From Carcharhinus longimanus (Eukaryota), in the NCBI GenBank assembly GCA_030264375.1, contig JASCQW010000032.1:54898225-54962224 (forward strand): DNA of 64,000 nt, given 5' to 3'. Numbering within the stretch: the stretch's first letter is position 1; every line of letters begins with the position of its first letter. The notes beneath the pieces were generated by a model that was not told the origin of the DNA, did no database searches, and saw nothing but the letters and a program-made list of their open reading frames with translations. A program made the position numbers and the translations under genes. This document shows positions 1 through 64,000 of the stretch, in pieces.

Positions 1-589
1 CCTCCACAAGGCACAAAGCCAATTAGGTTTGAAGAGTCTTGTTCAAGATAAATTGGAATTTTCCAGTTGGATGCCAGTTTCCCGATATGAAAGGGAACAG
101 ATCAACTGCATTGACTTGAACCCAGCAGCAGGCCAGGAGGCAGCCTTTCCAGGCATGCCTACAGGTTCTCCCTGCCTATCTGGTTGGGGGTTCAGCCAAA
201 GGCTGCCCTGCACCTCTCCTTAACATACAATCAAGCATATTGTATGTTACATTTATCTGCTGGTGCATTTTACACCATCTGTTCTCCATGCTGTTCCATT
301 AGTTAAACCATGCTGTTTACCATTTCCCTGATAAGCAATAACAATTGAAGCAGTTATTTTTTTGTAGTCTGTTTCTCAATTTTCCATTAGCCATGATCCT
401 GAATTCACTCCCGCTGGCTTCTATCGCCATACGTTTCTTTTTTCTCCCTTCCCGTCTTCCAGCTCTATGCTGGTGGTAAATTACTAACTATGGTTTGACT
501 GGCTGGTGGTGACTGTTGTTTGCCGGCTGGTTGGTCTACTGCAGGCTGATGGGTTGGCAGCCCTTCATTTTAACTGCTAATTTTTTCTA

Positions 590-1150
590 ATGATCTTTCT
601 TTATCCTCTTATTCCTTTTTTTGTATCTGCAGTTAACTTTCTATATTCAGCTTGATTCTCTACTGTATTATGAACCTTATAATTAAACCTTATCTCTTTG
701 GGGAACTCTAGGTACCCAAATTAACTCCTCTTGGAAATATGCCCATTGTTTTATTACTGATTTGTCTATTAATTTTTGACTCCAATTTAGATGGGCCTGA
801 TTCCTTTCCAACTCATCGAAGTTAGCCCTCCTCTAGTTAAATATTCCCATGCTAGATTGTTCTTTGTCTTTTGCACAACTATTCTAAACCCTGTGTTACG
901 CTATTATACTGTTCCCAAATGCTAGCCCAGTGAAATATGCTCCACTTACCCACTTCATTTGACAGAATTAGATCCAGCATTGCTGCCTTCCTTATTGGGC
1001 TGGAAACACTGTTTAGAAAGGCTCTCTTGTAGAAACTCTGCTTACCCCGCCCCCTCATACTTTTCTCTTTACACTGTTATTATCGCTGCCCAGATTAGGA
1101 TAATTGAACTCTTCCATTATCAGCAGTTCTTGCATCGTTCTTTAATTGAT
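590..1150 (-). mobile_element. Decayed CR1 LINE ORF2 fragment (endonuclease/linker region)
   Basis: Reverse strand reads CR1-like peptides (RRANFDELE; ENQAEYRK...KKGIRG) broken by stops and frameshifts. Confidence 0.55.
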
Positions 1151-2179
1151 CCTTTTTTTTTCTGAACTGTTCTTTACTCCTGTGCTATTTGCCTCTCACA
1201 GTCCTCTGTGCAGGCCACTTCTCCTCACCAATGTTTCATCCTGTTGTGCATCCCCATACCAAATTAGTCTAAATCCTTCCCCACTGGTTAACCAAGGTAT
1301 TGAAATACCCACAGCGTAGTTAATTAATTAATATTCCATTGGACCATTGATAAATTACACGTTTTAATAGTATTAAAATGAATAACAGTCACCTTATTAA
1401 CTGTTCACTGTATCCTTGGTCCCCGTTTTTTAAATGACACTTCAGTTTATTGTGCATCTCTAAGCAGGAGTAGGAATAGCAGTACAGCATTGATTCATGT
1501 TTCTCTGCGTGCACTGATTAATTACCAGAAGACAACTCTAATTTTTCTATTTAATGTCATTAGTTGCAAAATCCTGACCTTTCCTTTGATGCTAAACAAC
1601 TACACTTATTTAGTTCTCAATTACGACTGTCAACAGGACTAAATAAATTAATTTGGCTCCCAAGCACAGTTTCTCTACACCTTTACAATAATGGATAGTG
1701 AGACCATGTCAATATCATTTATGGAAAGAGGATCCCAGTAACTATAAACAGCAACATTATGATTCTGTGTCACTTGGACCATTTTTCAGACATTAATACA
1801 ACTTTCAGGTTGCTTGAAAGCAACAGGTGATGATAGGGTAAGATAGGTTGCCAAGGAATCTCCCTTAGCAACAGTGCACAGTGGATAATTGGCCAGTTTT
1901 ACAGTGCTCCGAATTGTCCAATCATTGTCGACTTCAGCACCTAATTCTTTGAAGTATAATTTCAATTAGGACAATTCCACAATATATTCATCCACAAGAT
2001 TACAAATCAAACATAACAAAATCTCACGGCACTGGATTCTTTCTTTATATTGCAGTATGTTAGAAAGAAGGTTCACTCACAGAAACCGACCCAGCTTGTG
2101 CCGCTGCACAGTCAACCAGAACATTGATGTTACCTGCGATAGCTTTTTGAGGGAATTAGTAAGGGCAGAATTATATACT

Positions 2180-3001
2180 GGCTGGATTTTGCAGTGCCGC
2201 CATCGTCAATAGACTTTGGAACAGCTTGCTGCATTTTACACTCCCGCCCCTGCTGTGACAAAACATTCTGCCCTACATCTTTCAATTCAAATCCAATTAT
2301 CATTGGGATTTAGTTCATACATAATTAAGGGCCCCATGCACCCCAGATTATTCTTGTCTACATTCTTCCATCAGAAAAAAGGTACAAAATTCAGAGATCA
2401 CGCACCAACTGACTCAAGAACAGCATTTTCCTTGCTACCATTAGACATTTGAATGCACCTACCTTATATTAAGCTGATCTTTCTCTACACCCTAGTTATG
2501 ACTGNNNNNNNNNNNNNNNNNNNNNNNNNNNNNNNNNNNNNNNNNNNNNNNNNNNNNNNNNNNGCTTTGTCTCTATAGTGTGTAGGAAATAATACTTTTC
2601 ACTGTATACTAATACATGAGACAATAATAAATCAAATCAAGTATTTGATTTGAAGCTCCTTAAGAGATATAAGTATTTCTTAGATTTTCTAACTTAGTTG
2701 ACCATCTGAAGCCATCAAAGTGATAGACTGAAATTTTCTGGTCCTTCCCACCAACGGGATTTTCCGGTTCCACCCCTTCATCCACCAACCCTTCCACCTC
2801 CCCCACCCCACTCTGCACCCCCCAATTACCCACTCCCATGATGCTTTCCCTGGCAATGGAGTCTTTGGGCACACAAAACCTTTTTAGACATCAGCAGTAC
2901 TGAAAGATCCCACAGGCAGCCAATAGCATGTTGCCTCCTTGTCTCCACTGTTGGAAAATACATTGCGGGGGGGTGTGAGGTGGCAGCAGGAAATTCCACC
3001 C
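2180..3001. mobile_element. Non-autonomous Harbinger-like MITE interrupted by a Rex1 3' end
   Basis: Starts ggctggatttt and ends aaattccaccc, the imperfect TIR type shared by many elements in this window. Confidence 0.4.
2360..2640 (+). mobile_element. Rex1/Babar-type LINE 3' end
   Basis: Translates LPSEKRYKIQRSRTN*LKNS, resembling the Rex1 C-terminal LPSGRRY..RTxRLKNSF motif. 3' UTR ends gacaataataaatcaaatcaa; second copy at 56125-56281. Confidence 0.75.
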
Positions 3002-4159
3002 ATAGATAGCAGAATGCAAACCAAAAGGTAAAGAATTAACATTCAGGGACTTTGTCCACAAATTCCTGTGTGTTTTTGAGCTTATTGGCAGGGCACTTAT
3101 CTTGCATTGTGCTGATAGTGAGGTGTTGAGATGGTGCTGGGGTGGAGGTTGCCTTTTTCACTATGTTCCTGAGGTGCAGTAATTTTTGTTAATGAAGTAT
3201 TAACAGTCAACTCTTCAGAGCCTTGAAGAACAGTTATGGATAATTGTTTTCCTAACACTGAAAAACAACCCTACTTTCAAAAGTTGCCAATAATTTCCCC
3301 GTAAACATTAAGGCAAACATACTGCACATATTACTAAAAACACACTGAAAGAATTGCAACCATGAAAACATTCACCGCCAACACCCCTTTAAGTTACAAA
3401 ACCAGCTTTTCCTTTGTCCATGGAAAATGGGCTTTGCAAGCAAAATGTGCAATTTCAGCACAAAGGGTGAGAATTTGCACTAAGGATTCATTTAAATATT
3501 TTTGCATTCATTCAGAGCTTAATGAGACAATGCCATGAATTGTGCACAAGTCCTCAAGCAGCTAGATAGAAAATTGAGCGCAGAAAGAATTGGGTACAAA
3601 ACATGCCGAAGGCTCGCTTGGACAATTTTCTGATCAATTGCACCCCTTCTGTTCCTGCTGAACACAGAACAAGCTACAAATGAATTTAATGTCCTATTTC
3701 TATCTTCCCAACAAGTATCCTACATCTCTATAAAATCCATGCATGAAAACAACTTAATCATTTGTAAAATAGATTCTAAATTACTGGTGGAATCACTCCC
3801 GTATGCCGTGGAAGAACTTATCATAGAGTGCTATTTGTTTCTTTAATGGTCCTGTCCATTAATAATTTAAACTTCAAAATTACTGTTGGGGTATTAGAAA
3901 TCAGTTTAATATGTTTGAATAATATTACTTTGTTCACTATTTCAGTAGAGCAGTGGGTTAATACTTCTGTTAAAAGAACAGGCAGAGAAATGTTATGGAA
4001 ACACATTCACTTAATATTGTCAGGAGTATTTCCAGGTTTACGCTCATTAATTTACACATTCAAATAAAAAATCAACACTGAAGAAAGCCACATTTAGCAG
4101 TACGAGGAACAAAAATTAAGAGGAAACAGATATATTCCTGCATTATACTAAAAGGTTTA

Positions 4160-4419
4160 CTTATTTACTAGTCATAAGTAAGGCTTACATTTAAACTGCG
4201 ATGAAGTTACTGTGAAATTCCCCTAGTTGCTGCAATCTGGCACCTGCTCAGGTCAATGCACTTAATCAGCACATCTTTTAGAATGTGGGAGGAAACCAGA
4301 GGAAACCCACACAGACACAGGGAGAACATGCAAACTCCACATGACAGTGACCCAAGCTGGGAATTGAACCCAGGTTCCTGGTGCTGTGAAGTAGTCGTGT
4401 TAACCACTGTACTACCATG
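4160..4419 (-). mobile_element. tRNA-derived V-SINE, tail type B (Rex1-like tail)
   Basis: Reverse strand has a tRNA head (cagtggttaac... ggttcaattcc), core gagtttgcatgttctccctgtgtctgtgtgggtttcc and tail gtaacttca...gtaagcc. Confidence 0.9.
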
Positions 4420-5081
4420 TACATTTCTATAAAATTGCTAAAAGTCAGGGCTTTGGAGTATTTTCCTTCATTGCTATTCGTGATGGAATTTGCAGATGCA
4501 AAATCTTTATGTTTTCGATCACAGCTTAAAAACCTCATATTTTAAAGGAACAAATTCTCACATGTAAAGTATAATCAAATACATTTCGTTCATTTAGTTT
4601 CCTATTCACCCATTTGTATTGTGACTATCACCTGGCCAACATCCTGGCAGAGGCATATGGGTTTCTTCCACTTGGATTTGTGCCTTAAAAATTCAATAAT
4701 TTCCCCCAGCTATCAGCACCTGCTTGCATTGCTGGTCACTTTCATACTTCACATGCGGTTAGATCATCACTGCTGCAGAGCACATTTTTAAAATACAGCT
4801 AATCAGTGAGAAAGTCAGAAAGAACAAGCAACAGCATCTTAAGCTAATGAACAGAATCTTGCATGATTAAAAAGGATGATCACTTGCCAGCAAAGTTTGT
4901 GTCTAGGCTGCCTGGATTTAGATTACTGAACATATCATACCGAGCTCAAATTATAAAACCATGAAGTGTTGAGGAAAAAGTACCAAGACCTGAAGATGGT
5001 CATCAGTATCAAATGCAAAAGGAGTTGCAAATGTTGCAAAATTTACCACTCACTGTAAGTAATTTTTGATTCTGCAATCAT

Positions 5082-5222
5082 GGCTCATAAATCTACACTT
5101 CATGTTGTACTCCCCACCACTGCTGCCAGCGAGAATGGAGAATTTGGCACACAACCAAATCTCCATTCATAGTAATGGAACTAAAGAATCTCAGTCATGG
5201 ACAAGGGCAGAGAATCCCAGCC
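5082..5222. mobile_element. Short MITE, ~140-200 bp family
   Basis: Central hairpin ggagaatttgg..ccaaatctcc and end agaatcccagcc. Related copies at 18624, 22607 and 37266. Confidence 0.55.
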
Positions 5223-5329
5223 ATAGACTGGTTAATCTATTTCAAACAGCTTTGCTGCTTTACTTATATCATGGTCCTTCCTTTGACTGCATTAACTAAC
5301 CTCTACTTTCCCTGACAAATTCGGAAATA

Positions 5330-7638
5330 TCCTCAGACACAGTGTCCTTCGACACTGACCCATCAATAATTCTCCTGGTGGCACTTCTGTCATCGAATGC
5401 AGGGTGGTCCTGTATCCCAGCAGAAATGGAGGCATTTTGGTTTCCAGAGTCGCGCTTTTAAGACCAGCCTTGAAGATCAGGAATACTCACCCAGAGGGTC
5501 CATTGATAAAGGCTGGTACAGTGATGCTCTGATGCGTTTTCTTCCATTCAGAGAAGAAAAACTTTGAAACGCGGCACTTGTAAAAGTCATTCCAATATCT
5601 GATATGATTACTTTGGGTATCCCATATGATGCAAAATGCTGATGCAGTTTCTTCATTGTAGCATGTGCCATTCATTTCAAATACCTCCATCTAATTCAAT
5701 TGGGCATCTATCAGGCTTGGAAACATTGTGTCCAAAAATGGTCCTAATAATCTATGTGGATTTGTACCCATGGCCAATGGGCTACTCCCATGAGTGCAAA
5801 GGTGCTGTATGGATAGCTTCTGCTTTAATTGGCAATGGCAATGGCAATGCATTGGCATTGGCAATGCTTCACCAATCTCTCAATGTTGGCATCAATGCCA
5901 GGCTGCCAATCATAACTCATGATCAGCATATTCAATTTTGATATACCCAGGTAGGCACTATGTAATTCTGCAAGGAACAACTCCTTTCCTGGTACAGAAA
6001 TGACTACTGTAGCTTTGCAGTCTGGTTCACTGTAGTTTATAGTCCACCTCAGATGCGAACAGTCTTATCTGGCTTTAATCACAGGTACCATGGGTGCTGC
6101 TCATTCTGTAAATTGGATTGGTTGCATGATATCCAGTTCTTCTAGTTTTCTCAACCATGTCTCTACTTTATCTAACAAGGCATAGGGCACAGGCTTATCC
6201 CTGAAAAACCATTGCGTGGCTGCTGGGTCTAATGAATATTTCCTTTCAATCCCTTAACTTTTCCTAGTTTGTCATGGAAGAATCCTGGTACTACTTAATT
6301 ACTTCCAGCAAACAGTCTTCTTTAATTTGGAAAATCTCCATTCAAATTAGTTTTATTTCTTGAAGCTAGTCATGGCCAATTAGACTTGTCCTTGGCCAGA
6401 TATAACTATTAGTGGGAATTGGGTAGGTTGCTGCCAGTAGTTCATGAGTGCTACAGTAGTACCCACTCTCTTAATGGCCTCCTCGTATATGTTACCACTT
6501 TTGCAGATGTGTTCTTTAAAGTCAAAGGCTGAGTGTCTTCTTGCAGGTATCTGTATGTATGTTCTCCTATTATGAGACCCGTAGGGCCCATGTCTACTTC
6601 CATTTTTGATGGTCTGCTGTTAACCAAAAGCACTGCTGTGATGGGACTACCTTGCCTGCTTTTACGTTGTTTAGTTATAGAATCCCTTGGATCCCTTGCC
6701 AGGAAATCTCCCACATTATGCACTGGTACTTAGCTACTCACTCTATCACTGGGTAGGTGCTGCTTATGCTTGCAACTGTGTCTCAAATGTTCTTTCACGT
6801 GGCACTCTGCTTCTTTGAATCGGCAGACTTTAGGGGAGTGATTAAACCCACATCGATGACACTTTGCTTTGATCCTAGGCTTTTCTTGACACTTTTCTAA
6901 AAATTCTGACTTTACCAACTGCTATAATTGCTTTCTATGTTAAAATGGTGTCTTCAATTTCAGCACCATTGCAGTTTCCTGCCCTGACTGTTGGACTGCA
7001 CCATTTTGCACTCTCTGAAGTTCCTGGGTGCTTTTTGTAGTGCTCCTCATCACTAGTGCTATCTCCAATACCTTTTAAAGATCTATTTCGGCCTTTGCCA
7101 GCAGTTTTCTCTACATGGCCTCATGATCAACTCTACAAACTAAGTGATCCCTCAGCGTATTGTTCAGTGTGGCCCTGAAATCACAGTGCTCTGCAATTTG
7201 TCTAAGCTTAGTAATATATGTTCCAATGGTCTCCCCTGGGGCTTTCCCCATGGAATTGAATTTAAAATGCTGCAGAGTCACTGAGGATTTTGGCTGATGC
7301 TGACTTTTTACCAAATTCAGTATTTCTGCAAATGATTTTAAATTGGGCGCATTCAGAGATGTGATGCTGTGGATTAGATAATATGCCTGGGTCCCACACA
7401 TGCTTTATAAGATTAACTTCTTCTTCCTCTCCTCCTCCATTCCATTTGCATTGAAATAATATCCTAACTGCTGAATATATTGTACCTAGTCTTCAATGGA
7501 GGCATCAATGGGATCCAGTCAACTGAATAAAGGCATCACTGCAGCTCACTTCTACTTCATAAACTGGTCTTGAACTCAACAGGATTCTGCACTCACAATC
7601 TTAGGATCACACTTGCGGCTTTTTTTCCTCGTCACCAG
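5330..7638 (-). mobile_element. Decayed Gypsy (Ty3) LTR retrotransposon internal region, gag-pol pseudogene
   Basis: In order on the - strand: gag (ORF 7111-7401, LRQIAEHCDF..LRDHLV), Zn knuckle CHRCGFNHSPKVC, protease MEVDMG (from DTG), RT N-terminus (EWAAP-like..VRI..DYK), integrase (FASYGIPKVIISDIG..FTS). Many stops; RT core and RNase H are absent. Confidence 0.9.
7626..7637 (-). other. Primer-binding site of the Gypsy element (tRNA-Ser type)
   Basis: - strand TGGTGACGAGGA lies 1 nt after the LTR terminal CA, one mismatch from the TGGCGACGAGGA complement of a tRNA-Ser 3' end. Confidence 0.75.
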
Positions 7639-7865
7639 TGTAACTTGGCTCCACTAGTTGGGTACAAACAATGAACATTTATTAACACAATACGTCAGAG
7701 ATGTATGGCTTTGATGCTGGCAGTCTGTCTCATCGATCGAACTGAGGCAAAAGTCCATGCTCTAATCGATTGATTTCCCCACCCCGGTACCTGATTGGAC
7801 TCCCGGATCATGTGACCCTATTAGACAATTGCCCCAGAAGCGGCCAGGCACCATATTGTACTACT
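7639..7865 (-). repeat. 5' LTR of the Gypsy element
   Basis: Ends ...ttaCA next to the PBS. AATAAA at 7678-7683 and a CCAAT box on the - strand. Distal boundary approximate; no 3' LTR seen. Confidence 0.6.
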
Positions 7866-9714
7866 TGGGGTTCTGCAGCTAGCAACCCACCAGACTGATA
7901 TGAATAAGGCCCAAAGCCAAATAAAAAGTGTGTCTAAACCTATCTGTTCCAAAATAGGAATTATTCCTCAAACCTGTTTTATGTCAGCAGTATAGTACCA
8001 TCCAAATTTAACTCCCAATGTTCTTTCTCCTTCAGAACCACTTGACCCCTTATCACAAAATGTATCAATTGTTCTATGCCCAGCTATTTTTCAAGACATC
8101 ATTAGATTAACTTAATTCATGTGCAATATGTTATTTTATGTGTACATTGCCTTAATTGTAATGCTAATCTGGAAAAATCATGAATTAATGTTTAAAACAT
8201 GTTGCATACTATTAGAATATGTGACAATTTGAATTTGTATTTTAATCTCAGAGGAAATGTATTCTAAGGTCTGATTTTTATATCACTAACTGGTTACCTA
8301 TAAATTTATTTCACAGTTTAAATAATTCCCATTAATGATTCAATTGCCTGAGGATTTAAGTAGTTAAGTGCTTAATGGTTTTTTGTTGTTGTTCTTCCAA
8401 TTAATGGACTATCTACACTTCTTTACGATTGCTTCAGGAGAAATCAAAAGAGTTAATGTGTTTAGGAACAGATATCCAAGGCAACCCATTGCTGGAAACA
8501 AGCAGTCATTTTGAGTTAGAAGCAGGAACTCATAATAAGATTTGTTTTACAATTGATGATTTACATTAATGCTTTTAAACTTCCAAAGTTATAGAGAACT
8601 CTGGATGAATAATTCCTGATTTTCTGGTGCTACGTGCAACAGTAACCTTATCCTCTGAAAAAATATGGTGATAGGGTTGAAAATCTATAAATAAAACTTG
8701 AGAGGATAAGTAAAAAAAAAATGCTGCAACACGCTCGGCTCTGCTAGTCATGTGATGGAGTATTGTTTTTGCACTATTGTGTCTTGCATTTAAGGTTAAC
8801 AATAACAGTGATTAATTGTGCATATTAATGATACAAATTTGACTTTTTCCATGCAACCATTGCCAAATCAGTCTATTGCATTTACCAAAGCGCAGTTCCA
8901 AATTAATTCTGGATTGTCCTGATAAAAAAATAAACAATTTACTAAGAGAGTGCAGCATGGCCACAAGCATGATAAATTCTTTAATGATAAAGGAATATAG
9001 AAAGATAATACTTGGTACTCCGGAATCGCATTTAACCTAATGCAATTCAGAATGACAAAAATGTAGGTATTAATACATAAATAATGTGCACAGTCTGTTT
9101 TTATTTTATGCTTGGCAGATCTCCAGGAGCTATATATAGTTTTGTCATGGCAACGTATGACACAGTTTGTGCGGAGACATTGCAAAGCTCAGCAAATTTA
9201 TAAAATTACTTTCAGACACCACACTTTCAGTTTTTGTGCCAGTATTCCAATATTTCATTTCCTACAGGGAATGATGTTTATAAATGAATCTTCCCTGTGC
9301 TCTATTTCCATTGTGCTCCCTTCTGTTCTACAATTCAATGTAGAGAGAGCTACACTTGGTAATATTGCCACTGCATAAAATGATTATTTTTGTACAATTT
9401 GCAGGGTTAAGTCTCTATTCTGGGAATCGCAGTAACAAACCAGATTATGTTACAGAATCAATGATCAATCTGAAAAAAATGCAAATTGTTACTAATATCA
9501 CTTACAAAGAGGAACTTCAGTAATAAATCACCAGGCATCGTTCTTAACTCAATGTCTATATAATTAAATGAGATGACTCATTTTGCCTTCAACTAGCCAA
9601 TTACTTGTATTATGATTAAAAATGGTGAGATGTAAAGCAATCTGTAACATAAATATCACTCAAAGCGGCTTATCAAGCAGCAGCACAGTGGCACACAAGG
9701 GCAACAGCAAAAAT

Positions 9715-10440
9715 CATCCAGCATTTATCTATCATCTTAATGCAGAAAGAACACTGTAGGATGCTTAAAAAGGGGCACCATACTGCAGAAAAAAGACCTA
9801 AGGAGTGATGATGAATTCCCTGGTGAAAGTAAGGAGGATCTTAAAGGAATACTGAGTGATGGAGAGCATTGAGAGAGGACCTTCCATGACAATGAGCCTG
9901 GGTAACTGAACGTCAGTGGTGGGATTAGAGGAGTGGGAAACAGAAATAGTGCCAGCAGAGTAGAGGGTTTGGGGTCCCAGTTTTAGGAGGATGGTGCAAA
10001 CAAGGGAGAAACAAGGCTATGGAGAGATTTAAAGATCGGGAGATGAATGATAAATTTAAAGTGTTATTATAGGTCACAGAGGACAAGGGTAATGGGAGAG
10101 CATGATTTCTAGGGAGATAGGATATAAGGAGTGGAATTTTGGATAAACTGATGTTTAGAGAGGGAAGCATGCCAGTCAGGAATACAATTAAGTGATCAAG
10201 TCTGGAGATGACAAAAGCAATGCATGACAATTCGAACAGCAGATGGATTGAGGTAGGGGAGATGGCAGGCAATGTAAGCAAGGTGGAGAATGGGAACTAG
10301 CCAGGAAAAAGATTGGAATAATCAAGTCTGCAGGTGATAAATGTCTGAATTTGTGCTTCAGTAGAAGATATGCTGAAAGTGGGCTAACAATAGGCATTGA
10401 AAATTGAAGAAGGTGATCAATGTGATTGAGAGCTCATAAT
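9715..10440 (-). mobile_element. Old L2 LINE 3' fragment
   Basis: ORF 9925-10281 contains AFVISRLDHLIVFLTGM, resembling the L2 AFVTSRLDYxNxLLxGL motif. Confidence 0.7.
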
Positions 10441-10884
10441 CAATTAGGACTGCAAGGGTTACTATTTAGTGGTCTCATCCCTCCATTTTACAAAATGTCC
10501 CAAATTCAACCTTTCAGTCACATTTGTCCCCACTGCTCCACTAGCATCCATTCCTTATTTCTCCCATCTGTAGAGCAGGTTAGAATTTCCTTTGCATTAA
10601 AGATGTGAAAGAAATGCAAATTGTTTATGTTGTTGTTGAATAGCATGATGAGAAATTGCAACCTTATGGGAAGCTATGAGTTGCCGAAAGAATCTTAAAG
10701 ACCTCAGAAAATCTTGGTAAGTGCCTTCAGAAAATAAAAGGTCAGTATTGTGTTAGCAATGCTGGTGGTGAGGCGCACCCAAACTTGTTGCATTGCTGTG
10801 TTAATAATTATCTTTCAACTTTCATATTGAAGAAGAATTAAACTGCACTGACACCATGGGCAGATTTTACAAGATTGATCCTAA

Positions 10885-10986
10885 GGCAGGAATTTTACCA
10901 CCTATACCACCGCAATTCTGGCATTCTCTGATAGCCTCATGAGGGATCTTATGAGCCTCAGGTGGGCGAAGTGGTAAAATTCTGAC
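10885..10986. mobile_element. Tiny MITE
   Basis: Inverted ends gaattttaccac / gtggtaaaattc. Confidence 0.5.
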
Positions 10987-11035
10987 ATAAATGTCCACCC
11001 AGCATGAAAATAGGAGAGTTCCTGATCCATTTTTT

Positions 11036-12010
11036 GGGGGGGCACGTTTTTACACCCAATTTTATGCATTTTGTCACTGAAAAAATGGTGCAGACTGTTT
11101 CTAGCTGCTGCAGGCTGTGGGCTGGGCTTAATTCACCAGCCAGACTGTAGAGGGAGATACTGTGCATGTATAGATCTCTGATTCTGCACATGCTCAATAG
11201 CTACTGCAGGGGTCTGACAGACAGAGAGCTGTCAGGCCCCTGCTATTGCAGGCAGCCTCAAACAGCTCCCCCCCGCCCCCACCACCACAATCGCAGGGGC
11301 CTGCAGCTGATTGCAAGACCCCCGATGCATGGGTGCCCAGCCTCTGCCACCCACGCTGCCCCTCTGCCGCCTAGATCAATTGCCCCCCCTCCCCCGAACC
11401 GATCCCATTGCATACTGAGTAATGGGTCCCCCCTGTCCAATTGGGCTGCCCCTTCATGCCCCGCCCCCATAGGTCTCGTCTCATATAGGCCCCACAGACC
11501 CTGCTGCCATGTGCCCTACCCTCGTATGCCCCACTCCTATAAGCCCTGCCCCCATAGGCCCTAACCCCTGACACTGCCCAGTTGCCTGCTGAGTATTTCC
11601 CAGGTTCCAAGCTGGCACTGCCAGGCTGGCAGTAGCCAAGGAATACTCGTCTTGCCCTCAGTCTCCCCACGGAGCCTCAATGGCCTCCAGCTCCACAGTG
11701 AGGCTGACACCATTTTTCCCTGTTTGTCGAGAGCAGGTATTTTTCTCGCCTGACAGAACCCCTCATGATGAGGCCATAAAGGCAAGTGAATGTGGACGAT
11801 TGAGCACCGGGCTTGCTAAACAGGTGTAAATTGTAATTAAAATGTATTTAAATAAGTTAATGCAGGTTGGCTGACTGCACCGGAAATCCAGCTCTCCTAA
11901 AATCGCAAGAGCAGAGAAATTGGGTGCAAACCTGATTTCCTGGCTCTTGCGCGCTTTTACCGCTTGCTCCATTCATCGATGGGCTAGATGAGCCAATAAA
12001 ATTCCACCCC
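11036..12010. mobile_element. Non-autonomous Harbinger-like element with GC-rich interior
   Basis: ggggcacgtttt..aaaattccacccc ends. Interior motifs (ggcactgccag, aaaatgtatttaaataag) recur in the elements at 20.6, 21.9 and 61.7 kb. Confidence 0.5.
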
Positions 12011-12660
12011 ATGACTGAAATTGGGTTCAGTAGTGAAGGTGGGATTGGCAGAAAGCCTCAAAAGCCTAAATGGGGCATGCTTATTGCCAGCCACCTCAGA
12101 TGCAATCTGTATGGGATCCTAGGCTTGCCAGGGTGCTAGCCTGGGCATGCATTTGCTCATAGTGAGAGGAGAGGTCTGATATTGATATCATTCAGATATT
12201 CAACCTGATTTCATGCATTTGGTCTGCACAGGTCTAACATGCTTCTCTACCGATCATGTACTCACCTACCTGGGAAACCCCTCACTAGGACCAGTTAAAG
12301 GGACAGGCAAGAAACTTGCAGGTTAGATTCTTTTAACTTACACCTGCTGGGCAGAAGTGTGTGGATGTACTACACTTTTTATTTGGATGTCTAATAGTGA
12401 GAGGTTGCATCCACCTGACAGCACAGAGAATTTGGTGACTGAAGCCTACACGTGATATGGTGGGATGTAGTTGCAGTGAGTCTAGATTTGTAACTCAAAC
12501 CGAAAAATGGAATAGAGGCTGCAGACAGTGTAAGCTCAATGGAGAATGAGGAGAAAGAGTTAGGTTCCCCCGAGAAGGTTCTGTCCAGCACAGATCTGCA
12601 AAGCACATTTCTCTTACCTCTACATCTCTCAAAGAAATGCTTGAAGTGACCTAAATCTAC

Positions 12661-13847
12661 AAAAGGGAAATCATGCTTGACAAATATACTGGAATTCCTC
12701 AAGGTTGTAACTAGTAGAGCTGATGAGGGAGAGCCAGCGGATGTTGTTTATAAGGACTTTCAAAAAGCTTTCAACAAGATTCCACACAAGAGNNNNNNNN
12801 NNNNNNTGAAAGAACGTGGGATTGGGGTAGTGTATTGAGATGGATAGAACACTGGTTGGCAGACAGGAAGCAAAGGGTAGGAATAAATAGTTGTTTTTCC
12901 AAATGGCAGGCAGTGACTGGAAGGGTACCACAGGGATCAGTGCTAAGACCCCAGCTATCCACAATGTATATTAATGAGTTAGATGAGGAAGTAAACATAG
13001 TATCTCCAAAGTTGCAGATGACACAACACTGGAGGGCGTGTGATCTGTGAGGAGGATGCAGAGATGTTTCAGTGTGATTTGCACGAGTTGAGTGACTGGG
13101 CAAATGCATGGCAGCTGCAGTCTAATGTGGATAAGTGTGAGGTTATCCACTTTGGTGGCAAAGACAGGAAGGCAGATTATTATTTGAATGATTATAGATT
13201 GAGAGAGGGGAATGTGTAGCAGGACCTCAGTGTCATTGTGCATCAGTCACTGAAAATCAGCATGCAGGTGCAGTAGGCAGTGGACAAAGCCCGTTGGTCT
13301 TCACTGAGAGGGGATTCAAGTCCAGGATCAGGAACTTGCTGCAGTTTTACAGGGCCTTGTTGAGGCAAAACCTGGAATATTATATGCAGTTTTGGTCACC
13401 TCATCTGAGGAATAATGCTGTGCTATGGAGGATGTGCAGCAAAGGTTTATCAGGCTGATTCCTGAGATGGCTGGGTGAAAATATGAGGAGAGATTGAGGC
13501 AGTTAGGATTACATTTGCTGATGTTTAGAAGAGTGAGGGGTGATCTCATAGAAGCTTATAAAATTCTGACAGGACAAGTCAAATACGGGGTGGACCAATT
13601 AAGTTTGAAATGTGGAGAAATTTCTTCACCCTGAGAGTAGAGTGCCGGAGGAATTCTGTACCAAAGAAAGCAGTTGAGGCCAAACCAGTATGTTTTCAAG
13701 AAGAAGTAAGATATAGCTGTTGGGGCTAAAGGGATCAAGGGAAATGAGGGGAAAGAAGGAACAGATTACTGAGTTGGATGATCAACATGATCATAATCAG
13801 AGCAGGCCCAAAGGCCTACTCCTGCTCCTATTTTCCATATTTCTATG
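12661..13847 (+). mobile_element. CR1 (HER1-like) LINE, 5'-truncated, RT to 3' tail
   Basis: GKSCLTN, DFQKAF.K, WLADRKQRVGIN, GVPQGSVL-like and KxADDT motifs; tail ggcctactcctgctcct..ttctatg. Confidence 0.92.
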
Positions 13848-14011
13848 TACCTTCACTAATGAGGTTATCACTGAACTATGTCATCTCTTTCAACATGATC
13901 TAGAGCCTATACCAGGATGCAGACAGCACTGTCAATGGCCATAATGGTCACCAATGCTTTAAATTTCCAACTGGATCATTCTAGATGAAGATAGGTGATA
14001 TAGCCCACATT

Positions 14012-14150
14012 GTTTTTATTCCTTTATGAGATGTAAGCATTGTCAACAAGGCCGCATTTATTTCCTATCCTTAATTACTCATGAGCAGTTGGTAATGCTG
14101 CACCACCTTCTCGAAACACTGCAGTCCATGTGGTAGAGTTACACCCACTA
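14012..14150 (-). mobile_element. 3' tail of a second CR1-clade LINE family
   Basis: Similar to 15740-15870. Confidence 0.55.
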
Positions 14151-14199
14151 CAGTTACTCCCATGTTCGTGCAAATTGAGGAGTTAGAAATTTTTCAGGA

Positions 14200-15477
14200 G
14201 AATCCTAGCCATAACTTAATTGGTGAGAGATTGCAGGTTTCCGAGATGCAGAGATATCTGGATATCTTACTGCATGAATGGCAAAAGGTTAGTATGCAGA
14301 TTCAGCAAGTAATTAGTAAAGCTAGTAGAATGTAATTGTTTATTGTGAGAAGAATTGAATATAAAAGTAGGGAGGCTATGCTTCCTGTTTTACGTCTGGA
14401 ATATTGTGTACATTATTGGTCTCCTTCTTTAAGGAAGGATGTAATCACATGGAAAACACTTCAGAGAGGGAACATGAGACTAATACCTGGAATGGGTGCA
14501 TTGTCTTATAAGGAAAGTTTGCACCGGCTGGGTATTACCCACTGGAGTTTAGAAGAGTAAGAGGTGACTTGATTGAAACTTAAAAACCTTGAAGGGTCTT
14601 GACAGGATGGATGTAGAAAGGATTTTCCCTTTTGTGGGAGAATCTCGAACTGGGGAGGTCACTGTTTAATAACAAAATGGTTGCCTGTTTAAAACAGAGA
14701 TGAGGGGGATTTTTTTCTCTCAGAGGGTCATGAATCTTTGGAATTCTCGTCTACAAAAGGCAGCAAAAGCAGAGTTCTTTGAATATTTTTAAGGCAGAAG
14801 TAGATGGATTCTTTATAATCAAAGGGTTGAAAGGTTATCGGGAGTAGGAAGTATGTTGGGTTGTAGTTACAATTAGATCAGCCATAATGTTATTGAATAG
14901 TGGAGCAGACTCATACAGTCGAGTGGCCCAATAACATGTACCCCTCATCTGCTCTCACGTCATTTGAGTGTTAAATAGTGGATTGCCTCTTTTCAAGCTT
15001 TTTCTCCTAGGGAGAGAATTATGGAGACTCTAGTAGGCTAAGCTTCTTTTCCTGCAAGTTTTTTTTTTCATTCATTTACAGAACATAGAGTGTCCCTTGG
15101 CTTTGAAAGGTATTCTATAGATGTGGGTATTTTGAGTATTTATTACAGGTCTCTGGATTACTGATCCAGTGACCTAGCCATTATACTACCATACCCCTGC
15201 TTCACTACACTTCCATCACAACTTATATGAAGGGAACTTATATGATAGAATACCCCCAACTTGTCTGGGTGGGTGTAGCTCCAACAACACTCAAGACCAT
15301 TCAGGACCAAACAGCCCACTTGATTGACACCACATCCAAAACATCCACTCCCTCCATCACCGACGCTCAGTAGCAGCAGTATATACTATCTACAAGATGC
15401 ACTGCAGAAATTCTTCAAAGATCCTTAGACAGCACCTACTAAGGAGCTGCTCCTAATTCGTTATGTCTGTATGTTCC
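14200..15477 (+). mobile_element. CR1 LINE 3' part whose terminal tail is split by a 507-bp insertion (14931-15437)
   Basis: LEYCVHYWSP.LRKD motif. The tail reads gagtggccc, is interrupted, then resumes ctgctcctaattcgttatgtctgtatg at 15447. Confidence 0.85.
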
Positions 15478-16556
15478 TAAATCCTGGAATGAGCTCACAA
15501 TATTTTGCTTCAGAATCAAGCATAAGGTCAATTGCTTGTGCCAAACTTTGCAGTTGCCAAAAGCACATTTCTAACCATGTGATTTTTTTTAAGCGACACA
15601 CCTTGGGTGCGAGAATTGTGAGTGGTTGCAGCACTTAAAGGACTGCAAAACTATTTAAAGGGTTATGCACTGTTTGCTGATCAGCAAGCTCTACCACAGA
15701 AAAGAATATTGGGATGGATAAAAAATGTTGCAGAACACCTTTTTTAAATTTAATCGTGAGACACTGGCATCATTGGCTGGCCAGCATTTGTTGCCCATCC
15801 CTAGTTACCCTTGAGAAGGTGGTGGTGAGCTGCCTTCTGGAAATACAGCAGTCCACGTGCTGTGGGTTAATCCACAGTGCCATTAGGGAGGGAATTCCAG
15901 GATTTTGACCCAGCTACTGTGAAGGAAAGGCAATATATTTCCAAGTCAGGATGATGAGTAGCTTTGAGGGGAGCTTGCAAGTGGTGGTGTTCCCATGTAT
16001 TGGTTTGCCTTGTCCTTCTAAGTGGAAGTCATCATGGGTTTGGAAGGTGCTGTTTAAGGACCTTTCATGAATTTCTGCAGTTCACCTTGTAGATAGTATA
16101 TACTGCTGCTACTGAGCATCGGTGATGGAGGGAGTGGATGTTTTGGATGTGGTGTCAATCAAGTGGGCTGCTTGGTCCTGACTGGTGTCAAGCTTCTTGA
16201 GTGTTGTTGGAGCTGCACCCACCCAGACAAGTTGGGGGTATCCTATCCTATAAGTTCCCTTCATATAAGTTGTGTTGGAAGTGTAGTGAAGCAGGAGTAT
16301 GGTAGTATAATGGCTAGGTTACTGGATCAGTAATCCAGAGTCCTGTAATAAATACTTGAAATACCTGCATCTATAGAATACCTTTCAAAACCAAGGGACA
16401 CCCCATGTTCTGTAAATGAATGAAAAGAATTGCGGGAAGAGAAGCTTAGCCTCCTTGAGTCTCTGTAATTATCTCCATAGGAGAAAGAGCTTGAAAAGAG
16501 ACAGTTCACTATTTAACACCCAAATGGTGAGAGAGCAGATGACTGGTATAAGTTAT
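14931..16556. repeat. Long inverted repeat, arms 14931-15437 and 16045-16556
   Basis: Arms align as reverse complements throughout, e.g. agtagcagcagtatatactatctacaag / cttgtagatagtatatactgctgctact. Confidence 0.95.
15740..16226 (-). mobile_element. Second CR1-clade LINE family 3' end
   Basis: - strand encodes AAPTTLKKLDT..DQAAHLI..IHSLHHR.SVAAVYTIYK; same family as 61165-61690. Confidence 0.8.
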
Positions 16557-16761
16557 AGCCCTTGAAATAAGCTGACACAAGGAAAGGCACCCTTCTTATT
16601 ACCAATCAAATGGACAAAGTGTGCTTACCACAGAAGTTTCCTTTTAATCTTATGCCATGACTGAGTTTGCTTACTAAGGCCTCAGAAATCTAGAGTATAA
16701 CAGGAAACAGGATATACGCAATGGAAGAGGCCATTCAGCCCAATCAGTTCATGCTGGTGTT

Positions 16762-17041
16762 TAGTTTAATTTATTTAGTATTGTCACAAGTAGGCTTACA
16801 TTAACATTGCAGTGAAGTTACTGTGAAAGTCCCCGAGTCACCACACTCCGGCACCTGCTTGGGTACACTGAGGGAGAATGTAGCATTGCCAATGCACCTA
16901 ACCAGCAGGACTGTGGGAGGAGAGCAGAGTACCTGGAGGAAACCCACGCAGACATGGGGAGAACAAACAGACAGCGACCCAAGCCGGGAAGCGAACCTGG
17001 GTCCCTGGCGCTGTGAGGGAACAATGCTAACAATTCTGCCG
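16762..17041 (-). mobile_element. V-SINE, tail type B, inserted in an old CR1 tail
   Basis: Full head, core and tail; sense tail gtaagcctacttgtgacaatactaaataaa. Confidence 0.92.
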
Positions 17042-17490
17042 TTTATGCTCAACTTGAGCCTGTTCCCATCTTTTGACATCTAAATCCATCGTTGTAATCC
17101 TCTACTCCATTCTCCCTCACCTGCTTGTTTAAATTCCCCTTAAACCTATACTTGGGACTATTGCCACATTTCTATTTGGAAAGAACCATTTTCCTCCACG
17201 GTGGTGCAGATCTTTCATTTTATTTCCTGTGTCTTCTGTCTTTGCAGAAATAAGACAACCAACCATTTGTTTCTGCTGCCGGATATTCCCTGGAAACTCC
17301 TCCAATTTAGTCATGTTGCTGCATTTGTTCCAGTTCTTCTTCTTGTAAATCAAATTTTCAGCTAGCTTTCCACTTGATTTGTGCTTGTTTATTCAGACAC
17401 AACTTGGAGGCAGGAATGTGAAGAACTTGGGTTACTCCCAGTACACTCTTCAAACTTCCAGTTTCTTAACGCTACATTTTTGTTGCAGGA

Positions 17491-17836
17491 CAGGGGGTAT
17501 GGTGTCACAGTGGCTTGCACTGCTGCTTCACAGTACCAGGAGCTTGGGTTCGATTCCCAGCTTGGGTGACTGTGCGGAGTTTGGGGAGACATTCTCCCCA
17601 AGTTTGCGTGGATTTCCTCCGGGTGCCCCGGTTTCCTCCCACACACGAAAGATGTGCAGGTTAGGTTAGGTGGCTTGGCCAATTTAAATTTCCCCTTAGT
17701 GTCCAAACTTGGGTAGACCAAGGTGATTAGTGGGGTAAATGTTTGGGGTTATAGGGATGCAGTGGGCCTGGAATAAATTGCTTTGTCAGAGAGTTGGTGC
17801 AGACTCGATGGGCTGAATGGCCTTCTGCACTGTAGT
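17491..17836 (+). mobile_element. HE1-type SINE, tail type A (CR1/HER1 tail)
   Basis: tRNA head with B box ggttcgattcc, core, and tail gatgggctgaatggccttctgcactgta. Confidence 0.92.
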
Positions 17837-18623
17837 GTTTTTAAGGTTGTGTCATTTGAAAAAATAAAGTTGCTTTGCGAGCAGGTCTTGCTGGATATCT
17901 TGGGGCACAGAACAGAACTAGGGGGGTGAGCTGTAGTGTTACCTGATGCTTAAACTAATGCCCTTCCTTTTTTTAGTTATTATTTCTTAATCATTCAATC
18001 ACAAGCCTGCACTCCGTCATATTACCATCACACCTAACATCAGCATATAAAAAAAAATTGGCCCAGTGACAAATCCTTCGCATAGTGGAAAGGTCTCCTG
18101 GGAACACTCTCACTGCTGATAGAAAAGTCTTGAGCTCCAATCTCCAAGAAGGCTGTCTTGCTTGACTTCGACATGTTGGGGAATTGGATGAGGAAAGCCG
18201 TTTTGCAAGCTTCACTGATTTCATTATTAGCACAGATCAACGGACATGCTGAGGCAGTGCCCAGCACCAAGGGAATGGTTTGAGCAGGCTGCTGTTTCTC
18301 AATGTAAAACTACCTTCAGATCATCCAATCTGGATTATAGTTCTTCCTACAAGCATCAGGACATTGAAAATTTTAACCAAGAATACTGAGTACTGGAGTT
18401 TCTACAGATTCACTGCTGCTTCTACAGATTTTATCATAGCTCTTTCATTTCAAGGCTGAGGAATGTCTTTCTCAACTCAGCATTGCCATTTCAGCAAAGT
18501 GTCTCAAGTCTAACAATAACAACAATGGAGCTTGAATTTCTACACATGATTCTTACACTGAAAATATTTATATTGATGAGGAGGAATGATAAACAAGTAG
18601 GTTAGAAAAAAGACAAACTGACA

Positions 18624-18747
18624 GGGCATGATCCTACCACCCATTCACACTACGCTCCCATTGCAACAAGGTCACCAGCCAAATCTCCATTCACTGTGGT
18701 AGGATGGGAAAATCCCGAAAGCATGAACAGTGATAAGATTCCGGCCA
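18624..18747. mobile_element. Short MITE (family of 5082)
   Basis: Shares ccaaatctccattcactg and the end agattccggcc. Confidence 0.5.
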
Positions 18748-18967
18748 TAGAGTCTGTGGGACAGAAGGTTATGCCACAGTCAAGGAGATATCAGAAAGTA
18801 GGAAATAGATGCCAAAGTGGGGAGAATTAGACCTCGACTGGACCATATAATTGAATGGTGGAATAGAGAAAGCTGGATTAAACTGGTGTCAGAAAAAGAA
18901 AAGATGCACATAGGAAAGTCAAATTGGTCAAGTGGGGGAAACCCATAGAGGAATTTGAAGACAAAGA

Positions 18968-19272
18968 TTTATTTTCTTTATTTATTAGTGTCACATGTAG
19001 ACTTAAATTAACGCTGCAATGAAGTTCCTGTGAAAAATCCCTTAGTCGCCACACTCCGGCACCAGTTCAGGTACACTGAGGGGGTATTTGGCATGGGCAA
19101 TGCATCTAACAAGCACATCTTTTGGACTGTGGGAGGAAACCAGAGCACCCGGAAGAAACTCATGCAGACACGGGGAGAACTCTGTGCAGACAGTGACCCA
19201 AGCCAGGAATCGAACCCAAGTCCCTAGTGCTATGAGGCAGCAGTGCTAACCAGTGTGCCATCATGCCACCCC
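18968..19272 (-). mobile_element. V-SINE, tail type B, with 8-bp TSD
   Basis: Full length; gacaaaga at both 18960-18967 and 19276-19283. Confidence 0.92.
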
Positions 19273-19746
19273 GGGGACAAAGACTGGGAGGAATTTTGAA
19301 TTTGGGTTATTGGATAACATGACTGCTTTTGACTTAGCTGCCTGTTTTACACAATTATTGGTCAATGGAAGTGAAAATTGGAAGAAAGGTTAAAAAAAAC
19401 CTGCCTCTTCACTATTGCCATTTCACACTGACATCTCCGAAACTTTGGGCTTTCATTCATAATTTTTCTCTTTCCTGATTTCATGTATCTGGTTTTCTTC
19501 TCCAATCTATGAAATGTCTCTGTTTCAATCACTGTATCTTCCACACGGAAACATTAAAACATGATCAATTTAACTTGGCAGAAAGAACGCTGTGGCAGTC
19601 AAAGATTTCCAATCATTATTTTCAACCTTTCTCCAGGCGTTCTTGGATCCAATATTACTGGCCTGTTATTGGTGCTTCTGTTGAGATTAAAACATTCTGA
19701 TCCTCCTTCGAGAGCTGGGCTGTTGTTGAGACTGAGTTGACCTTAC

Positions 19747-19869
19747 CATCTTGCCCAAGGGCTTTTGTGGTTGGTTCCCTCATAGCTTCACAAAGATCAC
19801 TTGTCCACAGCAAACCCAGCCAGAATTTCAATGTTCGTGTGACAACAGATTGAACCTTTGACTTCACTA
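19747..19869 (-). other. Possible 123-nt exon of an unknown gene
   Basis: Acceptor ttatgtttcag, donor G/GTAAGG, open phase 1-1 frame (VKSKVQSVV...ALGQD) in TE-free DNA. Protein not recognised. Confidence 0.15.
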
Positions 19870-20164
19870 CTGAAACATAATTACTGCAGTTTAGTGTCCT
19901 TTGCAGTTGGCCCCAAGAATCTTTACTGTTATTTCGACGAGTTAAATGCTAGGCCACTTGAGAAGTGAGATTTTGTTTTTAACCAGTATGTTGCATTTCT
20001 GGCACTAACCTCAACAGTAAAGGTTTCCACAGTACTATTCAGAAGAAAAAAAATGTAAGATACAATTTAAAATCATGGCCCTATAATTTGACAATCATTA
20101 TCTTCCTTTTCAAAGACAAAAATGACACTGTGAAGAATTTCCCAAGGATCTTGGGCAGTGTATA

Positions 20165-20183
20165 TAGCACCATCTAGTGGTCA
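20165..20183 (-). promoter_or_regulatory. Candidate CTCF site
   Basis: - strand TGACCACTAGATGGTGCTA, close to the CCASYAGRKGGCRS core. Confidence 0.55.
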
Positions 20184-20584
20184 TTTTTTCCTTGAACACC
20201 GATGAACTGCTGCTTCATATTTGTTCTATTCTCTTCACCAGTGCTGCAATGTACAACTTACTTAATTATAAAATGTTATTGCCAATCCAGTATGTGATTA
20301 TAGCATATTCTGACTTTTGAGTTCCAGCAGAGCACCAGCCTCACTTCTATTTTCATCACAGCGACATACGGTGATAAACCTCCATCATGTTAATGTAGTT
20401 TAACTTTGTGTGACGTCTGTTGTCCTTCTGAGGCTTTCCTTTCACTCAAGAATCTCCATTCAGTTACATCAGCAGTTAATGGCACTGAGTGGAAAATATT
20501 AGAGATCCAAAGAATGTAGTCCAAATTTATCAAGTCTCTCATCTATGTTCAACTATGATCAAACATATTAAATAAGAACACAAA

Positions 20585-21590
20585 GGGGGCAATCTTACCA
20601 TCTCGCCCTGTTGGTCAAAGGGTGGAATGAGCCGATAATATCGCGAGAGAATGGGAAAATTGGGTTCAAGCTCGATTTCTCACCTCTCGTGATCTTCCCA
20701 GCACTGGATATCCAGTGAGATCAATCCCTCACCCAAAATGGGGTGATTATAATATTTAAATTTAAATTCATCACTTGCCTTGGTGATGAAGGCCCTCACT
20801 GGCGAGGATCATGTATGGTCCCTATCAATCAGGACCTGTCGGACTGGAGGTCATTGCGGCTCTCCTGGGAGGTCAGGGGTGGGGTGGTGCCCCTTGGGCG
20901 GTGCCAGCTTGGCATGCCTGCCTGGTACTACCAGCCTGACATCCTGGCACTGTCAACAATCACACTGGTAGGGTGTGTAGGGAGGGGGTGGGGTCTGAAG
21001 AGGGCAGGGCTTAAGGGGAGGCAGGGAGGGGCACTGAACACTCTACAATAACGAATGTGGGGGAAGACTATGTGCACCCTGCATCTGGTGATCTTCAACA
21101 GAAAATAGCAATGAACTAGGATTGGATGAGAAAAAGAGTGAAGCGAGTAGGACAAGGAAGAGACAAGCATGGAGTAGAGGAGGTGGAGAAAATGAAGATA
21201 TGGAGAAGGAAAGGTGAGCTGGAGCACTGGGCAGGATTCTGTGTCCTCCCCATAGTATCTTTCTTGTGGCAGGAGATAGTGTGCCTTTGACTGGCGATGG
21301 GATTTTCTGGTCCCACCAAGTGATCAACCTTCTATGCGGGCGGAGGGGGGATCAGGTTGCTCGTGCAGGAGGGGAACAAACTGCTGCAGAGTCGATGGCG
21401 AGGGTGGGAAGCAGTGACAGCTCTCTCTATTCTGTGCCGTTGCACAAGAGCGGAGAGAACTGTGCATGCATGACAGCGTCCTCTGCTAAAATGTGCAGCT
21501 TTCGGATGAGTTTAGGCCCTGCCTCTCCCCTTGCTGGCAGAAACAAATCTTGCTTAATTTTCTCCTCAGAGTGTGGCAAGATTGGATTTT
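20585..21590. mobile_element. Non-autonomous Harbinger-like element carrying an inserted copy of 22724-22952
   Basis: ggggcaatcttacc ... ggcaagattg ends; GC-rich interior shared with the 11.0 and 61.7 kb elements. Confidence 0.55.
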
Positions 21591-21654
21591 TTGGCATGAT
21601 TCTCTCTTGTTTACATGCTCGTTCAGCACTTAGAATCTTTTTGTTAAGATTGCC

Positions 21655-21918
21655 TCCAAAAAGTAGGAATTGGAGTAGGCCATATGGCCTGTCAAGCCTA
21701 CTCTGCTATATCGTCAGAACAGGCAAATCTGACCTTTGCCTCAACCCCAAAACAATTGACTCCCCTTAACATTAAGAATCTGTCTCTGCCTTGAATATAT
21801 TCAAAGACACAAGCTCTTCCTTTCCCTTGGGTAGAGAGTTTTAAAGATATTTAACATTCTGAGAAGAGAAACTCCTCCACAGCTCCATCTTAAATAGGAA
21901 ACCCCTTATTCTGAAACA
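21655..21918 (-). mobile_element. CR1 3' tail fragment, continuing after the MITE at ~22437
   Basis: aggaattggagtaggccat..gccttgaatatattc..cccttattctgaaac|atgccccctagtt. Confidence 0.65.
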
Positions 21919-21919
21919 A

Positions 21920-22436
21920 TGGACAGAATTTTACCATTTTCTTGCAGTGTGCGGCAGAAGGTGGGAAAGAAGTTACTGAAGCTATCTGCCCAAATGGCCG
22001 CTTTCTCCATTGTATCTTTAGGGGGATAGAATAAAAAATTGGAAAGGAGCCCACCAGGCCAGCAACATAGCATTTTTAAAGGCCACACCAATGCACTAAT
22101 GCTCAAATGGAAAACCCACCAAACCCCTGCATGATGTTATCCCCCCGCCCCCTGCCCCACCACGCACCTTTCCCCACCCCTGGCCCAAGCACTGCTCCCT
22201 GGCACAGTTCCTTGGCACTGCCAGCTGGTGCATGCTTTGAGAGACCAACTCATGTCAACATGAATGGATAATTTAATGGGGTGGAATTACCAGGCACAGA
22301 AGTCTGGCAGAGTGGGGTGGGAGGGGAATGTGGGATAAGCAATCATGATGAGATGTTTCACTGATATAAAACACAATTTGGGCCTTCTGCGAGATTTTCC
22401 ACTCCCTGGAATGAATGGATGTGGAAAATCCTGGCC
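21920..22436. mobile_element. MITE
   Basis: ggacagaatttt / aaaatcctggcc TIRs; interrupts a CR1 tail. Confidence 0.6.
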
Positions 22437-22606
22437 ATGCCCCCTAGTTGTTAAATGGGTGACTGCTTTGTTCTTCTACTCTATTGAATTGTTTACCATT
22501 GTTATTGATTGCCATTTTTCCAAAATTAATCCTTTTACCTTTTTATCTTATTTGCTCATCCCTCCTTTCCCTCTACTGTCCTGATCGAGAGTTTCTGTGC
22601 TTCTTG

Positions 22607-22810
22607 GCTGGAATTTTCTGGCTGTTTGTGCGAGCAGTACCTTCTGGTCCCGCTGACTGCGCACCTTCACTATAGTTTCCTAGCAGCATGGGATGGAATC
22701 AGTGGGAAATCCTATTAACATCAGTGGGACCAGAAAATCCCATCGCTAGTCAAAGACACATCATCTCCTGCCACAAGAAAGACACTGTGGGGAGGACAGA
22801 GAATCCTGCT
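22607..22810. mobile_element. Short MITE
   Basis: ggctggaattttct ... agagaatcctgct ends; internal inverted ttctggtccc / gggaccagaa. Confidence 0.55.
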
Positions 22811-23690
22811 CAATGCTCCAGCTCACCTTTCCTTCTCCATATCTTCATTTTCTCCACCTCTTCTTCGCCTCCTCTACTCCATGCTCCTCTCTTCCTTGTC
22901 CTACCTGCTTCATTCTTTTCCTCATCCAATCCTAGTTCACTCCTATTTTCTGCATTTGTTCTCCTTCCTATGTTTTATTCTCAATGTCTTATCTTTCACC
23001 TCTCTCTATTTCTTTTACTTCAGTCTGTGCTGTAAACTTTTTCCTCCTGTTCCTTCACATCTTCTTACCTCTCCATTTTTTCTTCTCTTTCCCCTCTTTC
23101 ACTTTTACTTTCCCCTTTACTTTTGCCTACCTTTTTCCTATTCTCCTCTTTTTCTGCCTTGAGTAGTTCACAGCTTGTTCCTTCATTCTCTGCTCTGTCA
23201 CTTCTCTTTACGTAAGTCTGTCAATTCTTTCCTCATTTTCTTCACTATGACAAATAAAAGGTCAAGAAAGAAAAATAATGGATAAGTGACTTGAAATATG
23301 GATAAGTGACTTGAAATATGGATTTGCCTTGATCTAATGGAATGGTTAAACAGGTTTAAGACTCTGAATACCCTATTCCAGTGTATCCTGAGTTATAACT
23401 TCTCTGCCGCTATAATTTTGTTTTCCTTATCCTTTATTATCCAATATTTTTCTTAACTGTTCCATCTTCCCTTTTCTTTATCATGTCCATCGTCTTTCCC
23501 TCCCTTTCTTTAACTTCCTGTTTCATTTTATCTTCCTTGTCTTTGTCCCAGTGCCTCTTCTTCAGTTATTTTTATGTTTCTTTTGTGTGACTTCATTTCA
23601 TTTTCTTATTTCTTCCCTTCTTACTTTTCTATTTTAACCTTGTTTCCTATTCCTTCCCATTTATTTCTGCAACAGTTCTCCAGCTTTGCT
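22811..23690 (+). repeat. Polypyrimidine low-complexity tract, including a 20-bp tandem duplication at 23278-23323
   Basis: Strong C/T bias; atggataagtgacttgaaat occurs twice in tandem. Confidence 0.8.
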
Positions 23691-24311
23691 TGCTGCAGTG
23701 TCTGCACAATCTCATGGGAATCTCTGCAAGGGGTTGGGGTGCAGGAGTGGGGTGCAGCGGTGGGATGGCATATTAAAATATCATTGGGAAGTTTAGAGTT
23801 ACAGACCACAAAAGCAGCAGGGAGAGATTGGAATAAACCAGGCCAGGGTTTTCTCGTTCAGGGATCCTTCAGAGAATTGTAACCATGGGATTTAAATTAA
23901 GAGGCAGACAAATAAACTCCAGCAGACAGACTCCTGGGCATGTTACGGCAGAAAGGGGAATGCTTGTGCTGTGACTTCTGTGAGCTCTAATGCTGAAGGC
24001 AGTCACCGTGGCTCCTGAGAATTTTACTCCAGGGGAAAGACAGATTTAATACAAGCTTTGCTAGCTTGTTTACTAGTGAAGAATGTGTGGGCCATTGGGC
24101 AGATTACCTTGCATTGCAATTGTTAACAGTTCCAGTAAGATGTAGTCTTAAGAATTTTTTTAGCCAAATTTATTGATGGGTTGGAGATGCTTTGACGTGT
24201 TGCTATTATTTTTAGAAACATACAGTACAGTGGATGAGGAACTATAATGTTTTCTGTGCCTCATAAAATGTGCTTTTATTGAAATACTGGAGTAGAATAT
24301 TTTGAACAGAA

Positions 24312-24672
24312 AGTAGAGAAAATAAGAGCAGGAATAGACCATTCAGCCTTTTGAGCTTGTTCCGCCATTCATTATGATCATAGCTGATTATCCAGTTCAG
24401 TAACCTGTTCCCATCTTCCACCATATCTTTTGATCCTATTTGCTCCAAGAGCTATATCTAACCTCTTCTTGAAGACATACAATGTTTTGGCCACAACTTT
24501 TTTCTGTGATAATGAATTCCACAGGCTCACCACCCAGTGGGTGAACAAATTTTTCCTCATCTCAGTCAGAATGTTATACCCCATATCCTCAGACAGTGAC
24601 CCCTGGTTCTGGACTCCCCCACCCTCGGGAACATCCTTCCTGCATCTCTCCTGTCAAGTCCTGTTAGAATGT
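24312..24672 (-). mobile_element. CR1 LINE 3' end
   Basis: TEMRKNLFTHWVVSLWNSL motif and tail; same family as 13600-13847. Confidence 0.88.
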
Positions 24673-26059
24673 TATATGTATAAATGTGGGAGCTTCATCA
24701 GCATTTGGACTGCAGGGCCTGTGGAGAAAGCCCATTAGGGCAATGAATGTGCATTTAGTGGCATTGCCCACATCCTGGGAATGAATTTTAAATATTTTAC
24801 AAAATTGAACAGTGAATGCAAAAAATAACGATTAGATAAAGGGAAAAAATACAAGGTGCTGAGTTTTTGCATTTAGGACAGAAATCAGGAGGGGGGCTGA
24901 TCCCAGTTTACCTTCCCACCATTGTTGCCAGGGGATGGGGCTGTCACAAGGTCAGGGTCTCGATGACCTCAGAGAAAAGGTCTGCTTTCCTGGGAAGAGG
25001 GGCATTGTTGGTGAATGGGAATCAAGGTGGGATTTCTGAGAAACATACCATATTCTAGCCTGACTTAATGACCATTGTTGTGACTACTAGTTGGTGAGTG
25101 GTCTTTGGAAGCTGAGAGGATCTTCATCATCAAAGTGGCCAGGGTAAATGGTGAGCTGAGAATCAAGTTGGTTAGTAACATTTCATTGATGCTCAGTAGT
25201 TTCTTTATCCAAATTTGCACTACTTTTCATTAAATTGGACAGTTTCATTCATGTCACTTGTATTCCGGCCAGACTATCCACAGAGTGCTAAAAGCTTCCT
25301 GAAAATCTTCGGGTGTCAGAAGGTGAGCTCTTAATGAGACACCCACACTTAATAAGGTGGGTGACTTCAGTTTTCTGCCTCCACACCATGTAACCACCAC
25401 CCCCCCCCCACCCCCCGCGCCCCCACCCATATCCCCACCACACTTCTCCCATCCTCAGAAAAGTCAGCCAAGCTTTTCCATCCTGCTTCCATTAACCTGA
25501 AAATCTGGCCCCGTAGATGTTGCCAATAACTGAACAGCAAAAGTAATGTTTGGCACTCAGCAGCATTGACAGGACTACCTGGCAGTCATTTTATCATAAA
25601 GACATTACATAGTTTACTTGAAGCCAACTGAAAAAACAAAATTGATCAGAGATTGGTTAAATGCATTCCCACATTCGAATCGTCTAATTGCAAATGCTAC
25701 TGCTGTGCACAAATTGTCTAAGATGATTCCAAGAAGAATTTATTGTATTTCACCTTATTTAATATAATTCTGTAGGACTCTTAAAAATCTCATGGAGTTT
25801 TTAGCAAAGCAGTTCTGTAAATCCGACGCGAAATGGCTTTTCCAATTTTCCCAATTAATCCTATGAACTGGATGGTATTAAATTGCACTAGTTCAATCAA
25901 TGCTCCATATCTTCCGTTATTATCAACAACTGGACGAGATTAGTATTAGGAATGTTCACTATTTTAGTACGTGACTTACCTTAAAACCAGTATCCAGAGA
26001 TTACTATCTAAAATTTCCATTAAGCCTGGTAGTAGATGTGGGAATCACAATTTATGATT

Positions 26060-27410
26060 ACCCCATATCCAACTAAGGGGGTAACAGCACACAAACTTCA
26101 TGCTGCCTGCTCATCACCATGATTTGGACATGCAACCCAGCATGAAATGTACTGTTGACTTGTTGATGGTTAGCATGGATTATAACTAGCCATGCATCAC
26201 TTAAAGGCAACCCACCCCTTTTAAAGGGAAGTGCATTCATTCTGCACCAGCTTGTGGAACATTCCATGAATTACACTGAGGGAAGAGAAGGGATTACCAA
26301 TGAAGGAGCAACCAGAGAAATTGTTACCCCAGGTTCCCTGATGTGACATTGAAGGCCTTATTCTAGGAGATCAAAAGAAGATGAGGAATTTCTTAGGTCC
26401 CCAGGAGGCTCTCAAAGTATATCCTGCAAAATGAATGGGTGGTCAGGAAGGTGACTTACAGGAATCTGACCCAGAGATTTTGGTTGCAATTCCACAAAAA
26501 TTTTCAATGACCTCAAATGAGTAATCAAGGTTAATGAGTGCAATTTGCAATGCCATCCAATTGCTGGCTCAACATTGTGCCTCAATACTGCTGGAATGAC
26601 TGACTGATACAGGATGAAAGCATCGTGTCTTCTGTCAGAATAACGGACATTGACATGATTCACTGCGGTTGGTCACACCATAGACTAAAGCAATGATATT
26701 CTTCCTGATTGTGATGCATCTCCATATGAAAATATAGCATTTACAGAGCCACATGAGTAATTAATTGATGGCTCCCTGCTGCATTGAGAACCATAAAGAC
26801 CTAACAAAGCCACGTGCTAACTCCTTCTGCTTCCCTCTTATTAGGAACATGACCACGAAGTCTTCTATCCTCGCACACAGGCCTTTGTTAACTCCCTGAT
26901 GCACCAATTAATGACAAACTGGCCATGTAGCTGCCTGCTGCCTAGAAGGATCTACTTGTGTAGAAACTGAAGGCCACAGTGATTTAATGACATCATTATC
27001 CTGCTATGCAATTGCAGTTTCTGGTGAAAGCATTCAGTAACCACCTTCTTAATAAACTGTTGCTACCTACGTTTGACTGGCATGGAAACAGAAGAAGGGC
27101 TGCCTAANNNNNNNNNNNNNNNNNNNNNNNNNNNNNNNNNNNNNNNNNNNNNNNNNNNNNNNNNNNNNNNNNNNNNNNNNNNNNNNTGTCTGAACTCCAT
27201 AGGAAAGTCCTCTGAATTCTTTTTCAAAACCCAGCATCATTCTCTGCTGACAGCAACACCTTTTCAGAACTCCTCCAGCAACACTCAACACCATCACTCT
27301 GCAGCAGTCAACTTCTGTCGTTTGAAACCTCTCTCCTGTGCACCTGTTACCCTGGATTTCAAATTAACCCCATTTACTCCAGTGACTGTTGGGGGGAAAA
27401 ATTACTAAGT
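26060..27410 (+). mobile_element. Harbinger/PIF transposon relic with Myb/SANT-like gene remnant
   Basis: 26327-26530 reads PRFPDVTLKALF*EIKRR ... KIFNDLK*VIK, resembling RAPRFSD.LE.L / QCRKKFNDL. Confidence 0.6.
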
Positions 27411-28035
27411 GCAAAATTAAGCTCTGTAACGCTGGTGATGGCAGGTGTTGTGATACGATGTACATCTATTTTTAAGAAGGCGTATCTTAAACTGATGTCA
27501 ATCACTGCCACCAAGAAAGGTTGTGAAAGGATCTCCCCTGACTGTACTCAGAATACAGCAATACGTGGCTACACGGTCTCTCGGTTTACACGATGCATAT
27601 AGTTTTATCTTCTGACATTTTTTTACCAATTCCTATAGTATGATTGGCATGTCAGTGTTGAATAGAAGATTTATCAAATGGCAGTGTAGTTTTTGAAGGT
27701 TTGATTGAGATGCATAATCATCTTCAAACCTTTCACTTGCATCAGAAGAACTGATGTGGAAGTGAGACAACAGTTAAGTTCTAACTCACGCTGTGTAAGT
27801 TATTGTGCAGAAGTGGAGGGATGCTACATACGTAGTTTCATTCTGGGATATCATAACTCACTCCAGCCAGTCAGCACCAGGTTCTAGTAATATTGTTCAA
27901 ATTTTGGGGAGCTTAATTGGAATAAGCCTACCTGCTGCAAAGTTAAATAATTAATGAATCAATACTGGAGGATCTGGCTCCAATCAGAACTCCAAAGAGT
28001 GAGGAATTTGTTGCTGCTGCTTCGTATCCCCTCAG

Positions 28036-28110
28036 TGAGAAGTCTCACAGCACCAGGTTAAAGTCCAACAGGTTTATTTGGAATCAAAGCTTTCAGAGTG
28101 CTGCTCCCAG
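28036..28110 (-). mobile_element. Penelope-like terminus with hammerhead core deleted
   Basis: Reverse complement of ggagcagcactctgaaagc..caaataaacctgttggactttaacctggtg. Confidence 0.75.
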
Positions 28111-28621
28111 GATGGAGACATCTCCACCTCATACTATCCCTTCAGGAGGTGGATGGGGTGGAACACTGGGACATGGGGGGAGTGCTTAAACTTCGGGAAC
28201 TGGCCTGGAAAGAATAGTCCACTCAGTAATAGCTCCCAAAAACTCCTAATAGCCAGAGAAAGCTACAATTATTACTTTTTTGCTCTTTAAGATTTCCCTT
28301 TGGACCCTTCCATTTTCATGCCAAAAATCTATATTTTGTGAACAGAGCTTCAGTGAGCACAGGAAAGCAGAAACAGTCCAACAGTACCAACTATGACAAG
28401 ACAGTTCACAAGCTGTTCAACAGAGGTACAGCAAATCAGAAAGCTGCAGAAAAACCATTTGGGCCACCAAATGCATGAATATTTATTCCCCTTCCAGATG
28501 ATTTTAATAATCCAGCAAAAAGGATGACTACAACATTTCTAACACTCCATTAATAGGCAATGGAACTCCTGTCTGAGGTTATTTTATTCCGATAATGTGT
28601 AAGGCTAGGTTTTCTTGGCCT

Positions 28622-28697
28622 CAATATTTCTAAACCAGACAAACGACCGGCAATATTTCCAAACAACCTGCAATATTTCCAAACCAGACAAACAACC
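28622..28697 (+). repeat. Irregular short tandem repeat
   Basis: Three caatatttcYaaac units, two of them followed by cagacaaac. Confidence 0.75.
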
Positions 28698-29264
28698 ATA
28701 AGCAATGAAGATCTCTACAGATTGAACACATCAGGACTGTCAGGTGATGACCTTAAAAATCCAGATAAAATATGGTCAACAATCAAAGTTCAATTATGAG
28801 TAAAGCTCAACTTCCATATGCACAGTGCTGAATCCATGCCTTTTTGGCAAGTATCAATAGAGACCAGGCTGGCCAGTGCACCGAGCATCTGTGTATGCAT
28901 TTCCATCAGTGATCTCCCATATGCCACTTCATCAAAGTTCACATTGGAATTCTAACTGAAGGTCTAATCTGAGACCTCACCCTTCAGGAGCTGCTGTACT
29001 TGGTATGCTTTTCCCTGGCCCTGCTGCAGTTCCCTCATGCTCAGTGATTTACCAGTGTGAGAGATTAGTGGTGCAGTGATCATGACGCATCATTGGAAAC
29101 TGCATTCACTGACCTTAATCACTGAATAGTATAAAGGTGTTCGGCATAGCCAGAGTTAATGTGTGACTGGGTGAAAAATATACCCACATTGTGATATAGT
29201 GAGACACTTGATGATAGACTGCATGTAGAGAGAGTTTGAGAGGAATTGGCATAATGATAGCACT

Positions 29265-29702
29265 TAGAGTCATAGAGGTTTACACCATGGAATCATGTCC
29301 TTCGGTTCAACTCATCCATGCCGCCCCTTTTTTTAAGCAACTCAGTTAGTTCCAATTGCCTGTGTTTGGCCCATATCCCTCTATACCCATCCTACCCATC
29401 TAATTGTCTAAATGCTTTTTAAAAGACAAACTGTACCTGCCTGTACTATTTATTATCTCTGGCAGCTTGTTCCAGACACTCACCAATCCCTGTATAAAAA
29501 AATTGCTCCTCTGGACCCTTTTGTATTTGTCCCTTCTCACCCCTTTCAAACTGTGCCCTCTAGTTTTAGACTCCCCTACATTTGGGAAAAGATATTGACT
29601 ATCTCACTGATCCAGGCCTCTCATTATTTTATAGACCTCTGTAAGATCACCCCTAAGCCTCCTATGCTCCAGAGAAAAAAGTCCCAGTCTATCCAGACTC
29701 TA
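29265..29702 (-). mobile_element. CR1 LINE 3' end inserted in the LTR
   Basis: Reverse complement of the same family as 60299-60515. Confidence 0.9.
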
Positions 29703-30699
29703 TAGAGGCTGGATAGACTGGGACTTAAATAGAACAATAATTTGGAGGTATCTATAAAGTTGTGTGTTAACAATAAGTAGTTTAAGTTCAATTGCATGAG
29801 CCTCCAGACCTCTTAGTGAGATGCCAAACAATCTTACAACATGATGGCAGCTGATGAATGGACCCAGAACCCCAGAGAAGCTGGGAAAGGACCCAAAATC
29901 TGAAAACCTGGAGGAACGGTATCCTGACCTGACTGAAATGTACCTGAACTGAAAATAGAGCTGGAGCTTACCTTAAAAGAAGCTCCACTAAAGATGTGAA
30001 AGTTGGAAGGGTAGAAGAAAAAATCCATGGTGCAGCTAAAAGGACTTCACTGGAGAACGTGGAGATCTATTGTGAGTCCCCATCGATTGGAGAGTCAACG
30101 GATCTAATCAAATCGCAAGGGTGAACGAAAAAATAAATCCAGTACAAAGGCTAAGCTAGTCTTTTGCAGAATTCAGGGCATTGCCCAGGCAATGCAATAT
30201 GTTTCTTTAATGAACATGGCCAGCCAACCTGGGTCCAGACTTGGCACCAGACCGTGTAGCAGCAGAGCACCTTTCAAAATAAAAGCCGTTGTGCAATTTC
30301 AGAGCCAGGAGTCACCTTTTAATTGGCTTATAATTCCCCAAAGCTTTTTATTTGAAGATTTGCAACAAAAAAATCAATCCCTTTGCAATCAGGCCCATGA
30401 TCGCCACAAGAACACATCAAAACCCAACAAGAGTGGGATAAAACAGACACAACATTTAAAATTATACTCTCCTGTTCTGAAAAACAGTCAGGGGTAATAA
30501 ATCAACCTGACCAGATCAATTTGGGCAGATACAAGTACCAGACCAGGTGCAGAATTGGGGGTTTTGGTGAAAATGATTTTCACGATACGTGACAGCTTCA
30601 GAATAAAGACAGAGACTGAACAAATGAATCCACCACTGTACTGACAGGTCCGAAAGCCAATGAACTCATTACTAATTACTCATATAGTTGCAACCACAC

Positions 30700-30925
30700 T
30701 TCACTACTTTTTTTTCTCTATTCCTTGAGCAATAAATACCAAAATTCCATTTGCTTGCTGTACCTAAATACAAGTTTTCTGTGATTCATGCATGAGGACA
30801 CACAGATCTCTCTGTACTGAAGCACTCTGAAGTCTCTCTCCATTTGAATAATCAGTTGCCTTTCTGTTTTTCCAACCAAATTGGGTAACCATACACTTAT
30901 CTACGTTAAACTCCATCTGCCAAGT
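30700..30925 (-). mobile_element. CR1 RT fragment
   Basis: - strand WQMEFNVDKC motif. Confidence 0.75.
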
Positions 30926-31554
30926 TGCAGACATTGCGCAGGTGTAGAGCAGGAAGGCTTCACTGTGATGGAGGATCTGCTAATATATATTAAGCGGTTA
31001 GTCATTCCAGTCTCCCTTCAGCCAGAAATTCTTCAAAGAATCCATCAAGACCACTTGGGCATTACAAAGAGCAGAGGCTGGGCCTAGTCTGCAGTGGGGT
31101 GGCTGAGACTATCAAGGACAATTGAAGGTACCATCTCAAGCTGCACAAGTTAGTCCAGAGGGAGTCTGTTATCCTTACACAATTCCCTGCTGGACTAGGG
31201 GAATGGTTGGGAATGGATTCATTCATGTTTAATGGCAGCTCCTTCCTCAATATAGTTTATTATTTATCCTGATGGAAATGAAGCAGGTATACATGATAAC
31301 CACAAAAATAGTTGATAGATCTTTGAAGTAAGTGTTTGTGACCCATGGCATCCTGGACCAGGTAAAGTTTGATAATGGGATTGGCAGTCAAGCACTACTG
31401 AAAGGTTTAGGAGTAAGATCATTCAGATAGGCAGACACAGGCTACAATAAGAGATACTACACCAGAAACCTGCCCCAATTACACAAAGGTGTCAAAGTTT
31501 ATGATGAGGCAGTTTGCACCTCAAATCTANNNNNNNNNNNNNNNNNNNNNNNNC

Positions 31555-32780
31555 CTTGCTTGATATTCCATAGAGGTGGACACTGTCTCCATGGTAGACA
31601 TCCTCTCAATTCTCTGCACCAGTGATCAAGTTCACTCCTCCACTCTCTCCACTATCTTGGAAACTGTGAGTGGCATTTTTATCGGTACCTGGAGAAGTTG
31701 CTGATGCCCCTCTGGCATTGTACTTCTCAACAACTATTCTCAAGGTTCAGGTATTGTGTTCAACCAAGTAAAGCTCAGAGGGGTATGCAACCTGACAGGG
31801 ACTCTCCACAGTTCTCTCTGCCACCTGCCTCTTCTTGTGCTCACTTGCCAGGTCAAAGCCCAACGACTGTCTAATTGTGTCCACTGAAGTGTGAGTATTT
31901 GAGTCGCTGCATGGCTGTGGGTCCTATGATGGAATAAGTCCTCTGAGGAATCATCCTCTTCCATGGCCAGTGACATTTGCTGCAGATATCAAAGTCCTAG
32001 TAGACAAAAGAAAGGAAGGTGAATTACTTGTGGCAAAGTCACAAACATTGCAGTCACCAAGCTCAGTCTTCTCACATTTCATTCATTGATTAAATGAAAT
32101 CAACAAACATGAGTCAAAAATAGTTGTAATTCTATCACCAACTCTCTGCAAGCTCTCTGCCTCTTCATCTCCGACTGAGAGAGACAAAGATGTGTCACCT
32201 CTTTCCTCAGCAGCCAGCACTGTCAGAGCCCACCTTCAGCCCCTGTCCATCCCACTTACATTTTACACTTTCTTGTCCTATGAAGTGTGAAAAAAAACAG
32301 ACATCTGAATAAATGAAGGTCAATATTTACCCAATGGATGCAGTTTATTCAGCAAATGTGGGTATGAAACAGATGCATCACATAAGGCTTGGCATGAGTG
32401 TCAACAGTGGATGGATAATGAGCAAGTGATGAAGTGCTTAGAAGTTGAAAGCTGAATGTTGCTGAAAATTTACTGGGTGTGAGGAGTAATGTGATGAACA
32501 TTTAGCAAGACACAGTACAGAGGGGAGGCTGAAAGTGCAGAATGTGGATGAATCAATACTGTGCACTAATTTTTCTGATCTGTTTAGGACATTAAATAAG
32601 TTTGCACAGTGTATCCAATACTCAGTGCTTCATGTTCACCTTCCTGGTTACCTCCAGCTTTGAGAACTGCAGGTTTCTTTGTCTCATTGCAAGGTAAAAA
32701 CTATGTCCCGCTTGCAACCAGCAAGAGGAGCATCACTGAATCTGGGTGCTTCCCTTTCTCTTTAGGCATCTATTCTAAAC
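31555..32780 (-). mobile_element. Harbinger relic (Myb-like gene remnant)
   Basis: - strand ~32570-32620 WIHCANLFNVLNRSE, resembling WxQCRKxFNDLxR; similar to 43.0-44.4 kb. Confidence 0.45.
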
Positions 32781-32785
32781 ACCAA

Positions 32786-33168
32786 GGGGCAGCATGGTGG
32801 CAGAGTAGTCAGTCAGCACAGTGGCACAGTGGTTAGCACTGCTGCCTCACAGTGCTAGAGATCGAGTTCAATTTCGACCGTGTGTGAATGTCTGTATGGA
32901 GTTTGTACATTTTCCTGGTGTCTGTGTGGATTTCCTCTGGATGCACCAGTTTCCTCCCACAGTCCAAAGATGTGCAGGTTAGGTTAGGTGGACTGCCCAT
33001 GTTAAATCATCCCATAGTGTCCCAAGATGTGTAGGTTAGGGAGATTATTGGGGTAAATGCGTGGGGTTGTGGGGATATGGCAGGGAGTGGGCCTGGGTAA
33101 GATGCTCTGTGGAAGAGTTGGTGGAGGCTCGATGGGCCGAATGACCTCCTTCTGCGCTGTAGGGGTTC
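32786..33168 (+). mobile_element. HE1-type SINE, tail type A, with partly duplicated head
   Basis: gcagcatggtggcagagt then cagcacagtggcacagtggttagc; tail gatgggccgaatgacctccttctgcgctgta. Confidence 0.92.
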
Positions 33169-33906
33169 CACAACCTCCAGTTTTCTCCAAATGTCATTTC
33201 TCAATTGGCCTTTTCGAGAGTGGGCCCCTGATCACATGTTTCTCTGCAGCACACCTGATGTACAGTATAGAAGCTTAAAACCTGGATGTTAGCATTTATT
33301 ACCTCAGTCGATGTTGACGTTGAAAGTCAGCACTGATGACTATTGAGTTTTTGCACAATTCCTTGACACCCACCACACCATTCCCCCTACAGCTCAGAAT
33401 CCACCTTTCAATTAATATTGAAGCTACTAATTGCACCATTTATATTCAACATATCACTATGTTTGCCATATCAGCAGTGGTGTAACCAGGGTATTTGCTT
33501 CATATACCCTCAAATCATCACGTGTACCAGATATGTTCTCAATGTGACATTGACAGCGCAGGAAGATAGGGAGAAATCAGGCACCAGGTGCCTCCTGATA
33601 TTATATCAGGCCATTAATAGCACTAGAAAGAAAATAAAGCAATCAACCTGGATATATTAATGAGCTGAAAGGGTCCTCTCCAAACACAGGGGCAACACTG
33701 CAGGAATGAGAATTAATCTCGAAAATACAGACACTCTTACAGTAATGTAATCATTTCCAATCATTCCAATAGCAGACTTAATACCAATAATAATGACATT
33801 TTGAAATTTCAATGATATAAATATGAATAAGATTTTATTTACATTAATAAACACATTGTGGTCAAAGCCGCAATTTCATTGTGTCTGACCATGTATTTTA
33901 TAAAAA

Positions 33907-33924
33907 GTCCACCAGATGGCACCA
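33907..33924 (+). promoter_or_regulatory. Candidate CTCF site
   Basis: GTCCACCAGATGGCACCA in TE-free AT-rich DNA. Confidence 0.55.
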
Positions 33925-34631
33925 CGGGCTTAATTGAAAACTTTTTTTAATTTTTCGCCTGCATTTGTTGACAAAATGCCATTGTGATTGTCAGACAAGA
34001 AAATGATTACTTTTAACTCAGAACAATATTCAGCTCAATGCCTTTCATTTCCTTCTCATTAATGTTTAAGTTGCAATAACAATAATATATTTACTAAAGA
34101 GCTCCTCGTTTTGTTATTGTGCTTAGGAAGCCGTCATATTTAATGAAAAGCTTATTAAACAGAAGGGAAGGCTATTGTTAGGACTGCTCAAAATAGAAAC
34201 TACCACACTCGTTCTCACTAATAGGAGTGCAGCATAATTGTGAGCAGGTTGCAATGTAAGGAAAATGTAGTGACTACATCTAATGATCTCAGGCCATTAA
34301 CTCATTGATTGTTTGGTGCTTTCAAAAATACGGAGGCCAATTTTGGCTCAGTTTTTACATGGAAATGGGATGATAGTGCATGGAAAATGCCAGTGCTCTA
34401 CTTATGGCTCCTTTTTCCCATCCAACCCGAAAGCCCCCCAACCTCTCCAAGCACTACTATACTCCACTGCCGCAACCACTGCAAGGATAAGCAATCCACC
34501 TGATCAGTCCTACCTCCTTCTCACCTCCCTCATACAGCAATACCAAGTCTTAAGTATTTTTTTCTGGGGCAGGAGACCTCCCAGTGAGTTTTCAGATTTA
34601 TCTGAAGGGTTTCTTAAGTTTAAATTTGAAA

Positions 34632-35129
34632 TCATTTATTAGTGTCACAAGTAGACTTACGTTAACGCTGCGATGAAGCTACTACAAAAATCCCCTAGTC
34701 ACCACACTCCAGCGTCTGTTCGGGTACACTGAGGGAGAATTTGGCTTGACCACTCCACCTAACCAGCACATCTTTCAGACTGTGGGAGGAAACCAGAGCA
34801 CCCAGAGGACACCCATGTAGACACGGGGGGAATGTGCAGATTCCGCACAGGCAGACACCCAAGCTGGGAATTGAACCCAAGTCCCTGGTGCTGTGAGNNN
34901 NNNNNNNNNNNNNNNNNNNNNNNNNNNNNNNNNNNNNNNNNNNNNNNNNNNNNNNNNNNNNNNNNNNNNNNNNNNNNNNNNNNNNNNNNNNNNNNNNTAG
35001 TCTAACCGATTTATTTGATAATATTATCAAATTATCTATTATCAAATAAATCGGTTGGACTAAAACCTGGTGTTGTCAGACTTTTTGCTGTGAGGCAGCA
35101 GTGCTAACCACTGTGCCACCGTGCCGCCA
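34632..35129 (-). mobile_element. V-SINE, tail type B, interrupted by an inverted Penelope pair
   Basis: SINE head is split at gctgtgag (34890-34897 and 35087-35094). Confidence 0.88.
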
Positions 35130-35941
35130 GCCTGATTAGGTGAAAGGATGAAGGTATCTACGTCCCATCAAATGACACCACCGGATCAATTCTGATGGAA
35201 AGAAGATGACAAATGGCAAGTTAAGACAAATTTTTTCTTACGCAACATGTATCTTTAGGATATCATTTACTTTTACATGAAAAGTTGGGCAGGTTTTTGA
35301 GCAGCAACTACTTCTGCAAACTCTGCCTTCCTTTAAATACAACCCCCCTTGAAAAATGAAGGTTTTGATCAGGAATTGAATGATATTTTAATCATTGGTC
35401 TGCATCAGGCCACCAGAATCACACTGTGTTCTGTCTTCATAAAAAAAACGTATGAAATGAAAAGGATCCATCAAGTTCAGTTATTTCATTCAAATGGAAT
35501 CTCATGCCTCCTGCTACTTCAGCTTAAATTGAGCTGGACACAATGCAATCAATAACAATAGTTCAAAGTGCAGGCACAAGTGTAGCTTTTTGAGCCAATT
35601 GCACTTTGTCAAGGTCTCGAAGGCTCTGATACACAAGCGTGATGTTTGATTTTAACACCCCACCCTGTGCCCAAACAATTGTGGAATTTTAAGCACAAAT
35701 GGTATTGAATGCAACTCAAAGTTCCACCACCTTTTGGGCTTGTTTCACAATAAAAGCATTACACTGGAGGCAGATCGTGAACACAAAATTGGCTTCATCA
35801 CTGAGGTGAATTAATCACCATTGGAGATACCCTCTGATGCTGCTGCTTATTTGCCAGTCTTCAAGATGTTCCAAAGAATAAGTTGCAACTTCAGGGTTCA
35901 AAAACTCAAATAGGTATGTTTCCAAAGGCCCTGAATTATTT

Positions 35942-36192
35942 AATAAAAGCAAGTTTTTGCGAATGCTGGAATCTGAAACCAAAAGATAAAATGCTGGAAA
36001 ATCTCAGCAGGTTTGGCAGCATCTGTAGGGAGAGAAAAGAGCTGATGTTTCAAGTTCAGGTGACCCTTTGTCAAAGATGCTGGACAGGCTTTGACAAAGG
36101 GTCATCTGGACTCAGAAAAAAAAAACTCTTTTTTCTCCTTACAGATGCTGCCAGGCCTGCTGGGATTTGCCAGTGCTTCCTCATTTTGACGT
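35942..36192. mobile_element. Inverted pair of Penelope-like termini with 10-bp TSD
   Basis: tgaccctttgtcaaag / ctttgacaaagggtca arms; tgaattattt at 35932-35941 and 36193-36202. Confidence 0.85.
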
Positions 36193-36244
36193 TGAATTAT
36201 TTTCTTTTAACTTATTAGGGAAATAACTAAGGCAACCCATTTGA

Positions 36245-36386
36245 AACAGAAAACAAAATCAGAACGCTGCTGATGTTGGAAATCTTAAATACAAACAAAA
36301 AGCGCTGGAAATACTCAGCATGTTATGGAACATCTGAGGAGAGAAACAAAGTTAACGTTTCAGGCTTGCGACCTTTATTTCGAATT
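36245..36386 (-). mobile_element. Older Penelope-like terminus
   Basis: gctggaaatactcagca..gttaacgtttcagg..gacctt; degenerate hammerhead on the - strand. Confidence 0.65.
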
Positions 36387-36460
36387 AGAAAATAGTATTT
36401 TTTACAGAGATTTTCTATAATTTAAAATCAGGCTCGTCACAGATGGTGGATTGATGGTGT

Positions 36461-37052
36461 GGCTGGAATTTTACCGGTTCAGTAATGCCAGGCTAGAAAT
36501 CTTGGGAAGACTCCATCATTTGCCAGTCCTTGCCACATTTACTGGGGGACCGGCAATTAACCAGTTGCCATTGGGACTGCTTCCCTTTAAAGGTAGACCG
36601 CTTGGACTGATGGCTGCTGCTCGGACAACATCCAGAAGGGGAGGACACCTTAAAGGCTGCCATCCTCCCAACCAAGTAAGCTGGGGAGAAGAAGAGGCTA
36701 GAGTGGAGGGAGGTAGAAGAATCAGGGTCCCAAGGAAGGAAGGGGGATTTGTGAGAGCCATTGGAAAAGAAGATGCCCTTTGTGGGCTTGAGAACACCCA
36801 AAAAGAGTAACCGTGCCTGACTGGAGGCTGCCATGTGGTAAACTCACTGATGGCAAAATGCCAGTGGTGACAAGAAGAGGTTCAACTGGGTCTGGGCAGG
36901 AAGGTCTCCATTTTCCCACCACTGTAAAATGGCATGGCGGCAGGAGACAACTGCCAATTCACCCCTATAATTGTGGTCAGTTTACAATGCCTGCACCACC
37001 CTCTCTCCACCAAGTCTCGGCCCGTTCCCAGAAGGCTGATTAAAATCCAGCC
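36461..37052. mobile_element. MITE, Harbinger-like
   Basis: TIRs ggctggaatttta / taaaatccagcc. Confidence 0.65.
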
Positions 37053-37265
37053 CAAAGATTTAAAATGCTTATTTTTCATCATAAACATTCAATTCAACGA
37101 ACCAAAGACCAAATGAGCAAATGCAATCTTACATGGCCACCTTAAAACTATCAGCAAAGAAATCTACTTTTGGAATTCTCATTGAAGACCTAATCAGGGA
37201 TTAAGTAGTTTGTGGAATACATATTGCGAGTTAGTCCACATGCAGCTGCTTTGTGGAAAAGTCTT

Positions 37266-37402
37266 TGGCCAGATTTCCGCAATGTCATACACCCTACTCC
37301 TGCTGCGAATTAGAACGGAGAATTTGGCACTCAGCCGAATCTCCATTCACTGCAGCAGACCCAGAGAATCTCAGCCGTGGGCAGAGTCAGAGAATTCCAG
37401 CC
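37266..37402. mobile_element. Short MITE (family of 5082)
   Basis: ggagaatttggcactcagccgaatctccattca and end agaattccagcc. Confidence 0.6.
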
Positions 37403-38286
37403 TTAACGTTAAAAGTGGCCATCAATATCTGTATATTAAATGAACAATGAGAGAAACAAAGCAGAGATTTTAGGCAGGAAACTGAGGTATTCGCACCATT
37501 TCAGTCATCTGACNNNNNNNNNNACCTATGGCACCTGCACCCTGAACCAGCAGACCTGTGGACTCCTACAGAGCCCAGTGCAGTGCATGCTGCACCTGAC
37601 AAACACACAAATGAAATGTCCCATGTTGCTAACAATGAGGGCACTGACCACAGAAATATTGTGATCACATGATCCGGGTGTCTGAACATGCTGAACACAA
37701 GAGTCTAGGATTTTATTATCACTTAGTCTAGAACTGACTTGTAAAGTTCAGTTTTCTCTCCAACAATAAAGGGGAGGGGAGGAGATGTGATGGGCTATAC
37801 ATCATTTGCTACAGCCTAATCCTGCCTCAATATATATGTAAATCATTATGCATTGTCAATTTGTTTAATTGTATGCCATACAATGATTTGTGCAGTTGCC
37901 TCTCACTGGGTGTTCCAGCTAAACAGGAAAGATGTAGACTACATGGTTATGTGAGAAAGCAATGATGCAGCCTGACAAGAGAAGGAGTGTGGATGCTATC
38001 CCCGCGAGTGCAGGCAAAGCACAAGTGTATATAGCTGTTGAGTTTCGGAACAAACTACCTGTGTTGGAAGTCCTTGTTATCTGCGAGTTAAGCAACCCAC
38101 AACATTCTACATCAAGTTAGAGCACTTAAATTTCAAGCAGGAACATTTTTAATGATTTTAAAAACATTTCAAAAATCTAATTCCACATGAAATCGTCAAA
38201 AGATTGGACCCTACATTCCAAACAAATCTCGGAATTCAAGTGAATTTGGAATGCCATTTGTGCCGGTTGCAAAACTTCCTATAGAT

Positions 38287-38912
38287 ATTTATTATTTATT
38301 TTTATCAGTGTCTACAAGTAGGTTTACATTAACACTGCAATGAAGTTACAGTGAAAATCCCCAAGTTGCCATACTCTGGCGCCTGTTCGGGTACACTGAG
38401 GGACAATTTAACACGGCCTAATGCACCCTAACCAGCACATCTTTCAAACTGTGGGAGGAAACGAGAGCACCCAGAGGAAACCCACTGAGATACGAGGAGA
38501 ATATGCAGACTCCATACAGACAGTGACCCGAGCCGGGAATGGAACCCGGGTCCCTGGCACTGTGAGGCAGCAGCGCTAACCCGCTGTGTCACCGGGAATG
38601 GAACCCGGGTCCCTGGCGCTGTGAGGCAGCAGCGCTNNNNNNNNNNNNNNNNNNNNNNNNNNNNNNNNNNNNNNNNNNNNNNNNNNNNNNNNNNNNNNNN
38701 NNNNNNNNNNNNNNNNNNNNNNNNNNNNNNNNNNNNTACAAGTAGGTTTACATTAACACTGGAATGAAGTTACAGTGAAAATCCCCAAGTTGCCACATTC
38801 CGGCATCTGTTTGGGTACATTGAGGTAAATTTAGCATGGTCAATGTATCTAACCAGCACGTTTTTCAGGTTGTGGGAGGAAACCGGAGCACCAGGTGGAA
38901 ACCCACACAGAC
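38287..38912 (-). mobile_element. Two tandem V-SINEs, tail type B, separated by a 100-N gap
   Basis: Copies at 38287-38636 (head segment repeated) and 38737-38912. Confidence 0.85.
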
Positions 38913-41900
38913 AAATGAAAGAACATTTGCTTTAATCAATCCTATTAGTTTTGTTGTCTTTATTACAGAACATAATGAGTTCCTTCTGGATGGTAATCTA
39001 TCTCTGCAACAATACATTCATTTATCAGAAGCATTCATCTTTTGTGGAATTACTAATGCAATATTAAGAACAATTTCCTGACGCAAAATTTTTATCATCA
39101 TTTTAACTGAATTGGAAAAACATCTGAAATATAAATTGTTTGCTATGGTCTTCAGATAGTCTTTATTAAGCTGTGACTATACCGTGCTACTGATCTGGGA
39201 TTCGTATTTACAGATTCGATTTGCACCTTAGTAGCACTTGATTTTACACTGTCAGGTAACGGTGCCATTGTCACATCTAGGGGACAGCTCTGCAAAGTAC
39301 TTACCAGGCATCCTGCCTGATTTTAAATATTTTGAAAGGATGGATAATCACATCTACTTCTTCAAAATAGCTTTGAAATATTCAGCTTTGCATCCTCAAA
39401 CACTTAACAGAAATAGTGAGTCGTCAGGCATCGTATGTGTTGGCTATATTTCTGTGTTGGTGCCTTCACCATTCTGAACCCTCACCTGTACCAACTCCAT
39501 TATCTGCCATCCTTGTGTTGAATTCAAATATTTTTCCTTTCACTTTGGTTTTAATTATTTCAAGTTGCGTCTGACACATGGGCAAATTCTAATTGTTTTT
39601 ATCCCCCCTTTTTCACATTTGTTTCAAAGCTTTATTGTTAAAATGACCATAAAGACTTTTAAAATATGGCATGCCTTCTTGTGTAAATATCTGTTCCAGA
39701 TTGTGGTGAAGGAGCAGCAAGTCTCATGCAAAGGGATTGGCTAAAGAGCATCTGATTGCCTGATTTAAATACCCAGCACAGTTGCAGGACAAATATGTGT
39801 TTCTGTGATTTGTCCTCTGCTCTTGTAGACGATCAGGATCGTAGTAGCAGGATTTGACCTCTGGTTGAACCTCACTGCCCTTTGAAGCAGGTTGGAAATG
39901 AGTCCTTAGTGTCACACGACAGCTACGTTACATGCAATGCCATCTGCAGTTCTGCACTGGTCATCTGGTCAGGAACCGAGGCAGTGCCTTGTTAAACATG
40001 ATACCCTGAGATCTAAATTTTAAGAGCTTCTTTTAGGATGAAATTTGCCCTTCAAGGTCAACCTTATTGCTGCCAGTTCTTGACTTCCACAGCCAATGAA
40101 TATGAGTAACAAAGGGCTGGGGGTTCATGAACTCTGACCCTATCACTTACACTAAATCAGGATCTGAATATAACCTCGGTTGTCACAGCTAATGACTAGG
40201 GATGGGGGTTGGCTGGGGTTACAGGGGTTGGGGAACAGTGCGAGCAGAGAGGTGCATACATTCATATTACACACATTGATTGTATATTTGTCTGTCTTTC
40301 TCTTTTGGCAAAAGCAAGTGTTTCTTTGTGTAATCTCTAATTTGTTCCCTTGGGAATGCTTATAAATATATGGCTATTTATGAACATCTGGGAATGATTA
40401 TAACATGATAATATAAATCACATAAAACTTGCATTTCTGAGATTAATCTACTATTTCTGGTATCCATTATTAGCTGCACTATGGGGTGACATTTTTGTCA
40501 GTTTTTGCAGTAAATCTGGTGCAAGTATTAACTATCAGCACATGCCCTATTATTGCATTGTGGATTTAAACAAAAAGAAAAACAATGGAATGATTATAAT
40601 TACTGGAGTTTAATCAGAATATATTCTGAGGTCAGAATTCAATGTATTATTTGATAAGTATTAATAGGCCGAATTTTGTGACCATCTTCTCCTTTCAGAC
40701 TCAGGATAGTAGGCGTTGGAGAGGGCATGGCAGATAGAAATTGGGCACCATGTTATCTGCACCACTCCTGTTACTTAATCACCCAATCCTGCTCCGACTG
40801 AAATTCTACCAGTGGCAGGGGAGGCATTGTGTTCTCTGTCACCCTTGGGTCAATTGAGGCATTTGTATGGCCAGGGCTTGCCAGGCTGACCCGATGTGAC
40901 ATCCCAAAATTGCTTTCAAGTCCACTTGCTTCCTTGGTGGACCAGCTGCAAGCCCCAGCAATGGCACTACACATAGTGGCGCTGCTTGGACTGGAGGACA
41001 ACACGCCATTTTTTTGTCTGGCAGCTTTCAGAGGTGGTGCTTCCTCTTCAATGAAGACAGCAGTCTCTTCTGAGGTAGTTAAATGCTATTAAATGGCTGT
41101 GGAGCAAACTTGTTACGTTGGGAGCTGGGTCACTCCCAACTTTTGCACCAGGAAATGAGAAACCTAAACATAAAATTCAGCCTCTAATCTCTCAGAACAG
41201 ATATAGGTGAGGGAGGGTAATTGGATATAGATGGGTGTGAATGTTTGTGGCCAGATGGAGATTTGTGGCATCCAGGCACAAAGGGAGGAGTGCAGCAGCA
41301 AGAAGTGTTGTTCTGAGGAGTTCCAAGAATGCTGGGAAAATCAGAGTGTGTAAGTTGGCATCTGAAAGTCCTTTGCCACCCCCCTTCCTGCTCTCTTGAG
41401 GTACTGCATCCTCTTGGTGCACTGTCAGCAGGTTTGAGGGGCTGGACTCCTGCTGCTGACTGCCTCAACTATTTCCATCCACATTTGCTCTTTCACCCAT
41501 TCTTGGGGTAACTTGCCTCACTGCCTGCAACCCCTCACATCCCACAACAGGTAAGTAAGAGCGAGGGGCCTGGAACGCAGCCTTCATAGATCTCTTCTCC
41601 ATTCCTGTAGTTATTAAAGCCTGAAAAATCCAAGTCCCGTTGACCCATTCTAACCCACACCATTGTATGTTCAATTAGAAACTCTTTCTTTGATTGTAAT
41701 TATTGGAGTTCAGTCAAAAAATAATCTTAGGTCAGAATTCTATTATACAATAACTGGTAAGTATCAATTGGCTGAATTTCACTGCCCCTTCCCCTACTGG
41801 TGGGATAGCAAGTCGTGGTGGGGGTTGTAAAATTAGGCACGATGCCAGTGGCTTCACTCCTGTCACCTATCCCTGCCCCTGCCAAAACTGTACCAACAGT

Positions 41901-42189
41901 AAGGGAGGCATTGTGTAGCCCGCATATCTGAGCTAATTAAGATCCTTGTGAGGTCAATTAATGGCCACTTAAAGGCCACCTCTTATCACCATTGGGATTT
42001 TACCTGTGGTGAGAAGAGACCAGCACCAACCAATCCAGCTCTTCATCCTGCCCACCCTTCCTGATCAGCCCAGGAAAGAAGGAGCTTGAATGTTAATGCT
42101 ATCAGTTAAAGAATCTTGGCAAAACCCACTGATGGAGTTCACAACCCACTTGTGGTCCTGCTACTTCAGGGAACCAAGCTGAGAAAATT

Positions 42190-42615
42190 CCACATTTATA
42201 TTCCAATTCCTTTGTAATAAAGGCAAAAATACCATTTATGTTTCCCATTGGTTGCTGTACTTGCATGTCAGCTTCCTGTGGTTTGGGCACCCAAGGGCAC
42301 CCAAGCCTGGCTAAATACCCAAATATCCTAGTCACTGACCATTTAAAGAATATTCTGCTCTTGTGTTTTTCCTATCAGAGCAATAAGTTCATATTTTTCC
42401 ATCTTATATTCCATCTGCGTTGTTCTTGCCTCCTTGTTTAACCTACCTATATATCCCTTTCCTCCCTCCTCACAAGTTAATTCCAAATGCTAACTCTGAA
42501 TGGTAAACAAGCTTGGATACATTACTCTTGGTCCCCTCACCTGAGAAATTGATGAAGATTGTAAATTACTGGTGTCCTAGCACTGATCCTTGTGGTACTC
42601 CACTAGATACAGAAT
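42190..42615 (-). mobile_element. CR1 RT fragment
   Basis: - strand VPQGSVLG and MQVQQ...AFITKELEYK. Confidence 0.78.
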
Positions 42616-42629
42616 GAATGGCAAGCTTT

Positions 42630-44455
42630 AGAATGAAGCTGCAGGCATTTCCAGGATGGTGCTGGTCTGACGTGTCTTGTTGAACATTGTGTAGCTGTGT
42701 AGACTGTAGCTCCAAGAGGAAGGAGCTGATGAGCACTCTGCAGCGTTGGAAGAGGAGGAGGAATCTGCAGTCAGAGAGTTAGGTGCCAGGGAAGTCCAAG
42801 ACAGACTGATGCATTCTTCAGTTAATCTCTTGCAAGGCATCCACCTGGCATACCAATTCTGAGCCCAGTGTGGCACCCACTGCCCTTGAACTCCCAGAAC
42901 AAAGCAATCCCACAAGCAACAGTTCATTACTCTCACAGACACACATCTCTTGTCTTCAACTCCCTTCATATCATTCTTCACATGGCAAAGGCCACCTGGT
43001 GGGTGAGAGGGAAAAATAGGGAACATGGGACAACAAAACTTTGAAATAAATTATATGACTCAATGACATTAAATAGACATGAAAATTAGCACAGTGTTAT
43101 ACACCTGACTGAATATCCTTGTGCAACCAGAAATATTCCCCTTCCCTTTTTGTAGTACTCTTACATGGTACAATCGCAATGGTTTCAGTAGATTGCACGT
43201 TGCTAGAATTCGTGTTATGACTGCTCCATTGCTGTTGGTCAATATCCTCTGGGTTTTGGAGTCATTGGGACATAAGACAACATGCAGGACTCCGAGTGGG
43301 ATGTGAGGGATCGGGAGTGAAAGCACTTTGAGCAGAGTTCCACATGACCTGTCTCCATCTTTCCTTGCCTGGCATACCCATACTTCCCTGCTCCCCAAGA
43401 CTGGGAGTACTTTGCTGCATCTCAATGAGGCACTGAATAGTCAAGGTGAGGTTTGATTCCATTCTGCTTAAGATGGCAATCTGAGTGTGCAGACAATTGA
43501 TCAGGATGAGCATTCATTCAATTGCCTGCTCTGTCTGATGCTCCATGCAGGTGACCATTCTGTTCATGTATATGAAATTCTGAGACATCGTGCCAGAGAC
43601 TGATTCCTCCATTGTTCCTGTAGTGGTGCCCAGTGCCTCTGGAAAGGCTGACAGAATCTCACACATTATCTGCAGCTCTTCTTCATCAAAAACCCCTGGG
43701 GGTCCACATCTGTGACCAGCTGATCAGGGCCTGGAAAATGCTGCCACCTCCAGTGGTGACTTGCCACCGCTGTCCCTGTCTCCAACAGCTGCCTCTACTT
43801 ACTTGTAAAGTGTGTTTTACTGTATGTCAACCCACCTACCTGTTTTGGAGGATCCAACCAGGTGGATGTACCTGCTATACATACAGACAGCATTGGAAGG
43901 TGCACATGAATCATGTGAAAGCCCATCCTCAGAATAAATGCCTTCAAAGGAATCTTCAACCTCCTCAGGCACATCCCCTGATGGGTGCCTGGACAAGCTG
44001 TGGGAGATGAAAGATGCAAAGTGGAATTGACAAGGTGAGTAAGTCCTAAGTCATTAATGTGCAGATATACATGCCATAATATGCCAGTGGCTTCCATTAT
44101 CAATTCAACATAAGAGACTTTATAAGCCATGTGGTTAGTTTTGTTACCAAGATGTACTGGGGAGACATTCATCTCTCCACCAACAAATGGCCATGCTTGC
44201 TGAGACCCATTGTTGCTATTGTGTCCTCCTCAACAGCTGAAAAGTGTCGATGAGGATGACTGCTGTCTCTCCCTGGCGCTCTGTGCTTCTTGGGGCAGAA
44301 CAAAGAGACTAATGAGTGCAAGGAGTGGAATATTTTGAGAGAATGGATGGAGAACATTTGTGGAGGGTGACTGTGAGGGATGGGGCATGGCATTGTGTGA
44401 GTTTCAGTGCTGGCTGGTTGGATTGGAGATGCACGGAGGCGATGTGTGATGATAG
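42630..44455. mobile_element. Harbinger relic: transposase C-terminus (+) tail-to-tail with accessory gene remnant (-)
   Basis: 42645-42825 reads ISRMVLV*RVLLNIV followed by an acidic tail, resembling HARBI RIVVVCCxLHN. The downstream region resembles 31.6-32.7 kb. Confidence 0.45.
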
Positions 44456-44530
44456 TGTAGTGGTAATGTTACTGGGCTAACAATTCAGAGGCTCCAGGAT
44501 AATCCTCTGGAAACATGGATTCAAATCCTA
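44456..44530 (+). mobile_element. 5' part of a tRNA-derived SINE head, continuing at 49606-49642
   Basis: gtggtaatgttactgggcta..ggattcaaatccta resumes as ttcaaatcctaccacagcaactggtgaa. Confidence 0.7.
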
Positions 44531-44716
44531 TGCATGATGTGGAGGTGCTGGCATTGGACTGGGGTAAACACAGCAAGAAGTCTCACAACACCAGGTTAAA
44601 GTCCAACAGGTTTATTTGGTAGCAAAATCCACTAAGTTCTGGGGCGCTGCTCGTTCGTCAGGTAAGTGGGAGTTCTGTTCACAAACAGGGCACTTAAAGA
44701 CACAAACTCAATTTAC
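44531..44716 (-). mobile_element. Penelope-like terminus (left arm)
   Basis: Reverse complement of 49458-49606; hammerhead degenerate. Confidence 0.85.
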
Positions 44717-44741
44717 TCAATGTACCACACTTTAGGAAGTA

Positions 44742-44895
44742 CAAAGAACAAAGAACAAAACAGTCCGGGAAACAGGCCCTTTGGCCCAACGAGCCCATGC
44801 CGCCATTTTAACATTACAAGTCCCCCCTCCACCCATGACCCTTATCTATGCTTATGGCATTCCACATTGAGGGAAAACTAATTTAGGGACAATTT
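44742..44895 (-). repeat. SINE/CR1-tail-like repeat A, direct copy at 49104-49243
   Basis: (caaagaa)n tail and ggaaacaggccc; the last ~60 nt are identical between copies. Confidence 0.85.
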
Positions 44896-45937
44896 NNNNN
44901 NNNNNNNNNNNNNNNNNNNNNNNNNNNNNNNNNNNNNNNNNNNNNNNNNNNNNNNNNNNNNNNNNNNNNNNNNNNNNNNNNNNNNNNNNNNNNNNAATGA
45001 CATCTGCCCATCCCCCCACCCTCCCCCATGGCAAGAGTGACCCCTAAAGCTGTACTTGTGTATTCCCAGTGTTCTCCCTGGTTCCCTTGAATATTGGATA
45101 GGCTGAGGGTAAATGGCTGCCTGAACGCTCACCTCCAATATCCCCCTCAGAGGCGAAGGCACCAGGTTCACACTTAAGTCGAGCTGTTGTAAATAGTGCA
45201 TACCGAATTTTCGTTATGGGCTCAATATCTAGAGTGTTTGCTAATGAATCAAAATAAGATTCCTGGCATTCTGCAGTGTGTTCTGCATCACTCCGCTAAA
45301 CGAGAATCAAAATTCAAAACTCTGGATTTTGAGCACACGTCGCCATTCCCACAAGATAGTCAAGATTCCAGCCGTAAGATTGAGGAAATAAATATTTTTG
45401 TGTTGGCTGCAATGAGTCACATCAGGAGCTTTTTATTTGACATATTTTCCATTTTGTCTTGGATGTGATTTACACTTGCAAAGCTGCCATTGCAATGATG
45501 CTTGACTGGCATGTGTTCCTCGTGTTTCAGAAAAGAGCAACTTATCATTTCACAAGGAAACTGAAAACATTATTTAAAAATTTGTATCCTATATTTGTGG
45601 TGGCTTACAGGTAGTGAATATCAACATTTGCAGTGCAGTGTTATCAGACTTAGTGTAATGTGAACATGAAGTGTAATTTCTAATCTGACGTGCTTGGAAT
45701 ATCTGTCATGTGTAAACTAAGTGTTACTTGTCTATTTGTGATCAGCTCTTCCAACTTTATGCATTGTGAATGAATTCAAGTTTTCAATATTATCCCAGCG
45801 TAAGTATTTGTAGTTTTGTGTGATTTTTGTAAACAATACAAAAACGTACAGTGGTGAAAGGAGCATAGATATAATCAAACTAATAGAAATAATTAGAACA
45901 ATTTCATCTAATTAAATCAACCTTGAATCATAGAATC

Positions 45938-46058
45938 TCACCTGATGAAGCAGCAGTACTCCGAAAGCTTGTGCTACCAAATAAACCTGTTAAATTTTAA
46001 GCTGGTGTTGGGACTTCTTACTGTGCCTATCCCAGTCCAACGCCGGCATCTCCACATT
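45938..46058 (+). mobile_element. Penelope-like terminus
   Basis: Hammerhead motif then caaataaacctgtt..ctggtgttg..gacttcttactgtg..cccagtccaacgccggcatctccaca. Confidence 0.85.
45939..45973 (+). ncRNA. Minimal type I hammerhead ribozyme motif
   Basis: cac-CTGATGA-a-gcag(cagta)ctcc-GAAA-gc-TT-gtg; one stem II mismatch. Confidence 0.6.
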
Positions 46059-46257
46059 ATAGAACCTTCACTACTCTTTACTGCTGCAAACAACTGAAAT
46101 GGAAAAACACTGGCTGTTCAAGCTTTATTGAGAATAATTTATTTATTTAGAATAAGTGAAACAGCCTTCATCTAGTTATGCTTTCTGGTTCTGCTGTTCA
46201 AAAAAGCATTATGCTTTTTAAACTAAGCTGTTTAACCAACTATTTTTCTGCCTTTCA

Positions 46258-46392
46258 AAGAACAAAGCAAATTATAGCATAGGAACAGGCCCTTGGGTCC
46301 TCCAAACCTGCACTGACCATGCTGCCTGACTGAACCAAAACCCCCTATCCTTCCAGGGACTGTATCCCTCTATTTACATTATATTCATGTTT
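46258..46392 (-). mobile_element. CR1 3' tail
   Basis: caaagaacaaag..aggaacaggccctt..tatccctctatt. Confidence 0.7.
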
Positions 46393-48192
46393 CCGTTCCA
46401 GAAGTTAGCGCTCCAGAATTGAAGGAGAGTTAACTTTGCTGGCTGGAACAGAACATAGTCATACCTCAATGGACAATCTGCAAGAGCGTACTTTCAGCTA
46501 TAAAAGTTGTAAACTCCCTACAGAGATGACAGTACACATTGCAGAATTTACCCCTTGTTCCATATGTCCCATAGCTGTTGGCAATTGTTGAATTAGGTCC
46601 TCAATTTCCAAAAGCCTGACTCCTGTTTGGAGAGTCCAAATTTGAAATGTAGAAGTAACAAAGATCTATTCTGTTTTATCAGTCGTTGGTCAGGAAAAAA
46701 GATGTTTATTTTTCACGTAATTTGTCAAATCGCTTACAGACTTATAAACTTTGAACCAAGTTCAGTGGATTTTGTGCAAACGCTTTTGAATGGTGACATA
46801 CGTAACTGTTCATGTGCTGTGCTGTCATCTGAGAAGTGCTCTTGTTTTGTCTCAGTTCAAGATCTGTGTACCCCAGGTATTGGGATCTAGAAAGATGGTG
46901 ATCTCTCTCACTCAGTACAGTTCCTCAGCCAGGAGAGAGTGGAAAAGCCACTTGTTAGGGCTCCTTTTCTAGCCCCCTCCCCATTTGGGTATCCTCAAGA
47001 GGACACTTCAGTCACACATGCTATTGCTTGAAGTCACCTCTATTCCAAAAGAGATGTCCAGTAACTTTCATGCAATTGTCACTTGTGTGAAGATTCTTGG
47101 ACTAGGGACTCCCAGGTTAACAGCCCTTCTCTGTTGCCAGTCCTCCATTACCACAGGATTGGGGAATTAGACCTTGGCATGTGGTTTTAATTAACATGGG
47201 ACTATAGGGCACCATCATTTGAGGGCATGTGGACAGTGGCTTGGTGATCAGATTTCCATAAAGTGTCAAACTACCCAAGATACCTGGCCACTGCAACCAC
47301 CTTCACAACTGATGAGATGCACAGTCTTCCTTTTGTTTGTTTGCTGTTCAGGACTTTTTTACATTGCACTTTTCTGGCACCTCCATTTCACTTGGGCCAG
47401 CTATGACACCTAACTAGGTGCAAGGAACTCCTGATGGCATTGCTCAAGGGATCGTCGGTATCCAGGAGCCTCTCCTCCAGATTATGGTGGTTATCCACAG
47501 TGAAGGATTTTCACAATGCTTGACATGATTTTCCTTTTATTGGGAGTTTCTTCAGAAAGGGTAACAAAATAAGTACGTTTGACTCTGTTTCTAGCTATCT
47601 AATACAATTTTTCCTTCATAAAAAATATAATACAGTTTTTCAATGAAGGCCATTGACCAGAACTATAAACTGGTATTTTGGGAAGAATCATCGCATTGAT
47701 GGCTCAAGTGGAAAATATCATTGATTGTCCACCAATTTCATTAGTGTGTTATTTATACAGGGCACTCCAATGACCATACTTGAGTCCAGCGTGCCTGTCT
47801 TCCTCTCCTGTATATTTTTATTTGTATGAAAAAACTTATCCATTTTGTGAAATTAATGTGTTAAATTTGTTTAGATTTAAGCAATGTGCTGCATTGGAAG
47901 TACTTTTCTTGTTTGGTGAAAACATTTTGAGGATGGATATTATTGGAAAGAAAAAGCTAATACCGCGTATGTTCTTTAATGTTTCTAAAGCACACAAAAA
48001 TGTCAGGATGTTAATAAACAAGAGATGTGCTGACTACTTGTCTTTAAACTTCATCTTGAATAAAAAATGAAGCTGCAATCCTGAATTATTCTGCTATTTT
48101 CTTTCCATATCTGTTTTCTCCTGGTGGTATAATGGCACAAACATGCTGGCCTTCTGGGGTGTCCATTATACAGCTGCCATTTAGGGACACTT

Positions 48193-48452
48193 CATAGAAT
48201 CATACAGCACAGTAGGTGACTGCTCACCCCATTATATCTGTTTGCCTATTGAAAGAGCCATCCAATTTGGTGCTCTTAAGTGCTGCAAATTTATTTTTGA
48301 AACGTGTATCCAATTCACTTGGTAGGTTGAATCTACTTCCATCACCTTTTCAGGTGGTGCCTTCCAGAATATCACAACTTTTTGTGTAAAAAAAAAGTAG
48401 TCCTAAAGCTTATGCTGCCAAATAAACCTGTGTTGTGAGACTTCTTACTGGG
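48193..48452. mobile_element. CR1 3' tail (-) followed by a short Penelope end (+, 48402-48452)
   Basis: catagaatcatacagcacag...; aaagcttatgctgccaaataaacctg..gtgagacttcttactg. Confidence 0.65.
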
Positions 48453-49457
48453 CTCGAAGACTGCAGGAGTAAGTCAGGTAGTGTTTGGGAGATTGCTATG
48501 GCTTTTCTTTTTGTTCTCCACTTCTTTTAAGTAAACGATTAGCTAGGAATGCTGTAACTAATTACAAAGCTCAGAGAACAGCTAACTCAACACAGACTGC
48601 TTGGGGATCAGACCTGGCAATCTTTAGCTATTTTTTCTTATCTGTTCATTAAATAAATTTGTCCTGCAATCAAGGGAGCCGTTCAGTTTTTCATTGAATT
48701 GTTCACTATAGTTCAGTTTGCTGATTTAATTGACATGTGAACCTATGACATGTTTGTAAGTTGCATTTGTGCTCTACAGAGAAATATTTATAAATAAATG
48801 ACAATGTGAAAAAGCTCCTTTTTATGATACTTGCCATGTTGAAAAATAGGACTGCAGTTATACTTCATTGAAATAATTGACAAATTGAAAGTGACCTGGA
48901 TGTTTATTGTAACAGGTTGTGTGTGGTAACTAACATCTTTGGTACTTAATTTGTTAAAACCATTAATTTATTAGTGTGCTAACCAGAAAAGGAATGTAAT
49001 CTGAAATGAAGTAAGCAAATAACTTAGCCTCAAAGCACACTGACATGGAAAACATTTATTGTTAGTAGTGAGAAAATTTGTTATTGTTTTCACGTTTATA
49101 GATCAAAGAACAAAACAGCCTGGGAAACAGGCCCTTTGGTCCAACGAGCCCGCGCCGCCATTTTCACATTACGAGTCCCCCTCATGACCCTTATCTATGC
49201 TTATGGCATTCCACATTGAGGGAAAACTAATTTAGGGACAATTTATTACACCAATCAGCCTATCAGTATGTGAAATCATTAGGGAGGGTGCAGAAACAAT
49301 TCACAAGGGATCCCAGGTATAAGGAACTACAGTTCATTGTGCTAGAAACTATGATCCCTGCTCACAGAAAACAGCTCTCAGGACTCCAAGCTTTTTGGCA
49401 GTCTACTTGTCAGTGACTTTTTAATTCAATCACTTCATTTTCATCTGTTTACTCAAC

Positions 49458-49606
49458 GTAAATTGTGTTTGTGTCTTTATATGCCCTGTTTGTGAACAGA
49501 ACCCCCACTTACCTGACGAAGGAGCAGCACTCCGAAAGCTAGTGGATTTTGCTACCAAATAAATCTGTTGGACTTTAACCTGGTGTTGTGAGACTTCTTA
49601 CTGTGT
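49458..49606 (+). mobile_element. Penelope-like terminus (right arm)
   Basis: Inverted match to 44567-44716; intact hammerhead core. Confidence 0.88.
49509..49545 (+). ncRNA. Minimal type I hammerhead ribozyme motif with intact core
   Basis: ttac-CTGACGA-a-ggag(cagca)ctcc-GAAA-gc-TA-gtgg: CUGANGA and GAAA boxes, stem II, palindromic AGCU at stem III, CUA cleavage triplet, short stem I. Confidence 0.72.
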
Positions 49607-49654
49607 TCAAATCCTACCACAGCAACTGGTGAAATTAACAACATTGGGTGCATA

Positions 49655-50800
49655 AATCACTGAAAAGTGACAGGACAGGTTGAGAGAGCAGTTAATAAAG
49701 CATACCGTACCCTGGGCTTTATTAGTAGGGGCATAGAGTACAACAACAAGGAGGTAAGTCACTAGTTCAGCCTCTGCTGGAGTATTGCTTCCAGTTCTGA
49801 GCATCACATTTTAGGAAGTATGTGAAAACATTAGGGAGGGTGCAGAAACAATTTTCAAGGGATCCCAAGCATAAGGAACTACAGTTCATCGTGCCAGAGA
49901 CTATGATCCTTGCTCACAGAAAAGGAGTTCAACAACTCTCAGGAAGCTAAGTTTTTTGGCTGTCTAGTTGTCAGTGACTTTTTAATTCAATCACTTCATT
50001 TACATCTGTTTTCCACGTTTCTCTCAATTCACAGAATTGTTACAGTTCCTTATGTTTGGAACAGGGTGGCACAGTGGTTAGCACTGCTGCCTCACAGCGC
50101 CAGAGACCTGGGTTCAATTCCCAGCTTAGATCACTGTCTGTGTGGTGTTTGCATGTTCCCCCGTGTTTGCGTGAGTTTCCCCTGGGTGCCCCTGTTTCCT
50201 CCCACAATCCAAAGATGTATGGGTTAGGTGGATTGGCCATAATTACCCCTTAGTGTCAGGGGGGCCAGCTAGGGTAAATACAGGGGGTTATAGGGATAGG
50301 GTCTGGGTAGGATTATGGTCGCTGCAGACACGATGGGCTGAATGGCCTCCTTCTGCACTGTAAGATTCTATGATCATAAAGATAAGAGTAGAGAAGTTAT
50401 GACTGTTTTTTTTCACAGGGAGAATAAGGTTGAGAGGAGATTTGATCAAGGTGTTCAAAATCATGGGTCTGGGCAGAGTAGATAAGGAGAAACTGTTTCC
50501 ACGCATGAAAAGATCGTGGGGCCACAGGTTTAAAGTAATTAGTAAAAGAAGCAAAAGTGATATGAGAGGAAAACTTTTTATGCAGTGAGTGGTTAGAGTT
50601 TGAAATGCACTGCCTAATAGTGTGGCAAGAGGCAGATTCAATTGATGCATCCAGAAGAGAATTAGAAAAGGAAGTCTGTGTAGTATTTTAGGGAGAAGTT
50701 AGGGGAACGGCACTGGGTGAATTGCTCATTCAGCGAGCCAGGGAAGAAAGATGGGCCAAATGGACTCCTTTTGAACTGTAACAATTCTGTGGTTCTGTGA
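49655..50800 (+). mobile_element. CR1 LINE 3' part, interrupted at 49888-50385
   Basis: LGFISRGIEY..LEYCFQF, resuming RLRGDLIKVFKIM and ending in tail ctgtaacaattctgtggttctgtg. Confidence 0.85.
50060..50373 (+). mobile_element. HE1-type SINE, tail type A
   Basis: ggtggcacagtggttagcactgctgcctcacagcgccagagacctgggttcaattcc ... gggctgaatggcctccttctgcactgtaagattctatga. Confidence 0.93.
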
Positions 50801-50904
50801 ATTGATTGACAGACCTGGAAAACAGATGCAAATGAAGTGATTGAGTTAAATCGTCATTGACAACCAGATTGCTGAAAAGCTTGGGTTCCTCCTTTCTGTG
50901 AGCA

Positions 50905-51222
50905 GGTCCAAATATTTGTTTACTAGCTCCTTATTCCCCATTTTAATTTCTTCTGTCTCTGTCTCTCAGGGATCACACTTGCTTTTGCTAATCTCTTCCT
51001 TTTTACATGCCTGTAGAGGATTTTATAACCTGTTTTTCTGTCTCTTGCCAGTTTATTCTCATTTTCTATTTACTCTTTCCTTATCAATCTTCTAGTCATC
51101 CTTTGCTGAATTCTAAAATCCTCCCAATCCTCAGACTCGCTCCTCACTTTGACAACATTATAATTCTCTTCCTTTAATCTAATACCATCTTTAACTTCTC
51201 TCGTTAGCAACGGTTGGACCAT
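50905..51222 (-). mobile_element. CR1 ORF2 internal fragment
   Basis: - strand ENKLARDRKTGYKILYRHVKRKRLAK, CR1 linker-like. Confidence 0.7.
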
Positions 51223-51912
51223 AACTATTCTACAACATGCAACACAAAATATTTCAGATGAGGATTTTGTTTCATTAATAATGTATATGCACGTTTAATG
51301 TTGTTTATTCGATAGCAGAGAACGGATTCAGTTGTGCCACTGAACTGACTATTAATTAAGAATCTTTTATTAATTTAAGACTGAAATAGTCACTCCTCAC
51401 TTGCTTATCTGCAGGATTTGGTCATTATTAATAATTTTGAATGGAAATACTCCATTCCCAGGGGTCATTTTGCCCAGACATGATCATTATACTTACAACA
51501 GAAGCAATGCTGAAAAACCTTTTTTGCTAATGCATCACTCTATATATTTTTGCTGCACGCATGACTAATAGTAATTTTTTTTAAAAAGTAGTCTGAATAA
51601 TGTCATCTTTCTCTTTAGTACAGGGAAGCATATTTAAATACTTTCGCTTCCTGAGGAGAGGTTAACATTGAAAGAAAAAGTCTTAGTCACAATGCTAACT
51701 CCCCAGAGATGTTTGACATGCATGATGCGGAGATACAGAACTAGCAAGGGAGATACTCCAGTACTTTTTGACAGATGGAATGACTATTGTGTAGTGGGGA
51801 TATGTAGGAACAGGTGTGGTGCAATAATGTGATGTGCAGACTCCATCCCCATTATCATCAGCGTCTGGGAGAGCAGATGGGCAAAGAAAACCATCAGAGA
51901 CCACGGCTTGTC

Positions 51913-51931
51913 AGTCACCAGGTGGCGCCAG
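51913..51931 (+). promoter_or_regulatory. Candidate CTCF site
   Basis: AGTCACCAGGTGGCGCCAG. Confidence 0.5.
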
Positions 51932-54900
51932 GTAATAAACTGCAAAGCAGGAGCCTCTGTATCTCCTGTGAAATCACTGTCAGGTCCTGGGTTCTGCATC
52001 TGAAGGCAGACAAGTGGATTATCTGCCGCCTGTACTGTTGGACGTACTATATAACATGCTCATTAGGAGTGCTGAGCTATAGCTCCCTGTTACAATAAAG
52101 GCAGGGATCACAGCAGGAAAGCGATGGCTCAGACTTCTCACATTCCCACTCTACTTCAGCATTGCCTTGCACAGCCTTTCCTGTCAGCTCATTAGTAGGT
52201 GCACTGATGCATAAGAGACAGTCATTAGTGGAGTTTTCAGCACTGGCATCCGATCAGGTGATTGGAGAAAACATAAGGAAGAAAAATCCTCTACATTGTC
52301 GTCAGTGAAGTCACTGCCCTTCCTAGCATATTGAGTGTAGATGGGTAGCATATCCAGCGGGTTCCAAGTTTTTCCCAAAGGATAGCCAGCTCTTTGTATG
52401 ATAATACCAACACGAGAATTATCTACTTGAAGTAATTTGCCCTTAGATTTTATCAGCGTTGCAACAGATCAGGCACTATTCCTAATGCTTCATCTCCTGT
52501 CAGTCACCAGGTAAAGCACTCGTCAATATCCCCAAATTTATGAAAAGGATACATAAACAAACAGCCAGCTGAACAAATCGGTGGTATCAACATTTTTTAC
52601 AACCTTTTTCTGAGAAAATGAATCTATTTAGAATAAATCTGCCAGTAATCTTTGCATCTCTGCAGAGTCTTTCATTAAATAGGTCAGTGAAGCATAATGT
52701 CAATAATTTGGTAAAAATGATCAGGGAAAATGAATTTAAATGGAGACAATGTACACTTCATCTTAGGGATGGTTTCACGTCATTCTGAAGATCTAAAAAT
52801 TGAGCATGTTAACTCAGATCAGCGATTTAGTCAATTTCACAAGCAAGAATTTGTTTTAACTTGATGTATCTGTGGACAGGTAAAAATCAGCATAAATCAT
52901 TTCAAATTCTGAAACAATCAGCTGACGTTAAAAAGCTGGAAGATAAACTGATCTAAAGTTACTAATGTCCAGAGGCACTCGCTGCAATCTGTGCCAGCAG
53001 TTGTGGTTACTAGAATGCATATTATTTAACTCTAAAATGAAGCAAACCAAAGAAAAAATCTATTACAGAGTTAAACCTATTTTACAAAAAAAAGCTAGAA
53101 AAGCAATAAGACTATAATTGTTTCCTAATCTAAAAATCATTTGAAACAATTTTAATCAGTCAGGAAGCCAAATTGAAATGTATGCTCCCTGCACTCTGTC
53201 TTTCAATTCTTCTAAACAAAACTTCCAGTGTGGAAAAAAAATGTCATTCTCTGTTGGTGAATAAAATAATAATTAGCGCCTGATTGCTTAGTGATTGAAA
53301 AAGGAGTCAGATTTGTTGTGAATTATCAGTTTCTGAAGAAAACATCTTTCCATAGTCAGGAATTTTGGGCATTTTATTTTGTTTTGAGCCAAAGTGTAAG
53401 TAAAAGTGGCTTTAAGTTCAGTCCTTTCCCTGGACTTGCTGCAATTTGGCAGCCTGTCCTTGTCTTGACCCCTTCTACTTGTAGGCACTTCATTTTCACA
53501 GTTTTCCCTTTTGTGCCAAACTGGAGAAGTGCTTATAAATTTAATTGGGGTCAGGTTGGGCCCATTTCTTTGACAAAAGGAAAGAGTCATAAGTTAACAC
53601 AGAATGACGTGAAAGCAGATGAGAAGGGAAAAGCCCTCTTTGTAAAAGTTTACCGAAACAAATCACATCAGCTTAATCAGGTCCGGCGCTGCTATGTTAG
53701 AAACTTTGCATGCCAATTACATAAAGTTCCAACTGCATCTACCTCCTGCTGACTAATTCGCTGTTGATTGTTTTCCGCTACATGGATTTCAGCATTTGTT
53801 AAAGGTAGAAAAGACAGGCCACAGTCAGGAGAATTCTCCACTTCCATTAAACTGTCTTATGATCGCCAACAATTAGTTAAGCTTCTCGGCAGTAAAATGA
53901 CAAGATGAGACTTGGTCAAGTACAATGTGTAAAGCACATAGGCATCTGCCCCAGCTGAAAGACTTTACAATGTTTGTTAACCTCATGGGTCAGTCCTGAT
54001 TCACTCCTGTAGACAGAAAACAAGATTTATATAACGTAGATCAATACATGCTTGAAGACTTTCACCATTGAAGATGCTGGATCTAGGCACTTCTCTTTAT
54101 CAGTTTATCATGACATTAATGTATTTTTTCCTATTTACCCAGGCAGTGATGAATCTGTTGGCAGCAAAAGCAAATAAGTTTTGTTGTTGAGAGACATTCT
54201 GTTCATGATTTTGCTCATCGTGCATGCTACCCTGCCAGACAATTCATTAGCCATTTACTTCAAGTGGTGTATTTCTCTCCCTCTCGCAGTTCAGTCTTTT
54301 ATCTAGCGTACACACCAATGCCAGATTAACTAGTTTACTTTCTGCTTCTCAGCAATGGCTTGATTATTGGCATTAGAGAACTGAAAGCTATTCATCTTGT
54401 ACTTAAACTAAGGATATGCTTCCAATGCATTCTAAAGTATAACCAATTTTGGGGCAAAACCTATTGTCCAATTAGGTGAAACTCTATTAACAGTAAATTC
54501 TGTCGTCTTTTTTGAAAATTCTGGAGAAAATAAGTCTACAACAATTGGATAAATATAACAAAAATACTGCCTTCCAATTTGTTTTCCTTGTTTCTGTTGT
54601 TTTTTTTAATATTCCCACATGCTCTGAAACATTTAAAATCTTCATTGCTAGAACAAGAAATTGATTACACTGGAGTGGGACATTGCAATAGCTAAATTTA
54701 TCAATGCAATGAACCAGTTAGAAGATTCTAGACTCAATCACTGCCAAGGCAAAAATTGGGAAGCTACAATTGACCTCAGTGCATTTGAGCTAAAAAAAGA
54801 TAAAATCGGCTGTGTAATCCATTCTGATTGCTTTCTCGTGATACATGCTGGAAAGTCAATATGTACCATCTCATGAAGACAGGATTGAGTTTGTTAATGA

Positions 54901-56124
54901 TTGGCGAAGAATTATTCCCCATCACAACTGTTTGGGTGGGGATCAATTTCCACGACTTAATCTCCTGTGTGAAATGCCCATGAATGCGTACTGGTGGCAA
55001 ATGACAGATAAGGCAGTTGTTAGGCCGCATGATTATGATCATTAGGAGCTTGACGTTAAATTGAGCAAAACTGGGGACAGCAGGTGCTGACATGTTCTAC
55101 TCATTTTTGGGGGCTTGTTAAAGTGATCCTCAGACAAACCAGTGGAAGTTTGTGGTGAAAATGACATTTTTTCCAGGAGAAACAGCAGTAACTCCTCCTG
55201 CCTCCACAGCCATTGGATTGGATGCATTGTTGCCAGCCTGGTGTCACTCACACTCTTATATATTCATCTACCCCTTTCCCCCCACCCCAATTCCACCCCC
55301 TCCACCCCTACCCAGCCCCCCCNNNNNNNNNNNNNNNNNNNNNNNNNNNNNNNNNNNNNNNNNNNNNNNNNNNNNNNNNNNNNNNNNNNNNNNNNNNNNN
55401 NNNNNNNNNNNNNNNNNNNNNNNNNNNNNNNNNNNNNNNNNNNNATCTGGAGCAATGGACCTGTATCTCAGCATTCAAGCACGGATAAATGGTGAAAAAT
55501 AATTGGGATTTTTTTTTTCTCACCATTTATATCCAGCAATTGCCCTCATCCAAGTGGTAATTATTCAAATATAAGCCTTGACAGTGTGCGATAGGAGAAT
55601 ATTTCACCACGGGAAATAAATTATAGCTGAGGTCAATTATGCTCTCACCTGATAATTACAAATGCACATTTCCAACAGGGGCTGTAGGATAACAGGCAGG
55701 AATGGGGAACCCAGCTGATTTTTATCTTCCTTAATCCAGAGGCACTTCTACCACCAGACCAGCTGAGATCAAACAAGAGAACAACAGGCAGCAAGGATTG
55801 AACCTGGAACTTTATTCGCTCTTGGACAAATTTACTGAGCTGTCTGACAGGCATTTTTTCATATATCGCTCCTGTGAATTTTGAGATTACAGCGAAATAT
55901 TTACTCAAAATGTAAATCAATGCATCAGGATTATGACTTTCAGTAGATAATGAAGAATTAAAGTGTCAAATCTTCCAGTCTCCAGACTGCTGGAAACCCT
56001 AAGGGCAACTGAAGGCCTGTTTCCAAACCCTATGGAAGCCACCTCCAGCCATCTGACTAGCCCTGCCAAGTGGATGTGATCCAACAGCCCAAGCACCTGA
56101 CTAATCCCCACAACACAACTCAAT

Positions 56125-56281
56125 TTTTCTCTGCACACTAGATATGACTGTAACACTACATTCTGCACCCTCTACTTTCCTTCTCACTGATGTACTCTAT
56201 GAACGGTATGCTTTGTATAATGCGCAAGAAAAATGTTTTTCACTGCATACCAATACATGTGACAATAATAAATCAAATCAA
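56125..56281 (+). mobile_element. Rex1/Babar 3' UTR
   Basis: Matches 2478-2640; ends tacatgtgacaataataaatcaaatcaa. Confidence 0.75.
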
Positions 56282-56630
56282 CTGACCCCCTGACCCAACC
56301 CAACTAACTTCCACCCACCCCACCTAGCCCTGTGTTCCCTACAACCTCTGAACACTTATCCACAACCCTACCTAACACTCTGCCCACCTCACCCAATTCA
56401 CACACATCACCGCGTCACCCACCTACAGCCCATCCACTCCACCTTCCTACCAACCTCATCAACTTACTCACTTCACATACCCATCTCACACAGCTCATAC
56501 ACTTCACCCACTACTCCCCTATCCCACCTACCTATCTCACTCTCACTTCCACTCTATCCACCTCACTCCTACTCACTTGCTTACCTCACTCACTGACTCA
56601 GCCATTCATCCACTCACCCATTCACTAACA
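56282..56630. repeat. C/A-rich low-complexity (cactcacc)n tract, probably inside a Harbinger-type element
   Basis: Similar tract at 62340-62600; both are followed by acttacca. Confidence 0.65.
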
Positions 56631-59533
56631 TTCAAACTGGAACATTAAACTTACCATATGGCTGCTTGTGCCATATAAGGGTGTTGTATCTTCTGCACTG
56701 ATTCCCTTTGTGAGTCTTTGCATGATTTCCTGCTCTGAATGATCTTCAGGGTGCTGCATGAGAAGTTGCATCCTTTTAAACATAACCATATTAGTGCACA
56801 GTTTTCTGATTGAGTCACATTAGATGCAATGGTTCTGATGGTGATGGAAGATTATGGCCAAAGTGTCTATCCCCAAATTCTGTTATATTTTTGCAGTAGA
56901 AATGATGTAAATGTATTTTCTGTAAGTTAGATGACAGAAAAAGTATGTCTTTGAAAAGCTGCAAAAGATATTTCAGTGCTCAAAAGTGTACATATGTACT
57001 GATTCCAAGTTTGCCACCTTAATCTCCTTGGCAGAATACATTAATTATAACAATGACTTTACCTTTCTTCATCACAAATTTCTTATTAAAATTTCACACA
57101 TTGTAAGATGTGTTGCTTGCCAATCGGCAAAATTTACTCAACAAACTTTAATCTTATGAGATTTGCAATGCAAAAAATGACTTATGAACCACGACAGTAG
57201 TATCAAAGCTTATGAGTGCTTTAGGAGATGCTTTAATTACATGCAAATTACAATATGTCTTGGCAACATATTCATTAAAGGTATAGCATAAAAAGGGACA
57301 ACAAAGCAGTAACTTCCCTCCTGATACATTGGTTCAAATTTTGCATATGCAAAGTTTAATTAAGCAATAGATTTTGTTTGAAAGGAATGTTTAAGGCAAT
57401 GGATCNNNNNNGTAGATGTGTGTCGGACCAAAGGTAATTTGTCCTTTCATTGATGCCAATTGCAAGCCTCGCAAAAAGCAGGCATTCTATGTTCACGGCA
57501 GAGTATATTTATGAGAGAAATACATTGTCTTTCTTTCTTTGAGCATATGTCCCAGCAAAATATGAACTGCTGATTAACCTGACATATATTTTGAATGTCA
57601 AGAAATCTCATCTGTTTCCTCCGCCCCAGACTTACTTAGTATTGAATGGAGTTCCTCATTTCCAGTACTTGGTGTTAAGTTGAACTGGAAAATAAAAAAA
57701 TTCAAGTGCTGTATTTCCATCTTATTTCCAATTGTAAACAGGGGTTTAAAAAGAGAAGCTGTCATGGGGATGAATACTTAATTAAGTGCATGAGTTTATC
57801 TATTGTGATGATTATTTAGTTGGTTCTCATTTAGTTACATCAAAAATTTAGCTGAAATATATGGAGTGATATTACTTAGAATATTAAAATCCACTAACAG
57901 ACTTGTGCCAGCTGCAGCTAGCATCCGCACTCATTCCTCTTTTCAGCAGTTCAGAATCAAAGCACCGGTAAGTTAATGCTCATCAGAAATTGCTTGTCTG
58001 CACAACTGATTCCTAAACCCAGATCAATTAATTCAATTTATTTAGATTTCTCTATTCAATTGTAGTCTAATTGGGTTTAGATTTTGTTCACACTTGAAGT
58101 GATCTGAATCATATCTCCTCAGGCATGCATTTTCTTAAATAACTTAGGGACCAATAACAATGATTTTTTTTCACAAGTATAAAAATGTCATTCTTTTATT
58201 TACATCCTCTCTTCCTATTTCCTTCTTCAAAATGCTCTTATTGGTTGCTTCCCTTCAAGGGCCATAATTCCCTTCAGTAACAAATTCAGTAACACCTGAA
58301 GTGCACAGGGATAAACAAGAGGGATAACTGGCAAAAGAGTGGAACTCTTACAAAAGCATAGTTCTGCTTTTCATCATTTACACATGTTACAACGTTTATG
58401 ATCTGCCCAGTAATGGAAATATTTTGGCACTGTTTGACATTAGCTGTAGATCCCTGTCTCATCAAACAGAATAATGGACTTGATGAGAAAAGCCTATTGA
58501 TGTCACTGTGCCTGTGTCCAAACCTTTAAGGCTATGAAGAGATAAGGCTCAGCTGTCAGTTTTCCACAAGATGATGGAAGAATCACCATAGTTGCTGGCA
58601 CTTATAACAGATCTCCCATGTTTATTCCAGGAATCTGTGAGTTATTGCAGCTGTATGTCAACATTTGTTATCAATCCAAAGGTTCTGCAGAAATAACAGT
58701 AGGGAAACGCAGTGCTTGTGAAATTCTTTCCTGAAAATTTTATTGCCTGGACCCCTGTTAGATGTTGGAATGCATAGTTAATCATTACTTTCTGAATAGA
58801 GTTACTGGAGCATGCATCTGGGTATGATAAAACTGTATTGGCAGTTGGTGTTTGAAAACAATTGTTCCAACTTTTTCAGGCAAACCTGGAGATCGTTTTG
58901 TGAAATTTCAGCCCCTGTTATGGGTATCTCCAAATATATGCTTTTATTCTGTCACATAGGCCCAGGCTTTCAGTGCCTCTCCATTTTTTAGTGAGATCTG
59001 TGACAAGTGAGGGGCAGAAAGATGCTTGGGGTTATGCTTTGTTGCATTGTCACTTCTTCAGCATACCCTCTCTTCCCTTTTCTCTGGGTCCAATTTTGTT
59101 GGGGTACAATACACCACCCTTGATAATAGAACATTAATCAATGTTCCATGATTCCTATATTTGGCCATAAACATTGTATAGAAAATTGGCCCATTTGGCT
59201 GAAGCATCCAATATAAAATGGGAAACAAAAAGGCAGTGGACAGTTTATTTTGCTTGCAGCTTTCAAAGTGGGGTAAGTTAATAATTCACACAGAGGTCCA
59301 TTTTTCAGGTAATCAGGAGGTTGTCTGCAATCAGACATTGAAACAGGACCTCTCTCCCTCCCCACAATGTCTACCATGATTAATACTTCCTATTGACAAG
59401 ACTCCAATATGATAATAAATCATATCCAGAAAGTTAACCAGGTAAAAGGACTGGTCTGGGGAGATTAGTCAAAAAGAAAATGGAAAATCTAGGCTATCTA
59501 CTGAAAAGACCTAACCCCCTGTAAAACTTCCAG

Positions 59534-60515
59534 ATCAGTGCTGGGTCCATTGTTATTTGTCATTTATATTAAGGATTTGGATGAGAATATAGGAGGCATG
59601 GTTAATAAGTTTTCAGATAACACCAAGATTGGTGGAATATTAGACAGTGAAGAAAGTTATCTCCAAATGCAATGGGATCTTGATCAATTGGGCCAGTGGG
59701 CTGACGAATGGCAGATGGAGTCCAATTTAGAAAAATGCGAGGTGATGCATTTTGGTAGATTGAACCAAGGCAGGATTTACTCAGTTAATGGTAGGGNNNN
59801 NNNNNNNNNNNNNNNNNNNNNNNNNNNNNNNNNNNNNNNNNNNNNNNNNNNNNNNNNNNNNNNNNNNNNNNNNNNNNNNNNNNNNNNNNNNNNNNNNNNN
59901 NNNNNNNNNNNNNNNNNNNNNNNNNNNNNNNNNNNNNNNNNNNNNNNNNNNNNNNNNNNNNNNNNNNNNNNNNNNNNNNNNNNNNNNNNNNNNNNNNNNN
60001 NNNNNNNNNNNNNNNNNNNNNNNNNNNNNNNNNNNNNNNNNNNNNNNNNNNNNNNNNNNNNNNNNNNNNNNNNNNNNNNNNNNNNNNNNNNNNNNNNNNN
60101 NNNNNNNNNNNNNNNNNNNNNNNNNNNNNNNNNNNNNNNNNNNNNNNNNNNNNNNNNNNNNNNNNNNNNNNNNNNNNNNNNNNNNNNNNNNNNNNNNNNN
60201 NNNNNNNNNNNNNNNNNNNNNNNNNNNNNNNNNNNNNNNNNNNNNNNNNNNNNNNNNNNNNNNNNNNNNNNNNNNNNNNNNNNNNNNNNNNNNNNNNNAG
60301 GGTGGTGAGTGTCTGGAACAAGCTGCCAGAGGTAGTAGTAGAGGCAGGTACAATTTTGTCTTTTAAAAAGCATTTCGATAGTTACATGGGTAAGATATGC
60401 ATAGAGGGATATGGGCCAAATGCAGGCAATTGGGATTAGCTTAGAGGTTTAAAAAAGAGGGTGGCATGGACAAGTTGGGCCAAAGGGCTGTTTCCATGCT
60501 GTAAACCTCTATGAC
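59534..60515 (+). mobile_element. CR1 LINE RT to 3' end, middle in an N gap
   Basis: SVLGPLLFVIYIKDLD..KFSDNTKIGG..WQMESNLEKCEVMHFG; tail gggctgtttccatgctgtaaacctctatgac. Confidence 0.92.
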
Positions 60516-60604
60516 CATTCTCAAATACTATTCTGAAAAGGGGACATGTCCTCTCTCTAACCTTCTTGAATTATTAAGCAATCGTTATAGCTGCCCCTCA
60601 TACG

Positions 60605-60910
60605 AGTAGCAGAGAGAGCAGGAATCTGACAAGAAATTGGCAGTTAACATAAAAGGGAATCCCAACGTTTTCTGTAAGTATATACATAGTAAAAAGGTGA
60701 TAAAAGGAGGAGTATGGTGATTAGGGACGTAAAAGGGGATTTAGGCATAAAGGCAGGGGGCACAGTTGGGGTATTAAATGGACACTTTGTCTTCATCGAG
60801 GCAGAAGATGCTACCCAGGCCATGGTATAAGAGGAAGTAGTTAATACACTGGAAGGATTTCAGATTGATAAGGATATTAATGGGCTGTCTTTACTTAAAG
60901 CTGATCAAAC
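60605..60910 (+). mobile_element. CR1 ORF2 internal fragment
   Basis: KKLAVNIKGNPNVFCKYIHSKK motif. Confidence 0.72.
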
Positions 60911-61164
60911 ATTAAAGAATACGGAGAGAAGAGAGAAGAAGGAAGTGATAGTCTTCCTTCTATCGGATCGTTGTGTCACTATAATGGCATAATAATTGGG
61001 CATGCTCACTGTACACGACGCAAGGCACCAATCACTCATAAGGGATTTGGTTCAAACATTATGGGTTAATTTATTAAGATTTCAGAGAACAATTGTACAT
61101 AGGTACAAAGTTTAAAGGCCTCAGAGCCCTGTGTATGTTCTGCTCAAAGCAAAAGTGAAATGAA

Positions 61165-61692
61165 GACTTCCCAAAGCCTGTCCATCATTTACAGGCACAG
61201 GTCAGGAGTGTATTGGATTACTCTCTGCTTGCCTGAAGGAGTGCAGTTCCAATAACACTCAAGAAGCATGACAAAGCAGTCCATTTGATGGGCAACACAT
61301 CAACCACCTTAAATATTCACTCCTTCCACCACTGACATACAGTAGCAGCAGTGTGGGACAATCTAAAATATGCAATGCAGCCACTCAACAATAGCACCCT
61401 CCAAACCAGTGACTTCTACCACATTATGGACAAGAATAGTACATATATGGGAACACCTCCACATTCCCCTCAAAGTCACACACAATTTTGGAATCATATT
61501 GCCATTCCTTCACTGTCTCTCAATCAAAATTCTGAAACTATCTTCCTGACAGCACTGAATGTACCCGCGTCAATGGACTGCAGTGGTTCAAGAAGCCAGA
61601 TCACTACCAACTTCTGGAAGGCAATTAGGGGTGGGCAAAAAATTTATCCTTGTTAGTGATGTTCATGCCCCAAATCCATAGAAGGAAAAAAA
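61165..61692 (+). mobile_element. Second CR1-clade LINE 3' end
   Basis: LSIIY..AQVRSVLDYSLLA*RSAVPITLKKHD..NIHSFHH. Confidence 0.78.
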
Positions 61693-61699
61693 AGAAAAA

Positions 61700-62800
61700 T
61701 TTGTCCAGAACTGGCGCGTTGGAAGATGTGTGTAAGGACCCAATGGACCTAAATGGAAATTCCCACAGACTTTTAATCTTCAAATGGCCAATTCCCAGAT
61801 AACTGAGGCATTCGTCAATATCTCTGACACTGAGATACAGTCAGAGACTAAGGGAGCAATTTTCTCAGCTCGCTGAGCCTGGTGCAGATCGCATTGACCC
61901 CGGGAAATAGCGTGTGAGCCTGAAAGTGGGTTCCATGCCAAGTTTGCAATCATCCTGGGCTCTTTCTAATGGGAGTACAAACTGGATTATGCTGATTAGC
62001 ATATTTAAAATAGCATTTACATTTGCATAGCCCATTTGTTGCGGGATGGCATCCTGGCGGTGCCCATCTGGCATCCTGGCAGTGCCAGTTGGGCACTGCC
62101 TATGTTACAAGGACAGTGTCAAGGCAGAGATGTCTAAATGGGGATTATGATGGGAGGGCCTATGACGGGGGGGGGCGGGGGGGGCCGATGCCAGGGAGGC
62201 TACATAGGGAGATGGCGTGCAGGGGCGAGGGTCGTACAGAGGTGGAACATGTTGGGGGAATAAAAGTGGGCATGTCGACGTCATGAAAGGGAGCCATCTG
62301 AATATCCTCTGGCCCAAAATGGCTCTCCCCCAACCACATGACTAACGTTGACCTGACTACCTACCTGCCTACATCACCAACCTATTTACTCAACTACTTC
62401 GTTACCTCACCCAGTTATTGATTCACCCATTTACCCCTCTCACCCATCCCACCTTAGCCACTCACCCACCTTCACACCTACACACCTCACCCATTCATGC
62501 ACCTACCCATTCATTCACTTACTCTCTCACCCATTCATGTATTCATTCATCCCCTCACTCATCCTTTCACTCATCCATTCACTGACACATATACATTCAT
62601 TAAGAAACAGAATCCTTAAGTACTTACCAGAATATTGTAACAAGCACCTTAAACAGCAGGTGTAACCTCTTGTTCTGCTGACTCTCCTCAACTCACAGGA
62701 GATAGATGGGAGACTTTGTCTTGCACTTTTTTTACAGCTGCTACCAGAAGATCTGGGGAGAAATGCACAATAGTATCAGGTTGTGAGAAACCTTGTGGCC
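61700..62800. mobile_element. Non-autonomous Harbinger-like element
   Basis: Shares gcatatttaaa, ggcagtgccag/ggcactgcc and the GC-rich interior with the 11.0 and 20.6 kb elements; boundaries approximate. Confidence 0.45.
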
Positions 62801-64000
62801 AGTAGCATTGTCCCCAGTATTGCCACTGACCAGAAGATTCAGACCATTATGTCCTGACCCCAAGGATTCTATCCAAAAATTACTCCACCTGTCACTGGGT
62901 GGTCTTGTCTTTAACCACACCTTTTATTTCTCCCCTGAGATCCCATGCCAAACATCTTACCACTTTCTTACTCATTTTCTGTTGGAAAAGTGTTCTTGAC
63001 ATTTTATTATGTTGTCCAAAAGACTCTGCCAAGATGGAAGTAGCCAGAAAGTGAGATAAATTTGCATTGATTTGTGAACTTATGACTCTTATTAATTTGA
63101 CATAACCTCTTCTTCTTGTGATGCTCATTCCAGAATGAAAGTGCCAATGCCATTCTCCGGCTGCCCGATTCAGTACCAGGAGGCCATGATTAAACCTAAC
63201 CCCACTAAGTTTTGATTAGCAGCCTCAGGTGAATTTTTTTGCTGGTTGTCCTCAACAACTTCATGGTCACGTGGCTGTTTTACTCTGAAACATGACTGTC
63301 GTGAATATTTTTGCATTCCTTATTCTAAGCTGCTTCCAGCAATTGTAATGTACATCCTGTAACGATGACAAATTTGCAAATAAAGATAAAGATTTTTAAA
63401 ATGTATGTTAACAAACTAAATTTATCGTAAGATGAAAATTAATAGATCTCAAAAAGATAAGTTTAATTACAGGGAATTTCTACATATTGTTTTATTCATT
63501 ACTCATTCAGGAGCTCCCAGTGTAAATATCATGGAATAATTAATGACAGATTTTGTCTGAAAGCAAAATGTAAAATATAGATGAATTATTGAGTAAGACT
63601 TGCTAACAGGACAAGTTAAATAGCAATGTTGGGTGTTTGGGGATAGCATTAGAATTGACTTGTAGCTCTCATCCAAACTACTTATAAAGTATACGAATTG
63701 CTGTGAATTCTGATTTACTTTTCATGATGTGTAGCTTGTAGAAAATATTAATTGTACTACTGTCCTAGAATTAGGCGGCTTATTTCTCTCCAGATGCCTA
63801 ATATGTGTAATCCTGCATCATTTTGCTTTTAGTTTGGCAGAAGTGGTTGTGTAATGGACCTGAGGCATCTTGCTTAATAAATCACATTGAATATTACTGC
63901 CAATGCATATTTTGTATTGCACTGTCTATAGGTCCTAAGTTTAGATCAGCTGCATAGCCAGGTGTGTCATTTGTAAATGTGTGCTGAATTTCACTTCTCT

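Follow-up and report, generated by a model that had tools for sequence, protein, structure and literature searches.

A nested pile-up of retroelement fragments and a probable assembly error in Carcharhinus longimanus

The locus and its layers

Within the 64-kb window (the whole stretch of Carcharhinus longimanus DNA that was analysed), a SINE head is split by two inverted Penelope arms, the tip between the arms is split by a copy of neighbouring DNA, and this copy is interrupted by a repeat, here called A, that stands on either side of several kilobases of other sequence. The locus raises the question of whether this arrangement is a four-level nest ending in a 4.5-kb insertion, as a sequence-only reading had proposed, or something simpler. 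The junction motifs of all layers are present as that reading described them and its order of SINE head, Penelope pair, local copy and element A is upheld; its fourth layer is not a 4.5-kb insertion. The locus is probably an ordinary nested pile-up of jumping-gene fragments with a true insert of about 726-730 nt. The best explanation of the whole is a real insert of ~726 nt to which the assembly gave an apparent length of 5 kb, with a probability of roughly 70%, and the locus is without mobility or function of its own. As it stands it is of little weight, consisting of nested repeat debris and a probable assembly error.

An inverted Penelope insertion in a SINE head

The two outermost layers comprise the following features.

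44456-44530, plus strand: 5' half of a tRNA-derived SINE head, cut within the B-box, with the left target duplication (44520-44530) at its end
44531-44566, minus strand: Penelope tail of 36 nt, absent from the right arm, with an A+C content of 72% on the strand of the element
44567-44724, minus strand: left Penelope pLTR arm, 5'-truncated, with a mutated hammerhead core and the 13-nt tip (44712-44724) at its end
49448-49605, plus strand: right Penelope arm, tail-less, with the second tip (49448-49460) and a minimal type I hammerhead motif, the core of which extends from 49513
49606-49640, plus strand: right target duplication (49606-49616) and the remainder of the SINE head

The SINE is present as a head of about 100 nt only, which we take to be SacSINE1-like (SacSINE1 presumably being a DeuSINE, a group with a Deu domain and an L2 tail). 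No close reference copy of it lies in the window, the best outside matches having E values of 0.27 or worse, and ARAGORN finds no gene in 44000-51000. The 11-nt duplication that splits the head (ttcaaatccta) agrees letter for letter with the earlier description and occurs at these two places only on both strands of the 64 kb. Inside it lie the inverted 5'-truncated pLTR arms, presumably of the Penelope-like clade (Penelope/Poseidon type), which differ by 13 substitutions in 150 nt (8.7%) between 44567-44716 and 49458-49607. The left arm had been thought to pair from 44531 onwards; the pairing holds for 44567-44716, and 44531-44566, which is partnerless on the right, is the tail that marks one end of the insertion only. 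The 13-nt duplication at the tip is confirmed with one C/T difference and is likewise confined to two places on both strands of the 64 kb. The hairpin into which the arms were said to rejoin can be reconstructed from these motifs, and in its intact form it is found nowhere in the window. Among the Penelope copies across the window the terminus falls near the inner site in four arms and at the outer site in three.

This anatomy agrees with the published one, in which inverted insertions show a target-site duplication, inverted arms, one tail and a palindrome at the inverted junction (PMC3846280) and in which both strands are extended, with two RT start sites bounding the tail (PMC11167929). A tail of 30-40 nt is given in PMC3846280, PMC11167929 and PMC8557442, and these papers describe the head-to-head 5'-truncated pLTR arms, one-arm tail and junction palindrome that are shared here. 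Layers 1 and 2 are an inverted Penelope insertion of the known kind, with an 11-nt target duplication, two head-to-head arms and a 36-nt tail on one of them. The target duplication measures 8-10 nt in the Penelope-like examples from A. vaga, as against 11 nt here. Penelope-like insertions occasionally hold non-element DNA between the pLTRs, as this one does, but here it contains no ORF and the spacer, ~200 nt long and enclosed by a duplicated tip, was copied from the flank of the target itself. No description of such a spacer was found in the literature that was searched, and the bioRxiv retrozyme preprint holds nothing on inverted structures. No ORF, such as one for RT and GIY-YIG, is present at the locus.

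The proposal that the inverted ends bear ribozymes stands for the right arm, which has an intact minimal hammerhead core, and fails for the left arm, whose core is mutated. A hammerhead descriptor, drawn up after the sequence had been seen, matches the window once, in the right arm, and none of 100 simulated windows. Rfam gives no match at gathering score over the 64 kb, and of the 7 weak matches obtained in 44000-51500 when relaxed to E 10 none is a hammerhead. The right arm shares with metazoan PLE type I hammerheads the conserved core, an extra base after position 9, the G10.1-C11.1 pair, palindromic 15.2-16.2 positions and a short helix I, whereas its predicted helix II has 4 bp as opposed to 7-8 in Schistosoma families (PMC4209133). 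Minimal hammerhead motifs of PLEs need dimers and cleave weakly (PMC4209133). RNA folding of the monomers gives z values of -1.12 for the right arm and -0.12 for the left, which speak neither for nor against a ribozyme, and cleavage would probably take place as a dimer.

A filler copied from the flank of the target

The spacer within the tip and its source are made up as follows.

44725-44741, plus strand: left stub of the filler, matching 49804-49820, with agta at its end
49265-49447, plus strand: main filler, with the second agta at its start, a direct copy of 49817-50008 that runs across a locus-specific junction
49804-50011, plus strand: template of the filler, consisting of an ORF2 fragment, presumably of CR1, and part of an older inverted patch

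The claim that the tip contains a copy of neighbouring DNA is borne out, alignment of 49265-49450 with 49817-50011 showing a single gap and, over 186 nt, 17 substitutions. The left stub agrees in register with 49804-49820, sharing 15 of its 17 positions, and this is the sole other site in the window within three mismatches of it; at least 14 matches in 17 at a fixed place have a chance of ~3e-6. The third layer, ~200 nt derived from DNA 190-395 nt downstream, is real, and it is of the same age as the arms (17/186 substitutions, 9.1%, vs 13/150, 8.7%; Fisher p=1). The 87% identity reported by BLAST exaggerates the age of the filler because a 9-nt gap is counted. In a three-way comparison 8 sites unite the copy with its source, against 2 and 4, so that this grouping, and not divergence alone (13.7% for the older inverted patch vs 9.1% for the filler, p=0.27), supports an order in which the patch would predate the filler.

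The equal divergence of arms and filler fits one event or two close in time, and the arms may be homogenised. A single insertion event is enough to account for both; two steps close in time are possible, and for a two-step origin of this layer alone the chance is perhaps one in three. Two further two-armed Penelope insertions in the window (28036-28133 and 34998-35094) both carry junction fillers, and one of them has a 10-nt tip duplication, so that fillers of 11, 15 and about 200 nt are present in three of the three two-armed insertions found and a duplicated tip in two. If such fillers hold genome-wide, the many short copies in sharks would form a dataset for a model of two-primed cDNA and end-joining.

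It had been suggested instead that a finished Penelope palindrome formed a cruciform, repeated breaks of which admitted first the local copy and later the 4.5-kb unit. In favour of this, the 5-nt loop lies near the middle of the tip duplication, as symmetric nicking of a cruciform would lead one to expect. Repeated breakage is nevertheless unnecessary, because arms and filler are equal in age and other insertions carry fillers as well; moreover, once the filler was present the arms were about 200 nt apart, and A was not inserted at a cruciform tip. Taken with the properties of A described below, this makes the cruciform a very improbable origin. Still more remote is trans-mobilisation by Penelope of DNA lying between pLTRs, for which host DNA inside a target-site duplication, the NRPS gene of Adineta vaga, provides a precedent (PMC3846280). 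The filler copies the target's own flank including the locus-specific junction and A was inserted afterwards, and the interior was therefore built in place. For the same reason the likeness to a composite transposon probably does not hold, as a unit whose filler was copied from the flank of its target is likely to have formed where it stands and not to have been delivered.

Microhomologies are found at the filler ends and the filler fits end-joining made during the same Penelope insertion. It is proposed that an old SINE head was cleaved in its B-box by a Penelope element, with nicks staggered by 11 nt, the anatomy of which is seen and the chemistry surmised, and that cDNA was primed by both target strands, from the outer start site on the side with the tail and from the inner site on the tail-less side. 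The two truncated cDNA ends would then have been joined by microhomology-primed, template-switching repair, in which one end paired with the other over 3 nt and was extended along it by about 10 nt, giving the 13-nt tip duplication. Following release, this end may have found a new priming site in a T-run, 395 nt away from the target site, and have copied about 200 nt of the flank before joining. In PMC8557442 the formation of Penelope inverted ends is still termed undefined. Templated insertions of MMEJ share abortive extension, dissociation, re-priming by 1-3 nt of microhomology and a patchwork junction, but are usually under 25 bp as opposed to about 200 nt here (PMC12426944). This size is given there for Pol-theta and tells against the proposed joining.

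Repeat A

The interior of the filler is occupied by the following features.

44742-44895, minus strand: A copy 1 (A1), 3' end and simple-repeat tail of a retroposon, cut off by a gap
44896-44995: assembly gap of 100 N, at the exact end of A1
44996-49099: 'cargo' of 4.1 kb, ordinary genomic DNA in which old repeat fragments of its own are found
49100-49264, minus strand: A copy 2 (A2), a hybrid

Judged by its sequence features, A is a ~170-nt truncated end of a retroposon, presumably of CR1/HE1 type, whether it is regarded as a SINE or a LINE; it shows CR1/HE1 3'-end homology, a simple-repeat tail, 5' truncation and a short target-site duplication of 4 nt. Compared with seven retroposon ends in the window, it gives local scores of 36, 50 and 51 with three of them (maxima of 300 shuffles 31, 34 and 32), a score of 33 with one further end that is reached by 8 of 300 shuffles, and no signal with the remaining three. 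The agta motifs at 44738-44741 and 49265-49268 are present as had been noted; they belong to this single retroposon end and not to a 4.5-kb unit. This end entered the filler, 5'-truncated and with a 4-nt duplication, after the Penelope insertion.

The two copies are mosaic and not the uniform direct repeats around a cargo that had been described. Of the 151 aligned columns, the first 89 contain all 10 differences, and the 62 nt that touch the gap are identical. Within A2, 49100-49182 derives from another family member, 49183-49244 is identical to 44834-44895 and 49245-49264 is the truncated 5' end proper to this locus. A2 is a hybrid, since its left flank comes from another locus and its right flank from this one. 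One copy of A probably sits at this locus, which gives the true insert of about 726 nt.

Both copies start at the tail, with unequal tail lengths, like independent insertions. This, together with the retroposon tail, the truncated 5' end, the target-site duplication of its own and the want of TG...CA ends, primer site, polypurine tract or coding capacity, speaks further against insertion at a cruciform. A was also considered as an LTR and rejected on these hallmarks, searched on both strands on the A2 side, the A1 side lying behind the gap. Composite transposons and LTR, TRIM and LARD elements have direct repeats around an interior and a target duplication outside. A resembles them in its direct repeats and 4-nt outer duplication, but has a tailed non-LTR 3' end, mosaic repeats, no coding region and no second copy of the unit in the 64 kb. 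An LTR, DIRS or composite transposon was likewise discarded, the interior encoding no RT, integrase, recombinase or transposase in 34 stretches searched with Pfam.

The gap and the 4.1-kb cargo

The figure of 4.5 kb included 100 placeholder bases, the gap at 44896-44995 having been left out of the claim. This gap is one of three of exactly 100 N among the 11 gaps of the window and for this reason is probably a placeholder for an unsized distance. It cuts off A1, so that the left cargo junction is unsequenced. The cargo probably does not belong at this locus, and that it was drawn in by misassembly is likely, slightly more so than the reading of the locus as a whole. On this reading a short-read assembler would have collapsed A with another family member over the 62-nt identical block, yielding a chimera that runs from the other locus through A into the right flank; the true left contig would then have been placed before it, behind an unsized gap.

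The identical block, which reaches the edge of the gap and goes no further, is the longest exact repeat in the 64 kb, so that the gap lies between a duplicated pair and at its exact end. Gaps between duplicates are a primary mark of false duplications (PMC9516828); the duplicated block across a gap, on the same scaffold and identical at the gap edge, is shared, but here the duplication takes in only part of a short repeat and foreign sequence separates its copies. PLE inverted structures trouble short-read assemblies (PMC8557442). The confinement of all 10 differences to positions outside the block has P=0.004 in a test picked after the data had been seen; the block is without CpG and on non-CpG differences alone P=0.039. 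Exact runs of 52 and 43 nt are found in other repeats of the window, away from gaps. An edge duplicate of at least 25 nt across the gap is present at two of the three 100-N gaps and at none of the eight others. Another 100-N gap, at 38637, has an edge block that is identical at 57 of 58 positions with 5 shared private changes, whereas outside it 92 of 117 positions agree and no private changes are shared; within that block the other 14 pairs among six copies of the family score 40-49 of 57-58. This is the same chimeric pattern as at 44896. The third gap (34898) has no edge duplicate and seemingly hides a short stretch only, which shows that gaps of 100 N do not invariably mark a misjoin. Gaps of this kind can here mimic direct-repeat-bounded elements.

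A real and recent cargo is unlikely. It would require that circular DNA with 4.1 kb and an A copy, or a long conversion tract of this content, recombined through the 62-nt block and left hybrid A, cargo and hybrid A at this locus, which yields exactly the observed letters, two hybrid copies differing in tail lengths and flanks. The gap might merely hide the right flank of the other locus, and the heterogeneity at non-CpG sites is weak. Such an event is rare, must be very recent because the block is without differences, and has its sole unsequenced junction just where the unsized gap lies. The pattern also recurs 6 kb away at gap 38637, and a habit of the assembler is easier to accept than two such events. 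In the equally doubtful circle version, a 4.1-kb genomic circle entered by a single crossover between dispersed retroposon copies, inside a filler-stitched Penelope hairpin, and the locus would preserve in the germline a case of circular DNA, 4 kb in size, integrated under the guidance of repeats.

More improbable again is a heterozygous rearrangement merged by the assembler into a scaffold of one contig per haplotype, one haplotype having been deleted by a crossover between an upstream A and this A (leaving cargo, hybrid A and right flank) and the other being intact. It accounts for the hybrid A2 and for an unsized or negative gap, and false duplications are tied to heterozygosity and gaps (PMC9516828). 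The window holds no other part of A or continuation of the cargo, by BLAST and by eye, and simple collapse of a repeat requires no variant.

On the misassembly reading the home of the cargo would lie elsewhere. None of the 34 stop-free stretches of at least 45 aa in the cargo reaches the Pfam cut-off, one having a weak match to DUF4227. A further 20 stretches (19 from 53 frames of at least 100 aa) have no match. LTR hallmarks are absent, as judged on the A2 side. Exon order failed as a clue to the home of the cargo: a crude splice scan of the window proposed 75 candidates, of which 2 lie in the cargo, and none is convincing. The gap at 55323 was inspected as its true home and nothing links the two. 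The cargo is not set apart as foreign by its GC content of 38.4%, which is close to that of the downstream flank (39.7%; upstream 43.3%).

Repeat A and the assembly gap

The locus at 44.4-49.7 kb is a set of nested known elements combined with a probable assembly error, and every real layer within it belongs to a known kind. Its principal parts are listed below.

Parts of the locus
44531-44566, additional 36 nt of the left Penelope arm
44567-44716, left Penelope arm
44742-44895, minus strand, direct repeat A, copy 1
44896-44995, run of 100 N
44996-49099, cargo
49100-49264, minus strand, direct repeat A, copy 2
49265-49450, filler copied from neighbouring DNA
49458-49607, right Penelope arm, inverted relative to the left

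Judged by its sequence, A represents the 3' terminus of a retroposon of CR1/HE1 type. It bears a simple-repeat tail, is truncated on its 5' side (at 49264) and has an agta duplication; no LTR hallmarks were found in it. Compared with seven in-window retroposon ends, it scored above all 300 shuffles for three, marginally for one and without signal for three. The names SacSINE1 (for the split SINE head), HE1 and CR1 are assigned by the appearance of the sequence. Both copies of A begin at the tail while tail lengths and flanks differ, which as a sequence pattern is that of independent insertions, and because the right end of copy 2 is joined to the filler of this locus, copy 2 must combine two loci, whether the fusion arose biologically or during assembly.

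The sequence-only reading had proposed a 4.5-kb cargo, bounded by A, inside a composite-transposon-like unit. Both copies of A exist, but the 100 N, the first of which directly follows copy 1, had gone unmentioned, and the place of the cargo in such a unit rests on this unsequenced junction; the insert between the target-site duplications (TSDs) measures 726 nt with one A and 5075 nt as assembled. Plain misassembly, to which we give roughly three chances in four, would explain the cargo beside the gap. In its favour, the final 62 nt before the gap recur exactly at 49183-49244 (no exact repeat in the window is longer), all 10 differences between the A copies lie within the other 89 columns (P=0.004, in a post hoc test), and duplicates of at least 25 nt face each other across two of the three 100-N gaps compared with none of eight other gaps. 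A gap between duplicates is described as a primary feature of false duplications (PMC9516828, in excerpt), and inverted structures of Penelope-like elements as often a problem for short-read assemblies (PMC8557442, in excerpt).

The structure at 38287-38913, two SINE copies around the gap at 38637, is probably an assembly artefact too, and its pattern likewise speaks for misassembly at repeat A. Its edge block is 57/58 identical with five private changes in common, whereas the remainder (92/117 identical, no private changes in common) has diverged as unrelated copies do; the other 14 pairings of six family copies agree at 40-49 of 57-58 positions of the block, and a 45-nt tandem duplicate also adjoins this gap.

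Several points weigh against misassembly: the 62-nt block is devoid of CpG and excluding CpG changes gives P=0.039, exact runs of 52 and 43 nt are present away from gaps, and the third 100-N gap seems to conceal a short stretch only. The GC content of the cargo gives no sign of foreign origin, which likewise weighs against misassembly. A real insertion by recombination is unlikely, although the letters would be identical had a circle recently crossed over into the locus, and a merged heterozygous variant is more improbable still.

Within the cargo, none of 34 stretches reached the Pfam cut-off. Its start (44996-45380, minus strand), also without a Pfam match, resembles the 3' terminus of an L1/Tx1-type LINE in decay. 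Two solo Penelope arms are present, one tailed and flanked by a decayed ~9-nt target duplication (45937-46060), the other tail-less and internally deleted (48396-48453). Near 44000-45000 the GC content drops: it is ~43-45% on the upstream side and 38-40% on the downstream side, where it remains low until ~57 kb.

Penelope arms and hammerhead motif

The coordinates of the sequence-only reading agree with the sequence letter by letter, and its 11-nt duplication splitting a SINE head and 13-nt duplication at the hairpin tip are each confined to their two sites within the window. The pairing of the arms is real, with 13/150 positions differing, except that 44531-44566 lacks a counterpart on the right. 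Split SINE and arms together are a standard Penelope product. In A. vaga, insertions have inverted terminal repeats (pLTRs), palindromes at the inverted junction, TSDs of 8-10 nt and a 31-nt tail on one arm, compared with 11 nt and 36 nt here, and solo pLTRs sometimes enclose unrelated DNA (PMC3846280, in excerpt). The Poseidon protein of the anole, assayed in vitro, cuts each of the two target strands and extends it, with two start sites which delimit the tail (PMC11167929, in excerpt). Among seven Penelope arm ends in the window, four lie at about the inner site and three at the outer one. Ribozyme-bearing ends had been claimed for both arms; a descriptor built on the minimal hammerhead (PMC4209133, in excerpt) matches once in the window and in none of 100 simulated windows, predicting a candidate minimal motif in the right arm, whereas the core in the left arm is mutated. 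An Rfam search returned no hammerhead. The two other two-armed insertions found in the window both contain fillers.

Other two-armed Penelope insertions
28022-28145, tail-less antisense arm, tail end of ~15 nt, 11-nt filler (28108-28118) containing a tiny fold-back, decayed target duplication of ~14 nt
34890-35094, minus-strand HE1-type SINE split by a short Penelope palindrome; 15-nt filler (35023-35037) with a tip duplication of 10 nt that encloses 5 nt of filler; the start of the left arm is concealed by a 100-N gap (34898-34997)

The filler and its source

The proposal that the filler was copied from neighbouring DNA is borne out. It differs from 49817-50011 by 17/186 substitutions and one gap, and on the left side of A a 17-nt stub extends the match to this source, in register, at 15/17 positions. 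The filler crosses a locus-specific junction of the source region, where a CR1 fragment is split at a 4-nt duplication (49886-49889, 50374-50377) by an HE1-type SINE and an inverted patch copied from 50773-50906; excision of this whole insert in silico yields a continuous, decayed CR1 reading frame. In a three-way comparison eight sites group filler and source, against two and four for the alternatives, which makes 49804-50011, at a distance of 188-395 nt from the target site, the template of the filler.

Probably one cDNA end was extended abortively, re-primed on DNA of the flank and so became joined to the other, by analogy with microhomology-mediated end joining, for which these steps are described; its inserts are typically <25 bp (PMC12426944, in excerpt), whereas the filler here has about 200 nt. 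The filler has diverged as much as the arms have (Fisher p=1), and a later break at the finished palindrome is a less probable, though still appreciable, origin of the filler. In the literature available, mostly outside subscription papers and partly in excerpt, no case was found in which Penelope arms enclose a filler taken from the local flank together with a duplicated tip.

At 49641-50906 the SINE that splits CR1 is preceded by a patchwork of ~170 nt, mostly an inverted copy of the 3' end of the same CR1 and its flank (50773-50906), so that a retro-insertion junction here, too, holds a filler templated locally. Two inverted duplications, each local and 200-500 nt in length, occur at 14931-15437 / 16045-16556 and 21099-21316 / 22724-22952, both 88-89% identical, with spacers of 0.6 and 1.4 kb. 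From these and the patchwork, local templated copying looks frequent in the Carcharhinus longimanus genome.
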